Source: an uncultured Methanosarcinaceae archaeon
GTDB taxonomy: Archaea; Halobacteriota; Methanosarcinia; Methanosarcinales; Methanosarcinaceae
Direction: 5' to 3'
DNA length: 64,000 bases
Assembly (NCBI GenBank): GCA_963727895.1
Contig: CAVSHT010000005.1
Span: 192,001 to 256,000, forward strand
In this document: one piece after another, positions 1-64,000 of the stretch
Numbering within the stretch: the first letter of the stretch is position 1
Layout of the letters: each line of letters opens with the position of its first letter
Notes under the pieces: model-generated
Databases searched by the model: none
What the model was told of the DNA's origin: nothing
What the model saw: the letters and a program-made list of their open reading frames with translations, nothing else
Position numbers and translations under genes: made by a program

Positions 1-1125
1 GCCTTTCTTTTAACTTTATGAATAGTTTTTCATCTAATTTTACATTATAAAGTGTTTTTACATTTGAAAGCTGGTCAATTAATAAATGTTGAGCCCCTTC
101 CAGATTTGCGCCCTTAAATTTAGCCCCTTGAAGATTAGCATTTCTAAAGTTAACCCTTTGGAGGTCAGCTCCATTAAGGTTAGCCCCTTTAAGGTTAGCT
201 CTTTGAAAGTTAACACCCTCAAGTTTAGCTTTTATAAGATTAGCTTCTTGAAGGTCAGCTCCCTGTAGATTAGCTCTTTGAAGCTTGGCTCTTATAAGTT
301 TAGCTTTCACAAGTTTAGCTTTTATAAGTTTAGCTCCTTTGAGTTTTGCCTCTTCAAAGTTAGCTTCCTCACATTTAGCCTCCCTGAAATTTGCTTCTTT
401 AAGTTTAGCTTTTTCAAGGTTAGCTTTTCTAAGATCAGCTCCTTTAAGGTTAGCCTTTCTAAGATCAGCTTCTTTAAGGTTAGCTTCCTGAAGATTAGCT
501 TTCTACGTCCTTGATAGCTCCTAGCTGCTCTTTGAAAGTTAGCTTCTTCAAGTTCAGATCCTTGAAGGTTAGCTCCTTGAAGGTTAGCTTTTTCAAGACC
601 AGATTTTTACCTTGAAGGTTAGCCCCCTGCAGATTAACTTTTTCAAGATCTGCTCCTTGAAGATTTGCCTCTTGAAGATTTGCCTCTTGAAGATTTGCCT
701 CTTGAAGATCAACTCCACAAAATGTAGCTCCTTGAAGTTTAGCTCTTTCAAGGTTTGCTTCTATAAATTCAGTCCTTTGCAGATTCGTTTCTTGCATATC
801 AGCATCTTGTAGATTAGCTCCTTGCAGATTAGCTCCTTGCAGATTGTGAGATTGCTTTTTTAAGATTGACCCCTTGAAGGTCAGCTCCCTTAAGATTAGC
901 TTCTTGAAGTTTAGCCCCCTTAAGATTAGCGTCTTTAAAATTAGCTCCTTGAAGGTCAGTTACCTGAAGATTCGCTTTCTCAAGGTTAGCTCCTTTAAAG
1001 TTAGTACCTTTGAGATTTGAACCCATAAAATTTGCCATTTCAAGATTAGCTTCTATAAAGTCGGTTCCTTCGAGATTAGATCCTCGAAGATCTTTTTTAT
1101 CATTTTCGTCCATAAAATCACTCAT
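1..1125 (-). pseudogene. Pentapeptide-repeat protein, frameshifted into several pieces; 3' end runs off the window
   Basis: A(N/D)L(x)x repeats in ORFs 829-1125 and 495-797, and in an unannotated frame from about 500 to 1 (KANLQEANLKEADLRKANL...QHLLIDQLSNVKTLYNVKLDEKL). The C-terminus resembles that of 2352-2870. Confidence 0.85.
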
Positions 1126-1256
1126 TCAAACTTAAATAAACAGAGTTTTGTAATTAACTTGATTTGATAAATTATCCCAGTAAAATATATATAAATTAGC
1201 GCTAATTAACATTAATAATCTCTGATAATACCTTATTCTTACCTCGATTTAATTTA

Positions 1257-1367
1257 GAGCTTATCTCAAACTCATTTTTGCTCTCAATTATCAGGATTAT
1301 TTGGGATTGTAGAAAATAACTCGCAAATTTATATAATTTAAGAAGAAACTTTGTTTTGGATAAGCTC
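1257..1367. mobile_element. MITE with IS5-type terminal inverted repeats
   Basis: GAGCTTATCTCAAA ... TTTTGGATAAGCTC, flanked by TTA on both sides; non-coding interior. Confidence 0.75.
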
Positions 1368-1545
1368 TTACAGCAACTTAAAAATTAAAGCAACAGAGCT
1401 TCATGAATTTAAACATAAATAATAAAAATTTTAAAATTGTTACTTAAAAAAAGAAGTAATGTGCATTGAAAGATTATATCTGCATATATCAGACATTACT
1501 TACTAACATATGCTTTTTTGATTTTATTTGTGTTTTATCTTAAAT

Positions 1546-1884
1546 CTAGTTGGTGATTTGACTCTCAATTTCAGAATAAGTTTTTGCATATTCATCTTGT
1601 AATGCGGTATATTCATTGAGGGCCATTTCAAGTTCCAACCTTATTAACTTACATTTAGCTTTTTTTATTAAAGCTTTATCTATTGCAATTTTGTCAAAAT
1701 TTCCAATCTCAGTAGACAACTTTTTTATTTCTTTCTTTGATAAGAGTTTGTTTTCCTTTGCTTTCTTTATAAGACTTTTTTTATTTCCTTTTGTAGTATT
1801 TGCCTTATCTACGATCTCTTCAAGTTTTTCAATATTTGATTTGAGTACACTGATTTTCTCTGTTATTTTAGTTCCTTCTGTCAT
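1546..1884 (-). CDS. Hypothetical lysine-rich helical/coiled-coil protein
   Basis: 112-aa ORF with purine-rich SD-like AAGGGA upstream; no family recognised. Confidence 0.6.
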   Translation of the reverse strand: MTEGTKITEKISVLKSNIEKLEEIVDKANTTKGNKKSLIKKAKENKLLSKKEIKKLSTEIGNFDKIAIDKALIKKAKCKLIRLELEMALNEYTALQDEYAKTYSEIESQITN

Positions 1885-2054
1885 CTTATCCCTTCTAATT
1901 GATATCCTGCTACTTTATCTACACTCTTATTACTAAAAAGTAAAAATAAAACAACATAGTCTAAATATTCATTTGGCAATTAAAAGTCCTTACATTAGTT
2001 GCTCAGTTAAATAAGTGATATTTTTAAATTTACAGATACTCAATTTTCTAAAGC

Positions 2055-2276
2055 TCATTCAACTACAAGCCAAAAGGTAACCCAGCAGAAACTCCACCAA
2101 ATCAAAGTACCTGCTATCCCACAAGTAACTATCTTCCACGCAGATATGTCTGTATTCATTGTTGCAAATGCTATTACTGCCAATGGCAGTACAATCACAA
2201 ATATAATAGCGAAAACCTCTAAGCTATTTCTAACAGTTTTTATTACTGATGTTGTTACACTATCCTTTACCTCCAT
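2055..2276 (-). CDS. Small membrane protein (2 TM)
   Basis: 73 aa with two hydrophobic segments; GTGGT upstream of ATG. Confidence 0.6.
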   Translation of the reverse strand: MEVKDSVTTSVIKTVRNSLEVFAIIFVIVLPLAVIAFATMNTDISAWKIVTCGIAGTLIWWSFCWVTFWLVVE

Positions 2277-2351
2277 AATACCACTTCCATATGGATTTGT
2301 TGAAATAAAATAAACAGATATTAAAAATTATAACTTTCAATTATTAGATCA

Positions 2352-2870
2352 TTATAATAGAGAAGGGTATCTCATTTTTAGTTGTACTAGGAGTTCTTTG
2401 TCTATTTTTGCATTGCGAAGTGTTTTTACTTTAGACAACTGATCAATTGTTAATTGGTGAATTCCTAGTAGGTTAGCTTCCTCCATATCAGCCATTTTAA
2501 GGTTTGCTCCTTGAAGATTAGATCCTGCAAGGTTTGCCATGAAAAGATAAGCTCCCTCTAAATTAGCTTCTTCTAGCTGGCTCTTTATTAATTCGGCTCC
2601 TTCAAGATGAACGTCTATTAATTTAGCTTCTCTAATTTGAGCTCTAGAGAGAAAAGCTCCTCTCAGATTAGCTTTTATAAGATTAGCTCCCTCTAAATTA
2701 GCCATTTCAAGGTGAGCTTCTTTAAGATTAGCCTCTTCGAGATTAGCTTCTTTAAGATTAGCTCCCATAAGGTCAGCTCTTACAAGATTAGCTTTTTTAA
2801 GTATCTTTTTTTCAAGGTTAGCGTCTCTGAGATTAGCTTCACTTATTTCAACCCCTTGAAGAATTGTCAT
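2352..2870 (-). CDS. Pentapeptide-repeat protein
   Basis: Continuous A(N/D)Lxx repeats; GGAGG SD upstream. Confidence 0.9.
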   Translation of the reverse strand: MTILQGVEISEANLRDANLEKKILKKANLVRADLMGANLKEANLEEANLKEAHLEMANLEGANLIKANLRGAFLSRAQIREAKLIDVHLEGAELIKSQLEEANLEGAYLFMANLAGSNLQGANLKMADMEEANLLGIHQLTIDQLSKVKTLRNAKIDKELLVQLKMRYPSLL

Positions 2871-3136
2871 TTGACAATCTATCCTCCTTTACTCTTATAC
2901 TTAAATAAGCCTATAGTTTATTTTGTCAAATCAAAATTGTGCTGGAGTACCTCGCAGAAAGTTAGCGGGGTATTCAACTAAATAAAAAATTTAATAATAA
3001 GAATGTTTAATATTTTATAATTAATTACAAAATATATGTATATGTTATACTATATAGAGATATTGAATACAGTATGGCTATATACTTGATAGAGCAGCTG
3101 AATTTAAAAAATATTATGAATTTGAAATAAGGATGT

Positions 3137-3308
3137 GTATATCTAATGCAAAAAATAAAAATTGACTCTCAGAACCCCAAAATTAAACTATTAATCGAGT
3201 TTCGGATCAAGAAATCTTGGTTTTGAAATAATAACCGAGCTGCCAATTAGGGAATTGGTTTTAAACTCTTATGAGTTTGGAAATCAAAACTGGTTTTGGG
3301 AGAAGATC
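3137..3308. mobile_element. Decayed MITE of the same family as 12367-12496, opposite orientation; boundaries approximate
   Basis: AATCGAGTTTCGGATCAAGAAA matches the reverse complement of the MITE core TTTCGTGATCTGAGACTCGATT; ends in TGGTTTTGGGAGAAGATC. Confidence 0.5.
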
Positions 3309-3571
3309 TAACAGGTAATCACTTTTTGAATAGACCCTTAGTTACCATTAGCAATAAATAAATTCAGCCCCAACTCACACACCTAATCAGCACATACTCT
3401 ATTAATATAAGTTTGTTTTTATATAAATTTATTTTTTTACGGATTCCTATCCATTACCAATCTTTATAAGTCTCCACATCCGTATTCTTAAATATGTAGT
3501 TGTAGAACATTCTAAATATAAAAGTGATTTTTAGGTTTTTTTCCTGATTATAAACAAGGGAATCTGAAGCC

Positions 3572-5569
3572 ATGAGCTTCTATTGGGGATGTGGCATGGT
3601 TGAAAAAAAATCGATAGTGAGGGAACTTGGAGAAGAGGAGCTCCTTCTTCCTGAGCTTGTGAACTCTGCTCTCAATGCAAACGACAAAATCAAATATTAC
3701 TTTACTCTCCTGCAAACTGCCAGAGATAAAGCAGAAAATCCACAGCTTGATTTTCCTTCTTTAAGAACCGAAAGGGAAAACGCAGGAGAAGAAGACACAA
3801 AGTTTGACAGGATTATTCCTGAAACCCTGAAAAAAGGGCATGGCACTTACGTTATTCCTTTCGCCGGAAAAATTATCTCCAGATTTTGGATCTGCATGGA
3901 CGAAATGATGAAACCTCTGCTTGCTACAGGCAGAGCTGAAGGAAAGGAATATGAGGCAAGATTAGAAAGATTAAGATCTTCCCTAACCAAAATTGAGGAA
4001 GAGATTTCGGCAAGAGAATCCGGAATTCTGAAAGGAGATTTCATAAGAGATCTAACTTCTGGAGACCGAGAAAAGGGTGACAGCCTCCACATTCTTGTCA
4101 TGGACGTCCACAAAGCCTTAAACAAAATACAGGAGGAGCTTGCGGTTGAAAATCTCAATGGGGCAAAGGTCTATCTGATAGCAGAAGAGGATAGGGAGCT
4201 GATAATTGCCTTCATGTCGGGAGTAAACCGGACTTTTCCCCTGAAATTCGAACACCCAGGGCTTGGGACAACCGCAACCCGTACGGCAGGCAAGCTTGTA
4301 ATCCAGAACGATATAGGAGAGACACAAGCCCATATACTTGTGATCAATGTCAGGGAGCTTGAGGCATCAGTTACCTGTACCGACGTTCATTTGCAAAGGC
4401 TGCTTTTTTTCCAGAGTCTTTTTGAGGAAAAAGTGATGTCTTGGGCAGATACGGTCTCAAAGCCTGCTGGTGAGAAGTTTGAGGACAAACTTTACCACCT
4501 TTCAGTGGGACGCTTCAAGGCAAAGGACAGAGACGAGTTAAAGAGCTTTCTGACTTTTCTAGGTTCTAAAATCGTTTTTTTGATCGACTGGAATCGTGCC
4601 AGGAAAAGCCTCAGGAATTTCATGCGTAATACAGACTGCATAAAAGTTCTCCACTGGGCAGCTGAAAAGGAATATGGACACAGGGCATTCCTGATACTGG
4701 GGGGAGAACAACTTATTTTTGGAGCTCTTGAACTTGCTTACAGAGCACCTCTTCCCTATGGAGAGCAGCTCTATCAGATAATTGGAAGGGAAAGGACAAT
4801 AGAGTATTTCGAGTGGGTCTTGCAGAGGGCGTCAAAGGGGCTGCTTGCGGGAGAACCGCCTCTTCTAATTAAGGATGAGATAAGAGCTGAGCTTCTTAGA
4901 TATTTCCATTCTGCAGAGCAAGATATTATGGAGATCTGCTCAGAACATGCATCTTTGATCGTAGAAACCGCAGGAGTTATCCGAGACTCTTTTTTCTATA
5001 TTACTTACACAGGAGACCCAAACTTTGTCCTCAGGAACTTAAAGAGGGCAAAAGGCTGGGAAAGTCAGGCCGACGAGCTTGTAAACAAGATCCGAACTAT
5101 TTCAAAAAGAATTGAAAATGCGGAATTCTTTGAAAAACTGATCTTTCATATGGATGACGTTATTGACGCCCTTGAAGATGTTGCCTTTTATATCACTCTT
5201 ATCCCTTCAGTCAATATATCCCGGAAGATTCTGGAAAGCCTCGAAAAGATGGCAGGAATAGTCCTCAAAAGCAGCCGAGAGTTTTTGAAAATTGTTTACT
5301 CTTACCAGTGTAGTACTCGGATCTGCACCCTTAATGAAATGCAGGCATTTTTCGGGTCTACAGCGCAGGTCATTAGCCTAGAAAGAGTCTGTGACGAGGC
5401 TTTTAGGGAGGCAAACAGGGTAATAGTTGAAGATAGCACCGATTTTAAAGAAGCCATACTTGCCCGCGATATTTCAAAAAAAATAGAAGAAGCTTCAAAT
5501 TTCCTGATGCTTGCAGCCTTTACAATCCGTGAAAGGGCTTTTGAGGTACACATCTGGGAGGGACATTGA
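3572..5569 (+). CDS. Large protein with an uncharacterised N-terminal region and a C-terminal DUF47/PhoU-like (phosphate transport regulator) helical domain; start may be 3596
   Basis: 665-aa ORF; C-terminal WESQADEL...MDDVIDALED...LERVCDE...IEEASN pattern of duplicated PhoU-like helical bundles. Confidence 0.75.
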   Translation: MSFYWGCGMVEKKSIVRELGEEELLLPELVNSALNANDKIKYYFTLLQTARDKAENPQLDFPSLRTERENAGEEDTKFDRIIPETLKKGHGTYVIPFAGKIISRFWICMDEMMKPLLATGRAEGKEYEARLERLRSSLTKIEEEISARESGILKGDFIRDLTSGDREKGDSLHILVMDVHKALNKIQEELAVENLNGAKVYLIAEEDRELIIAFMSGVNRTFPLKFEHPGLGTTATRTAGKLVIQNDIGETQAHILVINVRELEASVTCTDVHLQRLLFFQSLFEEKVMSWADTVSKPAGEKFEDKLYHLSVGRFKAKDRDELKSFLTFLGSKIVFLIDWNRARKSLRNFMRNTDCIKVLHWAAEKEYGHRAFLILGGEQLIFGALELAYRAPLPYGEQLYQIIGRERTIEYFEWVLQRASKGLLAGEPPLLIKDEIRAELLRYFHSAEQDIMEICSEHASLIVETAGVIRDSFFYITYTGDPNFVLRNLKRAKGWESQADELVNKIRTISKRIENAEFFEKLIFHMDDVIDALEDVAFYITLIPSVNISRKILESLEKMAGIVLKSSREFLKIVYSYQCSTRICTLNEMQAFFGSTAQVISLERVCDEAFREANRVIVEDSTDFKEAILARDISKKIEEASNFLMLAAFTIRERAFEVHIWEGH

Positions 5570-5570
5570 A

Positions 5571-7184
5571 GTGCCTGAAAACATTGAGGGAGCTGAAAAA
5601 AAGATAATGGAAGCAAGGATTCTTGAATTCGGAAACGGAAAGGGAGAGTATGCACCCAAGGAAGCCTTTGGGGATAAAGGTTCGATCCTTATAGCTATGT
5701 CTTCCATGGGTATCCCAGTACCCCCTGGTTTTGTCCTGAACGTCTCGGTATGTGAAGATTATTTCAAAAATTCCAGGCAGCTTCCCGAGGATCTTCCTGG
5801 ACTCCTCAGAAAGGGAATTCTGTTCCTAGAAAATGTAACCGGAAATATTTTTGGGGGTTCTCCTCCCCTGATGGTTTCGATCAGATCAGGGGCTGCTGCT
5901 TCCATGCCAGGTTCTATGGAAACTCTCCTGAACGTGGGACTTTCCAGGGATGTAGTAAGGTCTCTCATTGCCAGGACAGGGAATCCCAGTTTCGCCTGGG
6001 ATTCGTATCGGAGACTAATAGAGGGATTTGGGAGAGTAGTTTTTTCCCACGATTCCTCTCTCTATCAGGGCTTGCTGAACTCTTCAATTGAGGATGCTGG
6101 AGTTTTGGAAGAAAAAGAGCTGGATTACATAGAGTTGAGAGAACTTGCAGGGAATTATGAACGGCTTTTCTTTGAAGAAAGCCGGAGACCTTTCCCAGAG
6201 GATATATACGAGCAACTTGAACTTGCTGTCAGAGCAGTGCTTGATTCTTGGATGAGCCCAAGAGCAAAAGAGTATCGGAAAATTCACAACATAAAGGGAA
6301 TCAGAGGCACGGCAGTTACGGTACAAGCCATGGTTTTCGGAAATATGAGCATGAACTCAGGTGCCGGGATCTATTTTACCCGGAGTCCATGGACAGGGGA
6401 AAAACTGCCAGTTATCGATTTTAGGTTCGAAGCTCAGGGAGAGGACGTAGTCTCAGGCTCAAGGGCAGGAACGTCAGGAATTGAGCTTAAAACCGTATTT
6501 CCTGCTGTTTACAGTGAACTTGAAGGCATAGGGGAAAAGCTCGAAATCCATTTTCGGGATATGCAGGATATAGAATTTACCGTTGAAGAGGGAAAACTCT
6601 ACATTCTCCAGAGCCGCAGAGGAAAACGTTCATCTCTGGCAGCCCTGAGAATCGCAGTCGACCTTGAGAAAAAAGGGCTGATTTCCTCAAGCGAGGCTCT
6701 GGAAAAGCTGGAAGGGATAGACCTTAATTCTATTTCAGTGCAGAAAATCAGAACTGACAAACCTCCCCTAGCAAAAGGTGACTCTGCCTCAACCGGAGTC
6801 GCCATAGGGAAGATTGCATTCAGCAGTGAGAACGCAAAAATCTATGCTTCTGAGACTACAAAAGCTGTAATCCTGGTCCGGGAAACTCCTTCACCTGACG
6901 ACATCTCGGGAATCCATGTATCTGCAGGTTTCCTAACCACAAGAGGTGCCAGAACTGCCCATGCAGCCGTTGTAGCCCGCCAGATGGGAAAAGTCTGTAT
7001 TGTCAACTGTCAGGACCTTAAGCTGTATCCTAGAGATCGGAAATGCAGAATAGGGAAAAAGGAATTCCAGGAGGGAGACATAATCAGTCTGGATGGGGCA
7101 AGCGGAGAGATATATGAAGGTGAAGTTGAGGTCATATCCGAAAGACCTGTGAAATTGCTTGAAATCATTCAAGCGTGGAAATAG
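5571..7184 (+). CDS. Pyruvate,phosphate dikinase-like protein: ATP-grasp and His-swivel domains only, no C-terminal PEP/pyruvate barrel (start GTG 5571 or ATG 5607)
   Basis: PVPPGF, VSIRSGAAASMPG, VQAMVFGN, AQGEDVVSG, DMQDIEFT, LQSRRGKR and the phospho-His motif RTAHAAVVAR; ends just after ISLDGASGEIYEG; GGAGG precedes GTG 5571. Confidence 0.9.
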   Translation: MPENIEGAEKKIMEARILEFGNGKGEYAPKEAFGDKGSILIAMSSMGIPVPPGFVLNVSVCEDYFKNSRQLPEDLPGLLRKGILFLENVTGNIFGGSPPLMVSIRSGAAASMPGSMETLLNVGLSRDVVRSLIARTGNPSFAWDSYRRLIEGFGRVVFSHDSSLYQGLLNSSIEDAGVLEEKELDYIELRELAGNYERLFFEESRRPFPEDIYEQLELAVRAVLDSWMSPRAKEYRKIHNIKGIRGTAVTVQAMVFGNMSMNSGAGIYFTRSPWTGEKLPVIDFRFEAQGEDVVSGSRAGTSGIELKTVFPAVYSELEGIGEKLEIHFRDMQDIEFTVEEGKLYILQSRRGKRSSLAALRIAVDLEKKGLISSSEALEKLEGIDLNSISVQKIRTDKPPLAKGDSASTGVAIGKIAFSSENAKIYASETTKAVILVRETPSPDDISGIHVSAGFLTTRGARTAHAAVVARQMGKVCIVNCQDLKLYPRDRKCRIGKKEFQEGDIISLDGASGEIYEGEVEVISERPVKLLEIIQAWK

Positions 7185-7233
7185 GAAATATCTACCAGCA
7201 AAAGAGGTAACTATAAGGGAGAGGGAAAAAGCC

Positions 7234-7596
7234 ATGAAACCAGAGATAGATTCAACCAGTTTCGGCTCAATTATAGTAAAAAATAAGCCGTTTGAGCATG
7301 ATATCCTTATACGTATGAGTGGGCAGATAGAAAAACGCAGGAAAAAGCTTTCGAAAAAAATATATGGAACGTCCCATAAAATCTCGCTTGCAGAGGCAAA
7401 ATATATCTATGAAAAGGGAGCAGAGAAAATAATTATCGGCACTGGCCAAACTGGGTATGTTGAACTTTCAAAAAAAGCCAAAAAGTTTTTTGAAGAGAAA
7501 GACTGTAAAACAAAGCTTCTTCCCACTCAAAAAGCAATAAAACTCTGGAACAGAAGCGAAGGAAAGATAATTGCAATGTTTCATGTTACCTGCTGA
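7234..7596 (+). CDS. Mth938-like (DUF498/AAMDC family) protein
   Basis: FGSIIV..., IIGTGQTG, T..AIKLWN, C-terminal FHVTC; ATG 7234 after GGGAGAGGG. Confidence 0.85.
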   Translation: MKPEIDSTSFGSIIVKNKPFEHDILIRMSGQIEKRRKKLSKKIYGTSHKISLAEAKYIYEKGAEKIIIGTGQTGYVELSKKAKKFFEEKDCKTKLLPTQKAIKLWNRSEGKIIAMFHVTC

Positions 7597-7614
7597 AATT
7601 TGATTTTCGACTTA

Positions 7615-7845
7615 GAGCCTATCCGAAAAGTCCTGCTGCTCTGAAAGTTATCCATGCACATGCTAAATGAAGCATAGCAAGGTAATTCTCAATATTTTCC
7701 CATCTTATTAGCAGTCTTCTGAATCTGTTTATCCAAGAATGTGTCCTTTCTACAACCCATCTTCTTGCTCTAAACCCTGGAATCTCTATTCTTATTTTTT
7801 CTTCTCCCCGGCTCTTTATATGGGCAGTATAACCATAATCTTTAA
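7615..7845 (-). mobile_element. IS5-family relic: 3' end of transposase plus terminal inverted repeat
   Basis: RRWVVERTHSWINRFRRLLIRWE...YLAMLHLA motif; TIR GAGCCTATCCGAAAA preceded by TTA. Confidence 0.85.
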
Positions 7846-7955
7846 CGGTTCCGTTGCAAAAAATCTTAGAATAAGCCTGTAAATCTATGAATAATGAACA
7901 AAAGTTAAAATATTCAAAAAGATATGTCAATATTATAGAACTATTCCAAATAATT
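7846..7955 (+). repeat. About 110-bp element starting with an IS6-like terminal repeat; second copy at 8515-8625
   Basis: GGTTCCGTTGCAAAAAATCTTAGAATAAGC...AGAACTATTCCAAATAATT, closely similar to 8515-8625. Confidence 0.7.
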
Positions 7956-8514
7956 GATAATATATTTAGCTTCATTAAAGCCAGAGTAATTTAGATCCTT
8001 TATTTATTTTTTTTTGGCTCAGTTTCAAAAATCTAATTTTTTCAGGATTTCTTTAGATACGAACCTTTTGACTTAAAACGTTCGGATTTTAGATGAAATT
8101 TTGCAGATTTTTCGATCCTATTCTACAAGAATAAACAATAAAAACGAACCTTTTTCTATTATGTTCATATATGCTTGTATATCAATTTTAGGAATAATAT
8201 AAGAAAAGCAAATACTTTTGATCAAAAAGTTGATCTTGTGGCTGCAAGATATAACCTGCAGCCTTGTCTGTCTGTAAGAGGGCTCCACAACTCGATTTTT
8301 CAAGGAAGTGGTTTTTAGAAGCTATGATGAAAATAAGATTTATTGTGGTTATATCAGGATTCAAGTAGTTTTAGAATCGAGTCATTAGAACCTTCTAAAT
8401 ATAGATTTAATTTTAAGATTATATATCTTTTCGATATATTCAATATAGTGAAATTGTCATATATTTATTGAATATACTGAAAGTCCTCAATAAAACCAAT
8501 TTTACAAAATATTC

Positions 8515-8625
8515 GGGTTCTGGTGCAAAAAATTTCAGAATAAGCATGTAAATATATGGAGAATGAACAAAAGTCAAAATATTTTAAATTTATCAATATT
8601 ACAGAACTATTCCAAATAATTAATT
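8515..8625 (+). repeat. Second copy of the IS6-like end element
   Basis: GGTTCTGGTGCAAAAAATTTCAGAATAAGC...AGAACTATTCCAAATAATT. Confidence 0.7.
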
Positions 8626-9281
8626 GATTACTGGTATTTTGATGGCAGTTTTGTAAATCATAATTGACTATGTGTTTCTTACTTTTTTTAGCTCTTAACG
8701 AATGAGTTATCGATAGGAAAAAATTTTTACCCAAAAATGAAATGGGCTTTCTGATATTTAATTTTCATATATGCATGGTATTTTGTATTCCATATTATCT
8801 GGAATGAATCTGAGCTCAAACACATAGCTCTAATTAGCCGATATCGAAAATTTTCTTTGAGTGAACAAAATTGGATAAAATTTGAAGAAAATCCTTAACT
8901 TTTGGACACTTACATTAATCCCAAATTTCTAGTAGTAAGCTCAAAAGGTATGTTTCCATTGTAATATCTTGGCGTAGCCTCCAATATTTAGTGCTATTGG
9001 GCAATAGTCTCTCGAATCCCCCTTCTAAGAATTCCCCATTCTATGAGCCTCTTTTCGATGTCCCTCATTTCGTAATTTGTAAAAGAAAGGCTCTGATAAT
9101 GTTTAATAAAGCAACAATAACATAAAAATATTGTTTTTTTAGATAATATCTGCTTCAAAACTTGAGATTTTACTGAAAATGTTCAGAAAAACGCAACATA
9201 TTGACCAAAATGTTGACTAGACTTTAGGAGATCCACATAAACTCAATTACCGGAGCCAAAACGAATATGATTAAAAAAGGA

Positions 9282-10021
9282 GGTATTGATACTTAAACAT
9301 AGTTATATACTATTAGAAAGTATATTTCTTCATGAACTGCCCCAGATGCAATAGTTCTAATCACAAAAAGAACGGTATAGTTGGTGGTCGTCAACGCTAC
9401 AAATGCCATGATTGTGGATATAACTATACAGTAGAGCTAAAATCAACTGCTTTTTCCGCCTCTGTCAAAAAACAGGCTTTACAACTTTACCTTGAAGGAT
9501 TGGGCTTTCGTTCAATAGGAAGAGTTTTAGGGGTGAATCATGTTTCTGCCCAAAAATGGATCAAGAAATTTGGTCAAGAGTGAGAGAACCTAAAAAGTGA
9601 AAGTGAGATATCTATTGTTGAAATGGATGAAATGCACACTTACATAGGTAACAAAAAAAATATTGCTGGATCTGGATTGCTATTGATAGAATTGGGAAAA
9701 AGTTCATCAATTGCTCTTTTGGCATCAGAGGAACGGAAACTGGAAAACTACTCTGGGAAAAATTGAAGAAAAAAAAGATTGGAGAAGTGATGACAGATCA
9801 CTGGAGAGCATATGCAGAGTTTCTTCCAGAAAAGATCCATACTCAATCCAAAGCAGAAACGTATACTGTTGAAGGATATAACAGCATATTGAAGCATTTT
9901 CTAGCAAGATTGAGACGAAAGACAAAGTGTTATACAAAAAGTCTTGAAATGCTAAAGTACTCGGTTATTCTATTGATGAAATATAGAAATAAAGAGTTAA
10001 CTATATCTAGTTAACAATACC
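9282..10021 (+). mobile_element. IS1-family element (zinc finger/HTH plus DDE domain, -1 frameshift at A-run), with an in-frame TGA
   Basis: TIRs GGTATTGATACTT / AGTTAACAATACC; CPRC..CHDC zinc finger; DEMHTYIGNKK, A8 slippery run, YCWIW, TDHWRAY, VEGYNSILKH. Confidence 0.92.
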
Positions 10022-10287
10022 CCATTTAATTTTGTAAGTCGTGAGTATGTTCTTATTTTTCCTAATTCGCTGACATATGTAAAGTTGCTTTTACATATAT
10101 GAATTTTATTTTCAAAAACAGGCTGTGCGCGCTGATTCTTTTCAGCGAAATCTATATATTCGTTACCTACAGATATATTAAGAATAGCATTCATTTTATA
10201 ATCACCTACTTTCGTTTCGCTTTGCAGGATTCTAGGCTTGGGAAAACTTTTGAATCTTGTGAAGCAGACGATTATAATATTCTTTTT

Positions 10288-10431
10288 TCAAATGTTTAGC
10301 GCCGCTAATATAACGTTTCTTAAGAATGTTGCTTGATCCATGCTAGAATCTTTCAATTTCATGACTTCCAAATAGTCGGGGAAATCTAAAGAAACGCACA
10401 CGACCGCTTTATTATTTCTCACTTGTGGCAT
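10288..10431 (-). pseudogene. Probable small ribbon-helix-helix DNA-binding protein, frameshifted
   Basis: AAGGAG SD then MPQVRNNKAVVCVSLDFP, continuing after a frameshift as LEVMKLKDSSMDQATFLRNVILAALNI (strand-helix-helix pattern). Confidence 0.4.
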
Positions 10432-10714
10432 TATATTTTCTCCTTTTGCGTCAAACTATATTCATATCTTTAACTTTACTTAATTTATTATTTTAGTTAC
10501 TATAATATTATAGTATTGTTTTAGTATTTAAACCTAATTATTAAGTATATAAACACATGCTGTAAACCCCCTTCTAAATAACATTGTAAATTAGTAAACT
10601 TTTTAGCGGCATCTTTGCATAATATATAAAAATGTCGAGGCCCGAAAAATCAGTAACTGTAATATGCTATTTAACATTTTCGAAACAGCGCAGAGTTTTT
10701 GTTGCAAAAAGTGA

Positions 10715-11965
10715 CTACTTTTCCATGTCTAGGAACCATTGTGTTATTCGTGCATTTGTTGCTTTTTTATTTTTTAGATTTTCGCTGAAGTCCCTACCCG
10801 ACCTCTTTTTTTCCTCTGCCACATCCCCCTCGGTTGTTGTTAGTATTTTTAAAACGTCATATTTTATCTCTTTCAATTCATTTCGTGTGACAATTTGATT
10901 TTCGAGTTCGGCACGTAAAATATCATTTTCACGTCTTATTTCCTGATACTCTTTACTTATTGAAATGTCTAAATCTTTCTGAATCGTTAAAAAAGGAACA
11001 AACTTTTTATATATCTCCTTTAATTTTTCAGGTTGTGCTTGGAAGTAGGCTTCCTGCGTCTGATCTAGTTTGTGCCCCATTAAAAACTCAGTAAAGAAAC
11101 TATCTGCACCTGCATTGAGCAGTGCTGAATTGAAGTATTTTCGGACAGCATGTGCCCCTATATAATTCCATTGATTCAATCCCGTGTTTTTCCCTGCTTT
11201 TTCTACAATTGATCTGTATACCTGATTAATTAAAGGGCTGGTTAGTTTTTGAATCTCTTCGTCTTTACTTGTCTCATACTTAGGTGACACTAACTGTTTA
11301 ATGAATAGGTAGCTATTTTCTGTAACTCTTTGTTTTCTGAGGGCAATCATTTTCTCTTTCTTACGAGTCTTAGGCTTTCTGTTTCTGTAATCAAGATACT
11401 CAAGAACCACTTTTGAAGCTTCAGGTGTGAAAAAAGTTATAAAGTCGACTCTCGTTTTAACTCTCCTTATGTGTAATGTTGTAATTCCTGTATCGGGGTC
11501 GTAACCGTTTTTAAAATCGGCTATTTTCAGATTACACAGTTCGATAGCTGAGAGTCCTGAACTGGCTCCCGCAAGCACTATTGCCTTTTCAATAGGCTCA
11601 CACATTTTTAAAATATCTTGCATATCTTCCTTACTAGGAACTCTTAAATTTTCTATCTTAGTATGCGGACGGCTGCCCCCTCTTTTCATTTTTGGAATTT
11701 CAATATCATAAAATTGATAGAAACTTTTAACACCTCCAAGTCTATTTTTAACAGTATACTCCGACATTCCGCTATCCTGTAGATGTTTTTTGAAACTGAT
11801 CAAATATCGCTTAATTGATCGCCTGCGCATCATCAGACCTGATTTAATTTCATCCTCAGCTTCCTCAATTAATTCTTCAGGCGTCTTACCATGCAAATAA
11901 GCATCAATTGTGTTTCCCCTGTCAAAATTATCCAGCCACTCTATTACTAAGGGATCTTTTCTCAA
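10715..11965 (-). CDS. Tyrosine recombinase/integrase, probably degenerate at the N-terminus
   Basis: RRVKT, HAVRKYF (HxxR), LMGH and EAY catalytic-type motifs. Confidence 0.88.
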   Translation of the reverse strand: MRKDPLVIEWLDNFDRGNTIDAYLHGKTPEELIEEAEDEIKSGLMMRRRSIKRYLISFKKHLQDSGMSEYTVKNRLGGVKSFYQFYDIEIPKMKRGGSRPHTKIENLRVPSKEDMQDILKMCEPIEKAIVLAGASSGLSAIELCNLKIADFKNGYDPDTGITTLHIRRVKTRVDFITFFTPEASKVVLEYLDYRNRKPKTRKKEKMIALRKQRVTENSYLFIKQLVSPKYETSKDEEIQKLTSPLINQVYRSIVEKAGKNTGLNQWNYIGAHAVRKYFNSALLNAGADSFFTEFLMGHKLDQTQEAYFQAQPEKLKEIYKKFVPFLTIQKDLDISISKEYQEIRRENDILRAELENQIVTRNELKEIKYDVLKILTTTEGDVAEEKKRSGRDFSENLKNKKATNARITQWFLDMEK

Positions 11966-12026
11966 ATCCTCTAACTTTATTTAAAAATTTATTCTGTAAT
12001 GTGTATATGTTGGTCTAGTACTTAAA

Positions 12027-12363
12027 ATGCCAATAAGCATGTGTAATTTACAGGAAGACAGGGGAAACAATCTGGATTGCAGACAATTATTTTCATAAGA
12101 CCCGCAACAATCTGGATGAAAACCCGAGGGGTGCGATCTATGTATGGGGGCTGGAAATTAAAGGCTGCTACCATATAAAAGGAGACATAGAGATCAAAAC
12201 TGAAGGGGCAGACTACGAGAAGATGTATAAAATGGTCAAGAGTAGAGGAGACAGGTTCCCTGCAAAAGCTCTTGCCATTATGAAGATCAAAGAAGTTTAT
12301 GAATGCAAATCAGGAGCTGGAGCCGGAAAACATCTTCTTGAGATGTTATTAGAGGTTATATAA
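12027..12363 (+). pseudogene. Pyridoxamine 5'-phosphate oxidase-like FMN-binding protein, 5'-truncated and frameshifted (not in ORF track)
   Basis: PISMCNLQEDR / ETIWIADNYFHKTRNNLDENPRGAIYVWG...CYHIKG...FPAKAL...KEVYECKSGAGAGK; extra G in the run at about 12061. Confidence 0.75.
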
Positions 12364-12366
12364 AAG

Positions 12367-12496
12367 GAGCTCATCCCAAAACCAATTTTAGCCTCAGATC
12401 AATAAATTTTTAGAATTGTTTTTCGTGATCTGAGACTCGATTGGTTATCCGGAATATAGGATTCAGATAAGCAATATTGAGTTTTGGGATAGGCTC
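12367..12496. mobile_element. 130-bp MITE with IS5-type TIRs
   Basis: GAGCTCATCCCAAAAC ... GTTTTGGGATAGGCTC, flanked by an AAG direct repeat. Confidence 0.8.
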
Positions 12497-12694
12497 AAGG
12501 TCTCAATTTTATCTCATACAACATATAAATAATTATGACAACCTCTCTTTTTTAGTAAAATAATTACAAAAAATAACAGATTGCTATTTTTAATAGTCTT
12601 ATTATAAGTACAGATTTGTCTTTTTTTCAAAGTTTCTGCTATTAAAAAATAAAGCGTGTAAACAAAAAAAATTATATAAACAATAAAGTAACGT

Positions 12695-14321
12695 TTAATT
12701 ATGACAGCACAACCCTATTCTTGAACCCACAAGCCTTTTTGTATACTCATCAGAAGGTGAGAGCATCACATCGTGAGAATTTTCCGTCTCTACAATCTTT
12801 CCATAATTCATAACGGCTATCCTGTCAGCAATCTTCAGTGTCAGGGAGAGATCATGTGAAATATATATCATTGCAAACCCTCTCCTGTTCTGAAGGCCCT
12901 TTAAAAGACGCAATATATTTGCAGAGGTTGAAACATCCAGAGCCGAAGTTATCTCATCGGCAATAAGGAGTTTTGGCTCCATAACCATTGCTCTTGCAAG
13001 TGCAACCCTCTGCCTCAGCCCACCGCTGAGTTCACCACAATATTTGCTGAGGAAATTGTTAGTACTGGGAAGATGAACAAGTTCAAGGGCACTTTTAACC
13101 ATTTGCAGTCTATCTCCATTGGAACCTATCTTATTGATATAAAGAGGCTTCTTTGACTGCATCAATAACGGTAAACCTATTGCTGGTTGAACTGAACGGG
13201 TCTTGGAGTACTATCTGAATGCCATTGAGCCTGCTTCCGTAGTTTCCCTTGCCAACACTCCCACCCATAAACAGTACATCTCCGCGCTCGGGCCTTATCA
13301 CATTTGCAAGGATATGGGCAAGGGTTGACTTTCCCGAACCGATCTGGCCTACAATTGCAAGAACCTCTCCTTCCATCACTTCCAGATTAACATTATCAAC
13401 TGCCTGAGGATATCTTCTATTAGGCAGACAATATCAAAACTCAGGTTTCTGGCTTCCAGAACGTCTGCTATGCCACCTCTATGGCATGCAATTTTCCTTC
13501 CATTTCCTATCGGCATCAGTACCGGAAAACTTTACTGCAGATATCTATTTTTTGAGTACATCTCGGGCTGAAAGGACAGCCTTTAAATTCATTCTCAGCA
13601 GGTAAATCTCCGGGAATTCCCCATAAATCTTTATAAACGAAATATCCGGGGTCGAGTGGACAAGTCCCCTTGTATAAGGATGACGAGGAGATACGAGAAT
13701 ATCCCTTACAGGTCCTGTTTCAACAGTTATTCCTGAATACATAACAGCAATCCTGGATGCCACAGAAGATACAAAAGTGATATCATGAGAGATCATTAAC
13801 ATCGTATACCCGTTCTTCTTTTGAAGGTCGACCAGAAGGTCCCTGATTTCCTTTCGGGTAAATGCATCAAGGGCAGAAGTAATTTCATCGAGAATCAGTA
13901 ATTTCGGGTCGCATGAAAGAGCCATTGCCAGAAGAAACCTCTGCCTCATACCTCCAGAAAGCTGATGCGGATATGAATCCATCCATTTGGGATCAAGGCC
14001 AACCGTCCTGAACAGATTCACATATTTACTCTGTGCTTTCTCGGGGCTTATATCAAGGTGCTTTATCATCGGTTCTCTTACCTGAACGCCCACTTTCATA
14101 ACAGGGTTCAGCACGTCAAGACTGTTCTGAAAAACTATTGCAATATCCTTCCATCTTAATTTGTCCATTTCAGGTTCAGGCAAAGAAGAAATCAGCTCAT
14201 CCCTGTAAAAAATCTCACCGGAAATAGATGTATTTTCTGGCAAAAGCCCCATAATCCCGAGAGCAACAGTGGTCTTGCCACTTCCTGATTCTCCAACAAT
14301 AATGAATAAAGAAATTAACAA
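12695..14321 (-). pseudogene. Fused double-domain peptide/nickel ABC transporter ATPase, 5'-truncated and frameshifted
   Basis: GESGSGKT, LSGGMRQR, LLILDE in 13545-14321; second Walker A in 13131-13379; LSGGLRQR, LIADE in 12695-13165; three separate ORF pieces. Confidence 0.88.
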
Positions 14322-14621
14322 CGCGTGGAAAGTATTACTTTATAATATATAAGTATTATTTAATATACTCAAAATAAAAATACTTTATTAAGTAAACTTT
14401 GAAAAAAAGAATCTCTAATTCGGCAACAAATCCCAAAATAAAGTTACGTTGTTCAAAATATAGTTCTTGCCAAAAAGAATTACTTTACACTAAACTTTCA
14501 TCCAGAATTTAAGTCCATTTATCAGGATTTATAAAAGAGACTAATGAAAAATAAATACGGCAATAAGTAACAATAAAAAACTGTAATAGATAGTAAAATA
14601 GAAAATCGGATCAAAAAATAA

Positions 14622-14660
14622 ACAAAAAAAAAGTTAAAGCCCGCCCGCAGGCGGAAACTT
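14622..14660 (-). terminator. Hairpin plus oligo-T downstream of rps6e
   Basis: Minus strand TTCCGCCTGCGGGCGGG followed by TTTAACTTTTTTTTTG. Confidence 0.5.
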
Positions 14661-14665
14661 GAAAT

Positions 14666-15073
14666 TTACTCTGCAGGAGCTTCTTCTGTGGTTTCGAGAC
14701 CAAGAAGGGCTTTTATAGATTTGCTTCCGTATTCCACGATTTTGGCATTGACCTGAACGATATCAAAAGCAATTTCCTTTCCGCGAATCATCTTTCTTCT
14801 GCGCTGTCCAGGATGTTTTGGGACATAGCCTACGCCTACTGCCATCAGAACTCTCTGTCTTCTGTGGCCTGGAAGGTCTGGTTTCATAACAAAACCACTG
14901 CCGTCACAGCCACCAGTAATCTGGACTTTATATCCAGACAGTCCGAAAATTGCACCATCGACAACCTCGCCAATTGATTTTCCAATTAGTGCATTTGCCT
15001 CTGCGTCTTTTACATCGATCTGGTAAGCGCGTCCTTCCTTTGTATCAGAAACTACAACTTTGAAATTAGCCAT
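14666..15073 (-). CDS. rps6e: 30S ribosomal protein S6e
   Basis: [29 protein letters not shown]. Confidence 0.97.
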
Positions 15074-15211
15074 GTGAAATCCTCCAATATCAGATTAATT
15101 TAAATAATTACTTTGCTTTTCCGTCCAACCTTTACTCGGATTTTCTGAATTTTTTACCTGAACCTCAGTGAATCCTTAAAATAATTCTGAACACAATTGC
15201 ACTTAAAAGCG

Positions 15212-16987
15212 TTATTTTGCCCAGAACGGATTACCTTTTCTTTTCAGGGAAAGGAAAATATCAAGAGTTTCCTTTTCATCGGTTGAAAGGGAATCATATA
15301 TTTCATGCTCAAGAACTTTGGCGTGCCTTTCAGGCACATTGATATAGAGCACATCTTCTTCTTTGATTTGCCTGCCGACGGTTGCACCTTCAATTGCCAT
15401 TGCAACCTCTTTACCTACTCTGGCAGATGCAATATTTTCTCCTTCGATCTGAAGGCCCTTGATTTTGCCTACAACGTTACCGTTTTCAAGCATAACATCT
15501 GCGTTTGTCCTAACGACTCCACCAAGCACTCTTACGCCGACAACTGCAGGCTTGCTCTGGCGGAAAACACAGCCAGGAAGAATCTTGAATTTACCAGGAC
15601 GAATAATCGTTTCGAAAATTTTTTGTTCAGCCTTTTCTTGCTGCTCTTTTACATATTTCTGGTAATCTTCAACAAGGCGATAGATCACATCACTTGTGAA
15701 TAACTTAACATTACTTTCTTGCAGGAAATCTCTTGCGTCAGGATGAACTTTAACGTTGAAACCTATAAGTACAGAGTAAAGAGGGTCTTCGACAGTTGAA
15801 GCTTCAACTGCATCTCTGTGGGAGATATCTCCTACTTCGGCTTTTCTTATAGGAATCTCATCTTTCTGGAACTCATGGACAAGAGCTTCAAGGGAACCTA
15901 GAGTATCAGCTTTAATCATGATTCCGACTGAACCGGTATCAATTCTGACTTCATCAATCTCAGATTTTACCTGAGATACAATTTCGTCAATGGTTTCTTC
16001 AGTAGCAACCCTGATAGGAGAGCCTGCAAGAGCACTTTCTAGACCAGGAGCTGAAATCTTTACACCAACTGCAGCTGTAACTTTATTTACCTGCTTGAAC
16101 TTGCTTTCATAGCGAATCTCAGAAAGCTCTCTAGGTTTCAAAAGAGCCCGTACTTTCGTCTGTATAGGTTCTCCCAGACTTCCTATAACAACAGTATCGC
16201 CTTTTTTCAAAGTACCGTCGTAGAGAATAATATCAAGAGTTGCACCAAGACCTTTTTCTTCCTTTACCTCAAGCACAGTACCTACTCCAGGTCCTTTGGC
16301 ACTATACTGCAGGTTTGCTTCAAGGAATTTCTGGGCAAGGCCAAGGAGCACCATCAGGACGTCAGGAATTCCTTCACCTGTAAAAGCACTTACAGGTACG
16401 ACACCCAGGGTTTTCTGGAAGTTTGTAACCCTATCGTAACGCTCTGCTGCAAAACCCTGGTTATATAATTCTCCTATTACCTCGTAGAGCTTTGTCTCAA
16501 GCCTGGACTGGACATCCTCTGACTGTTTTTTGAAAGTAGCTGCAAAAGGCAAGTCTTTTTGTGAAACCCAACCATTAATCCTGTCAATCTTATTGGCAAC
16601 AACAACAAAAGGAGTTTTAAACCGCTTTAAGATCTGCAGGCTTTCATATGTCTGAGGCTTGAAGCCTTCATTTATGTCAACCACAACAATTGCAAGATCG
16701 GCAAGGGCACCTCCCCTGCTTCTTAAAGTTGTAAAGGCATGATGCCCAGGCGTGTCAATAAAGAGCAGTCCTGGAACTAGGAATCTTTCTTTAAGCCTAG
16801 GGTCTCCAAGTTTGTTAATAATAACATCTATTGGGACTTCGGTTGCCCCTATATGCTGGGTGATGGCTCCGGCTTCTCCACTGACAATTGCAGTACCCCT
16901 GATCTTGTCCAGCAGAGTTGTTTTCCCGTGGTCAACGTGCCCCATCACGCAGACTATCGGAGTTCGTAAATTTTTCTTGTCGGCCAT
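15212..16987 (-). CDS. infB: Translation initiation factor IF-2 (aIF5B)
   Basis: LRTPIVCVMGHVDHGKT, ITQHIGA, DTPGH, NKID; ATG 16987 follows GAGGT. Confidence 0.98.
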   Translation of the reverse strand: MADKKNLRTPIVCVMGHVDHGKTTLLDKIRGTAIVSGEAGAITQHIGATEVPIDVIINKLGDPRLKERFLVPGLLFIDTPGHHAFTTLRSRGGALADLAIVVVDINEGFKPQTYESLQILKRFKTPFVVVANKIDRINGWVSQKDLPFAATFKKQSEDVQSRLETKLYEVIGELYNQGFAAERYDRVTNFQKTLGVVPVSAFTGEGIPDVLMVLLGLAQKFLEANLQYSAKGPGVGTVLEVKEEKGLGATLDIILYDGTLKKGDTVVIGSLGEPIQTKVRALLKPRELSEIRYESKFKQVNKVTAAVGVKISAPGLESALAGSPIRVATEETIDEIVSQVKSEIDEVRIDTGSVGIMIKADTLGSLEALVHEFQKDEIPIRKAEVGDISHRDAVEASTVEDPLYSVLIGFNVKVHPDARDFLQESNVKLFTSDVIYRLVEDYQKYVKEQQEKAEQKIFETIIRPGKFKILPGCVFRQSKPAVVGVRVLGGVVRTNADVMLENGNVVGKIKGLQIEGENIASARVGKEVAMAIEGATVGRQIKEEDVLYINVPERHAKVLEHEIYDSLSTDEKETLDIFLSLKRKGNPFWAK

Positions 16988-17142
16988 ATGCAAAACCTCT
17001 CTCATTCCTGCGTTTTAATTTGCTGCAGGTCCAGAAGGGTCCTGGTTTTACCCTGACGGACCCATATTGCAGGTACCGGTAACAAGCCTTAATTCATGTC
17101 CTGAAACTTCATAAACAAGAAAAAGGCTTTGATGTACCTGTT

Positions 17143-17598
17143 TTACTCGTACAGACAGACCTCATCGATTCTGGAATATTTCCCGATTTCGGAGTCCTTA
17201 AAGTGAATTGCAATTTCCCTTGCTGCAGCTTCTGAAGAGTCTGATGCATGAACTATATTTCTGCCTACATCCAGAGCAAAATCGCCTCGAATTGTGCCGG
17301 GTGCTGCATCCACAGGATTTGTAGCTCCATTTATAGTTCTCATTGCCTTAATTGAATCTTTTCCAGCAACTACCATTGAAACTGAAGGGCCAGAAGTGAT
17401 AAAGTCGACAAGAGATGAAAAGAAAGGCTTGGATGCATGTTCACTGTAGTGTTCTTTTGCAGTGGCTTTACTGATAACATTCATCCTGAGAGCAACAATT
17501 TTCAGTCCCCGCTTCTCAATTCTGGAAATTATCTCTCCTACAAGCCCACGCTGGACTCCGTCAGGCTTTACCATAACGTATGTCTGTTCCATATTCAC
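17143..17598 (-). CDS. ndk: Nucleoside diphosphate kinase
   Basis: [27 protein letters not shown]. Confidence 0.98.
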
Positions 17599-17636
17599 AC
17601 CTTAATAATTCAAACAAGTAAACTGACAACTCTATT

Positions 17637-18077
<441 letters not shown>

Positions 18078-18086
18078 TTATCAGGA

Positions 18087-18449
<363 letters not shown>

Positions 18450-18456
18450 TTAATAT

Positions 18457-18501
18457 TCTCCTTCGAAATTGCGATTAACGCAATTTTTCATCAATCATAG
18501 G
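18457..18501 (-). promoter_or_regulatory. Candidate kink-turn in the rpl7ae 5' UTR overlapping the SD
   Basis: mRNA UUGAUGAA-AAAUUGCG-UUAAU-CGCAAUUU-CGAAGGAG: 8-bp stem with tandem GA/GA and a box C-like UGAUGA. Confidence 0.6.
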
Positions 18502-18789
18502 TTTTTAACACATATCTGTCAACATTGAGATCCAGATTCTTAAAATCAAAACCTGAGTCGTTTCAATGCGAAGAGTAAATGAATTGAAATATAGATACTG
18601 CTAACTAAATGCCGCAGATCGAACCTTAGAAGTACATGATCATCTATAAACTTTCTGCTTGAAAACGCAAGTCATAAACGAAAATCAGAATAAAATAATA
18701 ATTAACTCATATATATAAGGCTATTTTCATTTCCTGATAATCATGAATAATACGTCATGGTTATAAGGAATGTAAGAAATTTTGATCGC

Positions 18790-19404
18790 ATGGACACAAT
18801 TTACTACGAAGCTCACAACAATCTCTATCTTAACCTTACAAATCGCTGCAGTGCAGACTGTGTATTTTGCATTCGTAATTTTGCAGATGGGGTTTATGGA
18901 TATGACTTAAGGCTTTCAAAAGAACCGACAACTGAAGAGATTCTCGGAGCTTTGGAAGGAATAGACCTCAAAAAGTACAAAGAAATCGTATTCACAGGTC
19001 TTGGAGAACCCACTCTCAGGTTAGATGTTGTACTTTCAGTAACTTGCTGGTTAAAAAACCGGAATATGCGAGTCAGAATTGATACAAACGGACAGGCACC
19101 CCTGATAAACCCTGGAAGAGATGTGATTTCTGAATTAAAGGCCGTAGAAATTGATGCCGTTTCTGTAAGCTTGAATGCCGAGTCGGAAGAAAAATATAAT
19201 AAACTCTGTAGACCAATTCATAAAAATACTTACAATGCAGTACTTGATTTTATAAGGGGAGCAAGAAAAGCAGGAATCAATACAAGGGTTACAGTAGTTA
19301 ATGTGCCAGAAATAGATCTGGAAAAGTGTAAAAAGCTTGCAGAGGAGCTTGATTCTGATTTTCACATAAGAGCTTTGTCGGAAGCTGCAAGCAAAGAGAT
19401 TTGA
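18790..19404 (+). CDS. TatD-associated radical SAM protein
   Basis: LYLNLTNRCSADCVFCIR (CxxxCxxC), FTGLGEP, DTNG, VSVSLNA. Confidence 0.9.
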   Translation: MDTIYYEAHNNLYLNLTNRCSADCVFCIRNFADGVYGYDLRLSKEPTTEEILGALEGIDLKKYKEIVFTGLGEPTLRLDVVLSVTCWLKNRNMRVRIDTNGQAPLINPGRDVISELKAVEIDAVSVSLNAESEEKYNKLCRPIHKNTYNAVLDFIRGARKAGINTRVTVVNVPEIDLEKCKKLAEELDSDFHIRALSEAASKEI

Positions 19405-19581
19405 AAACTGTTACTTTGGATTTAAGATTGGAAAGATTCAATGTATAAGGTAAAGACGTTTTCATTCATTTCAAGTTTGCTTACCTATTCATCCGGATGG
19501 TTCTTAGAAATCCCACTCAATGAGTGCTCTCCAAAGCGAGTATGGCAATAACTGAACTTATTTAACTGAAGATTATATTTA

Positions 19582-19765
19582 GAGCCTATCCAAAAAGTAA
19601 TATTATGCTGAAAATTATAAATTTCCTTTTATGTCCTTTCGTGAAAAATCGATGACGTTCTATGGAAATCCATAGAACTTTATCTTCCCCCTCAGAAACC
19701 GAATACACGAAGGCTGCATACAAATATGAGGAAGTTAATGAACGGTATTTTGTACATTGTTATAC
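19582..19765 (+). mobile_element. IS5-family relic: 5' end with TIR and an N-terminal transposase fragment
   Basis: TIR GAGCCTATCCAAAAAG after TTA; fragment LPPQKPNTRR...MRKLMNGILYIV. Confidence 0.65.
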
Positions 19766-20061
19766 ATGCTAGAAAACTCATTAACTATTTTCTTAGCCCC
19801 AGGACCCCTTTGATCTCAAGTTATAGTTTTTAGGTTTAATGAAATATTTTTTATCCATTATGTTATTCAACCATGTTGATTACAGCCATATCTACAAAAA
19901 ACCTGAAAGGCTCCTGTAAATAAGAGGCAAAACTGTTTTGCTAGGGTTCAGTTCATGTAAAAACCCTAACATCTTACTTCTCTTAATAACTCTCCTGTAA
20001 GCTTCCCCTACCCAAGTTATCCTTTTTTCAAAAATATTCTCCCCCCGAATGCATTTCAGAG

Positions 20062-22094
20062 TTATTCTTCCTTTGCTAGTTTATACAATTCCTGAATTCT
20101 TAACTCGACGATATCCATCGCGTCTTCAAAGAGCCGCCTATCAATTTTGATCCCGAAGTATTCCTTTAATTTTTCTTCAGGAGGCATTATTGAGCCTGCC
20201 GATAGATAAGCGATGTATTTTTTATTGAAAGTTTTAGGGTCTTCTCTTTACTGTTTGAAGAGAGCTAGAGTTATTGCTTTTGAAACCGCGTAATTGAAGG
20301 TATAGTAATTACTTGTCAGGTAAATATGGTTAATATAAGTCCATTCTGCAGAATCTTCAGGATAGTACTCAACTGAGCTACTCCTGTATTCTTTAGAAAT
20401 GTCTGTCCATATAGCATTAAGTTCCGCCCCGCTTACCGTTTCTTTTTCTGCACAGAGCCTGTGTGCCTTATATTCAAATTCTGTAATCAAAGGCTGTCTT
20501 GTAAAGAAGTTCTGGTAGTCATCAATCTACTGGGATAGAACGGCAACTGCGGTGTCCTTATCCGAATTTTCGACAATGTGATCAACAAAGAGCTCTTCAT
20601 TGAAAGTGGAAGGAATTTCCATTTCGTAAATCGTACCTGTGCAGTAAAAATAGTCAACTGAATTACCCATCAGATCGAAATTAATTGCATGTCCCATCTT
20701 ATGGGTTAAAGTTTGCTGGTCCCTGATACGGCCGTCATAGTTCATGAAGATCAGAGGTGGAGCTTTCAGAGCACAGGAATCAGTACAATAGCTCCCTGGT
20801 TGTTTTCCATGATCAGGGTCAGGGTATACGTCTATGAAACCGCCAGTTACCATTTTTAAAAAGATTTTTTTGAAATTGGGATCCATTTTGGAATAGGATT
20901 TCTGAATTTCTCTCAAAGCTTCTAAGTAAGCGTATTTCTTGCCAGGCTGGTTCGTCAGCTGCAGCATAAGGTCATACGGTTTAAGGACATCAAGCCCGAG
21001 TTTATTTTTTCGAAACTCATTGTACGCCTCAAAAACATCTTTTTTCTGCTTGAAAACGGTATTCATGTCATCAATCTGAGAATGAGTCAGATAGAGGTTA
21101 TAAAGGCTACAGTCATAGAAATCAGTGTAGTTCAACTCTTTTGCAACAAGGTCGTCAATCTGCGCTTTTTTGAAATAAAGAGATGCCATAGAATCAGATT
21201 CATTAATCAGGTGGTAAAACCTCTTATCATAACATTTTTTCCTGTTTTCTCGGCTCGTATCTGTTGATAATAAAGCACTATAGGACTGAGAGTTAACGGA
21301 AAATTTCTTTCCATTCTCAAGAGTTATCTCTCCTGCCTTTGTGACTTTATTCGTAATTTCGGAAAGCGCTTCAGTCTCCAGTTTCATACGCTGGTTTTCA
21401 AGATCTGCAATATACGCAGCCTGAGATTCATTCTTTGGCCTATGTTTTACAAACCTCATATAGTTAGCTTCAAGATAAGCCCTGTAAGCTTCAAGTTTGG
21501 GTTCTTCGGAAGAGAGTCGATTCCACTCTTCCTTATTAAATGAAGTCAATTTTACGGTTGCAAAGGCTTGAGATTTCTTATACTCGGTAAGTAAGTCTTG
21601 AACACTTCCAAGCAGAGAATTAAGGAACGATTCATTTACATTTTTACTGAGCTGAGTATATGCGTAAGTATACAGAATATCAATATATTTTGAAAACTCC
21701 TTTTCAGTATCCAGATAATCTAATAAAGTAGATCCCGACAAATTTTCAAATTTTGCCCGAAAAGTTTTATTTATCTCTTTAGGTCCTTTTTTAATCTCTC
21801 AAGTTCTTTTGAAGCATCTTCCCTACTTCTGAAGAGATATGAATCATCCCGTTTCGTCGGAATTTTACTGGCATCAAGTGCTTCGAAAGTATATTCCTCG
21901 CCTGTGCATTTGTCCGTATGTTCAGATGATTTTTCCATATTTTTAGAAACTCCACCGTCTGGGAAAAATGCAAGAGACATTAATGCTCCGAGAGCGAGAG
22001 GCCCTTTAAATAGTTCTGAGGCTATTAGCCCTTTAACTGATTTCAACTTCATAAGACCACTATCTCCTGATATAATTTCAAAATATCCATTCAT
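20062..22094 (-). pseudogene. pepF: Oligoendopeptidase F (M3B) pseudogene
   Basis: GFIDVYP..GKQPGSY, PLIFMNY, EIPSTFNE, HIYLT..YYTFNYA. Frameshift near 21770, in-frame TAG at 20527 and TAA at 20248; HExxH changed to HKMGH; last frame ends at 20062. Confidence 0.9.
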
Positions 22095-22492
22095 TAATTT
22101 CCTTCTATTATCTTTGACTAACGAGTCTTATTGATTTAGTTGAATTGATACAAAATTTAATACATTTCATATAAGTTACTTACAAGTATAGTAACAGGTT
22201 GTCTTATGTTAGTATACGATGTATAGTGATATATTCTGTGATAGGTTCTCCATATATTGGTCATAGCTTTTTTACTTCAAAGTTCTCTCAGTAACTGAGA
22301 CAATTGAATTCTTTATTATAAAATTTGACAACAATAAGATACCAATAAAAATCGAAATAAAACAGTAAAAAATCAAAAAATATTTGAGTAAGACCTCTTT
22401 TTGTGTAAAAAGTTACTCAAGCTAAAACTCTTTCGTCGTAATTAATTACACTCTCGATTTCTTTTTCTGGCACTGGCACTGGCACTAATTCA

Positions 22493-23332
22493 TCAGGAAC
22501 CTTTTTTTGCATCATTCTGAATGTGGACTATGCGTTGCGGTAAAGGAATCTCTATTCCATTTTTTTCCAGTGTCTGTTTTATATCCCATAGAATTCTGGT
22601 TTTTATTCCAAACCACTCGTTAACAGGTGCCCAGATTCTAACAGCAATATTTACTGAACTGTCCCCAAGGTCGTTTACAAAAACCGAAGGAGATGGATTC
22701 AGAAGAGCAAAGGGTTCTTTGTCGATAAGATCTTTGATAAGAAAGATTGCGGCATTGGCATCATCACTGTAACGAATCCTGATTGTATATTCAAATCTTC
22801 TAACCGGATGTCCTACAATGTTTGTGATGTTTGTTGTAAATACCTGCTGGTTAGGGATGCGAACAAGGAGCCCTTCATAGGTCCTTATGAGTGTAGAAAT
22901 TATTCTTATATCTATAACGTAACCCGATACATCATTGATTTGAACCTGGTCTCCTATTTTTATGGGCCTTTCAGCCATCAAGAAAACACCTGATACTAGA
23001 TTTCCTACAATATTCTGGCTTGCAAAACCAAGAACAATACCTGCAACCCCTCCTGCCAGCAGCAATCCTGAAGGATTAATTCCTATTAGAGGTAAATTAG
23101 AAAAAAATACAATAGTAAGTATACTATAGTAAAGAATTTTAATTATCGTCTCACGAGCATCCTTACTGACCCTATCTTTTAAAGACCTGCGCAGATAAAG
23201 CGAGAGAATTTTGGCAAGCAGGGTTGAAATAGAGAGAATAAGTATGAATTTTAGTACAGAGCCCAGCGTTACGCCCTCTGAAATCGGAAGGCTGGTTTCA
23301 AGAAAAGTGAGGTCTGTAGTCAAAATCCCCAC
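22493..23332 (-). CDS. mscS: Small-conductance mechanosensitive channel
   Basis: GIVLGFASQNIVGNLVSG, RPIKIGD, IPN, GIEIP. Confidence 0.93.
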   Translation of the reverse strand: MGILTTDLTFLETSLPISEGVTLGSVLKFILILSISTLLAKILSLYLRRSLKDRVSKDARETIIKILYYSILTIVFFSNLPLIGINPSGLLLAGGVAGIVLGFASQNIVGNLVSGVFLMAERPIKIGDQVQINDVSGYVIDIRIISTLIRTYEGLLVRIPNQQVFTTNITNIVGHPVRRFEYTIRIRYSDDANAAIFLIKDLIDKEPFALLNPSPSVFVNDLGDSSVNIAVRIWAPVNEWFGIKTRILWDIKQTLEKNGIEIPLPQRIVHIQNDAKKGS

Positions 23333-24063
23333 CCCATGTAAAATTTAATGGGCATAAAACCAAGCTTCTGAAGACTGTATACCCCAAAAGCTTCTTTTCT
23401 GGTTTTAAAGTCTTTTAGAGGACTGCTTTTTAACTCTCCACTAATATGTTGCATCTCAAAGCCTGTTTCAGCTGTGTTTCTATTGAGAATGTCCATGCGA
23501 GCGCGCATGTAAACATCGCCTTCATAGTAAAGTTTCATACCGTAACCGCTGAAAACTGCCTTTGAAATCGACACCCAATCCGAAGAGGCATTTCGAAGAG
23601 TCAATTCCATAATTCCTTCTTGAAGTGGGTTAGGAGAAGGTGACGTTGAATATATCTTACTTTTCCAGTGTTTACAAATGACTCCATTTGAAACTTCTCC
23701 ATAAAGAGTGAATTTCTGCCTTGCTAGGCTCAACACATCTAGAAGCTGGAGATTTTTATTTCCTTTGTCAGAGATAAATACGCCTATTTCAACAGGAATA
23801 GTCAGAAAAATCTTTCTTTTTGCTCCCCCCGCAAGAAGCAAGGTTTTCTCAAATTCTATCAGCAGGTTTGGAGTAATTTCTTTAGGAGTGTTTAAGGGTT
23901 CTACCGGGTTTATAATTATTTGTTTTTCATCTCCAAGGATAACTTTCTCTACAGTATCTGTCTCAAGTATTCTCTTGTACATCCACTGATCTCCTTCATG
24001 GGACACTGAAATAAAAATTCCATCTTGTTCCACTGAAAAAGGAGGGCTATAATAACCATACAT
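23320..24063 (-). CDS. DUF432 family protein
   Basis: NPVEP..P, PVEIGVF, KFTLYG...GVICK; overlaps the mscS start, a typical archaeal pairing. Confidence 0.8.
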   Translation of the reverse strand: MYGYYSPPFSVEQDGIFISVSHEGDQWMYKRILETDTVEKVILGDEKQIIINPVEPLNTPKEITPNLLIEFEKTLLLAGGAKRKIFLTIPVEIGVFISDKGNKNLQLLDVLSLARQKFTLYGEVSNGVICKHWKSKIYSTSPSPNPLQEGIMELTLRNASSDWVSISKAVFSGYGMKLYYEGDVYMRARMDILNRNTAETGFEMQHISGELKSSPLKDFKTRKEAFGVYSLQKLGFMPIKFYMGWGF

Positions 24064-24309
24064 AATATCCCGGAAACTAACATCTTAATCATTGTCTAAA
24101 TTTCTTAATATAGAGATGTATCGTTATAAAAATTTTACCTTTAGAGATTTTTCCTCGCAAATGTAAAAAGAAATGATAAAAAGATTGTAGAAAAAGACTA
24201 TGGAAAAAGACTGTAGAAAAAGGACAAAAATAGTTAAAACAGGAAAATAAAGTAAAAAACTAAAAAAATATTAAAAGCTAGCAGAGCAAAACATTGATAC
24301 GAAAAAATG

Positions 24310-25374
24310 TCAAACCCATTTTCTTTTCTTAAAATAGGCAAACATACTAATTGCTATAAAAGCCATACAAAGCATTACTACAGGATATCCCCAGCGCCAT
24401 TTGAGTTCAGGCATGTTTTCAAAATTCATTCCATAAACACCTACTATGAAAGTAAGAGGAATGAAAATCGTTGCTATAACTGTCAGGACCTTCATAACAT
24501 CGTTCATCCTGTAGCTTACACTGGAAAGGTAGATATCAACCATTGAAGACAAGATATCCCGTAATTCTTCAACTGAATCGATTACCTGGATAGTATGGTC
24601 ATAAATATCTCTCAGATAAATGATGGTACTCTCTCTTATAAGATCAGACTCAACCCTTTGTAATCCATTTATCAGCTCCCGAAGAGGCCAGACAGCTTTC
24701 CTGAGGGTGATCATACCCCTTTTGTACTTCTGGATAGTAGTGAGAGTTTCAGGGCTTGGATGTATTACCAGCCCTTCTTCAAGATCTTCGATTTCATCTC
24801 CAAAATACTCAAGAATTAAAAAATAGCTATCAACCACAGAATCAATGAGGCTGTAAGCAAGATAATCTACGCCACTTTTTCGCAAACGAGAAGCAGGATT
24901 TTCAAATCTTTCTCGCACAGGGTCAAAAACATCTCCGTTCCTTTCCTGAAAAGAGAGGAGATAATTGGAACCAATGATAATGCTTACCTGATCTAAAATA
25001 ATTTCTTCCTTTTTTTTATCAAAAAGCATCATTTTTAAAACTGTATAGATATATGAGTCATAATCTTCAGTCTTGGGTCTTTGCTCTGTGTTGAGTATAT
25101 CTTCAAGGGTGAGTGGATGAATATTAAAATAGCCTCCGAGCTTTTCTATAATATCTACTCTATCCAGTCCATCAACATTTATCCATAGATTGATATCAGA
25201 CTGGTCCTTAAAATCAAGACACTCGTCAACACTCTTTAGCTCTTTTTCTATGAGTTTTTCGTTGTTATAAGCCAGAACCCTTATTACTACTTTTTCGGCT
25301 TTTTTTTCCCCTATATGAACAAGTGTTCCAGGTGCAAGCCCTATTTTTGATTCTCTTGTTACAAAAGCTTCCAT
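24310..25374 (-). CDS. corA: Magnesium/cobalt transporter CorA
   Basis: GLAPGTL, HPLTLEDI, QRPK, YGMNF..MPEL. Confidence 0.97.
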   Translation of the reverse strand: MEAFVTRESKIGLAPGTLVHIGEKKAEKVVIRVLAYNNEKLIEKELKSVDECLDFKDQSDINLWINVDGLDRVDIIEKLGGYFNIHPLTLEDILNTEQRPKTEDYDSYIYTVLKMMLFDKKKEEIILDQVSIIIGSNYLLSFQERNGDVFDPVRERFENPASRLRKSGVDYLAYSLIDSVVDSYFLILEYFGDEIEDLEEGLVIHPSPETLTTIQKYKRGMITLRKAVWPLRELINGLQRVESDLIRESTIIYLRDIYDHTIQVIDSVEELRDILSSMVDIYLSSVSYRMNDVMKVLTVIATIFIPLTFIVGVYGMNFENMPELKWRWGYPVVMLCMAFIAISMFAYFKKRKWV

Positions 25375-25657
25375 GCTCGTTTCTCTGCCTCACCTTCTAG
25401 TAAAAATAGATTATTCAGTAATAAAACTCTATTGATTTAAGTATGTGCATGATTTTTTTCATAGAATTCGTTTAAGTGTTGTGATAAATTGATAATGTAT
25501 TCCAAAACATAGGGTTTTCATGTTGAAATAAGCTTTTTATATAATTCTATTTAATATATAATGCATATATTTAATAAAAAAGATATTAAATATATAATAG
25601 ATCTTTTCCAAAAATTGGGGATTTGGAAAGATCATCAGTTCTGTTATCAAATATGGG

Positions 25658-26590
25658 GTGATTAATATGGCTGAAGATCAAATTATGAATAGCATATACA
25701 GCATGCTTAATCAATTTATAGCATTTATTCCAACATTAGTAGCAATAATTCTTCTTATTATTATAGGAAAAATTTTAGGAACATTTCTCGGGAAGGTTGG
25801 TGCAAAGGCACTGGATAAAATAGGGCTTGAGGATCTAGTTGACAAAACCATAATAGGTGGAATGATAAGAAGAGGGAAGATGAGTACGGTTGGCTTTTTT
25901 GATGCAGCTATCAGATGGCTTGTTTACATCATCTTTGCCTTAATTATCCTTAATATTCTAAATATCCAGGCAGTAAATAATTTCATTAACCTGATAATAT
26001 ACTATATCCCGCTAGTGATCTCTGCATTTGTGATATTGCTGATAGGTTTCTTGATTGTGGATTTCATTGGGGATCTGGTAAAAAATCTTCTTGTTTCAAT
26101 AGGAGTAGACGAGAAATTTGAAGGGACACCTTTTGGAGCTTCAATCAGAACAGGAGGATTGACAGCTTCATTAATTATTTCTGGATTGATCAAACTGTTT
26201 GGATATCTTATATTTCTTACAACAGCATCGAATATCTTACAGTTGACCATGTTCACTCAGTTGCTTATAAGCATTACCGAATATTTGCCACGGCTTTTTA
26301 CTGGTATCTTGATCCTGATAATAGGAATCCTATCCATCGATATAGTGATGGATTACCTTACAAGTACGATAAGAGGTATGAATGTAGAAGGAGCAGAGAT
26401 CATTTTTCCTCTCCTGAGAGGCTTTTTATTCCTTATTGTGATTCTGGTAGCGCTTGATACCATGCTCGTTAATACCAGTATTCTTTACCTGTTCTTTGGT
26501 CCGCTTGCATGGGGAATTGCAATCGTGGTTGCGTTCAAGTACGGGGTTAAAGATGCACTTGTTGCATATGCTAGAGAAAAAAACAGATAA
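25658..26590 (+). CDS. Multi-pass membrane protein with repeated conserved TM helices (CmpX-like)
   Basis: Three (F/Y)(I/L)P-helix repeats; highly hydrophobic. Confidence 0.8.
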   Translation: MINMAEDQIMNSIYSMLNQFIAFIPTLVAIILLIIIGKILGTFLGKVGAKALDKIGLEDLVDKTIIGGMIRRGKMSTVGFFDAAIRWLVYIIFALIILNILNIQAVNNFINLIIYYIPLVISAFVILLIGFLIVDFIGDLVKNLLVSIGVDEKFEGTPFGASIRTGGLTASLIISGLIKLFGYLIFLTTASNILQLTMFTQLLISITEYLPRLFTGILILIIGILSIDIVMDYLTSTIRGMNVEGAEIIFPLLRGFLFLIVILVALDTMLVNTSILYLFFGPLAWGIAIVVAFKYGVKDALVAYAREKNR

Positions 26591-26769
26591 AAAGCTACAA
26601 AAAAGATCTATATTCCAATCAAAGAGACAATTGTTGCATTATATGAGAAAGGGAGTAAATTTCCCTTTCATTTATTTAAAAAGAACCTTTAAAAACCTTT
26701 ATAAAAAAGTTATTGGAAAAAAGAATCAGAGAAAAAGTGATCCCTTTACATAGAGATCTCTTAAGGTTC

Positions 26770-27882
26770 TCATAGTACTTTTTCCATGATGTTCAGGGCT
26801 CTTTTGATATCTTCCATTGAAGCTGCATAGGAAATTCTAATATGACCATCACCTTCGCTTCCGAAAGCTGTTCCAGGAGTGACAATAATACCATTTGAGA
26901 TCAATTTTGAAGCAACCTCTGCGGAATTCGAGACTTTAGGAAAAGCATAGAAAGCACCTCTAGGTGGAGGACATTCCATTCCAAGTTCGTTTAGCCCTTT
27001 TACAAGCACATCTCTGCGCTTTCTAAATTCCTCTCGCATTTCAGTTATTGTATCTTTAGGTCCTGTTACTGCGGCATAAGCAGCTTTCTGAGCAATTGAA
27101 TTGGCGCATGCCTGAATATACTGGTGCACCTTGATCATCTGGTCGATATAATCTTTCCTGGCTGCTACGTAACCGAGCCTCCAGCCAGTCATTGCATAGC
27201 TTTTTGAGGTAGCGTTTACGGTAATCACATTGTCAGAATAGCTAGCAGGACTGACATGTTCTCCTTCGTATACAAAGTACTCATAGACTTCATCTGAAAT
27301 AATAGTTATATTGTGGTCATCTGCAATTTCGGCCAGAGCTTTTACATCTTTCCTGCTTGCGACTGTACCTGTGGGATTTGAAGGAGAGTTGAAAATAATG
27401 GCTCGAGTTTTTGGAGTGATTTTCTCAAGCACAGCTTCGGGCTCCATCGAAAGATCTTCGGCAAGTGGGACACCTACAGCTTTGCCGCCAAGAATTTCAG
27501 TCAGTGCATTATAAGAAACGAATCCAGGGTTTGAGATAAGGACTTCATCCCCTTGATTAAGAAGGGCTGTAAGAGCAATGGCAAGAGCTTCAGAAGCTCC
27601 TGAGGTAACAATAATTTCCTCTGGAGAAACAAAAAACTCATTTTCATCCTTGAACTTAAAACTCAAAGCTTCTCTTAATTTGGGAATCCCTGTACCCACG
27701 GTATAACCGGTAAAACCTTCATTTATGGCTTTTATTGCTGCTGCCCTTATATGTTCTGGGGTATCAAAATCTGGCTGCCCGAGCCCAAGGTTAATTGCAT
27801 CCGACCCCGCAGCTTCGAAAATTTTTCTAATTCCAGACACATCTATTCTGGTAACATTTTCTGAAAACTTTATTTCCTTCAA
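26770..27882 (-). CDS. PLP-dependent class I/II aminotransferase (aspartate aminotransferase-like)
   Basis: GQPDF, SPSNPTG, SDEVY, SKSYAMTGWRLG. Confidence 0.95.
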   Translation of the reverse strand: MKEIKFSENVTRIDVSGIRKIFEAAGSDAINLGLGQPDFDTPEHIRAAAIKAINEGFTGYTVGTGIPKLREALSFKFKDENEFFVSPEEIIVTSGASEALAIALTALLNQGDEVLISNPGFVSYNALTEILGGKAVGVPLAEDLSMEPEAVLEKITPKTRAIIFNSPSNPTGTVASRKDVKALAEIADDHNITIISDEVYEYFVYEGEHVSPASYSDNVITVNATSKSYAMTGWRLGYVAARKDYIDQMIKVHQYIQACANSIAQKAAYAAVTGPKDTITEMREEFRKRRDVLVKGLNELGMECPPPRGAFYAFPKVSNSAEVASKLISNGIIVTPGTAFGSEGDGHIRISYAASMEDIKRALNIMEKVL

Positions 27883-27951
27883 AATGAGCCCTCCTGTATC
27901 CCTACAACTAACTGTTCTGAATACTCCAACACTTTATATCAATTCAGGCCT

Positions 27952-28566
27952 TTATTCAATGTTTGTATGTCTTGATTTAAGCTCGGCTTCCGATGCACCT
28001 GTAAGAGTAATCAGCTGAGCAATTATTGAATCAAGGAAAATAAGCGATGTAATCTCAAAAGATGTGCCCAGAGGAGGTACATTTTTGAAATCTCCCCTCA
28101 AATTTCTTTCAAGGAAACCGCCTGCATCAAGGTCATTTTTAGTTTTGCTAGGAAGGATCATAGCAATGTCCGAAGTTCTACCCAGTGTAGATTCCTTTTT
28201 AGAAGTAACTGTTATGAGGGTGGAGCCAATATCTTTTACTATTTTTCCGAGGTCTGCTATCGAATGTGTTTCTCCAGATCCTGAAATGGCAATTACCACA
28301 TCTTGTGGTCGAACAGCAGGTGTTGTAGTTTCCCCTACAACATAAACACTGAAACCAAGGTGCATAAGCCTCATTGCAAAAGCTTTGGCAACCAGCCCGG
28401 ACCTTCCAGCCCCCATTAAAAAGATTCTTTTGCCTTCCAGAATTTTTTGGATCATTGCCTTTATGGCTTCTTTGTCAAGAATATCAATAATTTCATTGAG
28501 GTTTACTGCAATCATTCTCATTGATAATAGTACATCTTCGCAGTCATTTACCTGAGCTTTTTTCAT
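27952..28566 (-). CDS. hxlB: 6-phospho-3-hexuloisomerase
   Basis: GAGRSG...FAMRLMHLG, VGETTTP, ISGSGET, PLGTSFE, RHTNIE. Confidence 0.95.
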   Translation of the reverse strand: MKKAQVNDCEDVLLSMRMIAVNLNEIIDILDKEAIKAMIQKILEGKRIFLMGAGRSGLVAKAFAMRLMHLGFSVYVVGETTTPAVRPQDVVIAISGSGETHSIADLGKIVKDIGSTLITVTSKKESTLGRTSDIAMILPSKTKNDLDAGGFLERNLRGDFKNVPPLGTSFEITSLIFLDSIIAQLITLTGASEAELKSRHTNIE

Positions 28567-28776
28567 ACGAGTTCTCCAAAAAACATTGAGTTAAGTACCT
28601 ATTAAGTACATTATAGTCAATTGATCAGATTTTTATATACCTGTCTGCGTCAATGATAGAAAACGATCCTGAAATACTTTTCCCAAACTCTTTTCTCTTT
28701 CATTATTAAGTAACGCTTCAGGGTAAATTTACGGAAGCCTCCTTTGACCTTGCCGCAACGCCATGAGCCAAAATTT

Positions 28777-29298
28777 TTACCTGCTTGTTTGAGATTCGGT
28801 TTTATAATTAATAGCTTTTAATTCCCAAATCTCAATATTATTTTTAAATTCGTGATAAAGTCTCTGGATATCGCAGTCACTCCCATTCCAATAAAAATCC
28901 TTACGTGTTTCTCCTTTTTGAAGTTCTTCAAGTATTAATTGTGATAGGTGGAATAGGGCTTTTTTACTGGAAAAGGGAATGCTATAGTTTACGCGATAAC
29001 CACCGGCTGTTTTTCCGTAGGACACGAGTGTGTACCCTTTACTTTCATATTCCGTGATCTCATCGAAGTTGCAGATTATTTCAAACTCATGAACCGTCGA
29101 CTGATCAACTTTTGCAATTCCTAGGAGTACCTGTGCAATAATATAGTCAGGAACTTTTCGTCCAAACCATACAGCGATTTTTCCGTAAGTACAGATTACA
29201 TTGATGTCATTTCTGCCCATCTCAAATGAGCCGAGGCACTGATGAGGAAAGATTGTAGCTTCCACATCTTTGGTCTTCTGGGTACACATTGCTCCCAC
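28777..29298 (-). CDS. Hypothetical protein, third gene of the GTPase/DUF2073 operon
   Basis: 173-aa ORF 5 nt downstream of DUF2073; no family recognised. Confidence 0.75.
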   Translation of the reverse strand: MGAMCTQKTKDVEATIFPHQCLGSFEMGRNDINVICTYGKIAVWFGRKVPDYIIAQVLLGIAKVDQSTVHEFEIICNFDEITEYESKGYTLVSYGKTAGGYRVNYSIPFSSKKALFHLSQLILEELQKGETRKDFYWNGSDCDIQRLYHEFKNNIEIWELKAINYKTESQTSR

Positions 29299-29303
29299 TT
29301 CGT

Positions 29304-29672
29304 TTACTTACCTGCAGAGACAAGGGCACTTATGAGGTTCCGATCTTTCTTAAGGGTTTTGAGCTGGTTTGCAGGCCCGATTACTGTAAGCCTCTTATTC
29401 CCCTGTTTTTTAAAAAATTTTCCAAGTAAAGAGCCATCGGAATTTGCAGGATAACTTTGCATTTCTATGCCTGAAAATACATCAGGCTGGATTGCTGACA
29501 TTGTCATTTCTATAAGCTTCGCTTCCTCCATCGGACTCAGGCCTTTTTCAAGCACCAGGATTTTACCTTTTCGTACTTCGTCGATTATATATCGGACTTT
29601 TTCCATTGAAGCCATTTGAGATATTCGGGCTTCAGATATTAAATCAAGTTGAATTCCCTGCATGTAAATCAC
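29304..29672 (-). CDS. DUF2073 family protein (OapB-like)
   Basis: SMEKVRYIID, LEKGLSPMEEAKLIEMTM, FSGIE, LTVIGPANQL. Confidence 0.88.
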   Translation of the reverse strand: MIYMQGIQLDLISEARISQMASMEKVRYIIDEVRKGKILVLEKGLSPMEEAKLIEMTMSAIQPDVFSGIEMQSYPANSDGSLLGKFFKKQGNKRLTVIGPANQLKTLKKDRNLISALVSAGK

Positions 29673-30310
29673 CCGAATTGTTTTGCCAGAGCTTCATAAA
29701 ATGAATCCATTCCCACTCCTTCAAGTGCTGAAACTGGCACCATGGGATGCTGAGGGAACGCATCTTTTATTCCGGAAGGATCGGCGTTAGGAAGATCTAC
29801 TTTGTTTGCCACAATAAGAAGTGGAAGGTTTCTGGCTTCCATATTTCCTATTACCGTTACATTGACCTGGGTATAGGGATTTTCGGTAGAATCCATAACC
29901 AGTATGACACCATCAAGATCATCTAGCCATTTTACAGCTTCGATTACTCCCTCTGTTGCTTCTTTGGATCTTTTCTTGGATTCTGAATCATTCATACCCT
30001 GCTCCATGAAGTCATGAAAATCGATTTTTGTGGCAAGCCCTGGTGTATCTACTATATCAAGGCTGATTGTATGCCCGTTGGTCTCGATACTTACTTCGTT
30101 CCTTCTCTTTGCATGACGGGTTTCATGGGCTATATGAGAAACGGACCCCATTGTTTCATCTCCTCCGACCCAATCCTTGAGAATACGATTGCTAAGGGTC
30201 GTCTTGCCGGCATTGGGGGGACCATAGATTCCTATGCATGCTCCTTTTTTCTTGAACAGCTTATTAAACATTTTTGAAAAGCTTACCTTAAATCGTTCTA
30301 ACATATTCAT
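29669..30310 (-). CDS. Era-like GTP-binding protein (OapA-like)
   Basis: GPPNAGKTTL, HETR, DTPG, PYTQVN, NKVD, VSAL; ATG 30310 after GGAGGG. Confidence 0.9.
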   Translation of the reverse strand: MNMLERFKVSFSKMFNKLFKKKGACIGIYGPPNAGKTTLSNRILKDWVGGDETMGSVSHIAHETRHAKRRNEVSIETNGHTISLDIVDTPGLATKIDFHDFMEQGMNDSESKKRSKEATEGVIEAVKWLDDLDGVILVMDSTENPYTQVNVTVIGNMEARNLPLLIVANKVDLPNADPSGIKDAFPQHPMVPVSALEGVGMDSFYEALAKQFG

Positions 30311-30967
30311 AGCTTCCCTCCTTTGGGAAAAGCATAGCACCTAAGGATTTATCTGATTACTTTCCTTTACAGTTGGTATTAGTAACCTTTTAAGTATTTA
30401 TAGTAAATTTTGAAACTATTATATATTATATAAGCAACTTATATTATCTTACTGAAGGAATTTGGGAAATTATAGATTATTTTCTTTTCCGGTTGCATCT
30501 GGATGAATAGGAAATATCAAGTCCTTTCTACGGTAAAATAGAAAGTGCCTCATGTAAATTAAGCCAGAATATAAATAAATTATTTTTATTGCTTGATTGC
30601 CTCACAACACTAATAAAAAGCTTTCCATATAGAAGACACCAAGTCTTTATGAATTCATTTTATTTGTATCAAAGTTCATACATGCTCTGATGTTCTTCAC
30701 TTACCTTTATATTTTTTACTATTTTTATTAATTCAACATAAAAACTATAAATTGTTTTTATGAGAATAATTTTATGGTAAACTTATTGTTTAGTCTCAAA
30801 ACATTGAGACGTAAACATATTCTCTCAAAGTTAGGATCTTCCCTATATATCTAATTTTTTTATTTTATTTGTGACATTATACTTGAAAAAAAAACGATTA
30901 TTTTATTACGACTATTATTTTATTTTTGAGACATGGAAAGCTTGTAGTTTCTCATATAGAATTTTGC

Positions 30968-31965
30968 TCATGTATCTCTAATTGCCTTATTTATAGCAAT
31001 TTCAGCTATATTGGAGCTAAGGTCTCCTATTCTAGATAAGCTGTCTACAACAATCCTAAGTGGAATCATGTTTTATATGATTCCAATTTCAGAATAGAGG
31101 CATGAAGTTCCTCTAAGCCTTCACGCATATTATCAACACTATTTATTGCCTGATTGGCAAGAAAAGCATCAGCATCAAATAGAGCCTCAATTGCCTGCCT
31201 CACCAGTTCGACGTAGGTATTATTGAGTTTCTCAATATTTTCCAGTACCTCATTGCCAACTGGAAGTTGCAACTTTCAGGCAACAGTTGCTATTTTCTGT
31301 GCGTGGTCAGCTATCTTTTCCAGTGTATTTGCTGCCATTTTAAACTCATAGTATTCCTCTATATTTATTTCTGCAGAATCCAGTACTCTTCCTCCACATG
31401 AAATTGAACGAAATTGTTTGGAGATCAAAAGATATAGCCTGTCAACCTCATCATCTCTCTGACTTACATCAAGTGCCAGATCACAATCGATAGTTTTGAG
31501 GGCCCTTATGGCATCCTTCTGCATGGATATCGCAATATGAAACATCCTTTGTACACCTCTTTTGATAGGAAGTTCATTTGGATTGAGGAGATCCTGGATA
31601 ACCACACAGCTTGAGCTTTCTTCAATAATTTCAAGGCCTATTAGTTTATGGCAAACCTTACGAATTATTTTTTTTTGATCGACCAGTATTCTTTCGGAGG
31701 AAAGTTCGATTCTATCATATCCATGGAGATATGCAGCAATGATATCTCGCTCCAGTGAGTTGATTTCACAGCCTGTCACATCAATTATTTTAGTAATTGT
31801 GATTTTCCGCTCTTCCAAATGAGGGTCTATTAATAATTTTCCTTTCGGTTGCGCTTGAAGGGAAACCCTCATGCCGGTTTTGATACCTACTGTTTCAGCC
31901 CAGTGTTTTGGCAGTGAAACTATGTAAGTTGATCCACCTGTCTGCTGTACTTTTCTCGTCTCTAT
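30968..31965 (-). pseudogene. AbrB-domain/PhoU phosphate uptake regulator, disrupted
   Basis: (I)ETRKVQQTGGSTYIVSLPKHWA N-terminus from ATA 31965; RDDEVDRLY, LEKIADHA; in-frame TGA at 31276; frameshift near 31070 before VDSLSRIGDLSSNIAEIAIN. Confidence 0.88.
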
Positions 31966-32223
31966 AGTTATTCCCCGTTTTTAGTTTAGATATTAGACAA
32001 AAGACTATAACTATATCGTACTATTTATGAAATGTTGTTTATTATTTACAGATTTTTAATAATTAGATAAATTTATTCAATTGGCAATATTTTTAAATGA
32101 ATTTTTCAGGAATAAATGCTTAAGCTCATTTATTAATCAGTATCTTCAGTTTTTAGAACATTTACATTATTACTTCGTTGTGAGGTCGCAAAAATTATTT
32201 AAGAGCAGCGCATTGAATGATTA

Positions 32224-33105
32224 ATGAGACTTAAAGGATGCGCCTGCGCTTCGGGAGCAGGAACCATTATCGCAGCATTTGCGACCTGGAAAGGTGCAGC
32301 ATTTGGAACTGGCTTAAAAACATATTCAGAAGTTGAACTCTCGGATCGCGAGCGAAAAGTCCACGGATCAATTGAAGGGATGCCTGAAGGAGATACCTTT
32401 CTTATTGAGAGGTGTGTTGAGCTTGTGCTTGAGCACTTTGAGTTTGAACTTGGAGGCACGGTTAAAACAAGCAGCAATATTCCTCTTGCTGGTGGACTCA
32501 AGAGTAGTAGCGCAGCTGCCAATGCAACTATACTGGCGACCTTAAATGCGATTGAAGAATCAATGCCTCCCCTTGACGCTGTAAAGCTTGGGGTAAGAGC
32601 TGCAAGAGAAGCAAAAGTAACGATAACAGGCTCTTTTGATGATGCATGTGCATCTTTTTTTGGAGGAGTTGTGATCACTGATAACCGGGAATTGAAGTTA
32701 CTCAAAAGAGAAGAGTATAATTCAAAAGTACTCATTTTTGCTCCGGATAGAAAAGCATTCAGTTCACAAACAAACGTTAAACGTTCACAGCTCATTGCTC
32801 CTTATGTCGATATGGCGTATGAGCTTGCACTTTCAGGAGAATATGAAAAAGCAATGACTTTAAACGGTTTCCTTTACTGCTCTGCCCTTGGCTTTGATAC
32901 TGAATTCATTCTTCGGGCCATGGAATGCGGAGTTAAAGGGGTAAGTCTATCTGGGTCTGGCCCGGCATATGTTGCACTTGTCAAAGAAAAACAGGTTGAA
33001 GATCTCAGGTTGGCCTGGGAGAACTGTGGGGTAGAAGGCAGGATTATAGAAACCTCTATAAATAACAGAGATGCAATATCTTTACAAAACGAGGGGTTCA
33101 CTTGA
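32224..33105 (+). CDS. aroK: Archaeal (GHMP-type) shikimate kinase
   Basis: IPLAGGLKSSSA, TITGSFDDA, SLSGSGP. Confidence 0.95.
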   Translation: MRLKGCACASGAGTIIAAFATWKGAAFGTGLKTYSEVELSDRERKVHGSIEGMPEGDTFLIERCVELVLEHFEFELGGTVKTSSNIPLAGGLKSSSAAANATILATLNAIEESMPPLDAVKLGVRAAREAKVTITGSFDDACASFFGGVVITDNRELKLLKREEYNSKVLIFAPDRKAFSSQTNVKRSQLIAPYVDMAYELALSGEYEKAMTLNGFLYCSALGFDTEFILRAMECGVKGVSLSGSGPAYVALVKEKQVEDLRLAWENCGVEGRIIETSINNRDAISLQNEGFT

Positions 33106-33389
33106 GCGAACTTGAATCTGTCCGCAAAGAAATAGAAGAAATTGATAGGGAAATTCTTGCCCTCATTGATCGAAGAGTAGATATGGCTGAAAGAGTACTT
33201 GAATCAAAAAGAATAAATGGAACTTCGATAAATGACCAGAAGCAAAATGAGGTTGTAATTAGTAGAGCTTTGAACACTGCAACCGAACTCAACCTTGATT
33301 TGGGATCTATAAAAGCTATTTTTGAGATTCTGATAGAGATGAGTATTGAGCGTCAGAATGAATTGAGTGGAAAGGGACGCTTACCCTAA
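33102..33389 (+). CDS. Chorismate mutase (AroQ type)
   Basis: LESVRKEIEEIDREILALIDRR..K; overlaps the aroK stop. Confidence 0.9.
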   Translation: MSELESVRKEIEEIDREILALIDRRVDMAERVLESKRINGTSINDQKQNEVVISRALNTATELNLDLGSIKAIFEILIEMSIERQNELSGKGRLP

Positions 33390-33410
33390 CTACTCGGGAG
33401 AAACTAAAAA

Positions 33411-33830
33411 ATGGTTGATATTTCAGTAATTATGGGTTCCGAATCCGATCGGCCTATTGCTAACCGTGCGACTTCGGTTCTTGAAAAAAGTAAATACACT
33501 TACGAAGTAAAAGTTATTTCTGCTCATAGGAACCCTGAGGAACTTGACTCTTACGTCTCAAGCACTGATGCAAAGGTCTTTATTACAATTGCAGGCTTAT
33601 CAGCAGCCCTTCCAGGAGTTGTAGCCTCCAAGACAAAAAGACCTGTAGTAGGAGTGCCTGTAAGTGCCAAGCTTGGCGGACTCGATGCTCTTCTCTCTAT
33701 TGCACAGATGCCTCCAGGAGTGCCTGTAGGAAGCGTAGGAATTGATAATGGGGCAAACGGTGCACATCTTGCCTTAAGAATTCTGGACTTGATTGACATA
33801 GCTAAACTTGAGAATTCGACCAAAAGTTAA
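33411..33830 (+). CDS. purE: N5-CAIR mutase / AIR carboxylase
   Basis: [30 protein letters not shown]. Confidence 0.97.
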
Positions 33831-34109
33831 AAATTAAAAGCCTTAATTTCATGCTTAATGGTGTAACGATTCACTACTACTAATTTTGTAGTAATAATCA
33901 CCAATAATATTATATCCAGCGGGCTAGTCCCGAAAACCTCTTTTTTAAGCCATCTCACTAATAGTAAAAAGAATATTGAAAATTAGATATAAAAATTAAA
34001 AAATAATAAGAGAATAGTTCATTTTGGTTTCTTTTAAAACATTATAACACTTTAAAATTATGAATAAATCCAAAGAAAGATTCATTCATATAGAATAAGT
34101 TTTTGAGAA

Positions 34110-34787
34110 TCAATTTTTGTCAACAAGTTTTGCTTCCAAGATTTTTAAAGACCCTATATCTCCTTCCCATTCAACTTCACTTTTTACGATTTCAATTCGC
34201 TTTTTATAAAAAGGAGCATCAAGCACAATAGTTTCGTATTCTCCGCCTTCTCCAGCCATATGAACCATATACCTTTTGTTCAAGGCTTTTAGATGTTCAA
34301 TAGAGTTCACATTTATAGGGCGACCTAGCCAAGACTGGTCAAGGCCTTCAGCTGCAACCTTGACAATCCGGATATCAAGAACTTTTGCCATCTCGTTGAG
34401 CAATTCTTCAGGATTTCTATGCCAGAGTGGTGCATAGACCTTAAGCCCCAGAGAGTCACAGATCTTCTGTACTCTACCTGCCTGATACTGTGATTCAATT
34501 GCACCTACGGATACACCATCTACATCTACTTTCTTGAGAGCAAGAGTCAGATCATCCAGTTCAAGTTCCTTTATTCCGCTGGACTCTTGCTGGATCAAGG
34601 GGATTTCACAGGCGGCAGAGATAAGTTCTACCATGTGGAGGTTGACGGAATGGTACATATAGGAATCGTCCCTTGCGGGAATAATATTAATAAGGTTGGT
34701 GACTTCATACCCTTCTTGAAGGGCATTATATATGGCAAAAATCGAGTCCTTGCCACCGGAGACCAGTGCTGCGAGTTTCATCTGCAT
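34110..34787 (-). CDS. dph6: Diphthine-ammonia ligase-like PP-loop ATPase
   Basis: SGGKDS, SYMYH, GAIESQYQ, PLW, GEGGEYET. Confidence 0.88.
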   Translation of the reverse strand: MQMKLAALVSGGKDSIFAIYNALQEGYEVTNLINIIPARDDSYMYHSVNLHMVELISAACEIPLIQQESSGIKELELDDLTLALKKVDVDGVSVGAIESQYQAGRVQKICDSLGLKVYAPLWHRNPEELLNEMAKVLDIRIVKVAAEGLDQSWLGRPINVNSIEHLKALNKRYMVHMAGEGGEYETIVLDAPFYKKRIEIVKSEVEWEGDIGSLKILEAKLVDKN

Positions 34788-34906
34788 CCCTTTTTGTTTT
34801 ATTATTTTTTCGTACTTTAGGGTTATAATGCGTGGATCATTAGGTAATATTTTATATATTTTTTGACTTTTTCGCCATTTACTTCAGTATTCGCAATTTA
34901 TAGCAT

Positions 34907-35797
34907 TTATTCAAGCCTTCCAAAATTGGATTCATAACGAACTTTCATTTCCTCCCAGGTAGGAAGATTTGTCTGGCAACCTCGCATCTGTACTACAAAA
35001 GAAGATACAGTAGTTCCTATTTTTCCGCATGTAGAAAGTGAGTATCCTCTAGTAAGAGCTAGAAGAAAACCCGCCCTATAAGCATCTCCTGCTCCAGTGG
35101 GATCTACAGCTTTGACAGAAACCACAGGAATTACAAATTCTTCTTTATCTGTATAGATTTTGCTGCCTTTAGAATCGTATGTAACCACGATAATGTCAAT
35201 CATTTCCTTAAGTTCAGAAAAGCTTTTTCCGGTAATCTCCGAGACTCGCCTGATTTCATGCCGGTTAGCAAAAAGGATATCAGTCTGAGTGAGTATGAGC
35301 TCAAGGTTTTCTTTTGAATAAGTAACAAGATCTTGTCCTGGATCGAAGGACACAAAACCAGCAATCTGTGCTATCTTTGCGTTATACACAGAGTCTGCAG
35401 TTGCAAGGTGGACAAAATCTACGGGTCTGGGTTCCAATTCTTTAAATTTTGAGGAAGCTCCCCAGTAAAAATAGGTTGTCTGGTTACTTTCTCTGTCTGT
35501 GAAAACAAATGCTTTGGAAATTTTCCGATTTTCGATTTTATAAAGACGAGAAAGATCTACATTAGCTTCTGTAAGGAGTTTTTCATATCCAGAACTTACA
35601 AAATCCGTTCCTACAGGAGAAATTAACTGGCTCTTACCCCCAAGTTTTGCGATGGCAACCGCAATATTGGCAGCTCCTCCACCAGGATGTTCTTCATAAT
35701 CAATTACAGGAGACGATTCATTTTTTCCTGCAATTTTTTCAACATCTACTATATAATCAAGGGCAGTATGCCCTACGATGGAAATCACTCTGTCCAT
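34907..35797 (-). CDS. PfkB/ribokinase-family sugar or nucleoside kinase
   Basis: GGGAANIA, DPGQ, DPTGAGDAYRAG; ATG 35797 after AGAGG. Confidence 0.92.
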   Translation of the reverse strand: MDRVISIVGHTALDYIVDVEKIAGKNESSPVIDYEEHPGGGAANIAVAIAKLGGKSQLISPVGTDFVSSGYEKLLTEANVDLSRLYKIENRKISKAFVFTDRESNQTTYFYWGASSKFKELEPRPVDFVHLATADSVYNAKIAQIAGFVSFDPGQDLVTYSKENLELILTQTDILFANRHEIRRVSEITGKSFSELKEMIDIIVVTYDSKGSKIYTDKEEFVIPVVSVKAVDPTGAGDAYRAGFLLALTRGYSLSTCGKIGTTVSSFVVQMRGCQTNLPTWEEMKVRYESNFGRLE

Positions 35798-36062
35798 GTA
35801 GTGTCCTCTTTTTGTGGGTTGTGAAAAATCCCGGATTTTTTGAGCAGGCATAACTTTTAAAAATAAAGTCATTAGAAAAGACAAAACTTGCTTTTTTGTT
35901 GTCTTCTGTTAATGGTAAGTATTTTTTCATACAAGGAGTATCATTTTTCAGCCACGTAACATCTAGATGAGCAAAAATCAGAGACATCACTAGGATGCAG
36001 CGACGTGCCTTTTTTATGCCTACTAACAGGCTTTGAAAAAAGCTATTATTTAATCCTTATAT

Positions 36063-36452
36063 TTATTTACCTGTTTTACTCTTCTGTTGCTGTTCTGACT
36101 TTTCAGCTGACCTCTCAAACTCCGTAACTTCCACAACTGTCAAAGGAATATCCCTGAGAGATTTCCCTATTACGGATTTTGCTATTCTTTCTGCATGTTC
36201 CGCAGACTCGGCATCAAAAACCTTCATCTCAAAAATTAGACCGACAAGAGCGGTGTTTGCTGCTATGAATACACTACTAAAAGGCTCACCACATGCTGGG
36301 CAGGACGTAGTTCCCACGTCGACCTCTACAAAATCTAATTTAGGATTCAGGCGTTTTCCAGCTTCTGATATTGCAACTCCGATAGCATCATCAGCTGTCT
36401 TTACATCTCTAACCAACCAAGCTGCTTCAAGTACCACATGGAAGTTTTTCAT
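36063..36452 (-). CDS. UPF0212/DUF555 family protein
   Basis: [40 protein letters not shown]. Confidence 0.88.
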
Positions 36453-36719
36453 TATTGTCCACCATATTCATTTAATTGTAAGCATAATTGTAAGCATTTT
36501 TAAGGAGATTTCTCGATAGGGATAAGTTTTACAGAATCTAAAGAATAGAATAAAGTATATAAATTGTTTCTGCTTCAAATAAAATAGTATCACGTTTAGT
36601 TTTATAGGGCTTTTCAATTAAGCATTTAATTTTAGTTTTGCAATATTATTCCTTCCATTGTGTATACACTTTTTCCTTAGATCAGGACTCAGTTATTTTT
36701 GATTCTCTATTCCTTAAAA

Positions 36720-37001
36720 TTATATAGTAAAAAGAGTCTCATCGTCTACTGTAAAAATTCCAAGCTTTGCTCCAGCATCAAGCCAGGCATGGCCATAACT
36801 AAAGGAAGCAAGTGCATTTACAGGATCTCCATTTTCCCGAAAATAGACTCCATCTTTATAATAGGCTTCTGCCATCGTATAATAATCCTTTGCAACAGCA
36901 TACATATGAGATCCCTGAATTGGAGAATATTTTGCTTTTTGAAGCGCTCTCTTTAACATATCTTCGTATCTTCTGACTTTTTCATCTAAGACGGCAGGCA
37001 T
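36720..37001 (-). CDS. DUF357 family protein
   Basis: MAEAYYKDG..F, VNALASFSYGHAWLDAG. Confidence 0.9.
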   Translation of the reverse strand: MPAVLDEKVRRYEDMLKRALQKAKYSPIQGSHMYAVAKDYYTMAEAYYKDGVYFRENGDPVNALASFSYGHAWLDAGAKLGIFTVDDETLFTI

Positions 37002-37042
37002 TTTATCACCAAGAAGTATTTAACGATATTAGTGGCCTATCC

Positions 37043-37843
37043 TTATTCCACACCGTTCATGAGCCCGATTGGACCTGCTGCAAGTTTCACAAGCGCTTCA
37101 GCTTCAAGAAAATGGAGTTTTCCAGGAATTACAAGGATATGAAGCGGCTTTCCAAAATCAAAGTCCTTCAGTTTTTCTGCATAATCTGCTTTTACTACTG
37201 GTTTTTCCGAACCTGCCCTAGCTATTCCTACAGTAACGGCTCCATGCATAACTCCTTCTTTTCTCTTTTCTTCTACTTCCAGGAGAAGCTCAAGTGCAGT
37301 ATTTACAGTCATGTAGCCTTTCTCTTTATCTATATCCAGGAATACCAGAGTATGCAATCCCAGTTCCAGGTTCTGCTTTATAATATCATAAGGAGTTTCC
37401 GAGATTACTCTTGTACCTCTCCTGCTTTCATAAGGGTGAGGGATACTTACAGATTTCCCGAAATGATAATTTTGCAGTCCTGTTAGTCCAGAAACAGCTG
37501 AAGCAATGGAAGCACCATGAATTAGACGGGTTTCTATTCCCAGTTTTTGAGCCCTAAGGCGCAAATCTACATGGGTTGTAGAGACCATTGTATCTCCTCC
37601 AGTCAAGAAACAAAGCTTCTTATTTCTTGCCTCGTCGAGCCAATAAGGATGTTGTTCTACGTCTTCCCTTGAAAGCAAAACGACTTTTTTTCCGTAGAGT
37701 TTTTCTAGTTTTTCAAGGTTCGTGCCCATGAGATCGGAGGTATAAAACTCTGCATAAATTAGGTCAGCTTCCCTGATAGCCTCAAGTCCTTTTAAAGAAA
37801 TGTCATATTCATCAAAAAGGCCCAGACCTATAAATGTAAGCAT
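37043..37843 (-). CDS. dph5: Diphthine synthase
   Basis: LTFIGLGL, EFYTS, STTHVDL, GLQNYHFG, HTLVFLDI, PLHILVIPG.LHFLE. Confidence 0.96.
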   Translation of the reverse strand: MLTFIGLGLFDEYDISLKGLEAIREADLIYAEFYTSDLMGTNLEKLEKLYGKKVVLLSREDVEQHPYWLDEARNKKLCFLTGGDTMVSTTHVDLRLRAQKLGIETRLIHGASIASAVSGLTGLQNYHFGKSVSIPHPYESRRGTRVISETPYDIIKQNLELGLHTLVFLDIDKEKGYMTVNTALELLLEVEEKRKEGVMHGAVTVGIARAGSEKPVVKADYAEKLKDFDFGKPLHILVIPGKLHFLEAEALVKLAAGPIGLMNGVE

Positions 37844-37991
37844 AGATCGCTTTAAGAGTCCTGTTTGTTTAAAACTTTTTCTTCGTATATCTTCGATATT
37901 TTCCTGATTTTGGGAGACGCTTAACTTATTTATATTTAAAGATCAAAATACTATATTTGATTATAACTTTAGTTTTCAAGGGGTTTTTATA

Positions 37992-38234
37992 ATGGTTAAA
38001 GTTACGCTTATTCATGCTAGCTGGTGTACTGCTTGTCCAGCAGCTCGTAGATTTTGGAAAGATCTGAAATCTGAATACGACTTTGAGTACGAGGAAATAT
38101 ACGTGGAAACTCCAGAGGGCCAGGCGTTGATAGATAAATATGGCATTGTTGGAGTTCCTACAACTATTATTGATGGAGAAGTGGCTTTTACAGGCCTCCC
38201 AAAAAAAGCTGATGCTATATCTCGTATTAGCTAA
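37992..38234 (+). CDS. Thioredoxin (WCTAC active site)
   Basis: WCTACP and cis-Pro GVPT; directly upstream of thioredoxin reductase. Confidence 0.9.
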   Translation: MVKVTLIHASWCTACPAARRFWKDLKSEYDFEYEEIYVETPEGQALIDKYGIVGVPTTIIDGEVAFTGLPKKADAISRIS

Positions 38235-38306
38235 GTTAGCTCTATAGCTAAGTTATATCTAAAAAATATTTTATCTTAGTCTTTTTTCTAGATTCAGGAG
38301 GCAAGT

Positions 38307-39236
38307 ATGTACGACCTTATTATTATAGGAGGAGGACCTGCAGGGTTAGCAGCCGGTATTTATGCCGTGCGGTTTGGACTTAATACTCTGGTTCTTGAAA
38401 GAAGCGAAATCAGTGGTCAGATTGCACTGTCAGATATGGTTGAAAATTATCCTGGCTTTCCAGCGATCTCAGGACTGGAACTAATGGAAAAATATAAAAC
38501 TCATGCTCGAGCTGTCGGGGTAGAAACAAAGATAACGGAAGTCCTTTCTGTTCGTGCTGAAGGAGAAAAGAAAATAATCTCCACAGATGGTGGCGATCTG
38601 GAATCAAAAACAGTCATAGTTGCTACAGGTGCAAATCCAAAGCATCTAAACGTCCCTGGAGAGGAAGAGCTTATCAGTAAAGGAGTTTCTTACTGTGCTA
38701 TATGTGATGGGCCTTTTTTTAGAAATAAAACTGTTGTAGTAGTCGGGGGCGGTAACTCAGCAGTTACGGATGCTCTTTTCCTCTCAAAGATTGCTCAGAA
38801 AGTGTATCTAGTTCACAGGAGAAACCAGTTAAAAGCCTTAAAAGTCCTTCAGGACAGAGCTTTTAAGGTTCCAAATATTGAGTTTATTTTCAATGCCAAT
38901 ATCCTTGAAATTGTAGGAAGCAGCGAAGGAATTAAAAAAGTAGAAAAAATAAATTATAAAGATATAAAAAGTGGAAAACTTAATGAATTAGTCACGGATG
39001 GGGTTTTCATTTACGTTGGCATTCATCCAAATACTGAAATTATTGATGTAGAGAAAGATGATGCAGGTTTCATCAAAACAGATCGCTTTCTTGAGACTTC
39101 AACGAAAGGAATTTATGCTGTTGGGGACTGTCGTGATACTCCAATCTGGCAGCTTGTAGCAGCCGTTAGAGATGGAGCACTGGCAGCTACTGCTGTAAAT
39201 ATGTACATAGAAAACCCTAAAGAAAAGAATACATGA
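38307..39236 (+). CDS. trxB: NADPH thioredoxin reductase
   Basis: GGGPAG, ENYPG, GVSYCAICDG, GGGNSA, HRR, GIYAVGD. Confidence 0.95.
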   Translation: MYDLIIIGGGPAGLAAGIYAVRFGLNTLVLERSEISGQIALSDMVENYPGFPAISGLELMEKYKTHARAVGVETKITEVLSVRAEGEKKIISTDGGDLESKTVIVATGANPKHLNVPGEEELISKGVSYCAICDGPFFRNKTVVVVGGGNSAVTDALFLSKIAQKVYLVHRRNQLKALKVLQDRAFKVPNIEFIFNANILEIVGSSEGIKKVEKINYKDIKSGKLNELVTDGVFIYVGIHPNTEIIDVEKDDAGFIKTDRFLETSTKGIYAVGDCRDTPIWQLVAAVRDGALAATAVNMYIENPKEKNT

Positions 39237-39428
39237 AGGCAATTTAAATCAAGATTTTCTGAGATTCACCTGAGAAAAATTACCGGATAAATTATTTTAA
39301 TCAGGATTTTGTTCTTAATTCGCCTTAATACTTAATTGTTTAAAATGTTAGAGTGTTCGTAAATTTTTCAAGACTAGCCAGTAAACCTGTCTGCTCTTAT
39401 TTTCATTTTTCTTGTTTCTTTTTCAGGC

Positions 39429-39710
39429 TTATTCAAGAATCTGGTTGATTTTGTTATAGAAATCTATAATCATGTTTGTTGCTTCATTGTCCATGTTCAG
39501 CTGGAAAGTCCTTATTTGCTTTCCCAGAGGTTTTTCTATGACAATGCCTGATGCAATCAGAGGAGTAATAACCCTTGATACGCTGGAGTGGGACAGACCA
39601 GTTTCTTCAGCTATTCCTGAAAGGTATGTTGACTCATTCTGGTGTTCAATCAGATTCTTAAGGACCGTCATCTGTGCAGTTTTTCCAAAGATTCTTTCCA
39701 TAGCGTCCAT
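39429..39710 (-). CDS. Winged-helix DNA-binding protein
   Basis: LSGIAEETGLSHSSVSRVITPL HTH followed by a wing. Confidence 0.85.
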   Translation of the reverse strand: MDAMERIFGKTAQMTVLKNLIEHQNESTYLSGIAEETGLSHSSVSRVITPLIASGIVIEKPLGKQIRTFQLNMDNEATNMIIDFYNKINQILE

Positions 39711-39948
39711 TTATATCATCCCAGAGGTGGCTGTTCTCCGTAAGTGATTCTTATTTCCACTATTAACTTGCTATTTACGGTTATAAACTTATCTCCTTAT
39801 TGGGTAAGCCGACGATCTATAAAAATTCTTCTAAATATTTAGGGGACTCTGTCCCTGACGACTGTGGTAAGTTTAAAGTACTGTTTGTTTGAAAAGATTT
39901 CAGAAATGTTTAAGATCTAATAAAATGTATACTGTATGGTGATGGAGG

Positions 39949-40461
39949 GTGATGAATAACAAAAATCTTGATCATGAGATTTTGAAATTAATTGAAGCGC
40001 AGCCTGAAATAAGTGATGGTGAGATTGCATCCAGTCTTTCAGTTCCGGAGGAACTTGTAAAAGTCCACATTTCAAATCTTACGGACACAAGACAGAAAAT
40101 CCTGATTATGGGTAATGGGAACAGTACTTTCAATATTAAGGCAACGCTTGAAGCTGAAAACTATAATGTTGTCAAAATTCCAGGAGACTTACCCACACTT
40201 GAAGCCATAAAAACTGAAAAACCTGACCTTGTCCTGCTGGACACTGGGCTTGCAGATCTTGAAGGTTTTAAAATCTGCAAACAGCTTAGAACCAGTTCAA
40301 AGTACTGGTGGATTCCGGTAATGGTGCTTAGTGAAACAGGTGAAGTGAAAAACAGGGTAAAAGCTTTTGAATCAGGAGTTGATGATTATGTTACAACGCC
40401 TTTTAATCCATTGGAACTACGAGCCAGAGTCGGAATGGTTTTGAGGAGGGTGTATATATAA
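39949..40461 (+). CDS. HTH plus receiver-domain response regulator (atypical receiver)
   Basis: N-terminal AsnC-like HTH; PDLVLLD...G..IC, IPVMVLS, GVDDYVTTPF..EL.ARV. Confidence 0.85.
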   Translation: MMNNKNLDHEILKLIEAQPEISDGEIASSLSVPEELVKVHISNLTDTRQKILIMGNGNSTFNIKATLEAENYNVVKIPGDLPTLEAIKTEKPDLVLLDTGLADLEGFKICKQLRTSSKYWWIPVMVLSETGEVKNRVKAFESGVDDYVTTPFNPLELRARVGMVLRRVYI

Positions 40462-41153
40462 TTGTAAAGCTTCAATATTTTCAAAAAACTCCTTTTTTTA
40501 ACTTTGCAAACTGGAAAGATTGCTCTAAAAAATCTTTTTTAGGGCATCCATTTGATATTTTTTGACTTAATATATATAAGAATATTTTTAGATATTTTAA
40601 TTAAAGACATTTATTAAGTGTCTTATTTAACGTTTTCATATTACAACTGATAAAATCTATAATTAACTTTTTCTGTGAATTGAAATATCCGAGAGCGTCT
40701 TGTGTATTATTTTTAAAAAGATCTTTGCAAAAAAAATTTTTAAAATGAACGACTGTTATAATATGAGTTTGGTCTAAATCAAAGATTTTGTCCTAAATTA
40801 AGTATCACACTTTAGGAAAAATATTCAAACACGTGATGCAAAAATCCAGTCATCAGCCTTTTTACAGGCCGTGAGAGGAAGAAATTCCAACTTTTTCCAA
40901 GATTAAATTTACTTAAACTTTAACGTTTTATTTAAATGATCAATTTTCCCCATGTCAGGGCAAAATTATGGGTAAAAAAAGACGGAAGAATTTGAGGCTA
41001 AAATATATATATAGTTTATTAACTGGAATAAAAAGTTATAAAAACGTACTATTAAGTTGTTTTGGTTTATTTAATTATCAACCTCACTTAAAAAACATTA
41101 TTTTTAAAATATTTGAGTGTAGAAATATTCCAAAATCTTTAAAAGAGAAAAAT

Positions 41154-41244
41154 ACTTAGGTTAAGTGTAACTATAAAACTTAGGTTAAGTGTAACTATAA
41201 AACTTAGGTTAAGTGTAACTATAAAACTTAGGTTAAGTGTAACT
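41154..41244. repeat. 24-bp tandem repeat, about 3.8 copies (ACTTAGGTTAAGTGTAACTATAAA)
   Basis: Exact copies start at 41154, 41178 and 41202; partial copy at 41226. Confidence 0.97.
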
Positions 41245-41416
41245 GTAACTATATCCTCAAAACTCAAAATTATCGCATGTAACTGCAAATATATCCTTAT
41301 TTTTGGTACTAATTTAAAGTACAAAATTTTTTTAACGTTATAAATGCATATAATTATTATTGCTAGAGAGATGCGATAAAAGTTGGAAAGATATTATCGA
41401 AAAAAGGTGTGGTTGA

Positions 41417-42298
41417 GTGATGACTTCGAATGAGTGGTACAATAAAGGTGTTGCACTCCATGAACTTAGAAGATTTGTAGAAGCTCTGGATGCATACAAC
41501 AAAGCTCTAGAAATAAGTCCTGACAATGCAAAAATCCTGTTCAACAAAGGGATGGTTCTAAAAAGTCTTTTCAAGTATGATGAAGCGCTCGAGGTTTTTA
41601 ATAAATCCCTTCAGATCAATCCTACTGATGAAAAAACATGGTATTCCAAAGCTGAACTGCTGATAGATCTTATGCAGTACAGAGAAGCCTTGGATGCATA
41701 CTATCAAGCTATATATCTAGCTCCTGACAACCCTGAGGTCTGGTACAGGCGCGGAAGGGCACTAAGAGAAATGAAGGCATATGAAGACGCTATGGATGAT
41801 TTTGAGAAAGCTATCTGCCTTTACGAACGGAATTACGATATGAATTCTATGAATGCAAGCGAGTGGTGCAAGAAAGGCATGGGACTCTGTAAAATAAAGA
41901 GTTACGAAGAGGCTATTAATGCGTTTAACAGGGCTCTTGAATTAAACCCTTCAAATGGGAAAGCCCTTTATAACAAAGGTGTAGCTCTTCGCTGGCTCGG
42001 AAAGCATGAAGAAGCAAGACTTTATCTCGAAAAAGCCGTGGAGATTTTTGATACCAAGATAAAAACGAATCCTGATAATGCCAGATTCTGGTATAATAAA
42101 GGAACTGCCTTGAGAGATCTGGAGAAATACAAAGAAGCGCTTCAAGCTTTTGAGAGAGCTATTGAAATTAATCCAAGTTTTACAAAAGCCTGGATTGGTA
42201 AAGGTATTGTATATGATAGAATCAAAAAACATCAGAAGGCAATGGAAGCTTACGAAAAAGCAGTCGATATAAATCCGATATATTCCGATCTCCTTTGA
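41417..42298 (+). CDS. TPR-repeat protein
   Basis: Repeated WYNKG..L..L..Y.EA...F.KAL.INP. Confidence 0.95.
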   Translation: MMTSNEWYNKGVALHELRRFVEALDAYNKALEISPDNAKILFNKGMVLKSLFKYDEALEVFNKSLQINPTDEKTWYSKAELLIDLMQYREALDAYYQAIYLAPDNPEVWYRRGRALREMKAYEDAMDDFEKAICLYERNYDMNSMNASEWCKKGMGLCKIKSYEEAINAFNRALELNPSNGKALYNKGVALRWLGKHEEARLYLEKAVEIFDTKIKTNPDNARFWYNKGTALRDLEKYKEALQAFERAIEINPSFTKAWIGKGIVYDRIKKHQKAMEAYEKAVDINPIYSDLL

Positions 42299-42340
42299 AT
42301 ATCCAAATTTAATTTTTTACGTAAATAAGAGTCCGGGCGC

Positions 42341-42866
42341 TAGATGACTAAGTAGTTACTATGCTAGATGACTAAGTAGTTACTATGTTAGATGACTAAG
42401 TAGTTACTATGTTAGATGACTAAGTAGTTACTATGTTAGATGACTAAGTAGTTACTATGTTAGATGACTAAGTAGTTACTATGTTAGATGACTAAGTAGT
42501 TACTATGTTAGATGACTAAGTAGTTACTATGTTAGATGACTAAGTAGTTACTATGTTAGATGACTAAGTAGTTACTATGTTAGATGACTAAGTAGTTACT
42601 ATGTTAGATGACTAAGTAGTTACTATGTTAGATGACTAAGTAGTTACTATGTTAGATGACTAAGTAGTTACTATGTTAGATGACTAAGTAGTTACTATGT
42701 TAGATGACTAAGTAGTTACTATGTTAGATGACTAAGTAGTTACTATGCTAGATGACTAAGTAGTTACTATGTTAGATGACTAAGTAGTTACTATGTTAGA
42801 TGACTAAGTAGTTACTATGTTAGATGACTAAGTAGTTACTATGCTAGATGACTAAGTAGTTACTAT
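42341..42866. repeat. 24-bp minisatellite, 21 full copies plus 22 bp (TAGATGACTAAGTAGTTACTATGY)
   Basis: Near-perfect array; only the last base varies (C in copies 1, 17 and 21). Confidence 0.99.
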
Positions 42867-42875
42867 AATTTTCGC

Positions 42876-43637
42876 TCAAGCCTTTTTTGAAAAGGCTTTC
42901 CAGACCCCAGGCATATCAAGCATTTCCGAAAATACATTAAGCTTGAAATCAAAGCACTTATCTGATTCTTCTCCATGTCTCCAGTCTCCGTAGGCAGCAT
43001 ATGCGGTTTTAAACCCAAGTTTGTGGGCAGGTACAATATCTCTTTTAATGCTATCTCCAACTACAAGAGTCTCAATGGGTTTTATTTTTAGGGTATCAAG
43101 TGCAAAAAGAAAATGGGCAGGATCTGGTTTTTTTGTGCCTGTTGTATCTGCAGCCACAATAAAATCGAAGTAATTTAAAAGCCCTACTTTGGTAAGTCTT
43201 GCAAGAGCATGATGCGTATCTGCATCCGTTATGATCACAAGCTTTAAACTTAATTCTTTTAGCTTATCAAGAGTATCCGTAACAGTTGGATAGAGTTCGA
43301 GATTTTGTAGTTTTTCCCTTTCATATATTTCACAGCACTTTATGTAGCCTTGAATTGTAAAAAGATTTCTTTCCTGAATATAATCTCGAATATTTTCGTA
43401 ATCTTCAAAACCGTAAGTGCCTCTCAAAAAATACCTGAAAAGTTCCAAAGATTCTTTAGCAGCATTATCTTTTTCCATTCCAATAAAAAAGAGAATTTTT
43501 TTGCATGCTTCCATTTTTGCGGCTACTAAATCAAAAAGAGTGTTATCCATATCAAAAAGTACAGCTTTTAGAGTTACAGTGAAAATCTGCTCTTTATCTA
43601 TCTGGATTGCATTTCTCTTCTTCTCAGTATCTTCCAT
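42876..43637 (-). CDS. HAD-superfamily hydrolase
   Basis: FDMDNTL, IITD, KKPDP, VGDS..RD. Confidence 0.93.
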   Translation of the reverse strand: MEDTEKKRNAIQIDKEQIFTVTLKAVLFDMDNTLFDLVAAKMEACKKILFFIGMEKDNAAKESLELFRYFLRGTYGFEDYENIRDYIQERNLFTIQGYIKCCEIYEREKLQNLELYPTVTDTLDKLKELSLKLVIITDADTHHALARLTKVGLLNYFDFIVAADTTGTKKPDPAHFLFALDTLKIKPIETLVVGDSIKRDIVPAHKLGFKTAYAAYGDWRHGEESDKCFDFKLNVFSEMLDMPGVWKAFSKKA

Positions 43638-43859
43638 TTTCTTTGAACCTGCCGTTTTTTCTAAATTTTGTATATCGTAGTTTTTCTTTCTTTGTTTACC
43701 TTTTGGAAACTTTATTCAGGATTTTTTGGGGAGAGGCTATAAAAGCTATAAAGGCTAGATGTATAGATCATAAACAAACAATAGATTTAAGTAAATAACG
43801 AACACGGATACTTAAAAATACGCAGGTCTATTATAAAAGGCAGAGTAGGAAATTTTGAT

Positions 43860-45050
43860 ATGAGTTCCGATGAACAAAAAGAGAAATCCTTCAAAAAAGA
43901 AGGCGGGGAAGAAAAATCTGAAGACGAAACCATTTCCGAAAACATGTATGTTTTGAATGATTTGGGGGATATAGGAAAGCAGGAAGTAAGTAATGAAGTC
44001 AGTGCAGCCGACCTTAATGAATATGGACTTGATCTCCTCAAGTTTGGTAAACTCAATGAAGCAGTTGTGGCTTTTGAGAAAGCAATCAAAAAAGATCCAG
44101 AGAATATAAATCTATTAAACAACAAGGCTCAAGTCCTTGAAACCCTTGGAAAATACGAGGAAGCTCTTGAGCTTTATGAAAAAGCGATCAAAATAAATTC
44201 AGAAGATCCAGATATTTGGAATAATATGGCTTTTTCTCTTTCTCAGGTTGGAAAATATAAAGAAGCTATCAATGCTTATGAAAAAGCTATTGAGCTGAGA
44301 CCGGATTATCCCAATGCATGGTATGGAAAGGCTTTGAACTTGAACCAGGCTGGAGACTATGAAGCTGCTATTAAAGCTTATGAAAAAGTCCTTGAGGAAG
44401 CTCCTGATTATAAAGAAGCTTGGGTAGGAAAAGGCATAGCTTTCGGTCAAATGGGCAAATATGACGAAGCAATTCTAGCATACGATAAAGCACTTGAAAT
44501 TGACCCTAACTTTCCTGAAGCCTGGCACTATAAAGGCGTGGACATGGATAGCCTTGGCAGCTACAGGCAAGCCCTGAAAGCATATGAGAAAGCTGTAGAA
44601 CTGGACTCTGAAAACGATGATGCCTGGAATAACATGGGGATAGATCTCGAAAACCTAGAAAAATATGATGAGGCAATTAAAGCCTTTGACAGGGCAATAG
44701 AAATCAACGCCGAAAATGCTGATGTTTGGTATAACAAAGGTTTTACCCTCAGCCAAATGCAGAGATTTGAGGAAGCTGTAGAAGCATATAAGAAAGCTAC
44801 ACAGCTTGATCCTGAGTATTTAGAAGCCTATTCTAGTTTGGGCTTCGTGCTTGCCCAACTCAAACGTTTTGAAGAGGCTCTGGACATTTATGAGCAGGCA
44901 CTAAAACTTAATCCTGAGGCTGCAGATTCATGGTTCGGGAAAGCTGTTTGTCTGAGTTTCCTTGGGCATGAAAAAGAAGCTGAGGAAGCATACAAAAAAG
45001 CTGTAGAAATTGATCCCAGATATGCTGATGTGGGAAGAGATATCCAGTAA
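43860..45050 (+). CDS. TPR-repeat protein
   Basis: About ten 34-aa TPR motifs. Confidence 0.95.
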   Translation: MSSDEQKEKSFKKEGGEEKSEDETISENMYVLNDLGDIGKQEVSNEVSAADLNEYGLDLLKFGKLNEAVVAFEKAIKKDPENINLLNNKAQVLETLGKYEEALELYEKAIKINSEDPDIWNNMAFSLSQVGKYKEAINAYEKAIELRPDYPNAWYGKALNLNQAGDYEAAIKAYEKVLEEAPDYKEAWVGKGIAFGQMGKYDEAILAYDKALEIDPNFPEAWHYKGVDMDSLGSYRQALKAYEKAVELDSENDDAWNNMGIDLENLEKYDEAIKAFDRAIEINAENADVWYNKGFTLSQMQRFEEAVEAYKKATQLDPEYLEAYSSLGFVLAQLKRFEEALDIYEQALKLNPEAADSWFGKAVCLSFLGHEKEAEEAYKKAVEIDPRYADVGRDIQ

Positions 45051-45243
45051 TCAAACTTGTATTATGGGCAGAATCTAATAATTTTTTATCCATAACAATT
45101 CTCATTTTTTAATCAATTTACTCTATTCATTGGATAAGTCTGCCCATATCTTATTTATTCCTTTATTTTCACCGATTTATTTTTTAGGCAGTCACCTTCG
45201 ACAATATAATTTATTAGTAATTTATTATTAATTTATTACTATT

Positions 45244-45621
45244 TTATGTGGCTTTGACTATAGTGGTTCTAGCTGCAGTAGTATTATTACCCTTTATTGT
45301 GGTTCGAGTTGCAGTAGTGTTATTACCCCGTACAACAGTCCTATTTGCAGTAGTATTATTGTCTTTTATTGTGGTCCGAGTTACAGTAGTATTATTACCC
45401 CGTATAACAGTCCTATTTAAAGTAGTATTATTTCCCTCTATAGTGGTTCTATTTACTCCTGTAGCTGGAGTTACTGATTTAACAGGGGTTTCATTTACAG
45501 CTCCAGTAGCATTCTGAACCGGAGTTTCTGTTTTATTTGGAACCTCACCTTTTTGACCAGCGCATCCTATTGCAAGGAATACACCTAACAAGACTATCAA
45601 TATAACAAGTTCTTTTTTCAT
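45244..45621 (-). CDS. Lipoprotein with 12-aa Thr/Asn-rich tandem repeats
   Basis: Signal peptide with lipobox AIGC; five xRT(T/V)(I/V)x(G/D)NNTTx repeats. Confidence 0.85.
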   Translation of the reverse strand: MKKELVILIVLLGVFLAIGCAGQKGEVPNKTETPVQNATGAVNETPVKSVTPATGVNRTTIEGNNTTLNRTVIRGNNTTVTRTTIKDNNTTANRTVVRGNNTTATRTTIKGNNTTAARTTIVKAT

Positions 45622-45817
45622 ATTTTCCCTCCACTTTAATCCATCGGTTTTATAATAAATGTATTATAATTGATTTTGAGGTTTTATAACAATTACTGCT
45701 AGATTCTGAACATAGTTATTTTTGAATTAATACTCAGGCAACGATTTTCCTTAGGTTATAATACTGGGAATTTCAATATTATAAGATAATTTTCAAACGG
45801 CTTTTCGGGGGGAAGTT

Positions 45818-47182
45818 ATGAAGATAAAATCCATTAATCCTTATACAGAAGAAGTAAACTGGACATATGACTTATTTTCTTTTGAAGAATATGAGTCAAA
45901 GATTGAAAACTCAAGAAATGCTTTTTTCGGATGGAGTTCATTGTCTACTGAAGAAAGGACAAAGTACTTTTCAAGAGCGGGGAAGATTCTTCGACAAAAT
46001 ACTGAGGTTTATGCCAAAATTATTACGAAGGAAATGGGAAAACCTATCAGACAGTCCAGAGACGAAATTGAAAAATGTGCATTTCTCTGTGATTATTATG
46101 CAGAAAATGCAGCTGAGTTCTTAAAAGATGAAATCGTGGAAACCGGAACAGAAAAAAGCTATGTGACTTTTGAACCTCTTGGGGTAATACTGGGGATCAT
46201 GCCCTGGAGTTTTCCATTCTGGCATGTCTTCAGGTTTGCAGTACCTGCGATGTGTGCTGGAAACGTATGTATAATCAAGCACGCTTCGAATGTTCCAGAA
46301 TCGGCACTGGAGATTGAAAAGGTCTTTCTTGAGGCTGGATTTCCTGAAAATGTATTTAATATCTTATTAATAGATTCAAAAACATTAATGGAAATTATTG
46401 AAGAGGAAATGATAGATGGAGTTTCGTTCACTGGCAGTGTAATTGTAGGTTCAGAGATCGGTGAACTTGCGGGGGGACTGATAATGCCTTTTGTATTGGA
46501 ACTAGGAGGATCAGATTCCTTTATAGTTCTTGAAGATGCCGATATTGAAAAAGCTGCACAGACGGCCATAAAATCTCGTTTTCTCAATAATGGACAGAGC
46601 TGTATTGCTGCTAAACGACTTATTGTCTTAGAGGATATCGCTGTGGACTTTATCGAAGCACTCAAACTTGAAATTCAAGAGCTGAAAATCGGAGACCCTA
46701 TGGATGAGGAAATCGATCTGGGACCTCTTGCAAAGAAAGAACTTATAATTAGCCTGGAAAAAGTATTGAAAGACGCAAAAAAGAAAGGTGCAGAACCTCA
46801 CATTTACGGAGAAGAACATAAAAAAGGTTTCTTCTTCAGACCAGTCCTTATACCTGCAGCCAGTACCGATATGAAGGTTTGTAATGTAGATGTTTTTGGA
46901 CCTATTGTCTCAGTAATCACAGTAAAGGATGAAGACGAAGCTGTCAAAGTTGCAAATTCCACAGAATTCGGTCTTGGAGCAGAGATCTGGTCCAGAGATC
47001 TCGAAAGAGCCCAAAGACTGGCAAAAAGAGTGAAATCAGGATTTGTGGCCATTAATGGAATGGTTAAACCCGATCCAAGGCTGCCTTTTGGTGGAGTAAA
47101 GAAATCAGGAATTGGGAGAGAACTTTCCCATTATGGACTTAAAGAATTTGTGAATATAAAAACGATAGTCATCAATAAATGA
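45818..47182 (+). CDS. NAD(P)-dependent aldehyde dehydrogenase (succinate-semialdehyde dehydrogenase-like)
   Basis: EMGKP, KHAS, FTGS, LELGG, GQSCIA, FGP, PFGGVKKSGIGREL. Confidence 0.93.
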   Translation: MKIKSINPYTEEVNWTYDLFSFEEYESKIENSRNAFFGWSSLSTEERTKYFSRAGKILRQNTEVYAKIITKEMGKPIRQSRDEIEKCAFLCDYYAENAAEFLKDEIVETGTEKSYVTFEPLGVILGIMPWSFPFWHVFRFAVPAMCAGNVCIIKHASNVPESALEIEKVFLEAGFPENVFNILLIDSKTLMEIIEEEMIDGVSFTGSVIVGSEIGELAGGLIMPFVLELGGSDSFIVLEDADIEKAAQTAIKSRFLNNGQSCIAAKRLIVLEDIAVDFIEALKLEIQELKIGDPMDEEIDLGPLAKKELIISLEKVLKDAKKKGAEPHIYGEEHKKGFFFRPVLIPAASTDMKVCNVDVFGPIVSVITVKDEDEAVKVANSTEFGLGAEIWSRDLERAQRLAKRVKSGFVAINGMVKPDPRLPFGGVKKSGIGRELSHYGLKEFVNIKTIVINK

Positions 47183-47434
47183 AGCTCACATAACTTGAGA
47201 TTTATTGAAGCTTAATTGAAGACACCTTATCCAGATATTATAAAAAATGTGTATAGGCTTGAGATATAATTTGGTTAAGATTAAAATCCTACTCAAGCCT
47301 AAAAATAAAACTGAATTTAAGCTTAACAAACAACTTTAATCGAAGCTTATAATATCTAATCAAAGCCTAATTAAAAGACTTGTATTAAATTAATTCAACT
47401 TAAATAAAAGCCAAATAGTATGCGGGGTTTTTTC

Positions 47435-49070
47435 ATGAAAGCTTCAGATCTTTTTGTTGCCCAGTTAGAAGAAGAAGGCGTTGAATATATTTTTGGACTA
47501 CCTGGTGAAGAAAACCTTGACCTTCTTGAGTCCCTAAGAACTTCCAGAATCAAATTGATAATAACAAGGCATGAGCAAGCCGCAGCATTTATGGCTACAA
47601 CATATGGAAGGCTGACAGGAAAGCCAGGCGTCTGTTTTTCAACGCTTGGACCTGGAGCTACAAATCTAGTTACAGGCGTTGCTCAGGCACAGCTTATAGG
47701 AGCTCCTCTTGTTTCCATATCAGGACAAAAAGCTCTCGTTGACAACTGGCAGGCTCGTTTTCAGTTAGTAGACATTGTCAGGATGATGGAGCCGCTCTGT
47801 AAAAACGCTGTATCCATTACCGATCCTGGAATGATTCCCACAGTAATCCGCAACGCTTTCAAGCATGCGGAAGCTGAAAGACCAGGAGCCATACATATTG
47901 AACTTCCTGAAGATATAGCTGAAGAAGAGACGGACACGGTAGTGCAGAAGAGGGGCGATGTTAAAATCCCTTATCCGAATCTAGAATCTGTTAAAAAAGC
48001 CGCTAATATGATTTGTGATGCTAAAAATCCCCTGATAATGGTTTCCTCAGGTGCAAACCGGAAAGCAATCAATGATGCACTTGAGAGATTTTGTGGAGAG
48101 AACAGGCATTTATCTGGTGCATACCCAGATGGGGAAAGGAGTTATTCCAGATGACTGCATTTATAGCCTTTTTGCTACAGGGATTCATGCAAGGGACTAT
48201 GTTAACTGTGGAATTGATGGGGCTGACCTCATAATCACTATTGGATATGATATAGTGGAATATCCTCCCTACCTGTGGAACAAGACGCTTGATAAGCAGA
48301 TCATAAATATTGATTTCGTAGAATCTGTACCTGATAGATACTTTAATCCCATCGTAGAAATAATTGGGGATGTAGCCGTTTCAATAAGGGAACTTGCTGC
48401 ATGTATTCCAGAAAAACGTGAGTTTCCTATCTTTGAAAACACCAGACGTTTCATTGAGGAAAAAATAAATCCTGTAGTTAAGAAAAGTTATCCTCCTATC
48501 CCACAGGCTGTAGTTCAGAGTGTAAGAAAGGTGCTTGGAAGGGAAGATATAATCACTCTGGATAACGGGATTTATAAACTGTGGTTTGCTCGTCTTTACA
48601 AAACTTATGCTCCTAATACTATTATCCTTGACAATGCCCTTGCAGCTATGGGTTCAGGGCTTCCAGCAGGAATCACTGCAAAACTTCTTTATCCTGAACG
48701 TCGTGTGCTTGCAATATGTGGGGATGGAGGGTTCATGATGAACTGCCAGGAACTTGAAACCGCAGTACGCTATGGAATCCATGTTGTTGTTCTTATACTC
48801 AATGACAACGGTTTCGGTTTTATTAAATGGAAGCAAAAAAAGATGAATTTTGAAGATTTTGGACTGGACTACGGAAATCCTGATTTTTCTCTCTTTGCTA
48901 AGAGTTTTGGAGCTGCTGGTTTCAAGATCATGGAAGAGGACGATCTTGAAGAAGTTCTAGAGAGAGCTTTTTCACTGAATAAGGCAGTAGTTATCGAGTG
49001 TCCTATTGACTATTCCGTGAATTATGAAACTTTTTCAATAGAACTGGGAAAGCTTACATGTATATTCTAA
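47435..49070 (+). pseudogene. Acetolactate synthase large-subunit-like TPP enzyme, one frameshift near 48085
   Basis: FGLPGEEN, RHEQAA, GPGATN in the first frame; TQMGKG, GDGGF..N, NPDF in the second; one extra base in CTTGAGAGATTTT. Confidence 0.88.
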
Positions 49071-49248
49071 TTAGCATGCAAATTTGACTGGAAAGCTGGA
49101 CTTGCAGATTAATGTTCTTTACAAGTTATACCCCTTCAACGTAAAGTCCTAGAGGATGTAATTTGGATGTAAAAAATAATGTAGAGAACTTGATCTCATG
49201 TCATAAATGTATAATGTGAATATAAAGTTATAATTCGTACCCAGCATT

Positions 49249-49324
<76 letters not shown>

Positions 49325-49559
49325 TAAAACGTAGTAATTCTATTTTGTCCCTTAATCTTCTCATGAACTATAATGGGAGTTAATGAGAATTCAACTTGAA
49401 AGTGTAACGTCTGGAAGTAAAAAACTGTTTAAAATTATTTGAAATATTGAGCAATTAACTATTGAATTAAACAGGGTCAATTTTGAAGTAGAGTCATTTT
49501 CTGCTTGATCCTAATTTTATGAGTAAAACTTATATAATTTGACTGAATAGTAAAAACAT

Positions 49560-49679
49560 TAAAAATAAAGAGATGTATAATCTGTTATTAAAAACTAGTT
49601 TCTGTTTTTAATCAAAGAGCAATACACAACCTTATTTTTAAAATAGTTACTATCCGTTGTAAGCGGAGGTGAAAAGAAA
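49560..49679 (+). promoter_or_regulatory. Structured 5' leader, copy A (long hairpin plus SD-overlapping hairpin)
   Basis: TAAAAATAA/TTATTTTTA, TGTAT/ATACA and ATTAAAAAC/GTTTTTAAT stems; TCCGTT-GTA-AGCGGA overlaps GGAGGTG; TATA box at about 49530. Confidence 0.7.
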
Positions 49680-49883
49680 ATGGCTTTTAATGACAGAGGT
49701 AACTCTTTCAGAGGAAGGGACAACAACCGGGGAGGTTTCGGAGCTCCCAGAGAAATGTTTAACGCGATCTGTTCAGACTGCGGTGCTGAAACTCAGGTAC
49801 CTTTCAGGCCTGACCCTGATAGACCAATATACTGCAGAGAGTGTCTTCCGAACCATAGGAAACCCAGAGAAAACAGATATTAA
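49680..49883 (+). CDS. CxxC-x17-CxxC domain protein with Arg/Gly-rich N-terminus
   Basis: CSDC-17aa-CREC, VPFRP..DRPIYC; GGAGGTG SD. Confidence 0.92.
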   Translation: MAFNDRGNSFRGRDNNRGGFGAPREMFNAICSDCGAETQVPFRPDPDRPIYCRECLPNHRKPRENRY

Positions 49884-50213
49884 TCTACCGGTTTGATTCT
49901 AAAAGTTTTTACTTTAATCCTTTATATGTCTGTTTAGTTTTGCTTGAGCAGACCAAACGGACCTCCTTCTTTTATAGTTTTTACATGCAATAGTATTGTG
50001 TTTTTAGCTCTGTACTATATTTAGAAGTTAGTTTAGAATTATTTCATGACTGCACAACCATAATTGAAAAAAACTAAAGGTAGTTAAATAGAGATACGAT
50101 AAGTGCGTGAAGAATTATATGGAAAAGGAGAAAAGGTTTTACCGAAAATTGGTTAAAACCAAAGTATATCAGGATAATATGATATTATTAATTTTACTTA
50201 TATTGTTTGGACC

Positions 50214-50558
50214 TTACTTTAAATACCCTTTTCTTTCAAGCCATTCAACTTGAGGTCTTGTGTATTTCCAGATTACATCTGCTTTAGAATCCTGGATTTC
50301 CCAAGGAGCGACGATTACTACATCTCCTTCGTGGATCCACATTTTCTTATTTTTAGAACCAGGAATACGACCCATTCGGACTATACCGTCCATACATTGC
50401 AATGTGACTCTTTTTGAACCTAAAAGGTTTCCTACGGTTGCCAAAACTTCATGGTTTTCTTTGCGTGGTGTACGTACTCTTGTTACTTCCTGAGTCGCAG
50501 GCATGGAATTTCCAGTCCCTGCTTTTTTCTTTCTTATATTGCTTCTATAGTTAGCCAG
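50214..50558 (-). CDS. eif1a: Translation initiation factor aIF-1A; probable CTG start at 50558 (ORF-track ATG at 50504 is in frame)
   Basis: [48 protein letters not shown] 6 nt before CTG-GCT-AAC-TAT-AGA. Confidence 0.93.
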
Positions 50559-50934
50559 GTTAATTCCTCTAATATTATCAATTCATATCTTTATTTTTAT
50601 TAGTTAGTTATAATTTATAAGAAATTTAAGAATTTATGTGACTACATATAGTTTACATATTTTGACATTAAGGTTCGTAAAAGGATAATAGTTAAGGAAC
50701 TTTTCAGAAGAGATTATAATCTCTATAAATTCTGAATTTCAGAAAGCTTACATTTCAAAGATTTGTTGGAAAATTTTCAGTTATCATTTGATCCACATAC
50801 TGAACATTTACTTTAAAATTCTTTAGGATCTATTACAGCTTCAGATATGAAAAATATCTGTAAAAATTTTAAAGCATATTTTATAAATGCAGTAAAGTAT
50901 ACTTTATTTAAATCTAACTTCAACAGGCTTTAGT

Positions 50935-51137
50935 TTTGAAATTCCTGTAGCCAAACAGGCAATCTCTGCAATAAACTGGCCGACATTGTTGGTTTGAACA
51001 GACTTTAGTTTCAATACCAAGCTCAGAACTATAACCTTGTGCATTTCTAGATGGGCATTCTTGCAAACTTTGAAACTTCCATGGATGCTATTTCAATTGC
51101 CTCCATGATAGGAACTTCCTATGCCATTAAAACTTAT
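50935..51137 (-). pseudogene. Third, decayed CxxC-x17-CxxC paralog (not in ORF track)
   Basis: ATA-AGT-TTT-AAT (compare MSFN), then fragments EMHKV, SELGIETKV, FKPT, RPVYCRDCLFGYRNF with frameshifts. Confidence 0.8.
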
Positions 51138-51256
51138 TTTTGTTTAACCTTTGTAAGATAAAGGTACATATATTCGATAAATAATGATCGGATGCAACTA
51201 TTATTTAAAAACAAAAATGAGTTTTTAATAACAGATTATATGTTTCATCACTTTTA
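51138..51256 (-). promoter_or_regulatory. Structured 5' leader, copy C
   Basis: Same core TATAATCTGTTATTAAAAAC...GTTTTTA; outer stem AGTGAT/ATCATT; CCTTT...AAAGG hairpin at the decayed SD. Confidence 0.62.
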
Positions 51257-51376
51257 CTGGATATATAAGTCTTCCAATGCTATATAAGATTAATCCAATA
51301 ACAAGCTGGGAACTATAAGCAACATCCTTCAGGATAATAATCTGTCATCAATTATACGCAAAAATAAAGAGAATTT

Positions 51377-51401
51377 GGAAACCTTTCTACAGAAAGGTTC
51401 C
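51377..51401. terminator. Inverted repeat downstream of the 51443-51664 gene
   Basis: GGAAACCTTTCT-AC-AGAAAGGTTCC, with a T-rich tract after it on the minus strand. Confidence 0.5.
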
Positions 51402-51442
51402 TATTAATATAATTATAATTGAAAATAATTGAATTTCGAAAT

Positions 51443-51664
51443 TTAGAACTTTCTGTGGTTTGGCAGGCAATCTCTACAGTAAACCGGTCTTCCCTCAGCT
51501 GGTTTGAATGGAACCTGTGTTTCTACACCACAGTCAGAACAAACTGCAGGGTACATTTCTGTGGGGCCGCTGTTGCCACCTCTAAAACCTCCGCGGTTAT
51601 TGTCTCTGTTTCCCCGGTTGCTGTCTCTTCCCCTGAAAGAGCTCCCTCTGTCATTAAAACTCAT
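51443..51664 (-). CDS. CxxC-x17-CxxC domain protein with RG/RGG-rich N-terminus
   Basis: CSDC-17aa-CRDC; paralog of 49680-49883; GGAGGTG SD. Confidence 0.92.
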   Translation of the reverse strand: MSFNDRGSSFRGRDSNRGNRDNNRGGFRGGNSGPTEMYPAVCSDCGVETQVPFKPAEGRPVYCRDCLPNHRKF

Positions 51665-51787
51665 TCTCGTTTCACCTCCGCTTATAGCGGATTAGTCTAT
51701 GTTGCTATAAAAATAAGATCTATACATTCTTTTATTAAAAACAAAAATGAAGTTTTTAATAACAGATTATATGACTCTTTATTTTTA
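51665..51787 (-). promoter_or_regulatory. Structured 5' leader, copy B
   Basis: TAAAAATAAAGAG..TATAATCTGTTATTAAAAAC-loop-GTTTTTAATAAAAGA..TATA..CTTATTTTTA, then TCCGCT-ATA-AGCGGA over the SD. Confidence 0.7.
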
Positions 51788-51977
51788 CTGCCATTATTTC
51801 TCAAGCTTTTATTATATATAAATATATCTGATTAATGCATAAAATTCCTACAACAGAAGCTGTAAAAAAATGCATAGAAATAATATATATAAATTTAAAA
51901 CTTTTTTTGAAAGTTGCCTGCTCAATTTTGAATTTTCAGCTCGATAAAAAATATATTGAAACCGAAGAAGTTAAAGT

Positions 51978-53636
51978 TTAATATTTAAACTTCAATTTCA
52001 TTCCACAGAAAGGACAAAAATTTGGGGTTGTGGAAATATTCAATTTTCGAGAGCAATATGGACAAATCAGTCTGATCCCTCTTTTTTCTCCAGGACTCAA
52101 GCTTTGATGGGCTCTTGATTCTTCGGCCTCCTCAACAGAAACTGAAAGTTCAAGTTCTTTAAGAGAGTTTATGCTATATATATCACATGAAATATTTGAA
52201 TCCTGATTTTGAGTTTCAGAATTATTGGACATCAGATGTTCTTTTAGAACAGATTTTGCATCAGAAGTTTCGACTTTATTTTGAAGGTTTACCAGCGATG
52301 GAGTAGTTTTATTAATCCTTTCTAAGGCTTTTAATGCAGTCCTTCGTATGCAAGCATCTGGACTTTCAGTAGCTTTAACAATTCCTGCAACTGCTTCTGA
52401 AGTTCCAATTTTTTCAAGCGAAGAAATGACTACTTTTTGCATAAGGCTTTCTGGAGTCTCAAGGATTCGGATCAGTTCCGGCACAGCCTGTTGCGCTTTG
52501 AGATCACCAAGTGTAGAAGCTGCAGCTTCTCTTACTACTGCTTTAGAATCATTAAGAGCTTTTAAAAGACCTGAGATCGCTAAAGGAGTACCGGCTTTAC
52601 CAAGAGCCACGACTGCAGATTCCCTTACTGAACTATCAGGATCATTAAGAGCTTTAACTAATCCTTCTATAGCTTCAGGAGTTCTGTTTTTTCCAAGAGC
52701 ACAGGTAATTGTTCTCCTTAATGAGTTTTCATAAGTCTCGAAAGCTTTAGTAAGTCCCATTGCGGCCTCAGGAGTGCCAATGTTTCCCAAGGCGTCTGCA
52801 GCTCGGCTTCTCAAATACCAGTCTGGATCATCAAGAGCTTTCAAAAGTCCTGAGACCGCCTCAGGCGTACCTATCTTCCAGAGAGTTTCAATTGATATTT
52901 TTCTCACATCTCTACTCGAAGCCCCTAGTGCTTTGACAAGTATAGGTACTGAAGTTGAGTCACTTAATATTTTGCAAAGTGTTTCGGAAGCAGCTTCTTG
53001 TACAGGCTGTCTTGGATCCTTGATAGTTTCCATCAATTCATCAAGTACGTCAATTTTTCCCCGTTTTCCCAGAGTTTCAGCAGCTTGTCGGCTTATTTTA
53101 TTATCCGGGTTTTCAATAGCTTTTACCAAGCAGATAGCAGCTTCGTAAGTATCAATTTTCCCAAGTGCTATTATTGAAATTCTTTTCAACGAATCATCCG
53201 GATAAGTCAAGGCTTTTTCAAGGCCATAAATAGCTTCTTGAGAACCTATTCTCATAAGGGATTTCACAGCTTCTTTCTGAACAAATTTATCTTTATCCCC
53301 AAATCCTTTAATAATACCTGAAATTGCCTCTGATGTGCTTATTTTTTCAAGAGAAGAGATTGCAGCCTTTTTAACAGGACTTTCAGAGTCATCAAGAGCT
53401 TTTATAAGACCGGGAACAGATTCTGGTAATTTAAATTTCCCAAGAGCTTCTGCAACGGCAATTCTTACCTTTGAACTTGAATCATCCAGCGCTTCAATAA
53501 GTGCAGGCAAAGAGGATGGATTTTCTAATTTTCCAAGTTCTTCGGCAGCAATTGCTCGATTTCCTGCAAAGACTGAATGTTTTAATTTTTTAATAAGATT
53601 CTTGATATTCTCATCCATTTCTCTTCTATCCCCCAT
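51978..53636 (-). CDS. HEAT/PBS-lyase repeat protein with C-terminal zinc ribbon
   Basis: Repeated L..AL.D....VR..AA.ALG; C-terminal CPYC...FCPFCG. Confidence 0.93.
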   Translation of the reverse strand: MGDRREMDENIKNLIKKLKHSVFAGNRAIAAEELGKLENPSSLPALIEALDDSSSKVRIAVAEALGKFKLPESVPGLIKALDDSESPVKKAAISSLEKISTSEAISGIIKGFGDKDKFVQKEAVKSLMRIGSQEAIYGLEKALTYPDDSLKRISIIALGKIDTYEAAICLVKAIENPDNKISRQAAETLGKRGKIDVLDELMETIKDPRQPVQEAASETLCKILSDSTSVPILVKALGASSRDVRKISIETLWKIGTPEAVSGLLKALDDPDWYLRSRAADALGNIGTPEAAMGLTKAFETYENSLRRTITCALGKNRTPEAIEGLVKALNDPDSSVRESAVVALGKAGTPLAISGLLKALNDSKAVVREAAASTLGDLKAQQAVPELIRILETPESLMQKVVISSLEKIGTSEAVAGIVKATESPDACIRRTALKALERINKTTPSLVNLQNKVETSDAKSVLKEHLMSNNSETQNQDSNISCDIYSINSLKELELSVSVEEAEESRAHQSLSPGEKRGIRLICPYCSRKLNISTTPNFCPFCGMKLKFKY

Positions 53637-54210
53637 TAGTGTAAAACTTACTCGACCCAGTTTTAATTCAAATATTTAGTAATTTACAGTTTAGATAAAT
53701 AAAAATAAATAAAATGTTCTTCAATATGAGAATTCTAAAAGTGATATTTTCAATCTGGATTTTTAGTATGTTGACAATATAATTTCATAAATTATAACTC
53801 ATCTATTTGATTTTAGGGCTAGAAAGTTGCAAATATCCCCCTCTTTACACTATCAAATTCAACCCTTAACATTTTTTATTTTTAAAGATATTACATTCTA
53901 AGATATATTAACTTTTAGCTTGCTAATATGATAAAACGAGACTATTAGTGAAAATAATTAGGTATTAACAGAATAAGCAACCCATATATTGTTACTATAC
54001 CACTAGCATTTATATTCTCAAGTATCTCCACAATATTCTCAATTTTCTCCTTAAAATGAATACACTATTTGAAAAAATCCTTGAAACATTATTCATTTTT
54101 TAAATTAGCATTAACTGACATTTATCCATTATTATTTTTTTAACTTTTTATAAATAAAAATAGAAATGTCTATATAATTTATAGTCTTCATATTTTAATG
54201 GAGGATTCTT

Positions 54211-54959
54211 ATGAAGTTTACCAAGCAGGTCTTTACAATTTTTATCTTAGCTCTTTTAGTATCTCTTTCTGCAAGTGGATGCATCTCAAAAGGTGAAGGA
54301 ACGCAGGAACAAAATGTAACAGAGATAAATACAACCAAGATTTTGAATATAAGGGAAATCCAGTAACGCCATGGAATTCTAAACCAACGGCACCTGTGAT
54401 TGATCCTACGGCTTTTATCGACCCTCAGGCTTTTGTCATAGGAGATGTAACAATTGGCAGAAATGTGATGGTTTCTCCTATGGCCTCTATAAGGAGCGAC
54501 GAAGGAATGCCGATTTTCATAGGAAATAATAGCAATGTACAGGATGGAGTTGTGCTTCACGCCCTTGAGACAATTAATGAAGAAGGAGAACCTGTAGAAA
54601 AGAATCTGGTTGAAGTCGGCGGTGAAAAATATGCTGTTTATATAGGAGAAAATGTTTCGCTTGCTCATCAATCTCAGATACACGGTCCTTCTTATGTAGG
54701 CAATGATACTTTTATTGGTATGCAGGCTTTTGTTTTTAAGTCAAATGTGGGAAACAACTGTGTACTTGAGCCAACATCAGCAGCAATCGGAGTAAATATT
54801 CCTGACGGTAGGTATGTTCCAGCAGGTACGGTTGTCACTTCTCAGGCCGAAGCCGATAAGCTGCCAGAAATTACCGACTACTATGCATATAGACACACTA
54901 ATGAAGCCGTAGTATATGTAAACGTCCATCTGGCTGAAGGATATAATAAAGCTTCATAA
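54211..54959 (+). pseudogene. cam: Gamma-class carbonic anhydrase Cam, frameshifted near 54355
   Basis: Signal/lipobox MKFTKQVF...SGC, then NIRE/(N)PVTPWN..PTAPVIDPTAFIDPQA, SIRSDEG, QDGVVLHALE, LAHQSQIHGP, HTNEAVVYVNVHLAEGY; one A missing in GAA-AAT. Confidence 0.92.
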
Positions 54960-55139
54960 TTAAAGACAAGATTATCGAATAGATATATTTAAACAAAAAC
55001 TTAGTCTTAAAATATAAAAATCAAATTAATTTGAATAAAGAAAGTTGAATATTAAGAATCAAGAAGTTAGTTTGACCTTAGAGTTACCCGGAATCTCAAC
55101 TTTCTTTATTCCGAGTAAATTTTTTATATTTTATTTATT

Positions 55140-55269
55140 GAGTTCACCCCAAAACTAATATTATTCTCAAAACTTCCATAAATTTCAGGAATATTTTCGT
55201 GATCTGAAAATCAATTGATTATTCGGAATCCGGGGGTTGAGAAGTAGCCTTGAGTTTTGGGATGAATTT
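55140..55269. mobile_element. 130-bp MITE, same family as 12367-12496
   Basis: GAGTTCACCCCAAAACT ... AGTTTTGGGATGAATT; shared core TTTTCGTGATCTGA..ATTG.TTAT.CGGAAT. Confidence 0.75.
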
Positions 55270-56690
55270 TTCCATAATAGAAAAATTGGATATTTTGGGG
55301 AGTTGAAATATAATTGCAGCTACCTAATATCATTTTTTCCGGCTCAAAAAACTAATTTAAGAGCAATAATGTGTATACTTTTAATATATTTGGATAGGAT
55401 GATTTTTCCCAAAATAATCAAAAACTAAATATGCGGCTTTTTTTGTTTTTTTGGTCAAATGCGAATATTGAAACTAAATGAAAAATATTATTTTGAACAT
55501 TAAAGTTCATCCTTGAAATAAGAATATTATAGGGTAATAAACAAAATAAAGAATGAAATAGTGAAATATATAAGAAATATGTGGAAAAATTGCCTATCAA
55601 AAAAATAAAACATATATTTGAGCATATATTTCTTTTAAATTGAGAAATATAAGTCAAATAGCAAAATAATGAAATAAATTAAAATATTTATCAAAATAAA
55701 GTGGTATAATTAGATATTAAACTTATTTCTTTTAATCAAATGATTTAATTTTGAAAGAAAGATACATAGAAGTCTATATTTAAGATAAAACTATTCTTTT
55801 AGTTTTGATAAGTATTAAAGTTATTATATTGAACTTTATTTTAGATTAAGTTCTAATTAAAGCTTTTTTTTAAAAGGATGTCTATAAAAATATTTCAATA
55901 TGTAAGTAACGTTATATTTTACGTTTTATATTTCAGAACCGTTGGCTATAAACCAACAAGACAATTGGAAACAAAAATAGGATTATGCTGTTAAAATGAA
56001 AAAGTGATACTCCTAGATATAAATCCTACTTCAATTATGTGATCCTAAATTGATAGGAGTAAAAAAATGTAAAAGCAGTATGTGAATTTCACAAACCAGT
56101 ATTCAAATCAATATACAAAACAATAACCCAAAATTATACAAAAAATAATCCATAACTTAATCTACTTTTATTTTAAAAGTGATAGAAACCTTGATAAACA
56201 CCTTTACCAAATAAACATATTTACCTAAATATACAAAATTATTATATAGAAAATATAGGACTTAAAATCATTTTTAGGTCCTATAAGCCATTCAAAATCT
56301 AGAGATACTGGATACAATGATACTAGATACAATAGAGCTAAAAAGCTAATAACTTTGAAAAATCAATTTTTAGACCTTTATCCTACAAAACAATGGGCTA
56401 AATATCTAACTTTTACCTGAGAATGCTGAGAAAAAGTCCTAAAATCAGGATCCATTTAGATAATAAAGAAATAAATATATTTATTTGTTTTTAATATATA
56501 AAGGGAATATTATTTAAAGACTTAAAAAATACATGTTAATCCTAGAAACTGGCAGTAACCTGAAGACAATCATTAGCGATGATGCCAAATTTCTCTACAG
56601 CTTAAAAGGCACCTGTCCAGCTTCAAGACATTCCAGAGGACAAAGACCTCTATAAAATAAAATGAAGGCAACATTGATGCCTTTAAGGAG

Positions 56691-58355
56691 TTGGTCATAT
56701 TGAAATTTTTGCTGTTCGTATTATTACTTGTGTGCCTAATCGGAACAGCGTCAGCAGTTGATGTTCCGGCGGGATATGTATCTACTTATAAATTGAATTC
56801 ACCAGGAACAACCTATGTATTGACTGGAAATATATCAGCAAACACAACTGCATTTTCCGTAGCAGCAAATGATATTGTTTTGGATGGAAATGGATACACA
56901 ATAGATTGCGGGTTAACCGGTGCTGGTGATGGGGTAGTTAGTGACAAATACACTAACATCACTATAAAAAACTTAAAAGTTATACAGCACAATCCAAGTA
57001 AATCATCAAGTGGGATCCGCATTGAAAATACAGCAAATACTCTTATCAGTAATTGTTCTGCATCAAGTATAGCAGAATCCGGCATATATGTCACTGGATC
57101 TAACACAACAATTAACAGATGCAATGCGTCATCAGTTAAAGGTACAGCATTGTACATAGATGCAAAAGATTCAAATGTGACAAATTGTTTGGCTGTATCT
57201 GACACACATTATGCAATATCTCTTACAGATGCAAACAATAACATAGTGTCAAATTGTATAGGGCATTCTAATATAAGTGGTGGAATTGACTTTGCAACAT
57301 CAACTAATAATAAGGTATCTAACTGTGATGGTTATTCAAATACAAGTCATGGTCTCTCATTTACGACATGTACAAACAACAAAGTTAGCAGTTCAATTGG
57401 ATACACAAATTCCAGTGCAGGAGGTGATGGAATCTCTCTGGAAAACTCCTCAAAGAATACTTTTATTAACAGCACTGGATCATCTTATTTGAAATTTGGT
57501 ATTAAGCTGGCTGGTAAAACCACATACAATACTTTTGTAAATTGTGTAGGAGAGTCTTTTGGACGCAATAGTATATATCAAGGAATCTGGTTTACATTTT
57601 CGTCGGCTGCATGCTCTGGAACTAATGTTTATACAAATTGTACAAGTCGGTCTGCACTTGCGACTACATGTAATGATTCCTCAAAAACAACAGTGCTAGC
57701 TATGGGTGACTCAATTACCGCAGGCGGTGCTGCTGGATTGCCTTATGGTGCATACATCCATTACGCGAATCTCACACTGAACAATCGAGGATATGTATTT
57801 TATGATGCCGGACTTGGAGGAGAGAAAGCATCATCTGGAAGAGTACGCTTTTTAGATGAAATGGCGGTATTTAAACCCAAATATGTAACCATCATGTACG
57901 GTGCTAATGATTTGAAAGCTATGCGGTCTCAACAAGACATTATTGACGACATTTTGTGGATGGCATCACAGGCTAAAGCACAGGGAGCCACACCAATAAT
58001 TCTTTTGACTCCCGCCAGGAGAGGCTCTGAGGAGAATACAACAAGTCTAGATCAGAGTCTGTCTACACAAGCACTTGCAGCTGGATACAAGGTCTTTAAT
58101 GTTTATGACATAATAGATACCGTGCCCAACAACTCACAGTACGATAAATACAACTCCACCAATTATGTAGATAGCGTCCACCCTAATCAAGCAGGTAATA
58201 AATTGATAGGAGACGCATTCGCGAACTACATTGCAGGATTAGGTCAAGGGAATAATCAACAGACTTCTGTTACACAACAGTCATCTGTTAGCTTTATTAC
58301 TAAAATTGAGCTATGGGTACGTTCCTATATAGATACAATTCAAAAACTTATCTAA
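56691..58355 (+). CDS. Secreted protein: right-handed beta-helix plus SGNH/GDSL hydrolase
   Basis: Signal peptide; LDGNGYTI and parallel beta-helix repeats; GDSIT, GLGG, GANDL, DSVHPN. Confidence 0.9.
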   Translation: MVILKFLLFVLLLVCLIGTASAVDVPAGYVSTYKLNSPGTTYVLTGNISANTTAFSVAANDIVLDGNGYTIDCGLTGAGDGVVSDKYTNITIKNLKVIQHNPSKSSSGIRIENTANTLISNCSASSIAESGIYVTGSNTTINRCNASSVKGTALYIDAKDSNVTNCLAVSDTHYAISLTDANNNIVSNCIGHSNISGGIDFATSTNNKVSNCDGYSNTSHGLSFTTCTNNKVSSSIGYTNSSAGGDGISLENSSKNTFINSTGSSYLKFGIKLAGKTTYNTFVNCVGESFGRNSIYQGIWFTFSSAACSGTNVYTNCTSRSALATTCNDSSKTTVLAMGDSITAGGAAGLPYGAYIHYANLTLNNRGYVFYDAGLGGEKASSGRVRFLDEMAVFKPKYVTIMYGANDLKAMRSQQDIIDDILWMASQAKAQGATPIILLTPARRGSEENTTSLDQSLSTQALAAGYKVFNVYDIIDTVPNNSQYDKYNSTNYVDSVHPNQAGNKLIGDAFANYIAGLGQGNNQQTSVTQQSSVSFITKIELWVRSYIDTIQKLI

Positions 58356-58582
58356 AATACACATGAAATGTTTTTTAGAAATAGAACTATCTAACTAAAA
58401 TCAAAAAAATAGACAACAATGAAGAAATTTAAACTGCGAGCTGAGCAATTGGACTTCCGTCTTTGAAATATAAATCAAGCATATTAGACATTGTGAATAA
58501 TCGTACTTTAGGTAGTTGAAGGTCTAATATGTTATTTTTAATTTCAACTGCTTAAGTCCTGTATTTTTTATTTTCTTTATAA

Positions 58583-59788
58583 TTACTCATCAAGTTCTTT
58601 TCTTCCAAAAATATAGTTTGCAACCCTTATCGCATCTTTTTCTCCTGTTTCTTTTTCCTGTGAATCACTTAATTTTACAACAGGAATACCTTCGATACTA
58701 TGCAGTTTTATAACCATATTAAGAGGCGGACTTTCTCTGAAGAAGTCTGAGTTGTTGGTCAGGTTTGTGCCGATACCAAAACTGCAGTTGATTTTTCCTT
58801 CGCAGTATTTTTTGAGCTTAATCGCTGTATCTGCATTGAGGGCATCACTGAAAACGATTGATTTTTTCATGGGATCTATGCCCATTTTCTGATAATGCTT
58901 TATCACAGAATCTACAAAGGTATAAGGGTCTCCACTATCGTGCCTGAATCCATCATAAATTTTTGATAACTTCAGATCCATGTCCTTAAAAAAGGCCTTT
59001 GAGCCAAATGTGTCTGTAAGAGCAATTCCAAGATCCCCATTATAAACTTCGACCCAGTTCTCAAAAGCGAAATGGTTTGCATATCTTAAACCAACAAGAG
59101 CCGAAGTGCCCATAATCCATTCATGTCCAACTGTTCCGATTGGTTTTACACCGTATTTTTTTGCAAAATATACATTACTTGTTCCACTAAGAGTCTTTAT
59201 TGTTGTTAGGGCTTTCATCGCACGATCATGGAGTTCGAAACTTCTTCTCCTGCGAGTTCCAAATTCCGAAAAAAGACAATCATTTTCTTCAAGAGCTTTT
59301 CCTATTTCAAGGATCTTGTTTTCATAATCAGCCAGTACAGATTCCGAAGTACATCCATTTTGAGAATTTCCTTTCCACTCATTTTCAATAGTTGCAAAAT
59401 AGAGTTCGGAAACTACGGCCATAATGACAATTTCCCATAAAATAGTACTATGCCAGGGCCCTTTTATTCGAATATCCAGGTCTTTTTCTTCAGTAAGGCA
59501 AATTTTTACTTCACCTGACTTGAAACGGTAATTCTTAAGATATTCAAGATACATGGGTTTCAGGTAAGAGCAGTTATCGGAAAGCCAGTTGTATTCTTCT
59601 TCTGTTAAGGCTAGTTTTGAGATATCTTCTTCTATGATCCTCTTCAGTTCTTCTACAAACTCTGTAGAAAAGCGCTGAGAGCCACGGTTTGTAAACCGAT
59701 ACTCAGCTTCAGTTTTAGGAAAAAGTTCTAGTACTGCAAGTTGCATGGTGAATTTGTAAAGATCGTTATCAAGTATAGATTTAATCAC
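58583..59788 (-). CDS. pncB: Nicotinate phosphoribosyltransferase
   Basis: [45 protein letters not shown]. Confidence 0.96.
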
Positions 59789-60066
59789 GAAAGGCCTTCC
59801 TGTAGCGTTTTAAATTGCTTATACAGCAAACTATTTTTATAATCGCACCTTTTGATCAACATATATAGTTACTATATTTTTAAAATTTCTGATACATGGG
59901 AATAAATCTCAGTGGTAAAGTTAAGTTTTCTTATTGACCTCAGGAAAAAAAGAAGTCTTAGATTTCCAGACAAAGGAATCAGAAAAATAATTTACATAAA
60001 ATTAAGGTTTATAAATAGCCAATTTTCTAATAAGATACAATTATATCCAATCCATACTTATAACCT

Positions 60067-60444
60067 ATGATAATTATGGAGAAAGCTGCTAAAGAAATTA
60101 AAGAAATCAAAGAGATAAAGGGTTTTTTGCCCAGATCTATTGAGTATGCCGGACAGATGAACAAAGACTTTGCCGAAGGCTTATCAGGTCTTTATAAAGC
60201 CGTCTGGGGGGAAAGGGAAGGCGGACTTTCTATGAAACATAAGCATCTAATAGTCTTTGCTATAGCCTGCTCAACCAATAATACAGAGAGCGCGGTTAAA
60301 ATCCTTGAAAGACTTCATAAATTTGGAGCTACAAGAACTGAGATTAACGATGCCATGATGCTAGCCGCCTGGACAGGTGGAATCCAGCATTTTACGGATT
60401 TCAGTATAAAAATTCTTAAAGAAATGGATAGATTAGGTTATTAA
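60067..60444 (+). CDS. Carboxymuconolactone decarboxylase/AhpD-like protein (no CxxC)
   Basis: GLSMKHKHLIVFAIA, GATRTEINDAM..A..TGG. Confidence 0.8.
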   Translation: MIIMEKAAKEIKEIKEIKGFLPRSIEYAGQMNKDFAEGLSGLYKAVWGEREGGLSMKHKHLIVFAIACSTNNTESAVKILERLHKFGATRTEINDAMMLAAWTGGIQHFTDFSIKILKEMDRLGY

Positions 60445-60577
60445 GGATATAAAACCTTTATTAAAAGCATTTTCTTTAATTTTTTAATTAATTATGGTTT
60501 CCATTAAAATTAATTTTTTGTCAAAACTTTTTGCCAGATAAGTGATATCTTTTATACAATATTTAGGACTGGTAAAT

Positions 60578-60724
60578 ATGGATGTTACATATAAGAAAAT
60601 GGATACAGAGAAAGGGAGTTCTCTAGTTCTGTTTAGAGAAGTTCAAAAAATGAATCAGACATGGATCTGGATAATTGTTTCAATATCTGTCATCCTTATA
60701 TGGTACGAGGCTTATCAGCAACTA
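60578..60724 (+). pseudogene. Membrane protein gene (DUF6141-like N-terminus) cut off by an IS630 insertion
   Basis: VLFREVQKMNQTWIWII...WYEAYQQL ends abruptly at CTA|TAGTCA, the apparent IS end. Confidence 0.55.
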
Positions 60725-61689
60725 TAGTCACCTCTGTATTTAATGCAACATTATTATACCTGAAATTAGTATATTATTTTAATTATGAGTTTGAAAATGT
60801 TTACAACTTTTGATATTTCTTCAGCTATTATAAATTCCTGTAACAAAAACGAGTAGATTAAACTTCAAGCCTTATTATTGGTCAAAAATGGTTTGAGTCC
60901 CGCTAAAGCTGCCGACGATTTTTCAGTTCACCGTTCAACTGTTCATCGCTGGATAAAACGAGCTGAAACCGACGGTTTGTTTAGCCTTAAATGTAAACCT
61001 GGTCGAGGAATCAAGTCTTTTTTAACTGCAGAACAATTATCTGAGTTAAGAGAGGCATTTTTAGAACCTATACCAACAGATGATGTTTATTCTCGTGGTT
61101 GGCAAACAAAAGATGCAGTTCAATTTGTCAAGGAAAAATTTGGAGTATCTGATTCCAAATCAAGAATGAGACAAATTTTAAAAAATTTAGGGTTGAGAAA
61201 AATCACATGTCGACCTCAATTTAAAAGAAGAAATGAGGTGCTTAAAAAATAATTCATAAGAGAAGTCCAAAAAACAGATTACTAAACCCTAATCATTTAT
61301 TCGTTACCCATGATGAAAATAATTTTTGTGTGGATTCAAATAGATCAAGATGTTGGGCAATAAAGGGCTCAAAACCTATTAAATTTACAAGTGGTTCAAA
61401 AGAAAAAATCAATATTGGAGGATTCTACATTGAAAATGGAGAGTTTTATTGGTATGATTTAGGAATTACACAGAATACAGACTCTTACTTAAAATCATTA
61501 ATCAAGTTTCAAAGAGATATAGGGGCAAGGATATTTCTTTTACTAAACAGAGCTACATAGCATAGATCAGCAAAGGCAAAGGAATTTTATCAAAATAATA
61601 AGCATTGGTTGAAAATAATATTTTTCCCTCCAGCTACTCCAGATAGGAACCCAGTAGAATACTGTTGGAAAGTGACAGGAGAAAACTTA
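60725..61689 (+). mobile_element. IS630-family element, degraded and 3'-truncated
   Basis: HTH (VHRSTVHRWIKR..G..L..KPGRG), HDE, RCWAIKG.KP, LNRAT*H, PPATPDRNPVEYCWK; several internal stops; starts at TA. Confidence 0.85.
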
Positions 61690-62780
61690 GGAATGCTTGA
61701 AATATAACTTCAAGTTTTCACCTCTGGAATTGCTCTATAATTCCATTTCCCCAAATAATCATCAAATATAATTTTCATATTTTCCTTGAAGTTTTCACTT
61801 ACTTTTCTTGCTGTTGCATAAACTTTATCCTTGATAGTCGAAAATACTTTCAATCCTGTTGATGTAGAAGTCTTATCAATAAGACTTTTAACCACATCAA
61901 GACTGCTGAAAACGGTGCCTTTGCAGGCAGCCGTTACATGGCAGAATAACCTATGTTCAATTGGATTGTATTTCGAAGTGTATGGTGGATAGTGAGCCAT
62001 TCGAATTTCAATTCCAATTTTATTTACCAGCTTTTGTAAGTCTTCCTTGAAAATATAATGTCTACTTGAGTTACTTCCACCACCATCTCCCAAAATTAAA
62101 ATGCTCTTTGCCTTGAGGTACTTTTCCTTGCCGTAATTTTTCCCCCAGTCTTTAATACAGTCACAACAAAATTCACTCGTATCCTTACCGGTTCCTAAAG
62201 TGATATAACCTTCATAAGTTTCACGTCGTATATACCGTGCGGAATTACAACGCAATCTGAAAATGTACGGAAGTCGTGATCATATACCTTTACCGTTTCA
62301 GTACAATAAAATTTTCCATTTCGGTAGAAATTACCTATAAACTCTTTTTTTACATCTATACTGATAATTGGATTTTCGCTGTTAGAGTACTCTTCTTTCA
62401 ACTCGCTAATTCTCTCAAATTGCTTGTTTCTGTCTTTACAGTCTTTCATTGTGACAGCTTTTTGCATTTTTCTTTCTACAAAATTATGTTTATTCAATAG
62501 CTGCTTTACTACATATGGTGATATATTCAGATCTCTTGATTTGAAAGCATTTGAAATTTTTTTAAGGGTAAGGTTTGTCCATTTTATTTCTTCGTCCATA
62601 GGACTTCTAACAGTGTGATTTTTTATGATCTCAAAGAAAACTTCATCGATATTTTCCACAGTGTCGATGATTTTCTTTTTACCTCCACCAGGCTTTCGAA
62701 TCCTGTAATCTGGTGTTTTTATACCATTAGTGATTTCATTAATTCCAGCCATGACAGTTTGGAAATGACAACCTCGTAAA
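61690..62780 (-). mobile_element. ISAzo13-family transposase, frameshifted and 5'-truncated
   Basis: RIRKPGGGKK, DRNKQF, ISIDVKKE.IGNF, DHDF, PHGIYD, DGGGSN, HYPPYTSKYNPIEHRLF, WNY. Confidence 0.9.
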
Positions 62781-62785
62781 CTACT

Positions 62786-63522
62786 GGAATTGATACTTAA
62801 ACATAGTTATATGCTTATAACATATATTTCTTCATGAACTGCCCCAGATGCAATAGTTCTAATCACAAAAAGAACGGTATAGTTGGCGGGCGTCAACGGT
62901 ACAAATGCTCTGATTGTGGCTATAACTATACAGTAGAGCTAAAATCAACTGCTTTTTCCGCTTCTGTAAAAAGACAGGCTTTACAACTTTACCTTGAAGG
63001 ATTGGGCTTTCGCTCAATAGGAAGAGTTTTAGGGGTGAGTCATGTTTCTGTCCAAAAATGGATAACGAAATTTGGTCAAGAGTGAGAGGACCTAAAAAGT
63101 GAAAATGAGATATCTATTGTTAAAATGGATGAAATGCACACTTACATCGGTAACAAAAAAAATATTGCTGGATCTGGATTGCTGTTGATAGAATTGGGAA
63201 AAAGTTCATCAACTGCTCTTTTGGCAGCAGAGGAACGGAAACTGGAAAACGACTATGGAAAAATTGAAGAAAAAAGAGATTGGAGAAGTGATGACCGATC
63301 ACTGGAGAGCATATGCAGAGTTTCTTCCTGAAACGATTCATACTCAATCAAAAGCAGAAACATTTACAGTTGAGGGATATAACAGCATATTGAAGCACTT
63401 TCTAGCAAGATTGAGAAGAAAGACAAAGTGTTATACAAAAAGTCTTGAAATGCTAAAGTACTCGGTTATTCTATTGATGAAATAAAGAAATAAAGAACTA
63501 GATATAGTTAAGTAACAATGCC
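62786..63522 (+). mobile_element. IS1-family element, second copy, more decayed
   Basis: TIRs GGAATTGATACTTAA / TTAAGTAACAATGCC; close paralog of 9282-10021 with the same TGA, plus a 1-bp deletion near 63257 and a TAA at 63483. Confidence 0.92.
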
Positions 63523-63695
63523 AAGATTTTTATTCTATATGATACAAATTTTCTAAACTTTTATATATGTTATTTTTCAGTTACCTTTTTAAATGTCTAT
63601 TCCCTCAAAATAACAAATTCTTATCATCTTTGCCGTAAATATCTGTAGCATTCTGGCAAAATATATTTTCAGATCAAAAAACAGGAAACGTTCCT

Positions 63696-64000
63696 ATGAA
63701 AATGAACCCACGCTGTACCTATTGTTTGCTTTCAAGAGTACACTTTCAATCCAAACTTTCCACAGATGACGAAGATCTTATTAGCAAGACAATTCACGAA
63801 TGTCTTCAAGTTATGACTAAAAACTACAGCCCTGAATCTGTATCTGCTTCCGTAGCCACCAAAGTTCACCGGAAATGTTATGAGGTCCTGGGAGACAATG
63901 ATCCTTACGCAGTAACAAAAAAGCTTATCAATCAGGCTGCAATGAAAGTCCTGCCCGCGGCAAAAGAGAAAATTTATGGAAATTTCCCTGATAACGGAGA
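63696..64000 (+). CDS. DUF89/ARMT1-like damage-control phosphatase, 5' part (runs off window)
   Basis: MKMNPRCTYCLL...VHRKCYEVLGDNDPYAVTKKLIN: CxxC and DPY..K motifs; frame open to the window end. Confidence 0.8.
   Translation, partial: MKMNPRCTYCLLSRVHFQSKLSTDDEDLISKTIHECLQVMTKNYSPESVSASVATKVHRKCYEVLGDNDPYAVTKKLINQAAMKVLPAAKEKIYGNFPDNG

Follow-up and report, generated by a model that had tools for sequence, protein, structure and literature searches.

Competing predicted folds in a conserved Methanosarcina mRNA leader look like a built-in switch for archaeal protein synthesis

The 5' UTR of the Escherichia coli cspA mRNA is a thermosensor with two alternative folds, of which the early-made, cold-favored one is translatable. 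In the MS2 maturation gene and the hok mRNA family, delayed folding acts as a kinetic trap, in which a transient local hairpin postpones the closing of the initiation region. To our knowledge, natural cis-acting RNA switches governing translation are almost unknown in Archaea, and we know of no natural archaeal RNA thermometer; our literature search listed none. A 2024 methods paper states that RNA thermometers had not previously been employed in archaea and reports that a designed structure blocking the ribosome site regulates translation in Methanosarcina mazei (PMC11549558). Here we describe an mRNA leader of ~120 nt that, judged from its modeled structures, is probably a cis-acting element with two mutually exclusive folds that serves as a translational switch.

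In the mechanism we propose, the transcript would begin right at its 5' end with fold H, a long local hairpin that leaves the start region single-stranded. In fold L, the 5' arm, the apical loop, and the first Ts of the 3' arm would pair with the transcript's own initiation region, which starts at the last Shine-Dalgarno (SD) base, includes the ATG, and finishes with codon 6, and the resulting duplex of ~26 pairs would block ribosome binding. Two exclusive folds are possible because the 3' arm mimics the initiation region, a resemblance that would make it a decoy occupying the 5' arm. Since the 3' arm is transcribed ~70 nt ahead of the start region, H should have the lead in time (ON); at equilibrium at 37 °C, most copies are predicted to adopt L (OFF). 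We infer that the exchange would control translation, its balance being set by temperature (with cold keeping H), by the time since transcription, or by an RNA-binding factor, for which the encoded zinc-ribbon/RG protein is a candidate. As in the MS2 and hok RNAs, an upstream leader segment is complementary to the initiation region, and the message would be shut at equilibrium and translatable for a limited time. Those RNAs, however, come from bacterial phages and plasmids and have other sequences, and the Methanosarcina trap is deduced from transcription order and predicted energies.

The window, the whole 64,000-nucleotide stretch of DNA analyzed from an uncultured Methanosarcinaceae archaeon, holds three such leaders, w1 on the plus strand and w2 and w3 on the minus strand. 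As a sequence-only reading of this DNA had reported, an identical 20-mer occurs in all three (49576-49595, plus; 51752-51771, minus; 51221-51240, minus), and two further exact occurrences lie on another contig of the genome. Each leader on its own folds into a long AU-rich hairpin (z = -2.97, -3.87, and -2.82 for w1, w2, and w3, against 200 dinucleotide shuffles), and TATA-like boxes lie roughly 25 nt upstream, where they had been placed. In w1, a TATA box at 49529-49536 (plus strand, 7/8 matches to TTTATATA) precedes the fold H hairpin at 49559-49641, which scores 90.5 bits with the covariance model R1 described below and consists of a basal stem, a middle stem, a 3-bp stem, and a 9-bp apical stem. 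The anti-initiation-region segment at 49581-49608 takes in the 5' arm (TCTGTTATTAAAAAC) and apical loop as well as the first part of a T-run, and is complementary to 49670-49697. In the apical part of the hairpin, the 3' arm (49604-49619) is like the start region at 13/16 bases, compared by eye. A second hairpin at 49647-49672 (core 49653-49667) pairs the first three bases of the SD sequence GGAGGTGA (49665-49672). The translation initiation region, 49670-49697 (-10 to +18), is the target of the long-range pairing and holds the spacer, the ATG at 49680, and codons 2-6. The 67-aa product of the gene itself (49680-49883, plus strand) is a zinc-ribbon protein of the CxxC-x17-CxxC type whose N-terminus is rich in RG.

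The w2 leader, on the minus strand, has the same layout. A TATA box (51815-51822) is followed by the fold H hairpin (51708-51787), within which the 5' arm, loop, and T-run form the anti-initiation-region segment (51738-51766). Folding places the second, SD hairpin at 51674-51696, and the initiation region (-10 to +18) at 51647-51674 contains the ATG at 51664-51662. Codon 2 is AGT, and matching bases are present in the w2 loop. The gene (51443-51664) encodes a 73-aa CxxC-x17-CxxC protein. The w3 leader (51135-51260, minus strand; 67 bits with R1) is retained ahead of a decayed gene. The expectation that CxxC-x17-CxxC paralogs follow all three leaders is therefore correct for w1 and w2 only; the body of w3 (50920-51137, minus strand) is a pseudogene with ATA in place of the ATG, an early TAG stop at codon 3, a broken frame, and no first CxxC. 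The w1 and w2 proteins score 72.2 and 72.5 bits against the TIGR04272 profile, above its curated cutoff of 36, and 67.9 and 67.5 bits against PF23477 (zf_Tbcl_2; cutoff 27). Because w3 reaches only 14.5 bits against the TIGR04272 cutoff, it is not a member of that family. The CxxC-x17-CxxC proteins behind the leaders carry RG-rich tails. Zinc binding is reported for their purified M. mazei orthologs, small proteins whose proteomic identification ranks among the most confident (PMC12704099). Identification of w1 as the archaeal ribosomal protein aS21, the zinc finger seen in the 30S structure of M. acetivorans (PMC12605026), was dropped, a phmmer search against all PDB chains having given no match better than E = 0.65. 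An upstream ORF in the w1 leader (ATG at 49574) was also rejected, as this triplet is ACG in most copies.

R1 was built from a hand-written structure of the leader copies and detects eight copies in this genome, seven of them intact. RNAalifold applied to the eight copies returned only a meaningless 8-pair helix, which is uninformative because MAFFT had misaligned the 3' half. R1 matches 41 of 42 genomes from three Methanosarcina-like genera (33/34, 2/2, and 6/6), with 2-12 copies per matching genome and roughly 258 matches altogether, and 0 of 108 genomes from 13 other genera of the same family (the Methanosarcinaceae sister genera). The leader had been said to belong to CxxC-x17-CxxC genes, and this specificity holds across the family: 92 of 102 distinct contexts precede an intact ORF, counted as a CxxC-x17-CxxC ORF starting within 140 nt of the model end. 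In these 92 contexts, the ORF begins 11-42 nt past the model end (26-37 nt in 84 of them); the other 10 comprise four contexts cut by the locus end and six decayed copies. Among 80 loci of the wider protein family, R1 matches 19, all of Methanosarcina type, and gives no match at E ≤ 1 in the 61 loci of other lineages, 18 upstream regions of which fold, yet without a homologous hairpin. In three species the leader survives a deletion of the coding sequence that followed it; the species are 90% identical overall, too close to reveal extra constraint on the leader. The proposed novelty of the element also stands, in that cmscan against Rfam 15 (47000-54000, both strands, E ≤ 10) finds no match on the leaders; its two chance matches, snoU36a (18.7 bits) and Histone3 (15.4 bits), lie off them. 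No description of the leader was found in the literature searched, though the 2009 M. mazei transcriptome and Ribo-seq supplements may list its transcripts as sRNA candidates. We read the leader as an RNA family new to Rfam and to that literature.

Sequence comparison bears out the earlier proposal of a conserved, structured 5' mRNA leader and places it under strong purifying selection. Over 91 copies, mean pairwise identity reaches 0.88 in the hairpin; codon position 3 gives 0.58 and the 40 nt nearest the promoter 0.49, and the ungapped flanks, taken as -70 to -41 plus the 60 nt that follow the stop, give 0.32-0.35. Within the hairpin, unpaired columns are conserved as strongly as paired ones. 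The covariation that had been looked to for confirmation is weak in its classical form inside the hairpin because the sequence is almost invariant. The non-Watson-Crick cells of the hairpin are nevertheless asymmetric, with 95 G-U against 30 A-C, a ratio of three to one that fits an RNA helix on the sense strand. A palindromic transcription-factor operator just downstream of the start site, acting as DNA, would account for an imperfect inverted repeat beside a strong promoter. Such a palindrome should give symmetric G-U and A-C counts, however, and in the same search the opposite strand scores 22-38 bits with R1, compared to 57-99 bits for the sense strand. The constraint also extends into codons 2-6, where synonymous sites are fixed, and the loop covaries with the spacer, so that we consider a DNA-level element exceedingly improbable.

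The position of the promoter indicates where the transcript begins. Among the 91 copies, the TATA box matches at 8/8 positions in 72 and at 7/8 in 18, and in 65 it starts 27 nt upstream of model position 1. This fixed distance predicts a transcription start at model positions 1-4; the first paired base of the hairpin is model position 4, so the predicted start falls at the hairpin foot. A spacing of 19-22 nt between TATA box and mapped start is reported in a relative (PMC5378194). Two studies supply RNA contigs, assembled from close relatives (95-99% identical), that end at 51783 and 51788, the foot of the w2 hairpin. The contigs lack cover at 49300-49572 and 51848-52000, gaps that carry no evidential weight, and they are uninformative on the w1 5' end, transcript levels, and early termination because they break at the repeated 20-mer. 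A start at the hairpin foot would also suit a 5'-terminal stabilizer, a hairpin that merely guards a very abundant mRNA from 5'-to-3' decay while its complementarity to the start is incidental. The G-U excess also agrees with this explanation, and 5' UTRs are reported to influence mRNA fate during cold adaptation in a related methanogen (PMC5378194). A stabilizer requires structure, however, rather than 88% identity reaching into the loops, and together with the start-region evidence given below, this makes it quite unlikely as the whole explanation.

Archaeal RNA polymerase terminates at oligo-T. The w1 leader contains two T5 tracts (49605-49609 and 49635-49639), both almost invariant, the second of which comes after the complete hairpin. 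As archaeal terminators, they would make the leader a transcription attenuator at which many transcripts stop as a short leader RNA when no factor counteracts this, and the three species that keep the leader with its coding sequence deleted would fit. The T tracts are required anyway, however, as pairing partners of the A tracts, and RNA contigs cross both of them into the gene (X1 record 5, X2 record 14, and X3 record 22). We regard attenuation as very unlikely.

The evidence that sets the two-fold switch apart from these explanations is the relationship between the leader and the start of its own gene. The 5' arm of the hairpin and its loop, the latter described earlier as variable, run antisense to positions -10 to +18 of the same gene, its initiation region. 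Over 84 distinct copies, the leader:start duplex averages -23.6 kcal/mol; shuffling the start region brings the mean to -8.7 kcal/mol (sd 2.6), and none of 1680 shuffles attains -23.6. The 26 defined pairs comprise 2149 cells, of which 95.2% are paired; sliding the partner lowers this to 46-57%. RNAalifold applied to a MAFFT alignment of the 84 copies gives the long-range helix, not the local hairpin, as the consensus. Of 71 copies, 54 have L as their lowest-energy structure and 17 have another fold; 16 of 87 copies were not scored for the 13-bp core owing to a mismatch or an absent anchor motif. Among the intact copies of this genome, L is the minimum-energy fold in 5 of 7. The two window leaders with intact genes fall on either side, the long-range fold being lower in w2 (-42.9 vs -40.8 kcal/mol) and the local hairpin in w1 (-40.3 vs -37.3). 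The G at column 34 of alignment A7 (window position 49584) is unpaired in H, is almost invariant, and pairs with the C of codon 5 (GC in 79 copies, GU in 3).

Covariation within the long-range helix was also evaluated. Taken over fixed columns, only two pairs have changed on both sides, which is matched by 445 of 500 shuffles, and the covariation score of the helix is reached by 21 of 500. In other lineages (57 of 61 loci), cognate leader:start duplexes average -16.9 kcal/mol versus -16.4 for noncognate ones, and 383 of 5000 permutations are as low as the cognate set, a crude test in which many start codons are clearly miscalled.

Codon choice in the pairing target is strongly constrained. Phenylalanine at codon 3 is encoded by TTT in 81 of 81 copies, whereas elsewhere in the same genes TTC (222) outnumbers TTT (22). 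Codon 4 is AAT in 75 copies and AAC in 4, a preference that is reversed elsewhere (AAC 224, AAT 101), and codon 5 is GAC in 79 and GAT in 3. Genome-wide, the share of TTT at codons 2-6 is barely raised (0.69 vs 0.64). The stabilizer leaves this reversed codon choice at codons 3-5 unexplained, as it does a duplex energy ~15 kcal/mol beyond that of shuffles.

The loop is likewise not free to vary, contrary to its description; it changes jointly with the spacer and the start-codon context. All 20 copies with an AAGAAA spacer have TTTC within the loop. When codon 2 is AGT (4 copies), the loop is the pairing TCAT in 3 and divergent in 1, and when it is GGT (11 copies), a CTC-type loop is present in 6 and the common CCA-type loop in 5. 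Four pair types occur at position -4, and position -5 is C-G in 51 copies and A-U in 26; these types derive partly from per-sequence optimal duplexes, which are biased toward finding pairs. Cognate loop/spacer combinations outperform permuted ones in all but 43 of 5000 permutations, in a comparison that draws on few lineages with common ancestry.

These patterns also bear on the possibility that the leader binds a protein without refolding, its near-invariant hairpin and internal loops forming a platform for a sequence-specific RNA-binding protein. The unpaired columns conserved as strongly as paired ones point in this direction, as does the exclusive placement of the element on CxxC-x17-CxxC genes, on every paralog, at 2-12 per genome. 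The simplest candidate would be the encoded zinc-ribbon/RG protein acting autogenously, in which case the likeness of the 3' arm to the start would reflect two copies of one motif; its RG-rich tail and the reported zinc binding and high-confidence detection of the M. mazei orthologs (PMC12704099) are in keeping with this. This candidate, however, comes from a family without known RNA-binding activity, and protein binding accounts neither for the G at 49584, which complements the C of codon 5 and not the 3' arm, nor for the tracking of codon 2 and the spacer by the loop. We consider protein binding without refolding unlikely, although a bound protein is compatible with the switch if it sets the balance between the folds.

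For the two-fold switch, the predicted energies of H and L are nearly equal, and cold is predicted to favor the open form, fold H. Over 71 copies, the average E(L) - E(H) drops as temperature rises, from +0.85 kcal/mol (5 °C) through -0.15 (15 °C) and -2.6 (37 °C) to -3.5 (45 °C), although differences of 1-3 kcal/mol and the temperature trend are within the error of nearest-neighbor models when AU-rich RNA contains multiloops. Irrespective of the length of coding sequence included, warming from 10 to 45 °C raises the ensemble probability of the long-range helix from ~0.4 to 0.72. Over the same range, the predicted accessibility of -3 to +18 declines from 0.33 to 0.20.

The sequence-only reading had suggested an RNA thermometer in which a second hairpin pairs part of the SD. 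That hairpin is present in w1 (TCCGTT/AGCGGA) and w2 (TCCGCT/AGCGGA), where it overlaps the first three SD bases, and it is GC-rich. It is not a family-wide feature, however, occurring in 4 of the genome's 8 copies and, across the whole set, in 34 of the 65 distinct linker strings. With predicted start-region accessibility falling on warming and the SD hairpin missing from 31 of 65 linkers, the leader is not predicted to behave as a heat-type thermometer of the ROSE/fourU kind. It resembles these thermometers, and the designed M. mazei one (PMC11549558), in that structure around the ribosome binding site would set translation, and in that the second hairpin in about half of the Methanosarcina copies pairs three SD bases. 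The predicted response to warming is opposite to that of a heat thermometer.

The analogy to cspA, which had also been drawn, is more apt than the mechanism proposed with it, as the predicted switch would be the competition of H with long-range pairing and not the melting of an SD hairpin. Both are long 5' leaders on a gene for a small, abundant protein (nucleic-acid-binding in the case of cspA). The Methanosarcina leader is further predicted to resemble cspA in having two alternative folds that expose the start region to different degrees, and in the direction of the response, its open fold gaining below ~15-25 °C in models whose differences are within error. The two differ in that they have no sequence or model similarity (Rfam, E ≤ 10), and the Methanosarcina leader operates in an archaeal host from a TATA/BRE promoter, precedes a zinc ribbon unrelated to the OB-fold, and would be blocked by a helix that uses codons 2-6 and the hairpin's own loop. 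It is also multicopy, at 2-12 per genome, and its cold response is predicted purely from models. Taken further, the leader might be the first natural archaeal temperature-sensing mRNA, a cold-ON/warm-OFF bistable element in which a kinetically trapped 5' hairpin competes with a favored leader:start-codon duplex and 2-12 zinc-ribbon/RG paralogs are gated jointly. With the linked aIF-1A paralogs, these proteins could then be the functional Methanosarcina counterpart of the bacterial CspA/IF1 cold-shock set for adapting translation, and the zinc-ribbon/RG protein may itself speed refolding and so close a feedback loop. We put this extended reading forward as possible but doubtful.

The element is strongly conserved, is present in all Methanosarcina genomes sampled but one, and occurs in genetically tractable model species. 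It sits on a zinc-binding protein family without known function, whose proteomic identification is of the highest confidence (PMC12704099). If the two-fold model is true, synonymous changes in codons 3-6 should turn expression ON, and changes confined to the 3' arm should turn it OFF. The leader would also offer a first way into the function of the CxxC-x17-CxxC proteins and into the conserved association of their genes with additional aIF-1A copies.

One such aIF-1A paralog lies just downstream of w3 (50214-50558, minus strand) and scores 168 bits against NF003085, aligned from profile position 15. Its canonical ORF spans 50214-50504, and a conserved in-frame extension reaches a CTG at 50558-50556 that is preceded by an SD-like motif.

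The region from 49500 to 51850 of the window holds three leader units. As read from the sequence, w1 occupies 49556-49679 (+) and precedes a gene for a 67-aa protein (49680-49883, +), and w2 occupies 51665-51791 (-) ahead of a gene for a 73-aa protein (51443-51664, -). Both proteins match TIGR04272 at 72 bits (cut-off 36) and also match PF23477. The third unit, w3 (51135-51260, -), is followed by a decayed gene, in which the ATG has become ATA, codon 3 has turned into a stop, and the reading frame is disrupted; an aIF-1A gene lies downstream on the same strand (50214-50504, -). The sequence-only reading had described three paralogs with a leader. Three leaders are indeed present, but given the damage behind w3, these belong to two genes and one pseudogene. 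As that reading proposed, an exact 20-mer is shared by all three leaders, and each folds alone into the same long AU-rich hairpin (z -2.8 to -3.9). An intergenic ATA/TAA microsatellite of about 25 units (49250-49324) lies upstream of w1. Divergent to w2 is a gene (51978-53636, -) for a 552-aa protein with HEAT-like repeats and a C-terminal CxxC...CxxC zinc-ribbon motif.

The exact 20-mer occurs twice more on another contig of the same genome, which carries eight copies of the element in total: three in the window and five in a second cluster. Every one precedes a CxxC-x17-CxxC gene, that of w3 being decayed. Rfam 15 contains no match to the region at E<=10, in keeping with the suggestion that the element is new. 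A covariance model of the leader hairpin, R1 (93 positions, 28 pairs), was built from the eight copies and searched against 150 other genomes of the family. Matches were found in 33/34 genomes of the same genus, 2/2 of a second genus, and 6/6 of a third, and in 0/108 genomes from 13 other genera. Matched genomes hold 1-12 copies, with 2-12 in all except one incomplete genome. Among 80 loci encoding relatives of the protein in Archaea and Firmicutes, 19 carry the element, all 19 of the Methanosarcina type. The sample gathered comprises 107 matches from 73 sources, 88 of them distinct. An intact CxxC-x17-CxxC ORF starts within 140 nt past the model end in 92 of 102 distinct contexts (at 11-42 nt; at 26-37 nt in 84/92); four contexts are cut by the locus end and six hold decayed copies. 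The element thus occurs with this gene family only. In other Methanosarcinales, the hairpin is missing from CxxC-x17-CxxC genes, and other motifs in the 170 nt upstream are apparently common within their own groups, one in loci L064 and L088 and another in L048, L076, and L070 (two Methanoperedens loci and one of Methanolobus); these may be further leader families. Transposase-like ORFs lie inside the second zinc-finger/aIF-1A cluster, between two element copies (L004:1588-2800, contig C8 of the same genome), and one of them opens with the kind of zinc-finger motif that insertion sequences typically carry.

Across 91 copies, pairwise identity averages 0.88 in the hairpin and 0.92 at codon positions 1 and 2 of the zinc ribbon, compared with 0.58 at codon position 3, 0.49 from -40 to -1 upstream (TATA box included), and 0.32-0.35 in ungapped flanks (-70 to -41, and 60 nt after the stop). 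Hairpin identity is still 0.86 in pairs of copies whose third positions are less than 60% identical; something more than recent duplication or gene conversion is therefore needed to explain it. The TATA box, TTTATATA, is perfect in 72/91 copies and has one mismatch in 18/91, and its first base lies 27 nt before the first R1 position in 65/91 copies and 25-29 nt in 85/91. In a related species, Methanolobus psychrophilus, ~19-22 nt separate promoters from mapped start sites (PMC5378194); with that spacing, transcription is predicted to start at the hairpin foot, model positions 1-4. Leaders and genes are both covered by metatranscriptome contigs from close relatives. In two studies, contig ends (51783 and 51788) fall at the foot of the w2 hairpin, a weak hint of the transcript start, which contigs cannot prove. 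The leader is a genuine RNA element, under strong selection and absent from the catalog.

The pairs of the local hairpin are formed in 95.4% of 2444 cells of the model-fitted alignment. Pairing had been said to survive sequence change, and a few double-sided changes do occur: UA to GC or GU at the first pair (12 sequences), AU to GC at the foot of the apical stem (8 sequences), and AU to CG (2 sequences). However, slid controls reach similar counts, and classical covariation is weak because the sequence is too constant. Non-Watson-Crick cells comprise 95 G-U versus 30 A-C, an asymmetry that fits a sense-strand RNA helix rather than a DNA palindrome. Unpaired bases of the internal loops are conserved as well as paired ones, which indicates that a plain hairpin does not suffice as an explanation.

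The 5' arm has a second possible partner, the start region of its own gene (-10 to +18, comprising spacer, ATG, and codons 2-6). In w1, the arm TCTGTTATTAAAAAC (49581-49595) is complementary to codons 2-6, GCTTTTAATGACAGA (49683-49697), and the loop and next Ts extend the pairing over the ATG and spacer to the last G of the Shine-Dalgarno sequence (SD). By eye, the 3' arm (49604-49619) agrees with the start region at 13/16 bases, so that the 5' arm can pair with either one but not both, giving a local hairpin (fold H) or a long-range helix (fold L). The G at 49584 is nearly invariant although unpaired in the hairpin; in fold L its partner is the C of codon 5. With 48-60 nt of coding sequence included, fold L is the minimum-energy structure in 54/71 copies tested, and in 5/7 intact copies of the same genome. 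Over 84 distinct copies, the leader:start-region duplex averages -23.6 kcal/mol, versus -8.7 (sd 2.6) for shuffled start regions, and 0/1680 shuffles reach the observed mean. In a plain MAFFT alignment of 84 copies, the 26 long-range pairs are formed in 95.2% of cells versus 46-57% for slid partners, and unguided RNAalifold returns this helix as the consensus. The helix stops exactly where conservation does, at a site rich in indels ahead of the 5' arm and at the variable codon 7.

Codon usage within the paired segment is strongly biased. Codon 3 (Phe) is TTT in 81/81 copies, compared with TTC 222 : TTT 22 elsewhere in these genes; codon 4 (Asn) is AAT 75 : AAC 4, compared with AAC 224 : AAT 101; and codon 5 (Asp) is GAC 79 : GAT 3, compared with GAC 200 : GAT 85. 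AT-richness near starts is not the cause, because codons 2-6 are barely enriched in TTT genome-wide (0.69 vs 0.64) and GAC runs against that trend. Pairing with the leader appears to be what shapes these codons.

The loop had been called variable, but it is not free: it pairs across the ATG and spacer and changes with the start context. Copies with an AAGAAA spacer have a TTTC loop in 20/20 cases, the loop C lying opposite G at -4, and those with A at that place mostly have T-only loops. Where codon 2 is AGT (4 copies), a TCAT loop able to pair with this codon is present in three and a divergent loop in one; where it is GGT (11 copies), six have CTC-type loops and five keep the common CCA-type loop. 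Per-sequence duplexes show A-U, G-C, G-U, and C-G pairs at -4, and C-G (51 copies) or A-U (26 copies) at -5. In four of the five contexts with AAC as codon 4, the leader base opposite is G. Cognate loop/spacer combinations score -10.08 versus -9.59 (sd 0.19) when permuted, with 43/5000 permutations as low. This co-change is support, not proof, because the lineages are few and share ancestry, optimal duplexes are biased towards pairs, and covariation of the long-range helix is weak in a fixed-column test.

With each fold enforced in turn in 71 copies (49 at 65 C), the mean energy of fold L minus that of fold H is +0.85 kcal/mol at 5 C, -0.15 at 15 C, -1.2 at 25 C, -2.6 at 37 C, and -3.5 at 45 C. 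The ensemble probability of the long-range helix rises from ~0.4 at 10 C to 0.72 at 45 C, and the unpaired probability of -3 to +18 drops from 0.33 to 0.20 over that range; both trends are unchanged with 24, 45, 60, or 90 nt of coding sequence. Fold H is lower in energy in w1 (-40.3 vs -37.3) and fold L in w2 (-42.9 vs -40.8), both differences being within model error. The leader had been likened to an RNA thermometer and to cspA leaders. Predicted accessibility of the start region drops on warming, opposite to a heat thermometer, but the modeled direction would agree with the cspA comparison; the cspA mRNA responds to temperature in that same direction.

A second hairpin, proposed to pair part of the SD, does so at three bases in w1 and w2, but in only 34/65 distinct strings of the linker between hairpin and start codon; the others are A/C-rich and without structure. 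Its variants go on pairing through wobble only, by C-to-T changes on the 5' arm. It is a subclass mark, not the core of the element. In one linker class, a GC hairpin lies over the SD (GGAGGTGA); in the other, the linker is rich in A and C and unstructured, and the SD is shorter (AAGGTGA). Both classes occur side by side within one genome.

The predicted folds suggest that the leader is most likely a translational switch whose parts are a hairpin, a segment antisense to the start, and a decoy arm. Because transcription reaches the 3' arm ~70 nt ahead of the start region, the hairpin would be the first fold to appear, leaving the start free (ON). At growth temperature, the long-range duplex would be favored at equilibrium in most copies and would hide the ATG and codons 2-6 (OFF). 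The balance could be set by temperature, by the time elapsed since transcription, or by some factor, the encoded protein being one candidate. The leader is a new family within a known kind of regulator, and such a switch would be notable in Archaea. The leader is not described in the literature searched; supplements and the 2009 transcriptome paper lie outside that scope. A designed thermometer in M. mazei shows that ribosome-site structure can control translation in this genus (PMC11549558). M. mazei has eight such proteins, and PMC12704099 describes two that were purified and bind zinc, with no known function given there; the cloning primers published in it seem to match the first codons of the copies studied here.

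The genome has four aIF-1A paralogs (window 50214-50558, -; C8:88019-88297; C8:91815-92087; C15:31068-31355, C8 and C15 being other contigs), three of which adjoin CxxC-x17-CxxC genes, and an aIF-1A match is present in 42/138 collected loci. Each of the four aIF-1A genes is extended in frame at the N-terminus; the extension is conserved, and its pattern of synonymous variation resembles that of codons. It lacks an ATG, GTG, or TTG of its own and starts at a CTG 7-8 nt past an SD-like motif, and two of the four copies have no ATG whatever at the usual aIF-1A start. These features suggest a non-AUG (CUG) start for this initiation factor. In all six cases of zinc-finger decay (window 50920-51260; L089:2057-2149; L092:899-991; L093:2174-2266; L107:2187-2277; L113:2181-2271), the decayed copy is the one 480-670 nt upstream of a same-strand aIF-1A gene. 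In three large genomes, the coding sequence is almost wholly deleted, but promoter plus leader remain, scoring 80-86 bits; the leader may serve some purpose of its own there, for instance within a long transcript of aIF-1A or as a small RNA.
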